DNA of 64,000 nucleotides, taken from positions 682,001 to 746,000 of the forward strand of contig QPMI01000416.1 of the NCBI GenBank assembly GCA_004431415.1, given 5' to 3'. Shown here one piece after another: positions 1-64,000 of the stretch; position 1 is the first letter of the stretch, and every line of letters starts with the position of its first letter. Under the pieces are notes generated by a model. It was not told the DNA's origin, made no database searches, and saw only the letters and a program-made list of their open reading frames with translations. The DNA comes from Cyanophora paradoxa CCMP329. Lineage: Eukaryota > Plantae > Glaucophyta. A program made the position numbers and the translations under genes.

Positions 1-3000
1 AGAGCTGCGGCAGCGGATGTTGGGCTACCCATGAATGCGAAGGCAGCGTCTAATATTATATGATACTGGTTTCGCGAGAGGGGCGCCAATTTTCACGCGG
101 TTCGAATTCCCGAGACGTACCCCTCAATGAAGTCTCGAGTAGGGCCAGAGTAGTACACGGCCACCTGAGCAGGGGCTTAGTACGGCCGCGGGCTGCAGAA
201 TGCCATATCTAATTCCGGACAACGTAAACGCACTTGGGCGAGGGAGCGGCGAGTGCCGGACCCGTAGATGAGAGCCTCGTGCTTTGCAATGAAGCTGTAC
301 GCCTGCGCAGCAGTGGCGGCAACGTTAACGAGTTAAAGTTAAATCAAGTCAAGAAAAATCATTGCTAGCCGAAAAAGCGGCCTCAACATTCAACGGCCAT
401 TTAATTAATTATACCCAAGTCGAGAAAAGGCGGTCGAAGCAGAAATGTTTAATGTGCGCACCTGCCGGCGGAAGGCGGACCCGATGCCGCCGTCCTTCGC
501 CGGAGCCTTCGTCTCGTACGGATTGTTGCCGGCTGGCGGTGCCGATTTTAATTTGCAATTGAATGAAAAATTCGCGAGCCTCTTGCAAGCGCACCGGCAA
601 TCACTTCCGCCATCACAGCGGCAGCGTCGTCCGTCTGGAGGCCCGAGCTGCGAAATTCGCAGTGAGCTCTCGCTAAATACATTTCCTCGGCTCAGCGCAG
701 TGTGCACGCGTCGCCTCGCGCACCTGTACGCCCACGAGGGCTTGGCGGGGTGCATGGCGCCGCGGGCGTACTTGCACATGGCGATGAAGCCGACCCAGTC
801 GTCCTCCGTGGCTTGCCTGTGGGGCCGGGAAGCGTGAGTTTGCGGGAAATTTCCGGAATATTTAATCCGACGGCATCGACGAACCGGAATCCCGTGTTGA
901 AGTTGACCCACACGATCTCGTAGATCGGCGACAGACCGAAGGACCGCGAAAGGTACGATACGTCGAGGCCTGCGTTCGTAGGACGAAGTTATGCGTCTTC
1001 GATCTTAGGCAGGAGAAGCGGGGCTGGTCGAGAGCTAACGCACCTTCGTCGGTGGCGATCGCGGCGTCCAGGATCCAGACCTGTGGGATGGTGACGAAGT
1101 CCGACCGGACGCTCTTCCCGGCGCTCGCGAGCTGCGCATGCACGAATGAGTCGCACCGACGTTGTGCGCGTTTGCTGCAAGCTCAGTTAACGCACGGCTT
1201 CGATGAAGTTCTTGAGGTTCTTGTGCCTGTGCGCGGACGTTTAGTTCCTGTAGCTAAAGAACTCCATCGAGGAAAAGGTGCAGGGAATTAAGCGAAAATG
1301 TACAAGCTACCTCCAGCTGACCCAGCGCCGGAAGACCGGATCCGCCATGTTGACTGTGGCGGGCACGTCCAACCCCGTCGCAGCTTTGAAAGCCGCCCGG
1401 CCTGCGCAGAGTTTAAACCCGTTTAAAAAATTCTCTCCAAAAAGTAATGCAGTTGCTCGATAACGGACCCGCAGGCTCCGTGCCGCAGAACTGATTGATC
1501 GAGGCCCAATAGAGTGGCACCTGCGTATAGAATCGTGAGCATAAAGCTGGTATTTCAGGGTATGATATAGAATATAGAACATAGAGTAAAAGCGAGTAAA
1601 ACCTGGAACAGCACGCACATCGAGCCTGCACATTGCGCGCGCAAAGATAAAGGCGCCACGTTAGACGCTGACGCAAACAGAAGCTCGCTAGGAGGGCAGC
1701 TATTAGGCACCACACGGCGTCGGCGCCGCTCTCGGCGAGGGCGCGGATGCGGCGCTGCTGGTACTGCTTGATCCCCGAGTTGGGGCTCATCCACGCCGAG
1801 CCGAGCGTCCCCTCCAGCCACCACACCTCCGAGGGAAGAGCTTGTGCGCCGCGCGTGAGCATCCGAAAGGCACCACCGCAAAAATGTCGAGCCGCATGCA
1901 CATGGGGCGCACCAACATTATTCACGTTTTGCCGAGGGACCGATCCATCGCTTGGCCGCGACCAGCACTTCTGGACCTGCGCACGGCATGCACGAGTGTC
2001 ACGTGTCACGAAAGCGAGCGGGCGCAAGCGGTAGATATGCGATCGTGAGCTCAAGGAATGTTAACGGCTGTGTGCGATCGCACGCTATGTGATTCTACGG
2101 CTCTTCGCAACGCACCCAGTCGCTGTAGACCTGGTCGAAGCGCACGCCGACCTCCGCCGTTGAGACGAGCTCCAGCGACGTGAAGTAGAACACGGACTGC
2201 GGCGGGTGCAGGCGTAAAGGGATGCTAGAAAATCTTGAAATAAAAAAGGTGCTTGAAATCTTGGAAAAGCATGCTAGAAAATCTTGGAATAAAAGGATGC
2301 TAGATGCTTGGAAATGCTAGATGCTAAAAGGATGGGCACAGGTGTAAAGTTGAATTTTGAGCTGCTAGAAATTAAAGGGGGGCGGATCGCGATGATCCTA
2401 CCTGGAGGCCCTTGGCGCGGACGAGGGCGGTCACGCGCCGGACGTTCGGAATGTACGCGTCGAACAGCGCGTCGGTCATGCGGCTGAAGCCCACGTCTGC
2501 GGCGGGCAGCGACCCGTTCAGCGATGCTCGGATCCGGAAATGGGATCCTTTTGCCGCGCTTGCTGAGAGCTCCGAGAGAACCGTCTATATATAACTAGAA
2601 AGGCTTAAAAGCTTGCGGATGGGCTCTCTTTTAGAGCTCCTCGGTTTGCGTTCTAAGGTGCAAGCTAACGTCTGAACCCAAGGCATGAACCCCACGTCTG
2701 CGGCGGGCCGGGCCGGGCAAGCCGTGGTCGGAATTATAATTAGGCTATTCTAGAATAGTTTTTACAACGCTTGCGTAGAAGAAACTCACCGAACTCGACG
2801 ACAGTAACGCCGTCAGCTTTCATCGCCTGCGCGAATGATATGAAATGGATCAGATCTGGATATTGTTTTCAGGGCCTTCGTAGACACGAACATCGAGTCT
2901 AGAGTTAATCGTCGCGTCGCTCGCGAAGGGGTCGAAGTCGACGAAGAGGCCGACGCGGGCGCTGTGGGCCCAGGCCGGAATCCCGAAGCCGTCAGCGGGA

Positions 3001-6000
3001 ACGGGCGGAAGTGCCGTCGTCTGCGGCGGCGGCGGCGGCGGAGGCGGCGGCGGCGGAGGCGGCGGTGCTGTCCCGGCCTGCCCGGCGGTCGTGAACTCGA
3101 CCTGGAGCTCGTCCAGGCACAGATCGGCATTCTGGTTGCCTGCGAATTCGACGCACGTATTTTGAATATAATATATACTGGCACGTTTAATGCGCAAAAC
3201 GTTTTTGTTGCGCACTGCCAGCTTCCATGCGGATGGTAATCTGGCGAGTGGCCGGGTCCACGAAGCGCGAAGCCGGGGCCGGAGCGGTGAGCGCCCGGCG
3301 GATCCAGAGCCTGCAAGATGCAGATGTGGATGAGGATTACTGAAGGAAGACATTGTGACGTGCATAATTTGCGCTGACAGCGGATCTAGATGTGACTCGA
3401 GTTTTTATGGATCGCACCAGGACGGGTGCGCATCGTTCGTGCCCAGCTGAACGAAACTGCCCGTCGTCACATCGCGCGCGAGCCAGGCCCAGGTGACGAA
3501 CGTCGCGGCGTGCCCTGATCGTGAACATCAAATTCGCGAACTCATCGGAGTTTTTGAAATTCACGGGCGCACCGCGGACGCGGATAACGACAGTCAGCGG
3601 GAGCGACAGGTCGACGTTATCAGGGACAGGGACGGCGAAGTCTGTCACTGATTTTCCGGCGCCGGACCCGTCGACGCGGGACGAGAACTCGATGTAGTCC
3701 GCCCAGCAGTCGTCCTCGCTGTTCTCGCGGCAGACGGCGGACTGCGTGCCGAGGACTGCGAGGTCCTGGTTCGAGAAGCCGCCCTGCGCAGGTTCGAAAC
3801 GGAGTGCGCATCAGCAGCACATAAAGGAGGGAAACTACTCCGCAGCTGCGAGGCGCACCGAGATTGGCCTCATCGAGGACGGGCCGACACGGATCGCATT
3901 GCCTTGAGCGGGAGGAGGGGCTGGAATCGGAACGGCGTTTTAGGGTTGTATTCATATCAAGACAGCGCTCATTGTTTATCAGGCGTTGGGTCGGACGATC
4001 GCGAGCGCACGGGTAGGGGGGGTGGACTGGGTGGGCGGAGGCGGCGGTGGCGAGCCCGACGATGAGCTCGACGGCGAGAGCTCCACTTGCAGCACGTCTA
4101 GAAGCAAGTCGGCTGGGTTCACAGGGCCTGCAGCGTCGGGATGTGTACTGTCAATATATATCGCAGCGTCCGAATTCGAATCCCATCAGGGGCCGTGCAG
4201 GTATATATAATTACATCCGCACCGTAAATGCTGGCTATCGCCTGCTGGCGGATAGTGATCTGACGGGTCGCGGGATCGACGTAGCGCAAAGCTGGCGGGG
4301 GCAGAGTCATAGACCGCCGGAACCAGAGCCTGCCGCAAAAAAACCCGGATTAATCAAATTCAGGCCAGGCTGAGGGGCGGCCGCAGGCTGTGCACCAGGA
4401 CGGGTGGACGTCGTTGAGGCCCAGCCGCACGAAGCTGCCCGTCGACGCGTCGCGCACGAGCCACTCCCAGCCCGCGAAATCGGCGGCGTGCCCTGCCGGC
4501 ATGAAATGAACGAGGCATGACGATTGCAATTGACCGCAAGTCGCATTTTCGGAGAACAGTTGAAGATCTAGAGTTGATAATAATTGTAATCTCGGGGACG
4601 CACCGCGGACGCGAATGATCACCGTCAGACCAGACGCAGAGAGGCTCGACAGGTCGACGGAGGAGGGCAGAGTGAAAACGAAATCGACGACCGAGAGGCC
4701 GGCGCCATCGGTGCGGGAGGCGAACGAGATGTAGTCCGCCCAGCAGTCGTCGTTGCTGTTCTCGCGGCAGACGGCGGACTGCGAGTCAAGGACGGCGACG
4801 TCCGGATCCTGAGTCGAGACGCCGCCCTGCGCATGCGCGAATCCGAGTTTTAGGGCGCGCAGTCGCATATATCTATATCTATATCATTTTAGGCGGCGTG
4901 CATTCGAGGGCGGTTTATGATTATATGACACGCGTGCAATGAAAGGCGCACCGAGATTGGCCTCATCGAGGACGGGCCGAAGCGGATCGCATTGCCTTGA
5001 CTGGGAGGAGGGGCTGAAATCGCGACGAAATTTAAGGATTGTGCATACATTTGGCCACTGCAGTCGAATCGTGCAGCGCACTGGTGGGGGGCGTGGACTG
5101 GGTGGGCGGAGGCGGCGGTGGCGAGCCCGACGATGAGCCCGACGGCCAGAGCTCCACTTGCAGCACGTCGAGCAGCAAATCGGCTGGGTTCACAATGCCT
5201 GTCGCGTTGATGTGCTTGCGATCAATTCCGCGCGAGCGCAGTGTCCGAATGCCATCAGCCCCCGTGTCAATATGCGCACCGAAAGTGCTAGCGATTGCCT
5301 GCTGGCGAATAATTATCTGACGGGTCATGGTGTCGACAAAGCGCGAAGCCGGCGCGGGCAGAGTCATAGACCGCCGGAACCAGAGCCTGCCGCGAAAATG
5401 CATATTCAGTATCGCCCACAAAGGAGTGCGGATTAATTCAGGCCAGGCGGATCATTAGGGGCGGCCGCGGGCTCGGTGCCGCGCATGCCGCACCAGGTCG
5501 GGTGGACGTCGTTAAGGCCCAGCTGCACGAAGCTGCCAGTCGACGCGTCGCGCACGAGCCACTCCCAGCCCGCGAAATCGGCAGCGTGCCCTGCGCGCAC
5601 GCGATCAAGATTATTATATACAATTATACGAACGTCAGCGAAATTTCGAAACTTTGCAGAACAGTCGAGCACGCGCATTGAATATTCAGCAGGATCTTAT
5701 AATTAGCCAAAGAACGTCGACCCACCGCGGACGCGAATGATCACCGTCAGACCAGACGCAGAGAGGGCCGACACGTCGACGTTCGAGGGCAGGTCAAAGG
5801 CGAAATCGACCACCGAGAGGCCGGCGCCGTCGGTGCGGGAGGCGATCGAGATGTAGTCGGGCCAGCAGTCGTCGTTGCTATTCTCGCGGCAGACGGCGGA
5901 TTGCGAGCCGAGGACAGCGACGTCCGGATTCTGAGTCGAGACGCCGCCCTGCGCATGCAGTACGCGCAAGCACATGCATATGTCAACTTAACATCAGCGC

Positions 6001-6534
6001 GAAAACCACCGTTGAGCAAGCGCTGACGAGGGCGGGGGGACGGGGCTAGCGCCAATCACGCTAAAATCAGCTGCAGCAACGGACCGACACGACTGACATG
6101 CGGGCCGGAGACAGACGGATAGGCGCTTCAGCTCCGGTGTTTGATGCTGTCTGCAGCAGCGCCCGAAAACGAGGCTGTAGATCTACGCAAATAAAACATG
6201 CATATATGCATATGGCGTCAGGCGGCCGGCGGAAGACATTCCAAATTCGAAGCCTATATAGCTATAGCTACAGCTATGCATATATATGGCCACGCGGCGG
6301 GGCCCGGGGTTGCGCACCCGCTTCGTGCGCATGCGCATACGCCGATGTAGAGTAGATATCCGCAGGCACGTGGATAAACGGGTCGACGGCGGCAGCATAC
6401 GTATACGTCTGGATCGCGGGCGCTTCGCCGGCCGCAGCGAAAGCGGAAGCTGCGCATGCATATGCGAGGGCAAGCGCGAGCGCTAGCGCGCCTAGGCAGC
6501 GCGTGCGCCGAGCGCGAGCAATGCGCGCATGCAT
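1..6534 (-). CDS. Multi-exon secreted glycoside-hydrolase-like protein: signal peptide, 3 tandem ~160-aa modules with Pro linkers, GHL6/GH42-like TIM barrel, then a trimerisation-like domain. The 3' end runs off the window.
   Basis: Exons joined by eye at GT/AG sites: MHARIARARRTRCLGALALALALAYACAASAFA (signal); 3x [DCWxDY...TVIIRVRG|...WEWLVRD...LGLNDVHPxW|LW...RQ|...ADLLLDVLQVE]; WAHSARVG..., DAYIPNVRRVTALVRAKGLQ, SVFYFTSLE...YSDW, SAWMSPNSGIKQYQQRRIRALAESGADAVW, AAFKAATGLDVPATVNMADPVFRRWVSWR, NPYETKAP, AYSFIAKHE, VAVYYSGPTRD. The family call rests on motif resemblance only. Confidence 0.65.
3050..5950 (-). repeat. Three diverged intragenic module repeats (~5950-5080, ~4830-4010, ~3785-3050)
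   Basis: Recurring exon sequences such as cagcagtcgtc..tgttctcgcggcagacggcgga, gagccactcccagcccgcgaaatcgg, cagagtcatagaccgccggaaccagagcc and ggtgggcggaggcggcggtggcgagcccgacgatgagc. Confidence 0.85.
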
Positions 6535-7493
6535 GCCGGCGCGCGTCGGTATCGTGTCGGTAAGATGATCCGGGATATCGATCCTAGGCCTGGCCTCAGT
6601 TTGCTCTTGCAGTTGCAAGTTGCACGAACTGATTACGATCGATATCTTGAAAACTGGTTTTTGAGAGCTGGGCCAGCTGCAGGCTGCCACGTGCACGTGT
6701 AATAGTACTACGTAAACTACGTCGTGTAGACCCCTCCGCGAAAACCACATTCGACCTGGCAATTATAGTTCAAGCTGTATAAATATAAATGATTACATAG
6801 CATTGTATTCAATGATTCACCTGTATTCATTTCATCTGTACGTAATCAAAGCCCTAAGCCTGTAGCTATAGCCGGCTCCGACTCGAGGCAAGGCGCGGGG
6901 CCCGGGGCAAGTTCAATCTTCAAGCAAAGAAACTCTGAACGATTCGCTTTGCAATCGCGGCGCCGGCCGCCGGCCGCGCTACGGCGGGCCCTCCGGGGAC
7001 GGAGAGTTCGCCCCTTCGAGAATTCCAGGAGTCCTCAGGGAGGGCGAATCATTGAATCTGAAGGGCTCTGTTGCCGCGAATCTGACCATTTTTTATCTAA
7101 GCTCAAAGCGGCTTGTTTTTTTTAGGTGGCCATGGGCCCGGGGGGCCGTCTTCACGAAAGCAAGCTTAGCTTAAGCGGCTCCGACTCGGCGATGCTTGCG
7201 AGCTTCCTGATCCGATAATGATCTTTTTAATTTTGCACAGCTATTAGAACCCCCGGCACAGCGCCCAGAAGCAAACCTCGAATAATTATAATTACATGCT
7301 GATCAATACGACTATGAATCAAGAGTGCTTTCGCACATGGGCAGATGGGGCGGGCCGGCTGCGGAGCCCCGGCCCGCCCCGGCACCCGCGCCATCAGCGC
7401 TGGATCGGGGGCAGGGCGATGAGAGTCTTGGAGTCTATCACAATACTGTTCTGAGCATAATAATACTGTTAACGTTCTGAGCAGAAGGCGCCA

Positions 7494-9721
7494 TCAGCGC
7501 TGGATCGGGGGCAGTGCGATGTTGCGTAGGGAGGAGCGGAAGGCGGCGACGGAGGCCGAGGCGATGGAGACCTTCTTGAGGGCCGCCGGCGGCACGTCCG
7601 AGGCCTTCTGGAGCGTCGACGAGATCGCCCGCAGCAGCGCCCTGCAGGGCGGTCAGCTTGTGGGTGTGGGGTTTTGGGGGGGGGAGGGGGGGGGAAGAGG
7701 GGGAGCGGAGGGAGCGGGGGGCGGGGGAGGGGGGCAATGGCGGGGGTCGGGCAGCTGGAAACAGAAGCGCGAGGTGAGGCGGGACGAGCCCATTTTAGCT
7801 TGCAAGAATTTCCGAGGCGGATGGGGCAACGCGTGGTCCAGCCGAGGGGCGCTCTTAAGCTTCCCGGGGGGCAAATTAAACGCTCTTTTTTAAGCTTCGA
7901 ATTCCCGAGGGGCAAATTAAAAGCTCTCTCAAGCTTCTCTCTAGATATAAAGCTTCGCAAGGGGCAAATTAAACGAGAGGGGAGAGGGCGGCACCGGCTC
8001 TGGCCCTCGGCCTTGGCGAGGTCCCTGAGCGCCTCCACCGCCGCCGGGCGCACCAGGATCCCGGCCAGCCGCTCGTTCCCCGCCCCCACCGTCCCCGACG
8101 CGTACTGCGAACGAAGTTGGGGGGGTAGGGGGTAGGGGTAGGGGGGTAGGGGGGTAGGCCCGCGCACGTGCTCGAGGCCGCAGCGGGCCCAGCCGTCGCG
8201 CAGCGCGGGGCGGCCCCGGATCGCCAGGCCCACGATCTGGGCGGCGGTACCCCGGTAAGACGGGGGGAAGACGGGGGATGGGGGTACGGGGAACGCACGA
8301 ACTCGTCCTTGGACGTGCTCGCGATCTCGAGAAGCGCCTGCACCGCCGCGAATTTGACGTCTGGGGGTACGCGTTCAGAACGCGGGAGGAAGTAAGGGAA
8401 GAAGGGGTACGCTTTAAGAGCGCACAGCAGTCGGGCGAGCCGTCGGCTACGAGCTGCAGGGCCGCCAGCGCGCCCGAGTCGCCCCGCGCGAGCGGGAGCA
8501 GCTTCTCGATCGCCGCCACCTGTACCCCCGCCCGCCGCTTCAGACGACGTACCCCTCTCGACCCGAGAAATCCGGTAACCCCCTCCCGCGCACCTTGATG
8601 TAGGAGCACGAGGCCGGCGCCGACTCCGCCGCCGCTGCGATGGCCTCCGCCTCCTCCCCCGTGCTGCGCCCGTACCCCTCCCTTGAGCCCGGGGTACGAA
8701 AAGGCCGGGGGGGGGGGTAAAGCACGCCTCGGGGCCGGCATGGAGACGAGGCGGAGCACGGACGCCATCTCGTCGTCGCTCATCGTCAGGACGGCCCTAG
8801 AGCGATAGCGGGGGCATCAGTGTCCGATCCGAGGCGGGAGGCGGGGGGGAGAGGGAGGCGGGGGTACCGGATACAGCCGATCCCGTACACGACGGCGAGG
8901 TCGGTGTTCGAGTCGAGGTCGAGGAGGGTACGCAGGAGCGCCAGCCACCGCACCCGCCGCTCGGCGTACTACGGGAGAGGGGGTAAGGGTACGGGCCGGC
9001 CGGGAGGGCCGCCTTGGGGGGGGGGTACGCGCCTGCTCGGGGACGGCGCCGGCGCGGGCGAAGGAGGCGACGAGGCCCTTCAGCATTCCGTAGAGGGAAA
9101 TGCAGACGGCCCGGAGGCCCTCCTTGTTCTCGGCGAGCTGCGGGGCGAGGCTGCTCGAAGGCCGCGAGGCGAGGCTCGAAGGGCGGGGCGGGGCGGGGCG
9201 GGGCGGGGCGGGGCGGGACCAGCGGGAGGAACTCGAGGAGGGCCGCCGACATCGCGTCGATTAGGGCGAACGTCTCCGGCACGCCCCGCGCCCCGCGCTG
9301 CGCCTCCGAAGCGAACTGGCGTCGACGTCGCGGGCGCGGACGTAAGCGGGCGCGGCGCTGGGTGAGGAAGGAGGGATGGCGCACGTCCTCGCAGGCGTGC
9401 TTGAAGACCTTCATGGAGCGCGGCGTGCCCTTCTTCAGAAGCATCCGCAGCAGGTCCACGGAGAAGAAGTCGCCGGCCGGCGGGGGCGCCGCCACCGCCT
9501 CCGGCGCGAAGCAGTTGAACGTGAGCGACTTCGGCAGGAAGCGCCGCATCCTGAGGGCCCGACGCTGCTGCTGGCACGCCGCCGAAAGCGATCGAACTGG
9601 ATCAGCCTAGAACACTGGCAGCGGTGACGGGACACGGGTCCGGCGAGGAGATGCTACAGCACGGCTGTTAGAGCTCGTCTGATGACAGAAATGATCTCGC
9701 GGTCGCTCAGCCGGGCGCCAT
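7494..9721 (-). CDS. Multi-exon hypothetical protein, Ala/Leu-rich and probably helical; start uncertain
   Basis: Short exons with coding-like bias between C-rich introns (MRRFLPKSLTFNCFAPE...DLLRMLLKKG..., AVLTMSDDEMASVLRLVS, VAAIEKLLPLARGD..., last exon ALLRAISSTLQK...LPPIQR*). No family recognised. Confidence 0.5.
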
Positions 9722-9892
9722 CTTGGTTCCAAGCGAAAAGTGCTCGGCGGAGCGCTCGATAAGCTGGCCGGCGACCACAAACGGCTTCTCGGGGTCTCGC
9801 TCGATCTTTCAGTCGCTCTCGAGTCGGGTGCCTGGGCTGTGGCGGCCGGTTCGACAGCGGAAGGGGGTACGGCCGTAAAGTGAGCTCACGAA

Positions 9893-12800
9893 ATGGCGCT
9901 CGCTGCGGCGGTCCAACGCGAGTTGCGCTCGGAAGACAAGACGCTGATCGTGCGCCACACACGACCGCACGCCTGCACGGCCCGCCTTGACCGGTCGGGC
10001 TGCTGACTTGATTGCTGACCGGGCGGCCGCCGCCCCCGCAGGCGCGCGATTTCGTGAGGACGGCTAATGGTGCACGTACAAATGTCGTCCTCTCCGTCGT
10101 CGCCCACCCCTACAAGGCGGCCGGCGCGGTCGAGCACGCGTACGAACCCCGCGCCCCGCGCCGTGCGCCGTGGAGCGTGCGTTACGCCGGTCATTGAAGT
10201 TCAATCCTTTCCACTCGCAGCGTCTTCATGTTCACGCGCAACCTCTTCGGCCGGCTGCGGCTCGGCGGTGTCTTCTGCATCACTGGCGACTTCTTCCTGA
10301 CGGTCACGGGCGCGCGGCGTCCCGGCGCTCCTCGCGTATCTTCTCATTCTTAGCGGCGGGGACGGGCCCGGGGGACCGCAGGCGAGCGCGAGTGCGAGCT
10401 GCACTTCTCGGCGGAGAGCGTCCTGCAGGTCGAGGCGCAGAGCGGCGAGGCCCTCAACTCGTTCATTGAGGCCGTCGCCCTCGCCGAGGACTCCGCCAGT
10501 GCGCCGTTCGGCGTACCCTGCCGCGGCCGTCCCGACCGGGTACCCCGCAGAGTCGGCCCGCCCGCCGCCGGGCGTGCAGCCCTTCGGGTGGCTCGCCCCC
10601 TACCTTCCCGCGGCCGTACCACGCCAGGACCGCCGTGCGGTCTCCGACGACGAGGTACCCCCCCACGCCCCTTCCATCTTCTCCCCCATGACGCCCCCCT
10701 CCAGGGCGGCGCCGCCGCTGGGGCCGGCTCGGCCGACGACATCGACGCGCTGAGCGCCTGCCTGCAGCGCGTAACGCCGTCCCCGTCCCCTTCGTCCTCC
10801 GAGGCCGGCGCGGCGCCCGGCCCGGCCCCGTCCCCCTCCCCGCCCCCCGCCATGCTCCTCGATTCACGCAAGATCGTACGGGCGCGTACCCGCCTTCCCC
10901 TCTCGTGCATACCGCCCGCCTGAGGCGGGGTACAGGCACGCGAGGCGTGGGTACGGCGGCAGATGAAGGCGCGCGAGGCCGAGTACACGGACTACGTACC
11001 CCTCCGGTCCGCCCCCTTGCCCTCTACCCCCCTGCAGCACCTCCGCCTCCGAGCCCTGTGGGGGTACGCAGAATCGCGTGCTGCACGTGGAACGTGAACG
11101 GGCGTCCCCCCCCTGAGGATCTGGGGGACTGGGTCGACCCCGCGGGGGGCTACGACGTCGTTGCCGTCGGGTGCGCGCGGCCGTACCCCGCCAGGCTTTC
11201 CCCCCCTTTCCCGCCACATTAACGCGCTGCCCGCTCCCCCGCAGCTTCCAGGAGATCGTTCCCCTCGTGAGCCCGCCCGCCGCCAACTAAGTACCCCTCT
11301 GAACAACGAACGAACGCGTACCCCCCACGCCAGAACGCGAACTCGGTGCTGTGGGGCGAGGTCAGCCCGGAGGTGACCGGGCCCTGGGAGCGCCGCATCG
11401 CCGATCGCCTCGCCTCCGCCGGCGGCCGCTACGCCCAGGCGCGCCTTTCATTTCAAAAACACCTAGGGCTCTTGATGAATCAACATTAGAATCTACCAAA
11501 ATTAAAACACCTAGAGCTCTGGAGGAATCAACACTATTTAAATTCCACCTATGCGGCGCGCCACGCCGCCCGCCTTCCTCCCCCCCCCCCTTCCGCTCAC
11601 TTCGTTCGCAGGTGGCCTCGCGGCAGCTCGTGGGGGTACACCTCGTCGTCTTCGTCAAGCAGGCGCGCGCCGCTCCCCCCGCTGCCTCCTCCCTCCCTCC
11701 CTCTCCAAATCTCCTGAATCAGCGTACCCCCAGGACCTGGTGGATTCGGGGGCGGCGAAGGCGACCGGCCTCGACGCCGCCGGCGTCGGCGTCATGGGCG
11801 TCCTGGTACCCCTCTTACCCCCCGCCCCCCCTTTCCCCTGTTTGCCTCATCTGAGGCTTCGTCTACCCCGCCCCCTCTCTTCCCCCCGCAGGGCAACAAG
11901 GGCGGCGTCGGCTGCCGCCTCCTGCTCCACGATTCGGCCTTCCACTTCGTGCGCATCTGCTGCGACATCCATCGCTTCGTTCTTTCGCGCGTACCCCTGA
12001 CATAGATCCCGGGGGGTACGCAGATCACGGCGCACCTTTCAGCGCACGACGCGAACGTCGAGCGCCGCAACTACGACCAGCGCGAGATCCTTCGACGGTA
12101 CCCCCGCGAGATCAACCCCCCCCCCCCCCATCCATCACCTGCCGACCCGGGTACGCAGCCTGAACTTCGGGGGCCCTCCCCCCGCCGAGCCGATCGGCGC
12201 CCTCGACTGCGAGTCCGTCTACCCCCCCCCCGACCCCCAAATCCCGTACCCTCGCCTGAACCCGACGCCGTACCCCCCGCCCAGCGCCCTGTTCGTTTTC
12301 GGTGACCTGAACTACCGAATCGCCCTCTCCCCCGCCCTCATGCTCTCCGACGTCGAGGTGGGTACCCCCCTGCGAGCCTGCCCCCCCCCCCCCCCTTCTC
12401 GAGACGTCCCCGCAGGCCTGCCTCAAATCCGGCTCATGGTCCAAGATGCTGGCGGCGGATCAGGTACCCCTCCCCTCCCCTCCGGTCCAAATCTCTACCC
12501 CTCCCCTCTTCATCTGAGCCGAGCGCTTGCAGCTGATGACCGAGATGCGGGCCGGGCGCTCCTTCGAGGGCTTCGAGGAGGGTACGCCCGCTTCGCCTCA
12601 CCCCTTCCTTCCCCTCTCCTGTACCCCTGCCATCCCCTTCTACTAGGCTTCTAGCCGCCGCTCTAGCCGCCTCTTCAACGCTCTAGCCCAGTGCCGATAG
12701 ACAAGTGCCCCCTCTAGTGGCCACGCGGAGCGCCTAGCGTCGTGCCCTCCGCTGTCATTTCCAGAGCGCTTAGTCTCCGCTTCTCCTGGGCACGCGCGGC

Positions 12801-15800
12801 ACACGTGGCGCTGGCGCTCCTTTGCCACCCGCGCCTCTTGCCGTACGGCTTTAGCGAGCACGAGCGGCGCTGGAGCCGTACGCGCGCCATCCGCTGCCCC
12901 TAGCGCCGCGGCTTCCGCCGTGACCTAGAGCTGTCGCCGCGCCCTCCGCCGCCCCTCTCACCATCCCCGCCCCCTCATCTCCCCCGCCCCAGGCGCGATC
13001 GACTTCGGCCCGACGTACAAGTACGAGCTCAACTCGGCGGAGTACGTCCGCAGGAAGTGCGTCTCCGGTTCTATGTTTTCGTCGTCTTCCTTCGCGCTTT
13101 CGTCTCTATGTTTTCTCCTTGCTCCTTGCTCTCGTCCCCTCTCTCCTCCCCGCTCTCCTCTCTTGGCTTCGCTTTGCTTCGCTGAGCGTGGGCGGGCCTC
13201 CTCCTCCCCCCCCCTCCTTAGGGACGGCGGCCTGCGCCCCCCCGCCTGGTGCGACCGCGTGCTCTGGAGCGTACCCCCCTCGGCCTCCTCCCCCTCCCCC
13301 TCCGCCGAGAACAAGAAGAGGAACGAGGACCCTTCTTCTTCTTCGTCGCCGTCGCCATCGCCGAAGGAGGAACGGTCGTCTAAGGGGGAACGGTCCTCCG
13401 CGGTCTCGCTGCGCTCCTACCGGCGGCACGAGCTGGCGGCCTCGGACCACCGGCCCGTCTCCGCTTCCTTCGAGCTCCTCGTACCCCTCCCCATCCCATC
13501 CCCCCCTCCCCCCCTCTCTGACTCCTCCTCTCCTCTCGGCAGGGTCGGCGGGTGGAGCGGGCCCGGGAGGCGGCGGTGGTGGAGGCCCTCCACCGGCGCC
13601 TCGACGCCCTCGAGAACGACTCCCTGCCCCAGGTAGGGGGGGAGGAGGGGAGGGGGTGGGGGTGGGGGGGGAGCGAGCGAGAGAGAGAGAGAGCCGTGGC
13701 CGTGAGGGGCCGGGGGGGGGGGGGGGGGGGGGGGAGGGCGCTCCATCTAGTGCCCCAGCACCCTCCGGGCGCCGCAGGGGCGGGCTGCTGGGGCCGGCCT
13801 GCCCGGGGGCCTTGCCCCGGGGCCGGGTAGAGGAGGACTGGCGGGCCTTGATGGAACAGCAGGGGCGACCCCGCCGAAGGGAAGGGCCCTACGTCCCTCT
13901 AGGCGCCCCGCCCCGCCCCTCTCCTAGCTCGGCCGGCTCTCTCCCCGGGGGCCCTTCCCCACCCCCTCTCTCGCGGCCTTTGACGCCCGCCTCTCGCCAG
14001 CCCTAGATAGATACGCCGCCCGGCCTTTGATTTAGATAGATAGATAGATAGCCGTAGATAGATAGCCAGCCCTGTAGGGGCCCCTGCTAACCCCCGCCCC
14101 CCGCCCCGCAGGTCCGCTTCCAGCCGCCCTCCCTCGAGGCCGACGTGCGCCGTACCCCCCCTCCCCTAGCGCCGGCCCGCCGCTCGTCCGCCTCGAACGG
14201 CAGCTTTATAGAGAGCATTCTTTATAAAGTTCTTCATAAGGAAAGTTCCTATGCACTATGGAAACCTTGTGATTGGGACCTAATCTAATTCGAACGCAGC
14301 TCGGCGTAGTGGAGTTCGACACGCCCTCGCGCCGCTCCATCCTGCTCGAGAACACCGGCCAGGCCCGTACCCCCCCACTCACCCCCCCCTTGCCTGTCCT
14401 TGTTCTTCATTTTTTAAGGGGCATGTACGTACGCGCAGTTCGTGGCGGCCTGGCGGCTCGTTCCCAAGCCGGGGGACGAGCGCGTCTGCGCCCCGTGGCT
14501 CCGCGTCGAGCCGCAGGCACGCGCCCGCGGGCGTACCCCCCTCGCGTCTTCGCCCCTCTCCTTACCGATTCTGGCGGGGGTAGGAGGGCATCGTGGGCCC
14601 GGGGGAGAGTGCGGAGATCACGCTCACGGCGCACGTCACGAGGCGCGCGCCGTACTCCCCCCCCCGCCATTCATCGTACCCCTCTCTCACCCCTTGCGTG
14701 CAGGCGAACGGCGGCGCGGCTGACGGAGGAGGGGGTACCCCTTGAGGAGATCGTGGTCCTCCACCTCGACAGGGGGCGCGACTACTTCGTGCGCAATCGC
14801 GTCCCCCCCCCCCGCGCCGCCCCGCCCAGCCCGGATCTCAGAACAGATCGCGCTCAGATCACGGCGACGGGCCGCTACGTTCGCTCCTGCTTCGGCTGCT
14901 CCCTCGACTACCTCGCTGCAGTACCCCGTTCGGCTGGATTCCGCGGATCGACGTACCCCTCACGCCTCTCCTCGCCGCAGCGGTCCGAGCCCGTGCGGGG
15001 CCCGCCGCCCCCTGCCGGGGAAGAGCACGTACCCTCCCCCCGACGGGCGCGTGTACCCCGGGAGATCATCCGACTCGTCGAGCACCTCATGGAGCCCGAG
15101 TCCAACATGGGCCAGGCCCGCCCTGTACCCCTCCGAGCCTTCTTCCCCCCTGTCCTCTGACCCTGCCGCAGCGGGGTCTGTTCTTGGAGGGCGGCGACCC
15201 CGCCGAGGTACCCGTACCCCCGGCTCCTTCCTCCCCTCCCAAATGACGTACCCCGTGCTCAGGTCGCTGCGCTGCGGGACTGCCTGGACACGGGCGAACC
15301 ATTCCCGCCCTCGGCCAGTGCGTGGGAGCCTTCCGTACCCGGCCATCCATCCTATCCAACGGCGTACCCCCCCTCAGGCATCCTCTCCGTCGCGGAGACT
15401 CTCGTGCGGCTACTCGACAGGCGCGCACTGAACTGTACGGATGTCTGCGTTCTTCCTTACCGAATTGAGCGCAGCCTGGAGACGCCCGTCGTACCCCTGC
15501 CCGCCCAGGTACCCCTCTTGAACCCCTTCCCCCCTCTTTATCCTCATCCGGGGTACCAGGCGCGGCTCATCGCGCCGCTGGCCCTCCCGACGTCCTTCGG
15601 GGCCAACCTGCCCGCCCTGCCCGACCCCTCCGAGGTCCGCCGTACCCCCCCTGCAAACCGCGTACCCCGCCTCGAGCTCGACACCGGTACCCCCGCAGGT
15701 CATGGCCTCGACGCCGGTCCACCTCGTGACGTTCTCGTACATTGCGGCGTTCCTCCGGGAGGTCTGTACCCCCCGCAATCCGCCCCTGGCCCGCTACTCA

Positions 15801-16074
15801 TGGCCTATCCCCTTCACAGATCCTGCGCCACTCGGAGACCAACCGTCTCTCGCCCGACGACGTCGGTACCCCTTCTCGTTATCTCCCTCCCTCGTCGCCC
15901 TGCGTTGCAGGCCGATACGCCTTTTTCGCCGCAGCGGCTGTCTTCGCGGAGGTGCTCCTTCGGCCGCCGGGGGCCGGCGCGGCCGGCGCGGCGGGCGGCG
16001 CGGCGGGCGGCGCGGGGCGCGAGGCGTCGCGTCGGCGGCGCGCGTTCCTAGCCCAGTACCTCAACAGCCTGTAG
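9893..16074 (+). CDS. OCRL: OCRL/INPP5B-type inositol polyphosphate 5-phosphatase (PH-like, 5-phosphatase, ASH, RhoGAP-like), multi-exon
   Basis: Motifs in order: REAWVRRQMKAREAEY, TWNVNG, SRQLVG, GVGVMGVL|GNKGGVG, HLSAH..VERRNYD, FGDLNYRI, FGPTYKY, PAWCDRVLW, SDHRPVSASF, LENDSLPQ, ENTGQ, LDRGRDYF, SCFGCSL, PREIIRLVEHL, HSETNRL, VFAEVLLRPP. Confidence 0.93.
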
Positions 16075-16340
16075 CCCAAAGCTAAGGTCTTATATGAAGG
16101 TCCGGAAGCTAAGGTCTTTGATCACAATCCTGTAACTAGTACTATGACAGGTGGTCTTTTTGACCAGTGTGACGTGACGCACGCATTTGATATCACACGA
16201 CTCACGTGGTGATTCCGGGGTTTGATAACCATTTCCGATCATCAAACGATAACCTAATGATCATGATTTGCGCGCAAACTGGTTTTCAACTGCACGTCTG
16301 TCCGAGTTCTGTCCAAAATAGGTTTCGAGTTCTAGCTGTA

Positions 16341-16920
16341 GGTTTCGAGTTGGAAATTATTAGCTACGGTGAGAGTTCGCTGGTACTTCAACTTGATCAT
16401 GCATATGAACGTGCACATGCATAGACTCTGCCATAGAGTCGAGGTCGAAAATGAACTTCGGAATGACGTCCAACCGGCCAACCTCATTTTACAACTGGTC
16501 CCGCCGTTTCATGATCAAGGTTTGACGGTCACTGAGTCACGTTTGACGCAGGTTTGACAGTCACGCGACTCACGCCGCGACTCACGCGTAAGGTCCGCGA
16601 GCTCCGAACGGCACTACAAGCTCGAAACGGCACGTCAGTGAGTCACGGTATCAGCTCCGAGCTGCAGGATGATGCCAGCATTGCCAGGATCCCGAGGCCC
16701 AGGTTTCGAGTTGTAAATAATTGGCTGCGTTGAGAGTTCGACGGAACTTGCACATGCTCGATCATCGGATAATGAATGACGTCCAACCGGCCAACCACAT
16801 TTGACAACTGGTCCCGTTTGACGCAGGTTTGATGGTCACGCGTACGGCCCGCGGCCCGCGAGCTCCGAACGGCACTGCAAGCTCGAAACGGCTCGTCACG
16901 GTGTCACCTCCGAGCTGCAG
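16341..16920. repeat. Two diverged direct copies of a ~220-330 bp noncoding unit (~16341-16670 and ~16702-16920)
   Basis: Blocks shared in the same order: ggtttcgagttg..aat..ttgagagttcg, aatgacgtccaaccggccaacc, gtttgacgcaggtttga, gcgagctccgaacggcact.caagctcgaaacggc, ctccgagctgcag. Confidence 0.7.
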
Positions 16921-17521
16921 CTTGGCAGGAGGCCCAGGCCCGGTCCGGATCCGAAGGCAGCACTCGCAGCATTCCGATCGGAGCATCGGTGACATCTCAA
17001 CCTTGAGGCAGGTGACCGTGCTTCGGGACTAGCAACGATCCGGCTACGATCTGGATCCAGAACTAGCTATAGCGATTTTAAGAAATATTATATGGGGCGG
17101 GCCGCGGTGACGGCGCCGGCGTGAAGCACGAAATAAAAACCACTTCGAATTTTAATTTTCCACCTGTTCATTGATCCAGCCCTGGCAGGGATTTCGAATT
17201 CCATCTTTTCACAAATTTTAATTTGTTGTCGCTCCAGGGACCTCGCTAAAGAACTTGAAAACTTCATTTGGAATGATCACGAGCCATGATCAGTGTCACC
17301 ATCACGTCACTTCATCCGTCACTGCGTCATCACCTTCCGAATTTGCAGCGGCAACTTCGATGGTTCGTCGTTTCATGCATAAACCACATTCGCACGCGAA
17401 TCGGCTTAGCTTTGCGGTCCCTTTAAATTTCGTGGGCGGCTCTGCTCCGGCCCAGATCAGTGCTCGTAGCGAATTCCCAGACTCGCTGCCGGTTTTAGAC
17501 CAACCTCTCTCTGGCGCCAGC

Positions 17522-20500
17522 ATGGCGCCGCACGCGCGCCGCTCCGGCCAGCTTTGGCCGCGCGCACCTCTCTGCCTCGCGCTTGCGGTCCTCGTGGCAG
17601 CGCTCTTGGCTGGCCTGAGCGACGCCGGCGCCGACGCCTCGCGCGATGCGCATTCCGATCGCCTGAGTTTTGGTGCGTGCCTCCGCGCAGTGCCCTCAAA
17701 GCATCATCATTTTAATTTGTGCGACAGTCTTTGATGGGACCGCTCATCCCGACTTTGAGCACGTATACGTACGCGCGAAGCGGGCTCTTCTCGATCATGA
17801 GACGAAGCCCACTGCTCCGCCTACCCCGACGCCCAAGCCGGAGCCGTGCACGAAGGACGTCGCCGCCCTTCCGAAGAGCCTCGAGACCGCCAAGGTGCGA
17901 CCGCTAGGCTTAGAGATCAGATCGCGCCATGTGCGCAACTAATTATTAGACTTACATGTACAACTTTTGAAGCCCCGGCCCGTTTCCAGCACGCGCACTT
18001 CTGACATGTCTGCTCACGATCGGCTCCGGTCCACGATATGCGCGCCGCAGGCCGATTACATCCTGCCAGGGCTGAGCTCCGTCAGCGTCATGCGGACCGC
18101 GTCCAACAAATGCACCGGCGTCTACGATTGCTGGGGTGAATACGTTGAGGTAAGCCGGCGCCGTCGATGCCCGTTATCGGCTTGAGCCCGAATAGAGGCT
18201 CGGCAAACTCAATGTTTTGGATCCGCTTTGCTCGCCCATGGTCAGCTGCAGCATGCTAATTTCGGCTCTTCGGAATTCAGTTCAAATCCGGGACGACGGA
18301 GGCGACGCGCTCGAAGACAAACATCACCCTCGCGCTGAACCCGATCATCGACACCGCAGCCAAAGCCGAGGCGCTCTCCGCCCTCCAGCTCGAGGTCAAG
18401 ATGCGCGGTGCGCACGCGCCCCGCCGCGCGCTGGAGATCAATATTCAAGACCGCACACGCATGAGCTGCAGCTGCGTACGCGGCGTGCGCGATTCGCAAT
18501 GATAACAGCAGCTCAAGCCGCAACATAAAATCCTATAGGAACACGACAGGAATTCATAGCTTAAGCTTGCCGATCGCGAGTGCTCAAGCTTTCGCTAACC
18601 GCGACGGCGAGCAGGTCCTCACGGGAAGGAGATCCTGTGGGTATGGGAGGTCTACAATTACGACACCAAGAACTGGGTCATGCTCGGCAACAACAACAAC
18701 ACCGATCCCGCCTACACCCCTTCTCTCGCGTGGTGCGCGCGCCGAGCATGCGCAGCGCAGCACTCGCGCTTAAGCTTGCCTTGAATTAATTTGCTAGCGC
18801 TGCGAGCTCACGTCGAGGTGGGACCTTCCGCGCAGGACGTGGGTGACGCTGAAGTTCCCCGCGCTGTCCGGACCGGCACTCCCGTATCTGAAGAAGGACG
18901 GCTCGACGTACACCGTCCTCGTCCGCCAGACCTGCATGAGTGCGCAGCCGCTGGGCCTAGATCTAGAGTGCTGCCGATCGCAGCCCCGACTAACAATTGC
19001 AATATTAATTGTGCAAGCCTTGCAAATTGGAGCGCCGTGCATTCTGACTTGTCCTCGCCGGCGCAGCGCTCAAGGCGGACGCGATCAACATCGACTACAT
19101 GGCGGTGAACTTCGTGTACGCGTGCGACGGAGAGGAGACCCCGACCCCGACCCCGACTCCGGTTACCCCCACCCCGACCGAGGCCCCCCCTGCTCCGCCT
19201 ACCCCGACGCCCAAGCCGGAGCCGTGCACGAAGGACGTCGCCGCCCTTCCGAAGAGCCTCGAGACCGCCAAGGTGCGACCGCTAGGCTTAGAGATCAGAT
19301 CGCGCCATGTGCGCAACTAATTATTAGACTTACATGTACAACTTTTGAAGCCCCGGCCCGTTTCCAGCACGCGCACTTCTGACATGTCTGCTCACGATCG
19401 GCTCCGGTCCACGATATGCGCGCCGCAGGCCGATTACATCCTGCCAGGGCTGAGCTCCGTCAGCGTCATGCGGACCGCGTCCAACAAATGCACCGGCGTC
19501 TACGATTGCTGGGGTGAATACGTTGAGGTAAGCCGGCGCCGTCGATGCCCGTTATCGGCTTGAGCCGAATAGAGGCTCGGCAAACTCAATGTTTTGGATC
19601 CGCTTTGCTCGCCCATGGTCAGCTGCAGCATGCTAATTTCGGCTCTTCGGAATTCAGTTCAAATCCGGGACGACGGAGGCGACGCGCTCGAAGACAAACA
19701 TCACCCTCGCGCTGAACCCGATCATCGACACCGCAGCCAAAGCCGAGGCGCTCTCCGCCCTCCAGCTCGAGGTCAAGATGCGCGGTGCGCACGCGCCCCG
19801 CCGCGCGCTGGAGATCAATATTCAAGACCGCACACGCATGAGCTGCAGCTGCGTACGCGGCGTGCGCGATTCGCAATGATAACAGCAGCTCAAGCCGCAA
19901 CATAAAATCCTATAGGAACACGACAGGAATTCATAGCTTAAGCTTGCCGATCGCGAGTGCTCAAGCTTTCGCTAACCGCGACGGCGAGCAGGTCCTCACG
20001 GGAAGGAGATCCTGTGGGTATGGGAGGTCTACAATTACGACACCAAGAACTGGGTCATGCTCGGCAACAACAACAACACCGATCCCGCCTACACCCCTTC
20101 TCTCGCGTGGTGCGCGCGCCGAGCATGCGCAGCGCAGCACTCGCGCTTAAGCTTGCCTTGAATTAATTTGCTAGCGCTGCGAGCTCACGTCGAGGTGGGA
20201 CCTTCCGCGCAGGACGTGGGTGACGCTGAAGTTCCCCGCGCTGTCCGGACCGGCACTCCCGTATCTGAAGAAGGACGGCTCGACGTACACCGTCCTCGTC
20301 CGCCAGACCTGCATGAGTGCGCAGCCGCTGGGCCTAGATCTAGAGTGCTGCCGATCGCAGCCCCGACTAACAATTGCAATATTAATTGTGCAAGCCTTGC
20401 AAATTGGAGCGCCGTGCATTCTGACTTGTCCTCGCCGGCGCAGCGCTCAAGGCGGACGCGATCAACATCGACTACATGGCGGTGAACTTCGTGTACGCGT

Positions 20501-23500
20501 GCGACGGAGAGGAGACCCCGACCCCGACCCCGACTCCGGTTACCCCCACCCCGACCGAGGCCCCCCTGCTCCGCCTACCCGACGCCCAAGCCGGAGCCGT
20601 GCACGAAGGACGTCGCCGCCCTTCCGAAGAGCCTCGAGACCGCCAAGGTGCGACCGCTAGGCTTAGAGATCAGATCGCGCCATGTGCGCAACTAATTATT
20701 AGACTTACATGTACAACTTTTGAAGCCCCGGCCCGTTTCCAGCACGCGCACTTCTGACATGTCTGCTCACGATCGGCTCCGGTCCACGATATGCGCGCCG
20801 CAGGCCGATTACATCCTGCCAGGGCTGAGCTCCGTCAGCGTCATGCGGACCGCGTCCAACAAATGCACCGGCGTCTACGATTGCTGGGGTGAATACGTTG
20901 AGGTAAGCCGGCGCCGGAGGCGACGCGCTCGAAGACAAACATCACCCTCGCGCTGAACCCGATCATCGACACCGCAGCCAAAGCCGAGGCGCTCTCCGCC
21001 CTCCAGCTCGAGGTCAAGATGCGCGGTGCGCACGCGCCCCGCCGCGCGCTGGAGATCAATATTCAAGACCGCACACGCATGAGCTGCAGCTGCGTACGCG
21101 GCGTGCGCGATTCGCAATGATAACAGCAGCTCAAGCCGCAACATAAAATCCTATAGGAACACGACAGGAATTCATAGCTTAAGCTTGCCGATCGCGAGTG
21201 CTCAAGCTTTCGCTAACCGCGACGGCGAGCAGGTCCTCACGGAAGGAGATCCTGTGGGTATGGGAGGTCTACAATTACGACACCAAGAACTGGGTCATGC
21301 TCGGCAACAACAACAACACCGATCCCGCCTACACCCCTTCTCTCGCGTGGTGCGCGCGCCGAGCATGCGCAGCGCAGCACTCGCGCTTAAGCTTGCCTTG
21401 AATTAATTTGCTAGCGCTGCGAGCTCACGTCGAGGTGGGACCTTCCGCGCAGGACGTGGGTGACGCTGAAGTTCCCCGCGCTGTCCGGACCGGCACTCCC
21501 GTATCTGAAGAAGGACGGCTCGACGTACACCGTCCTCGTCCGCCAGACCTGCATGAGTGCGCAGCCGCTGGGCCTAGATCTAGAGTGCTGCGATCGCAGC
21601 CCCGACTAACAATTGCAATATTAATTGTGCAAGCCTTGCAAATTGGAGCGCCGTGCATTCTGACTTGTCCTCGCCGGCGCAGCGCTCAAGGCGGACGCGA
21701 TCAACATCGACTACATGGCGGTGAACTTCGTGTACGCGTGCGACGGAGAGGAGACCCCGACCCCGACCCCGACTCCGGTTACCCCCACCCCGACCGAGGC
21801 CCCCCCTGCTCCGCCTACCCCGACGCCCAAGCCGGAGCCGTGCACGAAGGACGTCGCCGCCCTTCCGAAGAGCCTCGAGACCGCCAAGGTGCGACCGCTA
21901 GGCTTAGAGATCAGATCGCGCCATGTGCGCAACTAATTATTAGACTTACATGTACAACTTTTGAAGCCCCGGCCCGTTTCCAGCACGCGCACTTCTGACA
22001 TGTCTGCTCACGATCGGCTCCGGTCCACGATATGCGCGCCGCAGGCCGATTACATCCTGCCAGGGCTGAGCTCCGTCAGCGTCATGCGGACCGCGTCCAA
22101 CAAATGCACCGGCGTCTACGATTGCTGGGGTGAATACGTTGAGGTAAGCCGGCGCCGGAGGCGACGCGCTCGAAGACAAACATCACCCTCGCGCTGAACC
22201 CGATCATCGACACCGCAGCCAAAGCCGAGGCGCTCTCCGCCCTCCAGCTCGAGGTCAAGATGCGCGGTGCGCACGCGCCCCGCCGCGCGCTGGAGATCAA
22301 TATTCAAGACCGCACACGCATGAGCTGCAGCTGCGTACGCGGCGTGCGCGATTCGCAATGATAACAGCAGCTCAAGCCGCAACATAAAATCCTATAGGAA
22401 CACGACAGGAATTCATAGCTTAAGCTTGCCGATCGCGAGTGCTCAAGCTTTCGCTAACCGCGACGGCGAGCAGGTCCTCACGGGAAGGAGATCCTGTGGG
22501 TATGGGAGGTCTACAATTACGACACCAAGAACTGGGTCATGCTCGGCAACAACAACAACACCGATCCCGCCTACACCCTTCTCTCGCGTGGTGCGCGCGC
22601 CGAGCATGCGCAGCGCAGCACTCGCGCTTAAGCTTGCCTTGAATTAATTTGCTAGCGCTGCGAGCTCACGTCGAGGTGGGACCTTCCGCGCAGGACGTGG
22701 GTGACGCTGAAGTTCCCCGCGCTGTCCGGACCGGCACTCCCGTATCTGAAGAAGGACGGCTCGACGTACACCGTCCTCGTCCGCCAGACCTGCATGAGTG
22801 CGCAGCCGCTGGGCCTAGATCTAGAGTGCTGCCGATCGCAGCCCCGACTAACAATTGCAATATTAATTGTGCAAGCCTTGCAAATTGGAGCGCCGTGCAT
22901 TCTGACTTGTCCTCGCCGGCGCAGCGCTCAAGGCGGACGCGATCAACATCGACTACATGGCGGTGAACTTCGTGTACGCGTGCGACGGAGAGGAGACCCC
23001 GACCCCGACCCCGACTCCGGTTACCCCCACCCCGACCGAGGCCCCCCCTGCTCCGCCTACCCCGACGCCCAAGCCGGAGCCGTGCACGAAGGACGTCGCC
23101 GCCCTTCCGAAGAGCCTCGAGACCGCCAAGGTGCGACCGCTAGGCTTAGAGATCAGATCGCGCCATGTGCGCAACTAATTATTAGACTTACATGTACAAC
23201 TTTTGAAGCCCCGGCCCGTTTCCAGCACGCGCACTTCTGACATGTCTGCTCACGATCGGCTCCGGTCCACGATATGCGCGCCGCAGGCCGATTACATCCT
23301 GCCAGGGCTGAGCTCCGTCAGCGTCATGCGGACCGCGTCCAACAAATGCACCGGCGTCTACGATTGCTGGGGTGAATACGTTGAGGTAAGCCGGCGCCGG
23401 AGGCGACGCGCTCGAAGACAAACATCACCCTCGCGCTGAACCCGATCATCGACACCGCAGCCAAAGCCGAGGCGCTCTCCGCCCTCCAGCTCGAGGTCAA

Positions 23501-26500
23501 GATGCGCGGTGCGCACGCGCCCCGCCGCGCGCTGGAGATCAATATTCAAGACCGCACACGCATGAGCTGCAGCTGCGTACGCGGCGTGCGCGATTCGCAA
23601 TGATAACAGCAGCTCAAGCCGCAACATAAAATCCTATAGGAACACGACAGGAATTCATAGCTTAAGCTTGCCGATCGCGAGTGCTCAAGCTTTCGCTAAC
23701 CGCGACGGCGAGCAGGTCCTCACGGGAAGGAGATCCTGTGGGTATGGGAGGTCTACAATTACGACACCAAGAACTGGGTCATGCTCGGCAACAACAACAA
23801 CACCGATCCCGCCTACACCCCTTCTCTCGCGTGGTGCGCGCGCCGAGCATGCGCAGCGCAGCACTCGCGCTTAAGCTTGCCTTGAATTAATTTGCTAGCG
23901 CTGCGAGCTCACGTCGAGGTGGGACCTTCCGCGCAGGACGTGGGTGACGCTGAAGTTCCCCGCGCTGTCCGGACCGGCACTCCCGTATCTGAAGAAGGAC
24001 GGCTCGACGTACACCGTCCTCGTCCGCCAGACCTGCATGAGTGCGCAGCCGCTGGGCCTAGATCTAGAGTGCTGCCGATCGCAGCCCCGACTAACAATTG
24101 CAATATTAATTGTGCAAGCCTTGCAAATTGGAGCGCCGTGCATTCTGACTTGTCCTCGCCGGCGCAGCGCTCAAGGCGGACGCGATCAACATCGACTACA
24201 TGGCGGTGAACTTCGTGTACGCGTGCGACGGAGAGGAGACCCCGACCCCGACCCCGACTCCGGTTACCCCGACCCCGACCGAGGCCCCCCCTGCTCCTCC
24301 TACCCCGACGCCCAAGCCGGAGCCGTGCACGAAGGACGTCGCCGCCCTTCCGAAGAGCCTCGAGACCGCCAAGGTGCGACCGCTAGGCTTAGAGATCAGA
24401 TCGCGCCATGTGCGCAACTAATTATTAGACTTACATGTACAACTTTTGAAGCCCCGGCCCGTTTCCAGCACGCGCACTTCTGACATGTCTGCTCACGATC
24501 GGCTCCGGTCCACGATATGCGCGCCGCAGGCCGATTACATCCTGCCAGGGCTGAGCTCCGTCAGCGTCATGCGGACCGCGTCCAACAAATGCACCGGCGT
24601 CTACGATTGCTGGGGTGAATACGTTGAGGTAAGCCGGCGCCGTCGATGCCCGTTATCGGCTTGAGCCCGAATAGAGGCTCGGCAAACTCAATGTTTTGGA
24701 TCCGCTTTGCTCGCCCATGGTCAGCTGCAGCATGCTAATTTCGGCTCTTCGGAATTCAGTTCAAATCCGGGACGACGGAGGCGACGCGCTCGAAGACAAA
24801 CATCACCCTCGCGCTGAACCCGATCATCGACACCGCAGCCAAAGCCGAGGCGCTCTCCGCCCTCCAGCTCGAGGTCAAGATGCGCGGTGCGCACGCGCCC
24901 CGCCGCGCGCTGGAGATCAATATTCAAGACCGCACACGCATGAGCTGCAGCTGCGTACGCGGCGTGCGCGATTCGCAATGATAACAGCAGCTCAAGCCGC
25001 AACATAAAATCCTATAGGAACACGACAGGAATTCATTGCAAGGGGGGAAAAGAAGACCGAAGGTCTTCCCCCCCTTGCTTCCCGTTCCCTCGCTTCAGCC
25101 AAAAGTTTTCTAGGAGGCCGTTTTCGAGGGCCAGCTTGCAACGAAATTGTCGGTTATTCGCGATCCGATTGGCTCGGTGAACCGGTCAGCTCTCGACTTT
25201 CGAGCGTCGAATTCGAGGGGAAAACGTGGTTTTCGAAGAGAAAACTAACTTCTCTCTAACTCCGGTCTTCGAATTCCTTGCGCGGTTCTGCATGGAACCA
25301 GTTCTCCCTAGCGCTAGCTGTCTCCTCTAGATTTCGGCTTCCTCGCAGTGCGTCGCGTACGCCTTGCTCTTCGTTGCGCGGTTCTGCATGGAACCACTTC
25401 TCTCTACCTGTCAACGTCTCCTCTAGATTTCCGCCTGCAAACTGCTTGCGTTGCTGCCTGCGCCGCTGCAGCTGATCGCAGCCGAGCACGCCCGGCCGGC
25501 CAGATCTAGACCGTACTCTCTTGCTGCGCTTATATCGAGCTTATATCGAGCTTATATTGCAGAACCGCGTGTGCCGGCCGAGCACGCCGGCCGGGCCGGG
25601 CGCTCGGCGCTCTTGTTGCGATCGGCACCCGGACAGCTTCCACGGACTGTGCTGTCCGCTCATTCGGCACCCCGCGTGCGCCCTGTGTTGCGCCGCGTGC
25701 ACGTGCGTGCGCCCCCGCCGCCTGTCACCCGCGGCCGGCCTGGGCATTGCCTCCGGACGCGCCGCTGCACGCCGCTTTAATTTCCGGTCGTTACGGATCC
25801 AGCTAACAGGCCAGCTGGCTGCACTGCAGCTTAAGCTTCAGCAGTGTTTGCAACAGCCGGCAGTTCCCTTATTCAGCAGTAGCTCAGGGAAAGACCTTCC
25901 CTTGGCGAATTTCAGACGAGATGGGACGGACAGCTGCATTGGACCTTGTCCTCGGGCGAGATTTCCTGCCGTCGCACTGCACGCTCTCATCGTCGTGCAC
26001 GGGCGGCATTTGTTTACATTGTCCGGACGGAGCCCGTGAACACATCTGCTCATGTCCGGCAACACGGTCGCAGCGCTCGAGTTCGTGCAGTTTCCATCGA
26101 GCCGCGCGCACGCTCGCAAAAACGCAGCAGCTAACGCACGTATTCACCGCCACCGGAGTTCGAACACAGCAATGCGTGCCCAGCCTTCAGTTGGCGATCC
26201 GGATCCGCGAAGCGCGCGTTTGTGTGTCCAAGTGAGCTGGTTTCGCGACTTTTTACAAACTTGAAATTGGCCTCCTGGCTCGGCCTCGCGCGCGGCCGCC
26301 TCCTGGCTCGGCCTCGCGCGCGGCCGGCTTTGTGCGGGCGCCGTCGCGTGTGTGCTCCCGCCGGACGGATACCGGCACGCCGCGTCCACCTGGCCGTCTG
26401 GAGCGGCCCCCGACGTCGGCGGTCTCGTGTCCGTGCTCGGAGCGGCTGAGACGCCGCTGCTCGTCCTCGTCCGCGAGCTCCCCGACACTAGTAAAAAGGG

Positions 26501-29500
26501 GGTCGCCGGAGCCTGTCTCAACCTGATTGAAATCAGGCGGAGGCAGGCTGAAAGCAGGCTGAGTCGTCAGCCTGACTGTAGCCTGCTTTCGAATCAGGCT
26601 GGCCTGATTCGAAAGCAGGCTAGCCTGATTAGGAACTCCAGCCAGCACCTAGCCTGATTCTAATATTTTTAATATCCATCAGGCTGAGGCAGGCTGAGTC
26701 AACGGACTAGGGGCTAGCGCTATAGTCAGGCTGAATTTAATCAGGCTGAGCGCGCCAGCACACATAGAAGCATCGGACCGGAACTCGCACTCTTAACATG
26801 ATAAGTACTATGGCTGCGACCGCTGACGAGGCTAATTGTAGTGTCTGGTTTAGTTTCAGTTATTGGATGTTTAGTGCGTTTAGATGTAGAACAGTGCTTC
26901 TCGTATGTGCAATGCGAGTTCCAATGCTTCTATGTGTGCTGGCGCGGTGCTGGGGGGCCGTGGCCGCGGTGCTGGGGGTAGCATATAGCGGAGCCTGATT
27001 CAGCCTGATATAAACCTGATATTAAAGCCTGATTGAAGCCTGATTCAGCCTGCTTTAAGCCTGATTCAAGCCTGTCTCGGCCTGTTTAAAATCAGGTTTA
27101 GTCCTCCGAAATAAGGCTGAGCCTGTTTCGCCAAGCCTGACTCGGCCTGATTGAAGCCTGTTTCAGATCAGGTTGAGACAGGCCCCGGCGACCCCCTTTT
27201 TACTAGTGCGACCGCCCTGGCTTCCCCCCCACGCGCGAGCAAGCCGTCGCCTTCGCTTTAGCGACCGTCGAAGCACTCGCGGCTGCGCGGCAGCATCGCT
27301 TCGTCGTTCGCTTTGTCGGGTGCGCGAAAATTCATTCAAGTGGACCGCCCATAGCTGACCTCTGTTCATGATTGCCACGGCAGGCCTGCGATCGAGGACC
27401 TCCACATGGAAGTCCTCAAGCGCCTCCGTGACGCCGGCCTCGCGGATATCGAAATTCAAGACCTTGTCTACCAGATGCGCGGCGGGAGCGAGCAGCGCGC
27501 CAGCCGCGTGGCTCTGCGGGCGCTCGAGGCGGCGGGCCGCCTCACCATGCTCTCGCAGGACGGCTCTCTTCACGACCGGCGCCGCTGGCTGCCGCTCACC
27601 CCCATGTTCGACTTCCGCCCCGACCCCCTCCAGAAGGCCTGGATCGCCTATGTTTACGGCGAGCCCTCTGCAGACAGCACCATCATCTTTTAGCCAGCTG
27701 TTCAGGGTTAGCAGTAGGCCGTGCGAACACAGTTGATACGCAGCGTTTTTTCACTCCAGAACAATCTTTCATATACAGTGCGCTGAATCTGGCCTTTCAT
27801 TCAGGCTTTTCTTTATTCCGTTTGATCGCACCATCTGCTTAATGGGCCTTTTCTATTTTTTTCAATCATATATACTCTGTGTGTACCTTTACACTTCAAC
27901 CTGCCGCGCGCGCTGGGCCGGGGTCGATCTAGATCTGCCCCGTGCATGTCCGTGCCACTACGACTCTTTCATTAGATCCCGGTTCCCCCCTTGCACCCCC
28001 GGCGCGCCAAACGCGGCCGGGCCCCTATAATAGCTTAAGCTTGCCGATCGCGAGTGCTCAAGCTTTCGCTAACCGCGACGGCGAGCAGGTCCTCACGGGA
28101 AGGAGATCCTGTGGGTATGGGAGGTCTACAATTACGACACCAAGAACTGGGTCATGCTCGGCAACAACAACAACACCGATCCCGCCTACACCCCTTCTCT
28201 CGCGTGGTGCGCGCGCCGAGCATGCGCAGCGCAGCACTCGCGCTTAAGCTTGCCTTGAATTAATTTGCTAGCGCTGCGAGCTCACGTCGAGGTGGGACCT
28301 TCCGCGCAGGACGTGGGTGACGCTGAAGTTCCCCGCGCTGTCCGGACCGGCACTCCCGTATCTGAAGAAGGACGGCTCGACGTACACCGTCCTCGTCCGC
28401 CAGACCTGCATGAGTGCGCAGCCGCTGGGCCTAGATCTAGAGTGCTGCCGATCGCAGCCCCGACTAACAATTGCAATATTAATTGTGCAAGCCTTGCAAA
28501 TTGGAGCGCCGTGCATTCTGACTTGTCCTCGCCGGCGCAGCGCTCAAGGCGGACGCGATCAACATCGACTACATGGCGGTGAACTTCGTGTACGCGTGCG
28601 ACGGAGAGGAGACCCCGACCCCGACCCCGACTCCGGTTACCCCCACCCCGACCGAGGCCCCCCCTGCTCCGCCTACCCCGACGCCCAAGCCGGAGCCGTG
28701 CACGAAGGACGTCGCCGCCCTTCCGAAGAGCCTCGAGACCGCCAAGGTGCGACCGCTAGGCTTAGAGATCAGATCGCGCCATGTGCGCAACTAATTATTA
28801 GACTTACATGTACAACTTTTGAAGCCCCGGCCCGTTTCCAGCACGCGCACTTCTGACATGTCTGCTCACGATCGGCTCCGGTCCACGATATGCGCGCCGC
28901 AGGCCGATTACATCCTGCCAGGGCTGAGCTCCGTCAGCGTCATGCGGACCGCGTCCAACAAATGCACCGGCGTCTACGATTGCTGGGGTGAATACGTTGA
29001 GGTAAGCCGGCGCCGTCGATGCCCGTTATCGCTTGAGCCCGAATAGAGGCTCGGCAAACTCAATGTTTTGGATCCGCTTTGCTCGCCCATGGTCAGCTGC
29101 AGCATGCTAATTTCGGCTCTTCGGAATTCAGTTCAAATCCGGGACGACGGAGGCGACGCGCTCGAAGACAAACATCACCCTCGCGCTGAACCCGATCATC
29201 GACACCGCAGCCAAAGCCGAGGCGCTCTCCGCCCTCCAGCTCGAGGTCAAGATGCGCGGTGCGCACGCGCCCCGCCGCGCGCTGGAGATCAATATTCAAG
29301 ACCGCACACGCATGAGCTGCAGCTGCGTACGCGGCGTGCGCGATTCGCAATGATAACAGCAGCTCAAGCCGCAACATAAAATCCTATAGGAACACGACAG
29401 GAATTCATAGCTTAAGCTTGCCGATCGCGAGTGCTCAAGCTTTCGCTAACCGCGACGGCGAGCAGGTCCTCACGGGAAGGAGATCCTGTGGGTATGGGAG

Positions 29501-31378
29501 GTCTACAATTACGACACCAAGAACTGGGTCATGCTCGGCAACAACAACAACACCGATCCCGCCTACACCCCTTCTCTCGCGTGGTGCGCGCGCCGAGCAT
29601 GCGCAGCGCAGCACTCGCGCTTAAGCTTGCCTTGAATTAATTTGCTAGCGCTGCGAGCTCACGTCGAGGTGGGACCTTCCGCGCAGGACGTGGGTGACGC
29701 TGAAGTTCCCCGCGCTGTCCGGACCGGCACTCCCGTATCTGAAGAAGGACGGCTCGACGTACACCGTCCTCGTCCGCCAGACCTGCATGAGTGCGCAGCC
29801 GCTGGGCCTAGATCTAGAGTGCTGCCGATCGCAGCCCCGACTAACAATTGCAATATTAATTGTGCAAGCCTTGCAAATTGGAGCGCCGTGCATTCTGACT
29901 TGTCCTCGCCGGCGCAGCGCTCAAGGCGGACGCGATCAACATCGACTACATGGCGGTGAACTTCGTGTACGCGTGCGACGGAGAGGAGACCCCGACCCCG
30001 ACCCCGACTCCGGTTACCCCGACCCCGACCGAGGCCCCCCCTGCTCCTCCTACCCCGACGCCCAAGCCGGAGCCGTGCACGAAGGACGTCGCCGCCCTTC
30101 CGAAGAGCCTCGAGACCGCCAAGGTGCGACCGCTAGGCTTAGAGATCAGATCGCGCCATGTGCGCAACTAATTATTAGACTTACATGTACAACTTTTGAA
30201 GCCCCGGCCCGTTTCCAGCACGCGCACTTCTGACATGTCTGCTCACGATCGGCTCCGGTCCACGATATGCGCGCCGCAGGCCGATTACATCCTGCCAGGG
30301 CTGAGCTCCGTCAGCGTCATGCGGACCGCGTCCAACAAATGCACCGGCGTCTACGATTGCTGGGGTGAATACGTTGAGGTAAGCCGGCGCCGTCGATGCC
30401 CGTTATCGGCTTGAGCCCGAATAGAGGCTCGGCAAACTCAATGTTTTGGATCCGCTTTGCTCGCCCATGGTCAGCTGCAGCATGCTAATTTCGGCTCTTC
30501 GGAATTCAGTTCAAATCCGGGACGACGGAGGCGACGCGCTCGAAGACAAACATCACCCTCGCGCTGAACCCGATCATCGACACCGCAGCCAAAGCCGAGG
30601 CGCTCTCCGCCCTCCAGCTCGAGGTCAAGATGCGCGGTGCGCACGCGCCCCGCCGCGCGCTGGAGATCAATATTCAAGACCGCACACGCATGAGCTGCAG
30701 CTGCGTACGCGGCGTGCGCGATTCGCAATGATAACAGCAGCTCAAGCCGCAACATAAAATCCTATAGGAACACGACAGGAATTCATAGCTTAAGCTTGCC
30801 GATCGCGAGTGCTCAAGCTTTCGCTAACCGCGACGGCGAGCAGGTCCTCACGGGAAGGAGATCCTGTGGGTATGGGAGGTCTACAATTACGACACCAAGA
30901 ACTGGGTCATGCTCGGCAACAACAACAACACCGATCCCGCCTACACCCCTTCTCTCGCGTGGTGCGCGCGCCGAGCTGCGGAGCACTTGCGCTTGCCCTT
31001 GCAAGCGCTGCGAGCTCACGTGGACGTGTGGACCTTCCGCGCAGGACGTGGGTGACGCTGAAGTTCCCCGCGCTGTCCGGGCCGGCGTCCCCGTATCTGA
31101 AGAAGGACGGCTCGACGTACTCCGTCCTCGTCCGCCAGACCTGCGCGAGTGCGCGGCCGCTGGGCCTAGAGCGTGTCCGACCGTAGCCCAAATAATACAT
31201 TGTGCAAGCCTCGATCGCGAAACGCTGTGCATTCTGACCGGTCCTCGCCGGCGCAGCGCTCAAGGCGGACGCGATCAACATCGACTACATGGCGGTGAAC
31301 TTCGTGTACTGCGACGAAAAGAAGACCCCGACCCCGACTCCGACCGGGACCGAGTACATATACATACACTATAAATAG
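17522..31378 (+). CDS. Secreted tandem-module protein: signal peptide plus 8 near-identical ~200-aa modules separated by PT-rich linkers; no catalytic domain seen
   Basis: N-terminus MAPHARRSGQLWPRAPLCLALAVLVAALLAGLSDAGA. Spliced module: ADYILPGLSSVSVMRTASNKCTGVYDCWGEYVE|FKSGTTEATRSKTNITLALNPIIDTAAKAEALSALQLEVKMR|GPHGKEILWVWEVYNYDTKNWVMLGNNNNTDPAYTPSLAW|TWVTLKFPALSGPALPYLKKDGSTYTVLVRQTCM|TLKADAINIDYMAVNFVYACDGEETPTPTPTP...EPCTKDVAALPKSLETAK. The 3' end is uncertain. Confidence 0.75.
26486..27208. mobile_element. Non-autonomous CACTA (EnSpm) element, 723 bp, nested in the Helentron-like element
   Basis: Termini CACTAGTAAAAAGGGGGTCGCCGG.GCCTGTCTCAACCTGAT and its inverse. 3-bp TSD CGA at 26483-26485 and 27209-27211. 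Dense subterminal aggctga/gcctgat motifs in both orientations. Confidence 0.92.
27384..27693 (+). pseudogene. Probable captured 3' exon carried by the Helentron-like element
   Basis: Acceptor acggcag, then a frame with coding-like bias: PAIEDLHMEVLKRLRDAGLADIEIQDLVYQMRGG...WLPLTPMFDFRPDPLQKAWIAYVYGE...IIF*. Confidence 0.45.
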
Positions 31379-32161
31379 TGTGGTATCTCGATCGTCAAAA
31401 ATGTAGCTTTCTCCGCGGCCGAACATCGACAATAGCTGTAAATACGTAGCTATCGCACCCACCCTTGTCATATGTTTTCTCCAGTATCCAGTATCCAGTA
31501 GGCGCGCGCGGAGCGGGGGCTTGTTGTCAAGTGTGTACGAATTCAACAGACCTTCCAAAAAACCGTCGACGCCGATTGCCTTTTTGTATCGGGTGTAGGG
31601 GTGCACGTGTGAGGTTCCGCAGGTCTGATTCTTGCAAGTAAGGCTTGCCAGACGGGGCAGAGCCCTCGGAGTTTTAACTTCACCTCCACACCTAAGTCAC
31701 CTCAGGCTATCTCTCTTCGACTGCCCAGCAATCCCGGCGCCATCGATATCGCGCCTGCGCGTGCGAGAGGATACGGTCGCGATCGGCCTCCGGATCCCGG
31801 CGGGCCCCTCAGGTGCCCCCGATGTGCACAGCGAAACTGAAGTTCTCGATCTTTCTCCGAGGCTCTTTGGATTTGCCGCAGTGCTCTGAACCGGGCCGTA
31901 CAGCTGCAGGTCGCGATCGGCGGCGCCTTCGACGGCGGGACGAGCGCCAGCGAGCACGCCCTCGTTGGATCCGTCGTGAAATTCGTCGCGGGGGCGGCGG
32001 AGAGCATCCTCGCGTTGGAGACAGCCGCAGGCGAGCCGCTCCGAGCTCGAGTTGGTCGAGCCGCTTTATTTTCGCTGAAGCTTCGATTCCGATTTCGCAG
32101 CTGCGATCAAGTGCAACCGGGCGACGACCCTCTTCAAGATCGGGCCGCACTGGGCTTTCGT

Positions 32162-32417
32162 GAAGGCCTGCCAAGGCCGGGGCACAGCCGACAACCCCTC
32201 CGGATCCTTCATCGCCGATCGGGACAAGGCGCTGGATTACTGGCTTGAGCTTCTCAGATCCATCCTCAAAGAATGCTTCCCTCTCTTGCTCGAGTCCTTT
32301 TACCTTTGCTGGTGCCTGCAAACGCGCCCCAATTGCAACGAGCGCGAGCGCGTTCGCGATTGGCCGCTCGAGAATCTTATGCGCGTTTTCCGCCCCAGGC
32401 TTGCGGGCCGTACCCCC
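32162..32417 (+). repeat. Left copy of the 256-bp target-site duplication
   Basis: Matches 42295-42550 except for one T/C difference (tggcttgag vs tggctcgag). Followed directly by T8. Confidence 0.92.
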
Positions 32418-35400
32418 TTTTTTTTGCAAAAGTGGACGTCGCATTGATACACCACGGCACATGTATCAATGTTCTACGTGACGTGCCCTTCCGACCGGTC
32501 ATCTATCTAGCCGAGGGTGCTAGCTAGGTGCCGGCCATGGGTCGCTCAATATGGGAGGTTCGCCTGAGTGGGGGAGCCATGGTTTTCGGTGATAGCCGTA
32601 ACCAGACCCACGCGCCCACCCCTTGATCAACTCCTCCATCCCTCATGAGCCCTGGAAGTGAAATGTCTCGCAGTCCGCCGCCCTCCCTTGCCGCCGCTCC
32701 GCCACGCCTCCTCCTCCCCACTCCGCCTCCTCCCTCCTCCTCACCTGCGCCCCAGGACCCCGATTAATCGGTGTCCCGTTTTGTCGAGGTGAAGAAGGTG
32801 GTAGGAGGAAGATATGAGGAAGGAGAGGGAGTGGGCGGAGGCAGCAGCTTGGGGCGGGCAGCGGATGCGGGGCAAGGCAGGGAGAGGTGCCGGGACAGCA
32901 GTGTGGAGTGAGCGTGGGCATTGGCAGGCGGCGCAGAGAGCTGGGAGTGCGGAGACGAGGCGGGCCGCGAGGGGTCGGGAGGGGTCGACCGGGTGAGAGG
33001 GGGGGCCGAGGCCAGGGGGTGGCCGAAGCCATGGGGTTGGCCGAAGCCAGGGGGTGGCCGAAGCCGATGGGTGGCCGAAGCCAAAGGGGGGCCGAGGCCA
33101 TTGGGGGGGCCGAAGCCATAGGGGTGGCCGGAGCCAGCGGGGGTCTGGCACTTGAGGGCCGGTTGGGGCCGGGGGGAGACCGTAGGGGCTGAGGGGCAGC
33201 GTCTTGCGAGGTCCCGAGCGGGGGGGACAGCTGAAGCAAGGGGGGGGAGGGGGAGTTGGCTGCTTGCAGCGTCGTAAGTGGTTTGTACACTCCGGGTGCA
33301 AAGAGGGACGTGATTGTGGGTTGCCCCGTAGGTATCGGCACCGTTCGCGCTTTTTTGGTCATGCGCCTGGGAGTCTTGCGGCCGGTTGCCTTTCTTTTCG
33401 CCGTAGGTACGGGCGGGGCGGGTGTAGAGGCGGGAGGGGGAGGGGTCGCGGGGCGCGGGCATTTGGGTGCCGGGGCGGAGGGGGTATCGGCTGTCCGTTT
33501 ACGTGAGGCAGGCGACGGGCGTGTTCGTTTCGGGGGAGGGGCCAGGGGGGGCCCCGGAGCGGGGCGTTTGGAAGGTTGGGTAGTGTTCGTAGGACCCGCG
33601 GGCGAAGCGGGCAGGATGCCAGTGTCGGAGTTCTCGTGTGACTGTCGTGCTGGGGGTACCGCAGGTAGGGAGGCAGGGCAGGAGGTGATCTCAGGGCGGG
33701 CGGGGCATTTTCCCCGTCTGGCGTCGGAGTGGGCCTGGAGGGCAGATGCAGAGGCGAACCGAGTGCCGCAGGTGCAGGAGAAGTCAGACGTCCCGGCGGC
33801 GGGTCCTGCATCGGGCAGCTGGGGGGAGGGGGGGCCTGGGGTGAGGGGGCGACGGGGAGTCGTGCAATTGCTTGGCGGAAGTTTTCCAAGAGAATCCATG
33901 GTTGGCCTTCCGAGCCCAATTCGCAGCAGAAGTCGGTGATGGAGATGGTATCATGGAGGGAGGGGGCGGGGGAGGGCGGGGGAGGGGGGGACTGGGCGGC
34001 TGCACTAGAGGCGAGCGGGAGGGTTTGGAGTCTGCATGTTTGCGGTACCGACGTTTGGTTCTGTCATTGATGCCGTGTCGGAGCTCCCAGGCGTGGTTGC
34101 GGGCGCAGCGGTCTCTCCAGATCGCACGGAGGTGTTGGTCGAGGAGCAGCGCTAGGTCTTTTTGGATTGACATTGTGGTAGTTTTGTTGATGCCCAGAGC
34201 TGTGCAGAGGGCGGGCAATCCTGCCGGGGTACCGAGGCGCAGGAGGGCAGGGGCGGGGAAGGGGAGCATGTCAGCCAGGGCCGGGCTAAGCTTTGTCCAT
34301 AGGGTATCGGTGAGACCTGGGGGGCGGAAAAGGGCCGGATTTTCGGTGGGGGAGAGGAGGGCGGATTGGAGGGGAGAGGCGGGGTCAGGAGAAACGAGGG
34401 GAGAGGCGGGGTCAGGAGAAACGAGGCGGAGGAAGGGGAAGAGTTGAAAGATGGTATCGTCGTGTCCTAGTGGTTTGGGCGAGTGGCGGAGAACCCGGGT
34501 ACGGAGGAAGGTCACGAGTGCGTCCTGGAAAGCTTGGAGAAGGAGGCGAGCGGCGGGGCAAGTAAATATGTGGACGAAGTCTTCGGGGGGTGGTTGTGGG
34601 GTCGGGCGGTCTGGGGTCTGCGGCCGCCGGTGGGGAAGAGGGCGAGGGGAGCCCGGGGGGTGCATGTGGCAGGGGCGGGGAGGGGAGGGTGGGGAAGCAG
34701 CATCTTCGGGGATGGGGCAGGGGTGGGAGGGAGGTGACAGAAGGGGCAGTGGGCGGTGCCGTCGGGGAAGAGAGGGCCGTAGAGGTCGGGGTCGTGGAGA
34801 AGGCGGATGGTGAGGGAGGGAAGGCTTCCAAGCATGCATTGGAATCTGACTTTGCGGAGGTGGTCGCCTGTGGGGTGCGGCGGTCCGGTGGCTTGTCGGA
34901 CACTAGGGAGAGGGCTGGAGCAAGGGTAACATGGGGTTGCTGAGGACGGCCCCCGCGTTGCGAAGCTGGCGCCAGTCGAGGTATTGGGAGAGGGAGGCTT
35001 CGGCTAGGAAGTGAGAGCGGGGGTCCCCCTCGACGCGGTACGCATGGAGTCTGCCTCGGTAGGGCTCGGCCCCGGGGACTGGGCCGTGGGATAGTGGGGG
35101 CGGGAGGCCAACACGGATGAGGAAGCATTTGAAACTGTGGGGAATGAAAAGAAGGGCGGAGAGGGGGGCGTCGGGGGCTGTTTTAGCAAGCTTGTCAACG
35201 GCGTCATTGTGGCGGTTGTCAGGGGTGTAGGCTGGGTTCGGGATACGATTCTTAGCCGGGGTGCGGGCCGCCTCTTTCTGTGCGGCTGTTTTGGATGTGT
35301 TGGCGGACCGTGGTTGCGGCAGGGTGGCTTCACGGTGAGCGGCTTCAGTTAGGATGGACGCCGCTTCGAGTGGGGTAACGTGGGACGGCCGGAAGAGACG

Positions 35401-38400
35401 GCGCGCTGTGGCGGAGGCTTCGTTGCGAGCCAGGTCGGCGAGCTGAGAGGCGAGTTCTTGGGCGTAGCGGGCGCCGGGAGGGAGGGGGGTGGCGGGCCCT
35501 TCGGGGCGGGGCGGGGGAGACTCAAGCACAGTTGGGGAGCGCGGGAGGGCTGGATGGTTGGGGGAGGATGGTGGGGAGTCGAGGGTAGGGAGGGTGCCGC
35601 CGGTGGAGACTGGGGGGCGGCGCGGCGGATGGGTACGCCCGGGGAAGGTCGGCGGGGGCCGGAGGGCCGGGAGGGTTGGGCTGCAGCATAGGGGGTCAAG
35701 GGTGACGGACCCGTAGCAGAGGCTGAGGGCAATATATTCACGGTATCTGCGGAGCGCTGCAGCGTCGGCCTGAATGTAGGCTGGGGGGCGGGGCAGGTCC
35801 GACGGGGTAAGTGCTGAGGAGCGACTGAGTAGGTCAGCTGTGAGGAGGAGGAGTGGACCGCAGGCCGTGCTGTTTGGGGCTGGAGAACGGAGAGGGATGT
35901 CTCCGGGCGTAGATAGGTCCATCTGCAGAAGGGAGTGGGGGGGAGGGGAGATCCAGAGTCGCGCTGACTCCAAGTGGCCGCCAAGTCTTGTGCAAAGGAG
36001 ACAAGGTGGTCAGGGACGTCGAGGGAGCCATTGTAGAAGTAGAATGAGCGCGTCTGTGGAAATAGAGCAAGTAGGTGCCAGTGTCCCGGAGGTCTGCTGG
36101 AGGAAGGGGTCAGCGAGGGGGCTGGTCGGGTTTGTTGAATTGGGCAATAGGTGAGGATGGGGACGAGAACGAGGCGGGCATCGAGGAGTCGTCCGTGGGG
36201 GATGTATCGGTGTAGGGGGAGGAGGGCAGAACCCCGAGAGTCGAAGTGGGAGGCTGCGCTAGCAGGGTAGGAGCTGGACGATAGGAAGTGAGCAGGGTGG
36301 GGCGAGGCCAGGGCGGCTTCACGGGAAGAGAGCAGGTCAAAAAAGGCTTCCACGAGGGGGAGGCTGAGGGGGGCATTCGGACGGAGGTGTAAAAGGTCGC
36401 CTCGTCGAATGAGTGAGTAACAGTGAGGGTCGGCTCGGGGGGCGGGTGGGAGGGGGGGCTTCGACGCGAGGGTTTGCTCCGCGCAATAATCATTGTCTGC
36501 GAAGCGGAAGGCATTCCCCAGCCAGCTTTTCTCCGCCAGCGTCAGCGGGCGAGGGAGGGGGAATTCAGTCGGGTGGACGGGGGTTCGGCCTGGGGAGGCA
36601 AGCGCAGCTGGGTGGGCCGCGGGCGACGGAGGGCGTGGGATTGAGGAGTGGGCGTGGGAGGGGGTGGAGGGATGCGGGGAGGGGGAGGGGAGTTGGGGGA
36701 CCGGGGGGGTGTAAGGGGCGAGGGGGGAGGGGGGGGACGGAAGGGAGGGGGGGTGGGGTCTCGTTTGCGTCGGACCCGGCGGCGGGCTTTTGCTGCCGTG
36801 TGCTGGGAGGGGCGGGAGCTGGTGCATGGGGTCGTGCGCTGCCGTTTTGTTGTGAAAGCCGGGCCGTTGGCCTGGATTGTCCCCAGGAGGACCTCAGGGT
36901 CCCGGAGGAGGAGAGCGGCCGCCCAGCGTTCCCGGTAGATGGGGGCGTGGAAGGGGATGGGGCGGCCCCGTCCTTTGCCGTACAGGTGGACTTCCTCGCC
37001 GCGGCCAATGAACTCAGCGGCGGTCATGACGAAGAGAGCGTCTTCACCCGTGTGGACGTGTTTCCAAGCTTGCGTGGGGAAGGTGCTGGTGTCGTATTTC
37101 CAGGCCGAGCGTGGAGAGGGGTCGCCAGGGCGGAGGGTCGCCGTCCACCATTTGAGGACCCAGTCTTTAAGAAGGACCGTGACGTCGGAGGCGGGTTTGC
37201 GGGTGACGTCCAGGATGCGGATTTCGCGGAGGCGGGCTGAGATGATTGCTAGTCGCCAGGGTCGGGACCCAGAGGGTGGTAGGGGAAGGAGAATATAGTC
37301 GTACTCCGTTGGGAGAAGGGGTGCGGGACGTAGGATCGGTCCGTTAGCGGCCGGCCTGCGCGGGTCTTGAGCGAGAGGGTGGAGGGGGCTGTGCCCATGA
37401 GGATTGAGGTTGCGTGGAGGACGAAAGAAAGAGGCACTTGGGGGTGGTGGGGGCGTGCAGCCGGAAGGAGACTTGCCGGTTCTGAAGAAGTCTGAAGAAA
37501 GCGTCAATGGGTTCTGCAGGTATGGGTTGTTCGAGGAGAAGGGGTGTGGCCAGGTGGGCCCCAGACCGGGGTTGGGGTCGATGAGGGAGAGAGGAGCCGC
37601 TCTAAGGGCGGCCAGGCGAGATTTTATGCCATCAAGGAGGGGAAGTACTCGGCGATCATACCGGGGCCGTCAGGATCGATGGCAGCCGAGTAGGGAATGG
37701 CTCGGCGGCCATATCGTTCGAACAGTATGGGGAGGGCGCCGGTTTGGTCGCGGAGTGGGAAAGTGGGTGGGGGGCCGGGCGGGGCGGGGGTGGGGTGGCA
37801 GTGCGGGCAGGATAGGGCAGGTCCCCGTGCCCATTGTTCTGCGATCAGGGAGGAAATGGGGAGTCCCCACATGCCAGGATCACAGCGGTGGTACGCGATC
37901 GGAGGGGCACCAGCCTCAGCTTGGGAGGTGGGGGCAAGCGTGAGATCTTCGTCCCAATACCAGGCGGGGAGAGGCGTGTCGCGGTCGGCGGGGACAGCCG
38001 GTTTGCAGAGGGAAGTTTGATAGAAAGTCCAGCTGGGGCCGGGGGCCCGAGGGTGGGCTAAGTGGTGGTCGAGGGCGAGCTTCCTTGTAGGCCCGGGGTC
38101 GGGGTATTCGGCGTCGGGGGGGTCCTCGGGGAGTGGTTGAAGGAAGATTGGGTTGGGAGGGGAGTAACATTGGAAGGAGATGTTGCGAGTGATGTTTTTG
38201 CGTCCGAAGGCTTCTAGGAAGGCTGAGTAGGCGCGGAGGATGTCGCAGTCCGAAGTGATGGTGAGATGTTCGTCGGAGGGGAGGAGAGCGTGGTTTTTGG
38301 GGATGCGGATGCAGCGGTTCCAGATGAGAGTTTCCTCCGCTGCGAATGCCCGTTCGAGTCTGGCCGACGCGAGGGGACGAGGTCTAGGATCAGGTGGTGT

Positions 38401-41400
38401 TGGTAGTGTCAGAGGCGTCGACATATTCGGCTAGGTCCGCCTGGCAGCGGAGGAAGTTGTAGTCGGCCGGGCTATCTGCTAGAATATATGTGCGAAGATG
38501 CCGGCGAGGCGGAAAGAGGGACGAGAATAGCGACGGGGGGAGGGGCGGGGAGGAGTCGTCCGAAAAAAGGAGTCGGGCGTCGGGGATGTCCATTCCACCA
38601 ATATAATGATAAGGGGCCGAGGCAGGGAACGTCTGCGGGGCAGTAGGTGGGGGGGCAGCTGGTCCGCTGAGGGGGACGCGGGGTCGGCGGGGGGAGGAGG
38701 GGACCGGGCGTCGGGTCGCCTGTGGGGTTGTAGCCGTTGCGGTTGGCCGCGGAATGGTCTTTGGTTGGTGAGAGGGGACCCATTGGAGCGTGATTTGGAA
38801 GTTTGGGTCTTGAGCGATACGAATGGCGTATTGCGTGCGAGCGTTGAGGAGAAGGGCCCCGTCTTCTCGGCGGAGCAGGGTGCGGAAATTGATAGGGTGG
38901 GAGAAAGAGGAGGGGTCTCGGAAGGCGAAGGCTGTCAGGGCCCGGATAGTGTTTTGGCTGTCCGTGATAATTTTCCCACCCGTGGGCCCAAAGTACGTGA
39001 ATGCTGCGGAGATCGCGCCTGCTAGCTCTCCCAGGTTCACGTTGTGTTGGACACCGGGGAGGCGGTGGGCGAACTCGATGTGGTTAGGTAGGTCGGGATT
39101 ATTTCGAGGGGTGCAAGGCCGGCGTAGGTGGTTCGGACTGATGCGGAGCCCTGTTTTTGTGTGCTGGCGTCCGTGTATATTACCCGGGAGTAGGGTCGGG
39201 GGGGGGAGGTGGGGAGTTTAGGGCACGGAGCGTGGGGCAGAGCTCAGCGAAGAGGGCTCGGGAGGTGGCGAAGAGGAAGTCGAGCCCGGCCGAGGAATCA
39301 TAGAATTCGCGGTCGGCTTGTGAGGGAGGGGTCCTCGGGCGTGGGCGTCGCTCGAGGGCGACATTGGTGGCCTGGGCTTCCGCGCGGAAGGAGTCCCACC
39401 AGTCAGTTTCCCGGAGCCAGAGGTCGATGAAACCAATATGTGTGATTTCGCGGGGGAGGTTGGGAGGGGGGAGTTCGGGGTCATATTGGGCGGAGGGGGT
39501 TTCTGAGGAGGGGTCGAGGCGGGCTTTTTTAGCTGCTCTTGTGGGTTGAGCGCGGGTGGGCTGTTGTCCTCTGAAGCGGGAGCATGGGAAGGCGGGGGCG
39601 GAGTCGGGCAGCTGCCGGGAGCGGGTGGGAGCCGGCCTATTTAGGTTGGAGAGGCTCGGAGACCAGCCCTTCGATTCGCACGAGGAGCCCGCTGGAATTC
39701 GGCGAACGTGGGATGCGTACTCGACCCAGCGGCAGGCCGTTGTGGAGAGGCCCAGCTCGCGATGGAGCTGTTCGGAGCCGCAATATTTTGGGTGGGGGCA
39801 GAATTGGAATTCGAGTCTGCGTTCACGCCAGGCAGGGTCGAGTTCAAGAGCCGATAGGCCGGGGTCGCGTGTGGAAAGTCCATCGTATGGGGTGAGGCAG
39901 TAATGGACGAGTTCCACCCCATAATTATACTCTGAGTCTCGGGGGCAGTTAGGGTCCGCGTCGGGGTCCTCGGGAGCCAGTTCGTCCGGGTTTTCGTCCG
40001 GGAGAGGGGGTTTCCCGACGACGCGACCAACTAGGCCTTGGGACGTCCAGACAAAGTCACCAATTTTGAGTCCCGCAAGGACGGCGTCGGCTTGGAGAGA
40101 GCGACGGATGTCTGGGATAGAGGGCGGCGGGGGCATGGGGTATCGGGGGAGGAAGGGGGACTGGATGGAAGGGCGGGGAAGAGAGAGTTCTTCGCGGACC
40201 GCGTCCCACCAGGAGGGGGCACGTTTGTAGTATGCCGGGACACGACCGTGACTCCAGAGGAGGGACCAATCAGCTAGTGAGCCGTCGGAGGACGTAATGT
40301 CACGGATGGTGAGGAGGCCGCAGCGATAGAGGCGCTGGCCGGCTCGTTGGAGGGTGAGGGGCGTCAATTGTGATGATATAATGTATTCTCGTCGAAGGTG
40401 GGACCGTCGGGAGGGGAGGCCGTGCGTCCAGGAATCGCATGTTGTGAGGATGTGGTGGGAGGTGGAGGTCAGGTCTGCCGTGATGGCGAGCGTAATATTT
40501 TTCTGTAGTGTAAGGGGCCCCGAAGGAAGGTTCGGATATTCATGTGGGAGGAGAGGGAGCCCGTACCGGGCCTGGGTGTCGAGGACGCGTTGTCGGTATA
40601 TTTGGCCGTAGAGTGATGATGTGTGGGAGGCGAGTTCCTGGCGGAGGCGCTCGTCGACGCACTGCTGTTGGCGTTGGATGACTGCTATTGAGGGAAGGCG
40701 ATAGATGGAGGAGAATGCAGCCGTGGAGACGGACTGGGCCAGGTTGGCAGTGTGTTTGGCCGCGGTGAGCCAAACAGCGTCGAGGGACTGGCATTGGGAT
40801 GGCGTTAGGGTCATGATGCGGAGGGGGTATGACAGTTTAGGGAAGAGAACCCGGTGTAATATCACTTGGAATTCGTGAACGGTAATCTTTTTCGTGGCTA
40901 GGATCGAGATTGCAGATTGGAGCTGGGATTTGAGTAGGCGGACTTGGTGGGTCCAGGACAGGTTCGCAGTAAACTGGACGCCGAGGACGCGGAAGGGCGT
41001 TGTGGGGGAGAGGATGTGGCCAACCTCAGCTCTGGAATCGCCAACTCCGACATAGTATTTGCTCTTGACCGGCTCTTCGGATCGGGGGGGTTTCCAGTGA
41101 AAAATTTCCGTCTTTTTGGCGTTCAAGTTCATGCCATGGATATGTAGAAATTCGGACAGCCAGTCAAGCATATGTTGGAGGCCCTGAGCCGAGCTGGCAA
41201 GCATGGTGGTGTCGTCGGCGTATGCAAGCACAGAGACTTTGGGGCAGGGACCGGCGGGGAAGTAGAGGGGTTCGCCAGGGCATGGTGGGCGGGGGGAACG
41301 GGGGCGGGTCGGATCAGATCGGTGCGGCCCAAGCTGGTAGCCGAAATTGGACTGAGTCGCTCGTTCTTCAATGGCGGTGAGAGCGGCGTCGAAGAAAATG

Positions 41401-42294
41401 CGCCAGTGGAGGGGGCTTCGATGCCACCTTGGGGAGGCCACAGGGGACTTGAAAGTATTCAGTGCGGCCGTGGGGGGTAAGGATGCACGCCGTGCGGTGT
41501 TGAGCTGCTTTTTTGTGGAGGGCTATATATCGTTTCCCTTCAGGATGGAGGTGGAGTTGGATACGGTTAAGGCTGAGCTCTTGGCTATGCCAGGAGACAC
41601 TGTCGTAGGCGCTGGCGATATCCCCCAGGCCGCCAAAGATTGGCTTTTTGAACTGGTGCGCGTCCTCGAGGGAGGATCGGAGGGCGTAGAGGACAGGGTC
41701 GGTAGATTCGCGGCGACAGAAACCATAATTACGGCCGCGTAGAATGTTATGTGTATCAATGCGGTCTTCCATGCGGTGGGTCAGGAGGCCCGTGACCAGC
41801 TTCCAGGTGACTTCTTGAAGGGTGATGGGGCGGAGATCGGCGAGATCTGCTGAATTATCTCGTTTCGGGATAGCGTAGACTTGGCCGCGAAGTGCGTGGT
41901 CGGGCACGTGGCCGAGAAGAGTGGATTGAACTAGAGCTCGGATGGCGTCGCGCGAGGTGGTCCAGTGGGCCGCGGACTCGAAGCTGTTTATCTCGTCTGT
42001 AGAGTGTGAGGCGGCCAAGGTCTGGCGTTCCGTCTTGGAGAGGCGGAGGGGGGACCAGAGCATTTTAAGCATTCCGTTCGTGAGGCCGGAGGGACCGCCA
42101 GCGCCATTGGACAGGGACGAGATGAGGCGATCGAGTTCGGGGTCCTCTGGCATGGCCATTAGCCCGTCCCAGACGGCGGGGGCGAAGTGGGTAAGGGGTC
42201 GGTACTGGCGTTTCCAGAATCTGCCCAACCAGGCGCCGTTTTCAATGACTTCGAATTTCGTAGCTATGGCATCCAGGTTTGGGGCGGCCTTGCG
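32418..42294 (-). mobile_element. 5'-truncated non-LTR retrotransposon (9.9 kb): RT, split RNase H with two Ulp1/C48-like domains inside, CCHC knuckle, C-terminal Zn finger, A8 tail
   Basis: RT motifs AGGPSG, LRPITLQEVTWKL, DIASAYDSVSW, GLPQGGIEAPLHW (across 1-nt shifts), VLAYADD, FRVLGV. RNase H motifs IYTDAS, NLGELAG, ITDSQ, WVPSH and HNDAVDKLAK. Also CPFC...HIFTC, AIWRDRC and CTCG...ALQAH. Poly(A) tail at 32418-32425. Several frameshifts at C/G runs. Confidence 0.92.
33003..33135. repeat. 17-18 bp minisatellite (ggccgaagcca-ggggt), about 8 units, near the 3' end of the retrotransposon
   Basis: Repeating ggccgaagcca/ggccgaggcca cores are visible directly. Confidence 0.8.
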
Positions 42295-42550
42295 GAAGGC
42301 CTGCCAAGGCCGGGGCACAGCCGACAACCCCTCCGGATCCTTCATCGCCGATCGGGACAAGGCGCTGGATTACTGGCTCGAGCTTCTCAGATCCATCCTC
42401 AAAGAATGCTTCCCTCTCTTGCTCGAGTCCTTTTACCTTTGCTGGTGCCTGCAAACGCGCCCCAATTGCAACGAGCGCGAGCGCGTTCGCGATTGGCCGC
42501 TCGAGAATCTTATGCGCGTTTTCCGCCCCAGGCTTGCGGGCCGTACCCCC
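42295..42550 (+). repeat. Right copy of the 256-bp target-site duplication
   Basis: gaaggcctgccaagg...ccgtaccccc, matching 32162-32417. Confidence 0.92.
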
Positions 42551-43679
42551 AACGACCTGTCCCGAGATTCGCCGGCTGGATGGATTGCTCGGATCGTTGA
42601 ACGGTGCCATTATCAAGCTCGAGGCGCTGCCTCGGGCCCAGGCGATTGCTGATCGAGACGCGCGTCAGATACGTGAAGATGAAGAAGCTTAAGCTGCCCG
42701 CCGCCGCTCCGGTCCCGTGCCCTTGACTCGCGACAAGGCCACTGCGGCGCCGCCGGCCGCCGGTCCCCCAGAAGCGGACTGGCCGCCCGTGCGGAAGCTC
42801 CTCGAGCGCTGCCTGTGTGCTCCCTCCCTCGCCCTCCCAGCCTCGCACATTAAGCTTCTGCATGCCTCGCCCTGAGCGCCAGCCTGGCACACGTGCACGT
42901 GCGCGCGCAGCTGCCTGCCGGCCTCCTGGACCCACCTCGACGAGGCGTCCAAGAAGACGGCGCACTTCTCAGACCACTTCTTCTGCCCGCCGCCCGAGCT
43001 CGACCGATCCCGCAAGTCATCCAGCATCAATACGAAACCGGACCCCGCGGCCAACAAAGCTCTCATCGAGCACATTAAGGCCCAAATCGAATATCGATCC
43101 CGCCCCAGTTCTCACTGAGTCAGGCCTGATCGCGTCGAACTTCGGAACAACCGGCTTATAATAAATTCCTGCCGCAGGAGCACTCAAAGACTCTCTGGCG
43201 TGTCGCGGCTGTTGATGGGCCGTTCGCCTGTACATGAGCTGCAGCGCGCCTTCGTTCACTACGTGCGCAGCTTCACCCCTCGCATTTTAATTCGGAATTC
43301 TGTCCCGGCCCCAATTTTGAACCTGCGATGTGAACGTGTTCGCGCAGGCCGCGCGCCAGGCAGAGACGATCTACTCTATCGGCAGGGATGCAGCGCGCTG
43401 CTATGTTCACGTGAGCCGCGCGGGCCCAGCCGGTTCCAACCTTAACGTTAGTTATATGATTAACAGGTCTATGCCCTCTAGCTGGTGCGGAGGGCGCGGG
43501 CCTGGCACGACGCTTACGGAGTCACTTGGCTCGGCTTCGGGCGCGATCTGGCGCAAAACAGGGACTACAAAGACTTTAGAATGTGCGTTTCGCTTCCGTG
43601 CTGCAGTTATAGCTATGCAATCCCATGAAACGTGATCCCGCATGAATCGCAGAGGTCTTGCACAGCCGTCGAAGCGAGG

Positions 43680-45023
43680 CGGTCATGCTGAAGAAGCTGC
43701 TGGAGTCGCCGCAAGTGGCGGACGCGGACTTCAAGGAGTCAGCGAAGAAGAACGACGAGGACAGCGAGTACGACGAGGATCCGGAGGACGAGGACTTCTC
43801 TGACGGGATCTAGTTCGAATACTGAAGCTTTTTTTTAAGTACGTCATGATGAGGAATCATGTCGATGTCGCGAACGAGATCGATACGCGTACGCCGTGAC
43901 GTATAACAGGGCGTGATTACTTTGATTTGTCGTCTTTTGATATAACTATAGCTACCGGTACCGTAGAACCTAACCGCGATCATGCCACTGGACCAGCAGC
44001 AGCAGCTGCACGCATGTGCAAGCCCAGTGCTCGCGCATGCGCAAGCTTGCCATTGCTCGGGCATGCGCATGCACAATAGATCTCTTGCATTATAATTCAA
44101 TGATTAGCATGCGCACACAACACAAATTAAATACAATCATCATTGAATGAGTTTCAAATCATGGCATCGCTCGGGCAGTCGGTGATGCCTGCTCGCAATT
44201 TGTTTGAACGTCGATAATATTGCACTTCAGCTTTAAAAATTTGGAACGAGCCGTCCCGCCCGGCAGCCACCCGCCCCGTCGCGCGAGGGGTGCCGCTTTC
44301 CCCCCCGTCCCCCTCTCCCTCCTCCCCACCCCCTCCACCCCCACGGACCCAGCCCACCTTTCCGGGCGAGCCGCACTGCCGCCAGCCCCACCCCCTGCCA
44401 TGCCAGGCGCGCCCGGGGCCGCGCGCGCCGCCGCCGCCCGCCGCGCCTCCGAGGCTCCACCCCGCGCAGCTCTGGATTCGATGATCGATATCGGCGGCCG
44501 CGGCCGACCAGCTCCGAACCCGAGGCCTAGCTATAGAAAACAAAACATTTGCTCGGATGGGTCCGGCCAGGCAGGAAGAGGGTTGCCCCCCCTCCCCACG
44601 CGCCGCTGTTTCCAGCGGCTCAGCGGCTCGGCCGGACCCTAGAACTCAAGGCCTAGGGCTGCCCAACTTGGCAACCCTGCTCGTCCGCGCCGGCGCCGGC
44701 GAATTCGAAAGCCGGGCGAACGTTTACCCTCAACTTAAATGCCGGCTTCGAATTCATCGATGAAGCCGGCTTGCGCCTTTAAGACGCCTGGGCGGCGTGT
44801 GCATTTGGCAAGCTATAGCTAGCCAGTAGGAGTCTGCAGTTGAAATTTCAAGCTTCGAAATCAGTCAACTGAATATATAGATCTATAGCTAGACGAGGGA
44901 TTGCCAAAACCAACCAGCAGCGCTATCTATAGCTGCAGCGCTAGCTGGCCGACTTGCACAAAAGGACAGATCTAGATCGACTAGGACAGATCTATAGCTA
45001 GATCTCCGACGAGTAACAAGGGG
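43680..45023 (+). repeat. Copy 1 of a ~1.3-kb diverged duplication (acidic terminal exon plus downstream sequence)
   Basis: Collinear with 51629-52950 from cggtcatgctgaagaag to ccgacgagta.caagggg, with indels. Confidence 0.9.
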
Positions 45024-45028
45024 CCCTG

Positions 45029-48000
45029 AGTGCGGGCCGGCGGCAACCTACCTGCCAGTAGCCCACATGCTTGCAATTGAATATTGTTATATACTTACTT
45101 GTTTTGGGCCAGGAACGTATTATTAAAGGATCTTCGAATTCTGCAGAATTTCGAGGGGACACGTTAGCGCTAATCTGTCCCATCTTCGCTAGCGTTTGTG
45201 GCATGCGGCTAAGGGACAATTAGCAGCTCCACAGAAATCCTTAATTAAATAAGCGCGAGCTCGGAATTCACGTATCGTGCACGTGGATCTGGAGCCTAAT
45301 TATATAAAGAAGGGACCGCCGCACTCGGGACCTTCAGCCGCAGTACAATAGTACCGACCGTTGAACGGCATATAGTGCCGCAGTGCGGGCCAGCCGCTGA
45401 GCGGCAACCTACTGGCCCGTAGCCCACATGCTTGAATATTGTTACTTGTTTTGGGCCAGGAACGTTATTATTAAAGGATCTTCGAATTCTGCGGAATTTC
45501 GAGGGGACACATTAGCGCTAATCTGTCCCATCTTCGCTAGCGTTTGTGGCATGCGGCTAAGGGACAATTAGCAGCTCCACAGAAATCCTTAATTAAATAA
45601 GCGCGAGCTCGGAATTCACGTATCGTGGATCGGGCCCCCAGTGGAGCCTAATTAAATAAAGAAGGGACCGCCGCACTCGGGACCTTCAGCCGCAGTACAA
45701 TAGTACCGACCGTTGAACAGCATATAGTGCCGCAGTGCGGGCCAGCGGCAACCTACTGGCCCGTAGCCCACATGCTTGAATATTGTTACTTGTTTTGGGC
45801 CAGGAACGTTATTATTAAAGGATCTTCGAATTCCGCAGAATTTCGAGGGGACACATTAGCGCTAATCTGTCCCATCTTCGCTAGCGTTTGTGGCATGCGG
45901 CTAAGGGACAATTAGCAGCTCCACAGAAATCCTTAATTAAATAAGCGCGAGCTCGGAATTCACGTATCGTGGATCGGGCCCCCAGTGGAGCCTAATTAAA
46001 TAAAGAAGGGACCGCCGCACTCGGGACCTTCAGCCGCAGTACAATAAATACCGACCGTTGAACAGCATATAGTGCCGCAGTGCGGGCCAGCGGCAACCTA
46101 CTGGCCCGTAGCCCACATGCTTGAATATTGTTACTTGTTTTGGGCCAGGAACGTTATTATTAAAGGATCTTCGAATTCTGCGGAATTTCGAGGGGACACA
46201 TTAGCGCTAATCTGTCCCATCTTCGCTAGCGTTTGTGGCATGCGGCTAAGGGACAATTAGCAGCTCCACAGAAATCCTTAATTAAATAAGCGCGAGCTCG
46301 GAATTCACGTATCGTGGATCGGGCCCCCAGTGGAGCCTAATTAAATAAAGAAGGGACCGCCGCACTCGGGACCTTCAGCCGCAGTACAATAAATACCGAC
46401 CGTTGAACAGCATATAGTGCCGCAGTGCGGGCCAGCGGCAACCTACTGGCCCGTAGCCCACATGCTTGAATATTGTTACTTGTTTTGGGCCAGGAACGTT
46501 ATTATTAAAGGATCTTCGAATTCTGCGGAATTTCGAGGGGACACATTAGCGCTAATCTGTCCCATCTTCGCTAGCGTTTGTGGCATGCGGCTAAGGGACA
46601 ATTAGCAGCTCCACAGAAATCCTTAATTAAATAAGCGCGAGCTCGGAATTCACGTATCGTGGATCGGGCCCCCAGTGGAGCCTAATTAAATAAAGAAGGG
46701 ACCGCCGCACTCGGGACCTTCAGCCGCAGTACAATAGTACCGACCGTTGAACAGCATATAGTGCCGCAGTGCGGGCCAGCGGCAACCTACTGGCCCGTAG
46801 CCCACATGCTTGAATATTGTTACTTGTTTTGGGCCAGGAACGTTATTATTAAAGGATCTTCGAATTCTGCAGAATTTCGAGGGGACACATTAGCGCTAAT
46901 CTGTCCCATCTTCGCTAGCGTTTGTGGCATGCGGCTAAGGGACAATTAGCAGCTCCACAGAAATCCTTAATTAAATAAGCGCGAGCTCGGAATTCACGTA
47001 TCGTGGATCGGGCCCCCAGTGGAGCCTAATTAAATAAAGAAGGGACCGCCGCACTCGGGACCTTCAGCCGCAGTACAATAGTACCGACCGTTGAACAGCA
47101 TATAGTGCCGCAGTGCGGGCCAGCGGCAACCTACTGGCCCGTAGCCCACATGCTTGAATATTGTTACTTGTTTTGGGCCAGGAACGTTATTATTAAAGGA
47201 TCTTCGAATTCTGCGGAATTTCGAGGGGACACATTAGCGCTAATCTGTCCCATCTTCGCTAGCGTTTGTGGCATGCGGCTAAGGGACAATTAGCAGCTCC
47301 ACAGAAATCCTTAATTAAATAAGCGCGAGCTCGGAATTCACGTATCGTGGATCGGGCCCCCAGTGGAGCCTAATTAAATAAAGAAGGGACCGCCGCACTC
47401 GGGACCTTCAGCCGCAGTACAATAGTACCGACCGTTGAACAGCATATAGTGCCGCAGTGCGGGCCAGCGGCAACCTACTGGCCCGTAGCCCACATGCTTG
47501 AATATTGTTACTTGTTTTGGGCCAGGAACGTTATTATTAAAGGATCTTCGAATTCTGCAGAATTTCGAGGGGACACATTAGCGCTAATCTGTCCCATCTT
47601 CGCTAGCGTTTGTGGCATGCGGCTAAGGGACAATTAGCAGCTCCACAGAAATCCTTAATTAAATAAGCGCGAGCTCGGAATTCACGTATCGTGGATCGGG
47701 CCCCCAGTGGAGCCTAATTAAATAAAGAAGGGACCGCCGCACTCGGGACCTTCAGCCGCAGTACGTATACAATAGTACCGACCGTTGAACAGCATATAGT
47801 GCCGCAGTGCGGGCCAGCGGCAACCTACTGGCCCGTAGCCCACATGCTTGAATATTGTTACTTGTTTTGGGCCAGGAACGTTATTATTAAAGGATCTTCG
47901 AATTCTGCAGAATTTCGAGGGACACATTAGCGCTAATCTGTCCCATCTTCGCTAGCGTTTGTGGCATGCGGCTAAGGGACAATTAGCAGCTCCACAGAAA

Positions 48001-49465
48001 TCCTTAATTAAATAAGCGCGAGCTCGGAATTCACGTATCGTGGATCGGGCCCCCAGTGGAGCCTAACTAAAGAAAGAAGGGACCGCCGCACTCGGGACCT
48101 TCAGCCGCAGTACAATAGTACCGACCGTTGAACAGCATATAGTGCCGCAGTGCGGGCCAGCGGCAACCTACTGGCCCGTAGCCCACATGCTTGAATATTG
48201 TTACTTGTTTTGGGCCAGGAACGTTATTATTAAAGGATCTTCGAATTCTGCAGAATTTCGAGGGGACACATTAGCGCTAATCTGTCCCATCTTCGCTAGC
48301 GTTTGTGGCATGCGGCTAAGGGACAATTAGCAGCTCCACAGAAATCCTTAATTAAATAAGCGCGAGCTCGGAATTCACGTATCGTGGATCGGGCCCCCAG
48401 TGGAGCCTAATTAAATAAAGAAGGGACCGCCGCACTCGGGACCTTCAGCCGCAGTACAATAGTACCGACCGTTGAACAGCATATAGTGCCGCAGTGCGGG
48501 CCAGCGGCAACCTACTGGCCCGTAGCCCACATGCTTGAATATTGTTACTTGTTTTGGGCCAGGAACGTTATTATTAAAGGATCTTCGAATTCTGCGGAAT
48601 TTCGAGGGGACACATTAGCGCTAATCTGTCCCATCTTCGCTAGCGTTTGTGGCATGCGGCTAAGGGACAATTAGCAGCTCCACAGAAATCCTTAATTAAA
48701 TAAGCGCGAGCTCGGAATTCACGTATCGTGGATCGGGCCCCCAGTGGAGCCTAATTAAATAAAGAAGGGACCGCCGCACTCGGGACCTTCAGCCGCAGTA
48801 CGTATACAATAGTACCGACCGTTGAACAGCATATAGTGCCGCAGTGCGGGCCAGCGGCAACCTACTGGCCCGTAGCCCACATGCTTGAATATTGTTACTT
48901 GTTTTGGGCCAGGAACGTTATTATTAAAGGATCTTCGAATTCTGCAGAATTTCGAGGGGACACATTAGCGCTAATCTGTCCCATCTTCGCTAGCGTTTGT
49001 GGCATGCGGCTAAGGGACAATTAGCAGCTCCACAGAAATCCTTAATTAAATAAGCGCGAGCTCGGAATTCACGTATCGTGGATCGGGCCCCCAGTGGAGC
49101 CTAATTAAATAAAGAAGGGACCGCCGCACTCGGGACCTTCAGCCGCAGTACAATAGTACCGACCGTTGAACAGCATATAGTGCCGCAGTGCGGGCCAGCG
49201 GCAACCTACTGGCCCGTAGCCCACATGCTTGAATATTGTTACTTGTTTTGGGCCAGGAACGTTATTATTAAAGGATCTTCGAATTCTGCGGAATTTCGAG
49301 GGGACACATTAGCGCTAATCTGTCCCATCTTCGCTAGCGTTTGTGGCATGCGGCTAAGGGACAATTAGCAGCTCCACAGAAATCCTTAATTAAATAAGCG
49401 CGAGCTCGGAATTCACGTATCGTGCACGTGGATCTGGAGCCTAATTAAATAAAGAAGGGACCGCC
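45029..49465. repeat. Satellite-like tandem array, 344-bp unit, about 13 copies
   Basis: The marker gtgccgcagtgcggg occurs at 45375, 45727, 46072, 46417, 46761, 47105, 47449, 47799, 48142, 48486, 48836 and 49180, plus a diverged first unit. Confidence 0.97.
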
Positions 49466-51628
49466 TAACATATGGCTGGGGCCTGGGGCCGCACCGCGGC
49501 ACGAAATTATAACCGGTCTCCGTTACTCGCGATCGAGCTCGCGCGCAACGTGAACCACGTATACGTATACGTGCACTGAAGTGACTGAACTGTTAGTAAT
49601 AATAATAATGACATGCACCACGTGCACTAGCTAGCTAGGCTAGCTATATACTAGTGACACTGCGACAGTACTAGTGTCACAGTCACTGAGTGGCAGTGTG
49701 AGTGCCGCACGAAACTATAACCGCCGACGAGTATTAACCGGTCTAAGCTCCTCACAACGTGAACCGAACGTTATATATCTTGGAAGTTGGAACGGGGGCG
49801 CCGGCCGGCTTCGATTCGGAGCCTATCGATATCATAGTACTAGTATATATAGGCTAAAAGCCTACCAGTATAGCGCGCTAGCCTATAGCTATACGTAGGC
49901 GGCCGCCGGCCGGGCTAGTGAAGGGATATCGATCCGGGCCGTTACTGGCCCGTTAGCCGCTGAGCGTTGACGTCAACGTTATACGTTATCGCGAATTGTC
50001 ACTTCGATTCGATAGCGTTCAACAATTGGCGTCATCTGCTCGATTAAAAAAACGATCGACGCGATCGATCGCTCGCGAGGAACCTGACTGTTCGACTCTT
50101 GGTTCAGCTTTTTCATCGTCGACACACCTGTACCCAAATCATCGGCGCAGCCGGTCGGGCTACAGCTGCCGCAGCCGAGCCGCGAGAGCGCTGTACATGT
50201 AGAGCCCATGTCTCGCTCGATCCGGCCTGTAACCGTTCCCCGACCTCCTCTCGCCCCAATCGGTCCGTTCCAAGCGATCGCACGCGGCAGCGCCGGCAGG
50301 CAAGCCGCTGAACGCACGCGCTGCATGCAAGAAGCCTACTTGCGCTCACTGCAGCTGCATTCGTCGCTCGCGCCCCGGCGCGCATGTCCTGGTTCGCCTT
50401 CGCGGCATTCGACCGCCTGCAGGCGGGGCGTAGAGGGAGCGACCGTCGGACAGAGCTCGACGATCGCGAGCTGCTTGTGCACATGCTCCGACGGCCGCCG
50501 GACCGTGCCGTGGGGAGACAGGCCTAGGTGTGCCCGCGCGCGCTCCCTGAGGCTCCGTCCGTATCGCCTCTTCGCCATTCACTCCAGCTCAGATGTTGAC
50601 GCCAGCTATGTTTATGTGGGCTTGTGGAGACGGGAAGCAGGTCGGGGCGCGTGCTGGACTTCACGGATCATTGAGCTCGAGGTGCGCATGATCCGTACGC
50701 GTATGCGTATGCGTCCCGCGCCCCGCGCCGCCCGCGTGCTGAGCTGCTCGCATGTTCGCACTCAGCCTCCTCAATCATTCCGAGCTCTGCACTGGCTCGC
50801 GAGCGGCGCGGCCATGCAAGACGGATCCGTCGTGCGGGGCGTGTCTCGGCTGCAGCCGCCGCGGTGCGCCTCGCCGCGCTTCCCCCGCTTCTCCAAGGTT
50901 CGGCGCCCCTCTAACCTTGCGTTCTCAGACGCGCGACGGCGCGCGAGAGGCGGCGCAGAGAACGCGCAGAGCGTCGACCCGCGGCCGCTCTGTCGACGCG
51001 CCGTCGGGCGGAGGATGACGGGACCTGGCCGATCCGCGCTCGGTCGCTCTTCTCTCTGTACTGGACCCGGGGAAGCGCATACGTGCGCCTCGCACCCGCC
51101 CCGCCGCTTCGCCTCCGCCCCCGCCGCCGCTCACGCCTAGCCGGCCATCCCTCCCGATGCACCCCTGCAGGCGCACGCCGACGCCGGGGGCGCGCGCGGC
51201 TCCTCTCGCACTCGGACTCACCACGCCTCTCGTCTCCGCCGACCGACCTTGGCCCAGGGCCCCGTTGTCTGTTCGCCCGCCGTTCTTATGGCGGCAAACC
51301 CGACGGTACGCCCCGCGCGGGCCGCTCCCGAGCACTTCGCTGGCTGACCCGGACCTTCGCCGTCGAATCAGGTACCCCCCTGCTCCATGGGGCGCCCCGC
51401 GGCCCGCCTTCGCCCCTGCCCCTGCCTCCGCCGCCTCCAGCCGCCGTTGGTCGCCGCGGCCCCGCGCGGAGCGCGACTCGGCCGCTTGCGCCGCGGCGGG
51501 CGATGGTCTCGAGGGGTACCGGTGCGCCTCGAACTGCTTGCCCCCCCCCTTCCCACCCCCCCGGGCCCCTGGCATCCGATCCCTCCTCGCGCAGGTGCGG
51601 CGGCCTAGGGAGGGCGTGGGCCCTGGAC

Positions 51629-52950
51629 CGGTCATGCTGAAGAAGCTGCTGGAGTCGCCGCAAGTGGCGGACGCGGACTTCAAGGAGTCAGCGAAGAAGG
51701 ACGACGAGGACAGCGAGTACGACGAGGATCCGGAGGACGAGGACTTCTCTGACGGGATCTAGTTCGAATTCTGAAGCCTTTTAAATGTGTAATGATTAGG
51801 AATCATATGCATGTCGATGCATATGCCATGATGTCGCAAACGAGATCGATACGTATAACAGGGCGTGATTACTTTGTCGTCTTTTGATATAACTATAGCT
51901 ACCGTAGAACCCAACCGCGATCGTGCCACTGGGCCAGCAGCTGCAGCTGCACGCATGTGGAAGCCCAGTGCTCGCGCATGCGCAAGCTTGCCATTGCTCG
52001 GGCATGCGCATGCACAATAGATCTCTTGCATTATAATTCAATGATTAAAATGCGCACACAACACAAATACAATCATCATTGAATGAGTTTCACAGCGCTC
52101 GGGCAGTAATAGTACGACGTCGACGGTGGGTGATCATGATGCCTGCGCATGCTCGCAATTTGTTTGAACGTCGATAATATTGCACCGTGGCACTTCAGCT
52201 TTGGAACGAGCCGCCCCGCCCGACGGCCACCCGCCCCGTCGCGCGAGGGGTGCCGCTTTCCCCCCCGTCCCCCTCTCCCTCCTCCCCACCCCCTCCACCA
52301 CCGGGCCCGGGGCCCCCACGGACCCGGCCCACCTTTCCGGGCGAGCCGCACCGCCGCCAGCCCCACCCCCTGCCACGCCAGGCCCTGAGGCCGACCAGCC
52401 GCGCCGCCGCCGATCCGATGATCGATATCGGTGGCCGACCAGCTCCGAATTCTCGCCTCCGGCGGGCTATATATAGAGGCCTGGGGCTGCCCAACCTTGC
52501 TCGCCCGCGCCAGCGCCCGGCCGGCGCCGGCGAATTCGAAGCCGGGCGCGACAGCTCAGCTGGGCACGCCGGGCCCACCTGGGAAGGGGAGGCCTGGCCC
52601 AGTGGGGCTGCCCAAGCTGGCTCGCCCGCGCCGGCGCCGGCGAATATATATTAATTCGAAGCCAGGCGAACCCGCAAATTAAACGCCAGCTTCGAATTCG
52701 AATTCATCGATGAAGCCGGCTTGCACCTTTAAGACGCCTGGGCGGTGTGTGCCTTTGGCAAGCTATAGCTAGCCAGTAGGAGTCTGCAGCTGAAATTTCA
52801 AGCTTCGAATTCAGTCTACCGAATACATAGATCTAGACGAGGGATTGTCAAAAACAACCCGCGGCTGCAGCGCTAGCTGGCCGACTTGGACAAAAGGACA
52901 GATCTAGATCATGACCATGGGATCTAGAAAATCCGACGAGTAGCAAGGGG
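51629..52950 (+). repeat. Copy 2 of the ~1.3-kb duplication, fused to different upstream sequence
   Basis: The same terminal exon (MLKKLLESPQVADADFKE...SDGI*) follows VRRPREGVGPGP here instead of RRSEA. Confidence 0.9.
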
Positions 52951-52975
52951 GAAAAGCAGCTGACCCCCCTTGCAA
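52943..52975 (-). mobile_element. 5' terminus of a second Helentron-like element, facing left
   Basis: The minus strand reads TTGCAAGGGGGGtcagctgcttttCCCCCTTGC. It has the same first 12 nt and the same fold-back as the terminus at 25036. Confidence 0.6.
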
Positions 52976-53370
52976 GTAGGAGATCGCCGCGGCGCTGCAA
53001 TATTAATATTCGCAACGTTATAATAAACGTAAACTATATATAACCTATAGCGCAAATATAAATATGTAAACGTGACGTTAACAGACGAAATCTACGTATA
53101 TGATATCGATATTCAGCCTATATATATAGCTAGCTATAGAAAATCTAGCTATAGAGCTATCAGCCGGGGCCAGGCAACGGACGTCATGATCGAATATCAG
53201 CGATTGTGCGTGTGCCTGTGCATGCAATCTCGAGAGCTCGAGCGTCACAAAGCAGCAGCCCGGCCTACAGCCCAGGCTTCGAGCTGATCTCTGCTCTCCG
53301 TGCCCTGCGCGCTGCGCATGCACGAGGTCTAGAATCAGCAAACTGCAATTCGAATTCGAAGAAGCAATAT

Positions 53371-56300
53371 TTAAAATTCTGGTCGACCGCACCAATCCCA
53401 CGTGCGCATCCTCACCTCACCCTCCCCGCCCGCGAGCCCCCCGCCCCCGCCCCCGCCCTCGCCCCTTCCCTCGCCCTCGCCCTCCTCGTCCTCTGCCTCG
53501 ACCTCCTCCCGATCGCTCCGTGTCCTCGCCGGCTTCCTCGTCGCTCCACTCGACCTGCATGCGCCCCCGCAGCGGTTTTCGCGGAACGTCGTCGTCGACG
53601 CCGGCATCGGATGTCGCGATCGACGAGGCGTCCGAATTGGCCTCGTCTGAATCGACGTCCTGCTCGTGCCCAGCGGCCCAGCGGCCGGCCCATCGAAATC
53701 AGATCAATTGCAGGGTCTAATGTCTCAAAGCGCATATGCATCCTAATTAGCTAACGTGAACCGCCAATTAATATTGCAAGCAGTGTAGACGATTCCCGCA
53801 CCTTATAATTATGATCATCGCACTCGTCCTCGTCCTCGTAAACGTCGCCGATCTCGTCGCTGAACATGCGCACGAGGAACGGCCCGCAGGGACCATTCAG
53901 GATGCCGGCGCTGTCGCCATCGGCGAAATTCTTCTTGGAGACGGCGACGGGCTCCAGGCCGCGCTCCGCGCGCAGGTTCGCAAGAAGGGTGGCCGCATCA
54001 AAGAGCGCAGGCTTGGGGTTGTAGAGGACGAGCCGCCGCAGCGAGGGCAGTGCGAAGGCAGCCTTCAGGAGCCGCGTCGCGCCGGCCCGCTTGTACCTGC
54101 CGATGTCCAAGCGATTGAGAGGATTATAATTTACAAGAGCAGCCCGCACACCGTGTAAGGCGGTCGAACTTCAAACAGAGCTCGCGAATCGACGTCAGGC
54201 CGCCTGGGGCGGACAGATTGTCGCAATTGAGAAGGTAGCAATCGCGAGGGCGACCGCGAGCCGGGGCGGGACATGCACACGCGCACGCGCACCGGCAATT
54301 GCAAGCCATGGAAGGTCGGCAGGTTCCAGGTCAAAGAGCGTCACCGTGCCGAGTGCGAGGGTCCTGCGCGTATGCATGCGACGTGGCGTCAGTTTGAAAG
54401 TAGGCGAAGAAGGACGCGGCAGCTGCAGAGGCTCGAATTGAAGGCCGCATGCGCACTCGACGAAGCACGAGGGGCCGAGCGTACCGCCGAGGTGGTGGAG
54501 GCCGAAGCAGGCATTGAGGACGAGGACGCGGGGCTTGACGCGCTGCAGGCAGGCGCGCAGCTGCTCCGCCTCCTCGAGCTCGTTGAAGTCCATTTCGATG
54601 ACCACCAGCTTGTCGACGGCGACGGCCGTGGCCGCGGCCGCGGGGGACGCGGATGGATCGCCCTCGGGCGTCAGGGCCGCCAGAAGCTGCGTCACGCCCT
54701 CCGGTCCATATGCGACGGCGCTCCGAAGCCACCGCAGCCGCGGGAACTGCGATGACAGGGGGCATGGATCAGTTTCGAGAGCATGGGTGCAGCAGAATAG
54801 GGCGGACCGCCTGGCGGAAGCCGGGGTGGCTTTTCGTGCCGAAGTGGGCGCGCGCATCCAGCCTGCGTGGGTTGTTGCAATCAACATCGGTCCCAAGCGA
54901 GAGTCACTGAGTACAGGAAACGGGGCGGAGAGATCGCACCGCTCGACCATGCTGCATGGCCCGCCGAGGGAGATGATGGCGGGGAGGCAGCCGGCGCGCT
55001 GTTGGGGCAGCCAGAGCTCCTGCAGGCCGGGGAACCGCTCCGAAACGCGAAGGATGCCGGCTGCAAGGTTTATGTGCAGGCACAGGTCAGACCCGTAAGT
55101 TAAGCTCGAGGAGACGGCTGCAGCTGCAGGCGGTGCCGAGGCCATTGCACCTGCCAGAGGGAACGTGTACGAGGTGGTGTTGCACAGGCGGCCGCGGCGG
55201 GTGAATTCGTTGAAGGACGACGTGCTGGCCGGGAACCAAGGCAGCTGCTCGGGAACCGGCCGGATGTACCCATACTCGCGCGGTTGGCCCTTTGAGGAAT
55301 TCCGCCATTCCGGACACTCCAAAAGGTCGGTTACACGAGTCTAAGCACGCCTGAGCAGAGGCGGCGCATTCGAGGGACGGTTGTGCATGCGCACCTTGAA
55401 AAAGCGGATGCTGAGGAAGCGGACGCTGCTGAGAGGCGGCGGGGCCACACCCGTCCTGCCGGCCCTCCTTGAGCTCGCGCAGCCGTCCTCGAACGCGTGA
55501 ATGACCTCCAAGGAGAAGTCGCTGCTGTAGTCCGGAAAGAGAACGTCCAGATCCAGGTGCGTGAGGGATCGGAATCGTGGCAGTGTCGCGAGCGCGTGGA
55601 AGGTCCACGGCAGCTGGAATACGTGCGCTCTGTGCTGGGCGGTCAAGAGGCTAGGGCGAGACCGCACACGAGGGCGGGCCGGGCGCACTGCAGGTCAAAG
55701 GTCGACCAGAGGCTGGGGTCCGAGGCGAGGCGGTGCCAGCGGCGGGAGACGCGCATTGCAGCGCAGAGGACCTGGTGCGCTTGCAAGAGGGCCTCTTCCC
55801 TCCTGCCCCGCTGCGCGCCCCGCGAATTCGAACTGAGCTTAAGTAACAGCGGCTAGCGCTGTCACGAGCAGCGCTATGGAAACTCGCAGACCTCCACGAT
55901 GAGCTTGAAGACGTGCAGGAGAACATCGTCCGGGAGCGGGGCGGGGCCCGGCTCCTCGTCGCCGCCCCTCACCACCGCCACGAAGACGCCGGTCCGCTGC
56001 TGCAGGCAGTCCCGCCGCGCGAGCCTCGCCGCCAGGATCGCCTCTTGAAGCTTCGCCCGCTCGCCTCTCGGCTCTGCGACGTCATCCGTCTGCACCGCCA
56101 CGCTCTGCGGGGCGCTGCGCATGCGCATGCGGTCAGCGTCGGGATCAGGAAGACGCGTACGTATATATATACGTCGCGGCCACGCTCCGAGCCTCGGAGC
56201 CAGGCCAGGATGCGCGCCGGCGCGCGCGACACGCACCAGGGATCTAGAGCGGCGGGGATCTGGTGCTCCAGATACACAGGATACGGATACGTGTACTTCG

Positions 56301-57256
56301 TCGCCGGGAGGGCCCGCTCGGCGGCCAGCTCCTGTTGCGCGCGCTGAAGAGCGGCGCGCAGCTCCGAGATCTCATCCGCGTCCTCCTCCTGCTCCTCGCG
56401 CTGCGGATCCTCGCCAGCGGCCGGCATTGATTCCTCGAATTCGAACTCGCTGCGGCCGCGCTTCCTTCCGCTGAAAAGCCGCCCCGCGAAGAGGATCCGC
56501 CGGAACAGCGCAGCCCCGAGACGCGAGAGAAGGTTCCGGATCTCGCTTCCGCCGGCGGCAGCTTCCCTAGGCCTGCGGAGAGGGCGACGGCCGCGTCACG
56601 GGCGCGCGAGCCGGGCGGCGACCGGTCAGCGCGCGGGCGTGCGCGGGCTAAGCGGTTCGAGTCGGCGGCTTGAATGCGCACTCGATCTCCAGAACATCTG
56701 CCTGGAAGGCCGCAACTCGCGTCGATGTCTGGCCCCCTCGAGCTCGTCTGGCGCGCGCGGCGCGCGGTGCACGTGATTTTGACCGGTCAGCGCGCGCGGT
56801 TCGATTCGGCGGCTCAAATGCGCACTCGATCTCCTGTCCATCTGCCTGGACGGCCGCTACTTGCGTCGACATCTGGCCCCCCAAAGCAGCTCCGTCGCGG
56901 CCGCTGCGCGCGCGCGCATCGCGATCGACCTGTCAAATTGAAGTGACGACCTTGCGCGAAGGGCGCGCCGCGACGTACGAGAGGCTGTCGAATAGCCCAT
57001 CCGGCTTTGTACATGTTGGAGTGGCCGCGCTGCAGCTGGCCACGGGCGGCAGCCGCAGCTCTTGCAATTGCCGGCTGAATCGGAATTTGAAGAAATAGCT
57101 CGACCGGCGCTCCTCGGACGGCTTCTGCCGGTCCTGCTGCCCAAGTGCGCGCCTTTGAGCTTGAGCTTGAGCTGTCATCATGCAAGCAGGACGTCTATAG
57201 CGAGGCTGCGGCGGGCGCTCCACGCGGAACGCCACCGATTGACCGCTGCTGTCCAT
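53371..57256 (-). CDS. F-box protein with an LRR-like C-terminal region, multi-exon; ends uncertain
   Basis: F-box split across exons (LPDDVLLHVFKLIVE | ...CAAMRVSRRWHRLASDPSLWSTFDL). LRR-like segments LPRFRSLTHLDLD, FPGLQELWL and LPSLRRLVL. Confidence 0.65.
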
Positions 57257-57513
57257 GGGCGGCGCGCGAACGATGGGCTGTGTCTGATGACTACTCTGTC
57301 GCTGGGCGGTCCGAGCCGCGATGACTACTCTGCTGATCAATGCTCTACGCTGCTCTAACTGTACCCCCACCAAGCCGAGCCGGAGCAAGCCCAAGGCGAG
57401 CAGCGCTCCGCACGGAAAGCTGGGCGCGCTGCAAGCTGGCAATTTCGCGCGCACCTGACTGGCCGATTGCCGCCGAGTGGGCTCCCGCGGTTTCCGCGGC
57501 GAACGAAGCGAAG

Positions 57514-59388
57514 ATGCTCGCAGAGGTCGGCATGGTCTTCGGGCAGGTGCGCGAGCCCCACGCGTGCGTCACCGCGAGCATATTTCAAATTGGCGCTTGA
57601 TCGCAGATCGTCGGGTACATCCCGCAGTACAAGACGATCAAGGTACGGCTGCTCTCGTCGGCATTGCCCTCGGGCGCGCCGGTCGCTGCGTAGCAGCCGT
57701 CAGCGACCGGTCGTTGCGGCGTGTCGGTCGCCGCCGTGCTGCCGCCTGCAGCCAACTCGCGGCGGCTGGGCTGCGCAGGACACGAAAAATACCGGCGGCT
57801 TCTCGCTCTTCGTTTCCTTTGTACTGGTCATAGCTAACATATGTCGACTGTTTTTCTGGTACGGCGCGCATTTCTTTCGTTTCTTCGTCGCAGGGCTCAG
57901 CGCCACCCGCCGCCCGCCGCAGGTACGGCAAGCGCTTCGAGATGACGCTGGTGTACCAGTCGATCGTGATGATCATCATGCAACTTGCGCTCGTGGAGCT
58001 CGTAGTGCGCTGCAGGCGCGCCCGCGGGCCAGCGGCCGAGAAGGCGGTGATCTGGGGTCCGCCGCCCGAACCCGCCCTTCCCTCGCGCCCCTCCACGCCG
58101 CGCTTCCTCACGCCCTCTACGCAGACATGAAGTTCTCCAACTTCTGGGCGTGGGACGGTGCGCTGGGCGCCGCGCCCGCTTCGCACCAGACCACACCTCG
58201 AACGCCCCGCCTCGCCCCCGCGCAGACTTTACGTCCTACGTCGCCTTCCTCGTCTTCGTCGTTATGATCCTCGCTCTTCTCTCCGCCATCTTCATCTCCT
58301 TCGAGTGGTTCTACGAGGGTCGGCGCCCGCCCTGTACCCCCCTTCGCACCTTTCCCGCCCCCGCCCCTGCTCAGCGTCCCTTCCTCCTTCCCGCGAGCGC
58401 AGGCCTCGGATTCATCGCACTAGGCACGGAGTCAATGCTCGGTCCGCCCCTCTCTCCCTTTGCCTCTCCTCCCCATTCCTTTCTCGTACCCCAGTCCGAC
58501 TCCGTCCCCCCGGGTAGCCCTGCCCCAGTTCCTTCGAAACTACCGGAACAAGAGCACGGCGGGCCTCAGGTGGGCCCCCCCGCACCCCGTCCCACGCGCC
58601 CGCTTCCCGTTCCGACCCGCTGTACCCCTCCCCTTCCCCTCCCCTCCTTCTTTCCCCCCTTCCCTCCCTCCCCCCTTAGCTCCTTCCTCATTTTCTCGTG
58701 GCTCTTTGGGGACTTCTGCAAGCTGGTGTACTTCTTCGTGCTTAGCGCGGGCCCCGTACCCCCCCAGTTCCCCCTCTTCGCCCTCCTGGGCTCGGCTCTG
58801 GACGGGGCCCTCGTCTGGCAGACCCTCCGCCTCCAGAAGCCCCTCGTGATCTCCATCGAGGGCCTAGAGAGCGACGCCGTACCCGGCATCCGCGTCGGCA
58901 CCCCCCTCCCGGCCATCCCCCGATCCCAATCCCTCAAGCTCCTCTCCCTCCCCGGGCGGAACACGCCGTAGCCCCCGGCCGCCGCCGCCGCCGCCGCCGC
59001 CTCCGTGCGGGCCGCCGCGGGTGACGGTCCGTCCGCCCCGCGCCCCGCAGCATTTCCCTCGTCATGGCCTGGTTCATCGGCGACTGGTACCCCCTCGCCC
59101 GCCCCGCCCTCTCCGCGCTGCACTACCCCCCGCCGACTCCTTCCCCCGTACAGCTTCAAGACGCTGTACTTCCTTTTGCGGGAGTCCCCCGGGCAGTTCG
59201 TCGTCTGCGGCATCGTCCAGCTGTTCCTGGACTTCGCGGTGCGCCGGGGGTAGGGGTACACGTGCCCTCGTTCGTCCCGCGTACCCTGACCGGATCTGCC
59301 GGGGGTACAGGTGTTCTACCAGATATTCACGTACGGCGCCCGCAAGCCCGTGCTGCCCTCGGCAGCCTCTGGTACCCGCAAGAACTGA
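57514..59388 (+). CDS. SLC66A2: PQ-loop repeat membrane protein (PQLC1/SLC66A2/Any1-like), multi-exon
   Basis: MVFGQ|IVGYIPQY, GGFSLFVSFVLVIANICRLFFW|YGKRFE..L.YQS, NFWAWD|DF, GFIALGTESMLG|LPQFLRNYRNKSTAGL|S..MAWFIGDCFKTLYF...PGQFVVCGIVQLFLD|VFYQ. Confidence 0.88.
58680..58971 (+). CDS. Alternative intronless terminal exon of the PQ-loop gene (paralogous TM6-TM7 plus a longer tail)
   Basis: Polypyrimidine tract and TAG acceptor in the correct phase. SFLIFSWLFGDFCKLVYFF...PPQFPLFALLGSALDGALVWQ aligns with the downstream exons. Confidence 0.7.
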
Positions 59389-59688
59389 GTGGAGGGAGGG
59401 CCCCGCCCAAGCGGCTGGGGATCTTTGGAACGAATGGAATCGAATTCGGCTGGAGACGCACGAGCGGGGGCGCTGGGCTCCTGGGGGCGCAGTGGGCATG
59501 CAGCCGACTGCAGGGCGCGCGCGCACAACCCTAGGCCTGGCCTTTAGGGCACTTCGGTGGGCGGCGGGCGGCGGGCCCCCGGCGGGTGCGCACGCGGCTT
59601 CGGCGGGCCGCCGGCGCGGGCGCCCACGCCACACGTGCCGGCGCCGGCCGCGCGCTGCGCTAGATCCCGGACCGGGGCGAATCTATAG

Positions 59689-61986
59689 CTAGTACTTGGG
59701 GAAGGCGGGATCGACGTCGTCCGCCCAGGCCGCCACGCCGCCGTCCAGGGAGAATAGGGACCCGCGGGGGGCGAGCCCCCGCTCCAGCAGCCGCGCCGCC
59801 GCCCGCTGCGAGTCGTTGCCCCTCCTGCACACCACGTACACTGCCCCGGGCCCCGCGACGTCACCGAGTCAGCGCGTGACTCGGCGCCCTCGCTAAGAAC
59901 CCCGGATCGAGTCACCGGGGAGGTTGTTTTGGGCGAGGAGGGACCGCAGGGTCTCCTCGTGCCCGCCCTTCTGCATCTCCGCCCAGGGAACATCTGGAAG
60001 GGGGGTACAGGTCGCTCAGTAGGGCGAAGCGCCGGGGGGGGGGATGGAAGGACGGGTACGCACTGACGGCCCCCGGGAGGGAGCAGATGGCAAACTGCAG
60101 GGGGGGCCGAACGTCGAGGAGCACGTGCCGTACCCCCGCGTCCACGACCTGCGGCGCACGTGAGAGGGAGGGCGAGCCGCCCGGCGCCGAGTCCCCGCTC
60201 GCCTCGGCCTTGTAGCCGGCGCAGGGGATGCGCATGGAAGCGTCCAGCAAATTGATCGCGGGGACCGGGGCGGCCTGCTCCCCGGGTCAAGCCGAGCAGC
60301 CACGCGCTCGAGCTCGAAGAGCGCGGCTCCGGCGCACGGAGCCGGGGCACTGGCCGCCGCCGGCGAACGCTGCGTAGTCGAAGGCGGCAGGGTCCCGGAC
60401 GCTCGGGCACTCGCCGCAGGCTGCGCAGGAGGGGTCCCGGGGGCGCAGCTTGACGGTCCTGCGGGGCAGGTCGCCGGGGCGGGGGAGGAGCGGAGAAAGA
60501 GGGGGGGGGGAAGGGGAGGGGGTACCGGAACTTGCACTCGGCGGCGTCGAAGAGGAGGAGGCGGCCGGCCATGGTCCCTGCCGCGCGGGAAGCGAGCCGT
60601 TCAGGGCAGCCGGGATCGATTGCGGGCCGGGATCGCGAGCACCCTCGCTCCCCATAGCGATCTTGATCGCCTCCAGGGCCTCAAGGCACCCGATCACGCC
60701 CGGGACTGCGCGGCGTCGGCCGGGGGTACGGGCGCAGACGCGGGAGGGGGGTACCGACGCCCAGGACGCCGCCGTCGGAGCAGCGCTGTCGGCGGGGCCG
60801 GGGCGTGAGCGGCGGGCCCAACCTCTCGGCCAGCGGGAGTGGGGGGGGGGAAGGGGGAGGGGGTACGGGCTGCTCGCCTGGACGAGGTTGGCGGGGGGCG
60901 GCGTCGGGAAGAGGCAGCGGTAGCATGGGCCCCCGTTGTGGTTGTAGACAGTCAGCTGCGGGGTACGGATGTCGCGGATCCGAGGGGGAGGGAGTGCGGG
61001 GAGGGGGGTACGCGTACCTGGCCCTCCATCTGCAGGGCGCTGCCGGAGACGAGCGGCTTCCCCGCGATGACGCAGGCGTCGTTTATGAGGTATCTGAAGC
61101 GCGGGGCGTCGGGCGCGCGGATTCGGACTGCCGGCGCGCGCGGCCGCGGCGGCGGGCTGCGCGGGCGGACCGAGTAGAGGGGTTGTCGCTGCCGTCGACG
61201 ATCACGTCGAATGTAGCGCGGGCCGGTCAAGAATGGAAGCGCTGAGTAAGGGGCGGGGCGGGACGCGAGGGGAAAGCAGCCCCAAGCTTAAGCCCGAAGC
61301 TCAAGGATATTGGGAGACGATGCGCAGGGCGTTCTCCTGCGTGAGTCCCTCCCCGAACGTGTAGCACTCGACGTCAGAGTTGAACCTGCGGCGCCGCGCG
61401 CTCGGCGGCGGCGGACTCGCCGGTGCTCGCGCGCGGGCGCGGGCACCGAGAGACCGCGATCCGCGCGGACTCGGTCTTGGGCATTCCCACGCGGTCCTCC
61501 GTGTGGATAATCTGCCTGTGCATGTTGTTGAGCTCAACTATGTCGAAGTCCACAATGCCCAGGCGCCCTACGGCGGGCGTGAGCAGCGGTGGCGCCGGCG
61601 CGGCTGTGGAATCGAGGGACGTGCCCACGCCGGCGCCGGCGAGGTACATGAGCGCGGGAGAGCCGAGACCGCCCGCCCCGATAACAAGCACGGACGCGCT
61701 CGCCAGCTTTAGCTGGCCTGGGCGCGAGCATACGCGGCGGGTCAAGGCGGAAGGGGCGCGCGACGGGAACAACCGAACCTTGCACGCCCACGTCCGGCAT
61801 AAGGAGCTGCCGGCTGTATCGCTGCACTTGCCGAGCGCTCAGCCGATCGACGCGCGGCAGGGGCGGGATCGAGGTTGGCGCCGACGGCCCGGGCTCTGCA
61901 GGGGCCTGGCGCGCCGCATGCTTCACCGCGGATAGTTCACGCTCCAGCTCGGCGACGCGGCGGCGCAGCTGCTCCAGCTCAGACAT
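59689..61986 (-). CDS. MOCS3: Adenylyltransferase/sulfurtransferase MOCS3/UBA4 (ThiF/MoeB plus rhodanese), multi-exon
   Basis: [121 protein letters not shown]. Confidence 0.95.
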
Positions 61987-62643
61987 AGCTGCTCACTCGA
62001 CTGAGCCTCTGTACGCCCCAATTTGATCTAACCCCCACGACTGGGCCAAGCTTAGCTGGTGCGCACGGTGCATCCGGCCTGTCGGGCACTCGAAAGATTT
62101 GAGCGATCATCCAACTAACACTGCACTCCCGATGCCATCGCCTGCCCCCTTTGTCCGATGCTCAAATGTTTCGAAGGCAGCGGGCGGAAACGTGGAGGCC
62201 TCCAGGTCAGCGGCCGGAGAAGGAAAAGAAGGTTGGAGGAGCGAGCAGGAGGCGGACGATGAGAATGCTGTGAGCCATTCTTACAAGAGAATCGGGGACA
62301 AGGGGGTTGGGAAGAAAGGCCGTGGCACAGCCGACGGAACAACGCGATCGGAAGGGGTGGGAGGGAACGAATGGAAGGCAAGTTGACGTGGAGACTCTAA
62401 CGAGAGCGGGAGAAGACCAAGAGGCAGGAAGCGGAGGAGTAGGCGGTGGTAGCCAGTGGCAGGGGTTCGCACAGTCAAAGCCTACGGTATCTACGCGGAT
62501 GACAAGCTCCGGCTGCAGAAAGAGCCAGTCCGCGCCAAAGAAAGGCTGGACGAGACGTAGCACCCGCCGCGCGCCGGAGTTGGGCCGGGCTGCACCGCGG
62601 CCCACACGCTGCACGGTCCTCGGCAGCCGCTGGCCACAAGCTT

Positions 62644-63200
62644 CTACTTCCCGGATATCATCATAAGCGAGATATTGTCTCCTTTCAGCAAGATGCGGCC
62701 TGCGGGAGGCGGGGGCGGGGCATCAGCGGAGCACAATGGGCGCGATGGGCGGGAGCGTCTCGCACCCAGGGGTTTCCGGACGGACTTCTTGACGCTAATC
62801 TCCTCCGCGTCGTCAAGCACGAGGTTCATGTACTCGTCGAAGCCCTGCCGTGCGAGCCGGAGGCGGTCAGGGCGCGGGCTTCGCGATGGGCGGCTGACGG
62901 TCTCGCGCACGATGATCTGGCCTTCGACGCGAATGTCTGTGTTCTCGTACAGCCAGATCTGTATCCTGGATTTCTGTTCGAGCGGGGGAGTCGTAAGTAC
63001 GGGACTCGGCCATCGACGCACAAACCGCCCCGCTAGGCGTGCGAGGGAGCTTCACGATACGCACGTTTTGCAGAAACCTGAAAATCAGGTTCTGCGGGGC
63101 GGATCGGAGGCCGTCAGCGAGGGCGCGGGGACCGCGGCACGCGGGCGAAGCGCGGGCTCACGATGGGCTGTGTCATAATCTTCTGGAGCTTGGCCGCCAT
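62644..63200 (-). CDS. SNRPE: Small nuclear ribonucleoprotein E (SmE), 5 exons
   Basis: [13 protein letters not shown]|NLIFRFLQN|[21 protein letters not shown]|[16 protein letters not shown]...PL|[14 protein letters not shown]. Confidence 0.97.
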
Positions 63201-63535
63201 CTTGCCTGCCTGTCGCTGAACTGCTCTGGTTGCTGGTTAGGGGGGGAGTGTCGGATCGGGGGTACACGCAAAGAAAGGCTTGAGTGGGCTCGAAGTGGAT
63301 GTTAGTAGAAGTCGCAAGCATGCAAATTGCAGCTTCGGCCGTTGGGAACGGGCTGCACGGATCGATCAACGCGCAGATCGCGTGACGCTGATCAACATCG
63401 CGTGTCGACGTTGTCCCCTTCTCTCCCCGCGACGTCGGGGACGTAACGCTAGGAGGTGTGTCAATCAACCCGCCCCTGCAGGGGGGCTGCGTCCGGGCAT
63501 CAATCTAATGTCTTCTCGGCGCAGGACGTCTACCG

Positions 63536-64000
63536 ATGTCGTCGCTGATGCGAGCGCTGAAGCGCGCGCGGACTTCCCTCGAAGGTGAGCTGCGGCGGGG
63601 TCTTAGGACGCGCGGCTCGAGCCCTTGTCTCCGCATCCGAACGCTTTGGATCGTATTGAACAACGTGCCGCGCACGCAGGCGCGCTTAACGGGTTCGCGG
63701 CTTCGGCGGAGTCCTACGACGAGCTTGACGCGGTTGACTTGCGGCGCTCGGAGGAGCTCCGCGGGGCACCCCGATCTCTAAAAGGCAGCGAGAGCACCGA
63801 AGGAGCCTTGGTGGCGCGCGCGCCGGCGGCCGAGGCCCTGCTGGATTCGCTGCCCGACGGGGTCCTCTCGCGCATCCTCTTCTTCCTCTGCAGCGATGGC
63901 GCGCCCGGCCCGCCGCCGCCGCCGCCCGACGCGCGCTGATTCTACGAGCTCGTCACGCAGACGCGCCGGAGGAAACGCGGCCCGCCTCGATGGCGCAGTG
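63536..64000 (+). CDS. 5' part of a probable F-box protein; runs off the window
   Basis: MSSLMRALKRARTSLE, a GT-AG intron, then LLDSLPDGVLSRILFFL (F-box start motif). Confidence 0.5.

Follow-up and report, generated by a model that had tools for sequence, protein, structure and literature searches.

A LINE retrotransposon of Cyanophora paradoxa with a protease-like module in a loop of its RNase H domain

Introduction

In the stretch of Cyanophora paradoxa DNA analysed here (the window, 64 kb), a LINE retrotransposon encodes most RNase H motifs close together, and the helix that closes this domain lies 1,188 codons further along. The locus raises the question of whether one RNase H has been split by a coding insert, and of what such an insert may encode. 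A preliminary description, made from the sequence, had proposed an open reading frame in which about 1,200 codons with two Ulp1/C48-like protease domains separate the two halves of the RNase H. Taken as a whole, the explanation considered here as reasonably probable is a LINE family with a protease module in an RNase H loop, the module being likely looped out and the protease live. The positions of all features are given in Table 1.

Table 1. Features of the LINE retrotransposon and its insertion site (positions in the window).
Feature	Position	Strand	Remarks
Target-site duplication, left copy	32162..32417	.	256 bp
LINE copy, 5'-truncated, non-LTR	32418..42294	-	9,877 bp
A8 tail, element 3' end	32418..32425	-	+ strand reads TTTTTTTT directly after the duplicated target
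C2H2 zinc finger, C-terminal extension	33729..33782	-	Pfam C2H2_ASCIZ_4th, E=4.5e-4, below cut-off
CCHC-type zinc knuckle	34558..34748	-	CPFC ... HIFTC, read from sequence
RNase H closing helix (helix E)	35182..35211	-	HNDAVDKLAK, last catalytic Asp; BLASTP to P0008
Insert in strand-5/helix-E loop	35212..38767	-	Absent from P0008
Gly-Gly site, second	35601		VSTGG/T
Domain 1, likely C48/Ulp1-like	35692..36545	-	Frame break at 35877
Domain 1, candidate catalytic residues	36083-36081; 36032-36030; 35882-35880; 35862-35860	-	His; Asn; Gln; Cys
Domain 2, putative C48-like, dead paralogue	36872..37544	-	Alignment to domain 1
U1, first third of insert	37663..38599	-	No domain assignment
Gly-Gly site, first	38599		YHYIGG/M
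Pro-rich linker	38767-38600	-	About 55 residues, precedes U1
RNase H N-terminal part	38768..39189	-	Strand 1, helix A, strand 4, strand 5 + His
RNase H motifs	39183-39166; 39037-39017; 38968-38954; 38782-38768	-	IYTDAS; NLGELAG; ITDSQ; WVPSH
Reverse transcriptase domain	40971..41871	-	Two frame breaks within
Target-site duplication, right copy	42295..42550	.	256 bp
Extra base in short-read contigs	39101, 38395, 38372, 37662, 37567/8, 37415, 37310, 35877, 34932/6; 39185		39185 only in part of the contigs

Limits of the element and continuity of its reading frame

The element is bounded by a direct repeat whose two copies differ by one mismatch (32246 T vs 42379 C); the A8 tail and the 5' end of the element mark the exact points at which the identity between them ceases. 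Its reverse transcriptase (RT) was matched by Pfam RVT_1 in two pieces (profile 1-99, E=0.0023, and 126-205, E=3.5e-9), with a core 30-40% identical to C. paradoxa LINE ORFs with APE, RT and RNase_H. One such LINE protein, P0008 (EukProt EP00741, tig00000037_g10112.t1, in the cluster of P0003), has the order APE-RT-RNase H, and BLASTP of the RT against it gave 40% (E=6e-51) and 31% identity (E=3e-56). Collinearity with P0008 starts at residue 602 of the latter, so that about 580 N-terminal residues, including the APE, are missing from the window copy. CCHC-type zinc knuckles are typical of LINE C-terminal regions, and the one found here is broken up by a Pro-rich stretch and a frame break.

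As written, the window has about ten frame changes between 39200 and 34900 and no single ORF, the frame of IYTDAS being different from that of NLGELAG. Every one of these changes is a +1 phase step, and at ten break sites the short-read contigs (three DNA runs) have an extra base, mostly G in G-runs, which indicates that the assembly, or this LINE copy, has lost 1 nt at each of these sites. The breaks at 36893-36545 and near 39200, which are not among the contig rows listed, were placed by frame logic alone. When an X was placed at each break, the corrected path had zero stop codons. The single ORF previously proposed is thus not found in the letters as written, but the frame is continuous given 1-nt assembly gaps, and the repair from reads that had been suggested is borne out at ten of the breaks.

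The two halves of the RNase H domain

The RNase H motifs and the closing HNDAVDKLAK were found on the minus strand where they had been claimed. They correspond to strand 1 (YTDAS, Asp), helix A (GELAG, Glu), strand 4 (TDSQ, Asp) and strand 5 with the following His (WVPSH), and the Asp of the last helix completes the set of five catalytic positions (Asp, Glu, Asp, His, Asp), which is spread over both sides of the insert. The suggested profile search recovered the core at a sub-threshold score (Pfam RNase_H, E=0.0039, 17.8 bits, cut-off 25.8), with a match from position 31 to 123 of the 141 in the profile that ends at WVPSH. The RNase_H match of P0008 is also below the curated cut-off, and it is contiguous, covering profile positions 28-140 in 130 residues (1611-1740).

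Inside this P0008 match, BLASTP placed the RNase H core (39073-38921) at residues 1628-1675. The alignment of 35211-34942, which takes in HNDAVDKLAK and some 80 residues downstream, begins inside the same match and covers residues 1728-1807 (HNDVADALAN...RVEGDP...AGAVL, E=2e-4), and the next block (34955-34737) follows at residues 1809-1877 (E=1.8e-4). The blocks thus keep their order and orientation, and the only addition in the window LINE is a stretch of 1,188 codons (3,556 nt in the window and 8 bases that it lacks). Since the His next to strand 5 and HND are just 8 residues apart in P0008, the RNase H of the window LINE is interrupted by an insertion, which bears out the split previously described. 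From the RT to the C-terminal part the two proteins are collinear. Both have the motifs of RNase H, its HND-x-x-D-x-LA helix and the CCHC knuckle, as well as two further blocks, RVEGDP and W-x-DRCA-x-N-x-AWE; P0008 differs by its contiguous RNase H without a protease-like module, and the window LINE by a longer C-terminal extension with the C2H2 finger and basic runs.

Another closing helix would have been suggested by a D-x-[LMIV]-A motif soon after WVPSH, but all frames lack one over the next 470 nt. A search for the closing motif in strict form, N[DE]x[AVIL]Dx[LMI]A[KRQ], found it once in the six frames of the window and in none of 300 shuffles of the element. A large module in the loop between WVPSH and NDAVDKLAK is considered highly probable, and this split architecture is unusual, but not revolutionary.

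Many LINEs depend on host RNase H. The domain could accordingly be a relic destroyed by the insertion, with the host enzyme used in its place, the protease module as the sole selected novelty and HNDAVDKLAK kept merely as part of the conserved downstream block leading to the zinc knuckle. RNase H is missing altogether from many LINE clades (clade list in PMC4640811). The Pfam score is low, and HNDAVDKLAK runs on directly into a downstream block (RVEGDP..., AGAVL) that P0008 also has. However, this possibility is an unlikely one, because the catalytic positions are intact in both halves and five of the six between-copy differences listed for the RNase H core (38888-38919) are synonymous.

The insert as part of the element

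Among about 240 differences between copies, 39 have been listed, with 31 at third codon positions (binomial p=4e-9) and 29 synonymous; inside the insert, 24 of the 33 listed are synonymous (p=5e-7). This bias indicates that the insert is coding and constrained, and the substitution pattern shows that purifying selection acts on it. The 8 codons around the Cys of domain 1 contain three synonymous differences among those listed.

An insert of 3.6 kb lying within a domain would also fit a nested element, independent of the LINE and present in the RNase H of a single copy, or a chimeric assembly, and many short contig joints are clustered at 37768-37801. Nevertheless, these joints have sides of just 21-22 nt in a G-rich stretch, and the insert has the strand and reading frame of the LINE around it, without the termini or target duplication of its own by which a nested element would have been recognized. 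Both junctions (38767 and 35212) are crossed by contigs from independent runs, with about 99% identity and, for a subfamily, about 91%, and no joint skipping the insert was found among the contig joints reported. As depth over the insert is close to that of the flanks and the substitutions are third-position-biased in the host frame, such an origin is extremely improbable.

Protease-like domains of the insert

The first third of the insert (U1) gave zero matches in Pfam, NCBIfam, PHROGs and ESM Atlas, and its first 60 residues or so show a weak similarity to the C-terminal half of domain 1 (z=2.9, 2 of 300 shuffles). The motifs that had been quoted for two further regions (36430-35750 and 37500-36900) are present, and the local alignment of domains 1 and 2 (score 68, shuffle mean 37.6 +/- 5.7, z=5.4, score reached by 0 of 300 shuffles) supports the earlier proposal that they are tandem paralogues. 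Domain 2 would be catalytically dead, with RPW (37264-37256) in place of the GHW of domain 1 and no Cys at the GEDA position (37048-37037); it keeps an Asp in LDV (37213-37205), aligned with the Asn of domain 1.

Domain 1 has the motif order GHW ... YNGS ... LQ-x-PNSTACG, that is, the C48-type pattern His...Asn...Gln-x-Pro-Asn-x-x-x-Cys-Gly, and 26 of its 30 ESM Atlas neighbours by features are Peptidase_C48 clusters (best match 0.95, 185 shared features). The triad acid, Asn instead of the usual Asp, counts against C48. The profile search proposed as a check failed to recover the protease-like domains, with zero matches at E<=10 in Pfam, NCBIfam and PHROGs, and phmmer found none in 1.84 billion representative proteins or in the PDB; the AlphaFold2 models were unusable (pLDDT 34 and 36). 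The Ulp1/C48 label is retained as likely for domain 1, on its catalytic order, local motifs and feature neighbours.

The lack of C48 HMM matches would also suit a non-enzymatic domain or a Josephin-like cysteine protease, with the order Cys...His...Asn formed by DYCAEQ ... GHW ... YNGS, the Cys of DYCAEQ being about 134 residues before GHW. In the literature cited here, Dualen/RandI of Chlamydomonas is an APE-bearing LINE with RNase H, an accessory cysteine protease and, like the window LINE with its 256 bp, very long target duplications (PMC9977147, PMC8557442), the protease being described as Josephin-like (PMC8557442, citing Kojima and Fujiwara 2005). A restriction-like endonuclease is found at the C-terminus of Dualen, whereas none was seen downstream in the window LINE by ORF reading and Pfam, and the tail is poly(A) here versus the (ATT)n or (CTTT)n listed for RandI/Dualen-linked tails (PMC3747384). 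Besides, Josephin is not among the ESM Atlas neighbours displayed, and the Gln-to-Cys-Gly motif, with synonymous changes only, follows the His and Asn strands as in the C48 signature, so that a fold other than C48 is rather improbable.

Clan CE proteases (Ulp1, adenain, ASFV and poxvirus proteases) cleave after Gly-Gly. A live protease of this clan could excise the module at the two Gly-Gly sites bracketing it, leaving a two-chain or cleavage-switched RNase H, and Gly-Gly does occur just twice in the 1,180-residue insert, near each end and outside U1 and both domains. This is nonetheless very unlikely: about 1.5 such pairs are expected by chance at 3.6% Gly, neither site is preceded by a ubiquitin-like fold, and the first shows a weak match to the YFYNGS strand of domain 1 and may thus be a domain remnant.

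Proposed organization and related systems

In the favoured explanation, the window LINE is a young, 5'-truncated copy of an APE-type LINE whose relatives have the order APE-RT-RNase H-CCHC, and its family has gained a module of about 1,180 residues in a surface loop of RNase H. This loop joins the last strand, which bears WVPSH and the loop His, to the last helix, NDAVDKLAK, which would supply the last catalytic Asp. The module would begin with a Pro-rich tether and a region of about 300 residues (U1). The two C48-like domains would follow, first the dead one and then, after a basic Pro-rich linker, the C48/Ulp1-like one that has His/Asn/Gln/Cys, and a tether of about 160 residues would close the module. 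Given the five catalytic residues kept in the RNase H halves and the long flexible tethers, the module would most likely loop out and let the RNase H fold and work; this mechanism, looping out with both enzymes active, is a tentative proposal with slightly less than an even chance. The live domain might be a clan-CE cysteine protease or isopeptidase carried along with the retrotransposition machinery, and could free proteins of the element or the host from SUMO- or ubiquitin-like marks, or process the polyprotein.

NeSL-1 and Utopia-1_TSP are also non-LTR elements with an accessory Ulp1-like cysteine protease (PMC4640811), but their protease is N-terminal, ahead of the RT, and they are target-specific, with a restriction-like endonuclease and no interrupted RNase H. 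Mobile elements have recruited Ulp1/C48 domains repeatedly, as their capture by Ginger (PMC2836005) and MULEs shows. Unlike the window LINE, these are DNA transposons, and they carry C48 in an ORF of its own or fused to a protein end instead of in a loop. In the split RuvC of Cas9, an RNase H fold is interrupted by the REC lobe and HNH. By analogy, both active sites would be assembled from sequence-distant segments with an extra enzyme domain between the last ones, although Cas9 has no kinship with the window LINE in sequence or biology and its inserted domain is a nuclease, not a protease.

Identity and boundaries of the element

A strong GC skew is observed at 32-42 kb of the window, where a single element is located on the minus strand. 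Its reverse transcriptase (RT) was detected by Pfam as RVT_1 in two pieces, with a weak RNase H match downstream. A search carried out with the RT core alone as the query revealed two Cyanophora paradoxa LINE ORFs with 30-32% identity, and a 2,104-residue member of the 90% cluster of these two ORFs, P0008 (EukProt EP00741 tig00000037_g10112.t1), which also bears RVT_1, matched the RT in BLASTP with E=6e-51 and 3e-56. The minus-strand 3' end is an A8 tail that directly abuts a target-site duplication (TSD), and the length bracketed by both TSD copies is 9,877 bp; terminal repeats of the element's own were not found. The presence of RT and RNase H domains according to Pfam, the A8 tail and the long TSD therefore identify this element as a copy of a non-LTR retrotransposon. 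The apurinic/apyrimidinic-like endonuclease (APE) domain Exo_endo_phos is present in the relatives P0003, P0008 and P0009. As the alignment of the element to P0008 only begins at residue 602, about 580 N-terminal residues, including the APE, are missing and the element is 5'-truncated. The size of the TSD is exceptional for a LINE. Coordinates are presented in the table.

Features of the LINE copy and alignment to its relative P0008 (positions in the window; P0008 positions in residues)
Feature	Window position	Strand	P0008	Remarks
Target-site duplication	32162-32417 and 42295-42550			256-bp direct repeat, one mismatch
Exo_endo_phos (APE) of P0008			1-196	
RVT_1 of P0008			704-952	
RNase_H of P0008			1611-1740	
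IYTDAS	39183-39166	minus		own frame
RNase H core	39073-38921	minus	1628-1675	BLASTP E=8e-4
NLGELAG	39037-39017	minus		
ITDSQ	38968-38954	minus		
WVPSH	38782-38768	minus		
Pro-rich tether	directly after WVPSH	minus		about 55 residues
U1, first third of the insert	38599-37663	minus		about 300 residues
Domain 2	37544-36872	minus		
Basic, Pro-rich linker	between domains 2 and 1	minus		
Domain 1	36545-35692	minus		
Stretch of about 160 residues	domain 1 to closing helix	minus		
HNDAVDKLAK	35211-35182	minus		
HNDAVDKLAK...RVEGDP...AGAVL	35211-34942	minus	1728-1807	BLASTP E=2e-4
Downstream block	34955-34737	minus	1809-1877	BLASTP E=1.8e-4
Distal block	34146-34051	minus	2035-2066	BLASTP E=3e-4
QPTITSLF	33300-33323	minus		near the end of the C-terminal extension
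Tandem repeat	32961-33141			seven copies

The RNase H domain is split by a long insertion

The five RNase H motifs were all found where the preliminary description had placed them, and they provide the catalytic residues Asp-Glu-Asp-(His)-Asp in the canonical order (YTDAS, GELAG, TDSQ, VPSH and AVDKLA, with WTDGS, AELQA, IDNQ, KAH and VADALA as the respective P0008 counterparts). The Pfam RNase_H profile (PF00075) matched the frame-correct core with E=0.0039 and 17.8 bits, versus a curated cut-off of 25.8, and this match spans only positions 31-123 of the 141 of the profile, ending at WVPSH. The RNase_H matches of P0008 and of another relative, P0005, were likewise sub-threshold (18.3 and 19.9 bits). 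In P0008 the match is contiguous (profile positions 28-140 within 130 residues), and the sequence ...LTLVKVKAH, to which ITLQWVPSH of the element corresponds by eye, is followed by 8 residues and then by HNDVADALAN. The equivalent gap in the element, from the His of strand 5 to HND, amounts to 1,188 codons (3,556 nt and the 8 missing bases), far outside the 5-15 residues that separate the last strand from the last helix in a contiguous domain. All blocks aligned to P0008 preserve order and orientation. This collinearity, with only the 1,188 codons in excess, confirms the split RNase H that had been proposed from the first reading of the sequence. Relative to P0008-type elements, the alignment places an insertion of about 1,180 residues in the loop between strand 5 and helix E.

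A closing helix located immediately after WVPSH in another frame, the alternative raised in the preliminary description, was not found, since none of the frames contains a helix-like D-x-[LMIV]-A motif in the 470 nt that follow. Six-frame translation of the whole window yields a single occurrence of the strict closing motif, and 300 shuffles of the element yield none. The sequence QADLAEY (around 38440) was considered as the missing helix and rejected, because it lacks the N-x-x-A-D-x-L-A spacing and has no counterpart in P0008. Among the pieces searched with Pfam at E≤10, the RNase H core was the only one matched, with nothing found for the closing-helix piece. A homologous-protein search with the core gave no match, and phmmer against PDB produced nothing meaningful for the core, the RT piece or the P0008 RNase H. 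The AlphaFold2 model of the P0008 RNase H, obtained from a 4-row alignment, was unusable (pLDDT 36.0), and the three-chain complex prediction with the RNase H core, strand 1 and the helix piece scored 0.11, a value that gives no verdict on docking.

Frame breaks along the coding path

In the window as written, about 10 frame changes are found along the coding path between 39200 and 34900. Every one is a +1 phase step, so that one base is missing at each. Contigs of three independent DNA runs were compared over 34900-39300, with 12 of the 16 indel rows listed, and a single extra base, mostly a G in a G-run, was present in contigs at 39101, 38395, 38372, 37662 and 37567/8, with further single extra bases at 37415, 37310, 35877 and 34932/6 and, in part of the contigs, at 39185. 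Several of these contigs are otherwise identical to the window, and the breaks are thus explained by bases lost from the assembly or from this copy, not by a feature of the family. Translations were joined with an X at every break, without filling in real letters, and the resulting path, which runs from the RNase H core past HNDAVDKLAK, contains no stop. For the break in the C-run near 39200 and the break in the Pro-rich linker at 36893-36545, the position follows from frame logic only. The homopolymer frameshifts suspected in the preliminary description are borne out at ten breaks by an extra base in the contigs. These losses of single bases at no fewer than ten places, mostly in G/C runs, are probably homopolymer errors of a long-read assembly. 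Since the assembly drops single bases in such runs, ORF-based readings of this genome need read support, and false frameshifts are to be anticipated in them.

The insert is an integral part of the element

The insert lies on the same strand as the element and in phase with it. Both of its junctions are crossed by contigs of independent runs and also by contigs of about 91% identity (e.g. 38433-38842, 38626-38867, 35119-35443 and 35164-35552), which represent a second subfamily carrying the same module. Insert and flanks have comparable summed contig depth. When the 39 listed differences between copies were placed in the corrected frames, 31 fell at third codon positions (p=4e-9) and 29 were synonymous; within the insert, 24 of the 33 listed differences were synonymous (p=5e-7 against 30%). 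The junction-spanning contigs, the phase, the depth and the synonymous bias together indicate that the insert is protein-coding, evolves under purifying selection and is older than the split between subfamilies. A recent nested element or an assembly chimera, the former already considered in the preliminary description as a separate insertion, is very unlikely, as both junctions are spanned even in the second subfamily and substitutions in the corrected, in-phase frame are biased to synonymous changes. An intron was also rejected, because no plausible GT donor is found just past WVPSH and none of the contig joints listed, including those of a presumed RNA run, skips from 38767 to 35212.

That run (X16, its RNA nature being a guess) gave mostly gap-free matches of about 91% over 34900-39200, covering the RNase H core, domains 1 and 2 and the helix region, and the second subfamily may be transcribed. 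A G-rich stretch at 37768-37801 concentrates numerous short joints and loose ends of contigs, whose sides measure only 21-22 nt; this probably reflects low-complexity sequence common to many repeats and not a rearrangement.

Domains encoded by the insert

Domains 1 and 2, described initially as tandem, can be aligned collinearly across about 160 residues, with a local score of 68 versus 37.6 +/- 5.7 for shuffles (z=5.4, 0 of 300), and the alignment identifies them as paralogues, so that this part of the preliminary description holds.

In C48 (Ulp1/SENP) proteases, the catalytic residues follow the order His, acid, Gln and Cys in a characteristic local context, the acid usually being Asp. The motifs of domain 1 (GHW, YNGS one hairpin later, and then LQ-x-PNSTACG) fit this order, with Asn where Asp is usual. 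Three differences between copies fall within eight codons around the Cys and all of them are synonymous. Domain 2 has Asp at the position aligned with this Asn; it would be catalytically dead, because Pro replaces the His and the Cys is absent. In the comparison with ESM Atlas features, which does not depend on motifs, the best match of domain 1 scored 0.95 with 185 shared features, and Peptidase_C48 was found in 26 of the 30 matches listed.

Searches by profile or by sequence gave no such recognition. No Pfam match to PF02902 was obtained at E≤10 with any frame-correct piece of domain 1 or 2, domain 1 being cut by the frame break at 35877, which lowers the sensitivity of Pfam. NCBIfam and PHROGs gave nothing, phmmer with the domain 1 core against 1.84 billion representatives returned a single low-complexity match, phmmer of domain 1 against PDB gave nothing meaningful, and two metagenome scans (with domain 1 and with the RT core) revealed no relatives. 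The AlphaFold2 model of domain 1 without alignment was unusable (pLDDT 33.9), and its secondary structure, compatible with a strand-strand-helix order, is given no weight at this low confidence. The Ulp1/C48 identity claimed in the preliminary description is consequently sustained by motif order and ESM Atlas neighbours but not by HMM or sequence searches. The main alternative is a Josephin-like protease using DYCAEQ...GHW...YNGS, a type of enzyme reported for Dualen LINEs (PMC8557442). This reading is not favoured, since the ESM Atlas neighbours are C48 and not Josephin; a Josephin match in Pfam was not obtained. Domain 1 is probably a clan-CE, C48-like domain, with a predicted protease function.

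U1 had no match in any library searched (Pfam, NCBIfam and PHROGs) and no usable match in the ESM Atlas. A weak similarity links its start (38599-38420, minus strand; YHYIGGMDIPD...) to the C-terminal half of domain 1 (YFYNGSLDVPD...; z=2.9, score attained in 2 of 300 shuffles); this segment may be what is left of a third C48-like repeat.

Proposed function and comparison with known elements

Four of the catalytic residues (Asp, Glu, Asp and His) are retained before the insert and the final Asp after it. In type 1 RNase H, strand 5 and helix E are connected by a surface loop. In the simplest model, the module would loop out, the closing helix would pack back onto the core and the RNase H would remain active; this model is suggested by the surface position of the loop and by the long Pro-rich tethers that flank the module. 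The predicted protease domain would ride along as an accessory enzyme, and its task could be the removal of SUMO or ubiquitin-like marks or the cleavage of the polyprotein. Cas9 RuvC, split by HNH, offers a functional analogy only to an RNase H interrupted by a module.

Gly-Gly is the usual cleavage motif of clan-CE proteases. The insert contains just two such pairs, located close to the two ends of the module (38599 and 35601), against about 1.5 expected by chance. A far more speculative scheme, which we regard as improbable, is that the RNase H is a two-piece enzyme gated by the protease, which would cut at these two sites, the nuclease being switched on or off only after polyprotein maturation or a SUMO/ubiquitin-like signal. 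If true, a retrotransposon nuclease would be controlled in the manner of a zymogen.

A LINE with an accessory cysteine protease is a known kind of element, and the unusual part is the position of the insertion. NeSL and Utopia-1_TSP carry an Ulp1-like protease at the N-terminus (PMC4640811), and DNA transposons have captured C48 domains (PMC2836005). Dualen LINEs are known for very long TSDs, and their insertions in Chlamydomonas show TSDs similar to or longer than the 256 bp of this element (PMC9977147). Dualen has both an APE and a C-terminal restriction-like endonuclease, whereas the APE region of this element has been lost by truncation and neither a PD-(D/E)xK motif nor a Pfam match was seen downstream of the CCHC knuckle, in a 3' third with uncorrected frame breaks. 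A Dualen classification was dropped as unsupported, given that this region showed no restriction-like endonuclease, that the element ends in poly(A) and that its protease looks C48-like. In full-text literature searches of incomplete coverage, no publication describing a LINE RNase H that harbours a protease module was retrieved.

LINEs normally acquire accessory domains at the polyprotein ends or between existing domains. In this element a multi-domain module interrupts a catalytic domain, both halves of which are maintained by selection together with the module. If RNase H activity has been retained, the element would be a natural example of tolerance to insertion at the strand 5/helix E loop, a property of the RNase H fold relevant to protein engineering and to split RNase H-fold nucleases. 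Should the C48-like domain have SUMO or ubiquitin-like protease activity, it would represent a further independent position of recruitment in non-LTR elements, beside the N-terminus of NeSL and Utopia, and would strengthen the idea that interference with SUMO-type marks is a recurrent strategy of retrotransposons.

Other features of the 3' part of the element

A candidate PCNA-interaction-like motif, QPTITSLF, is preceded by Lys/Arg-rich runs that resemble putative nuclear localisation signals. The tandem repeat of the 3' part consists of a GGCCGAAGCC-rich unit of 17-18 bp, which is read in the minus-strand frames as a short peptide repeat.
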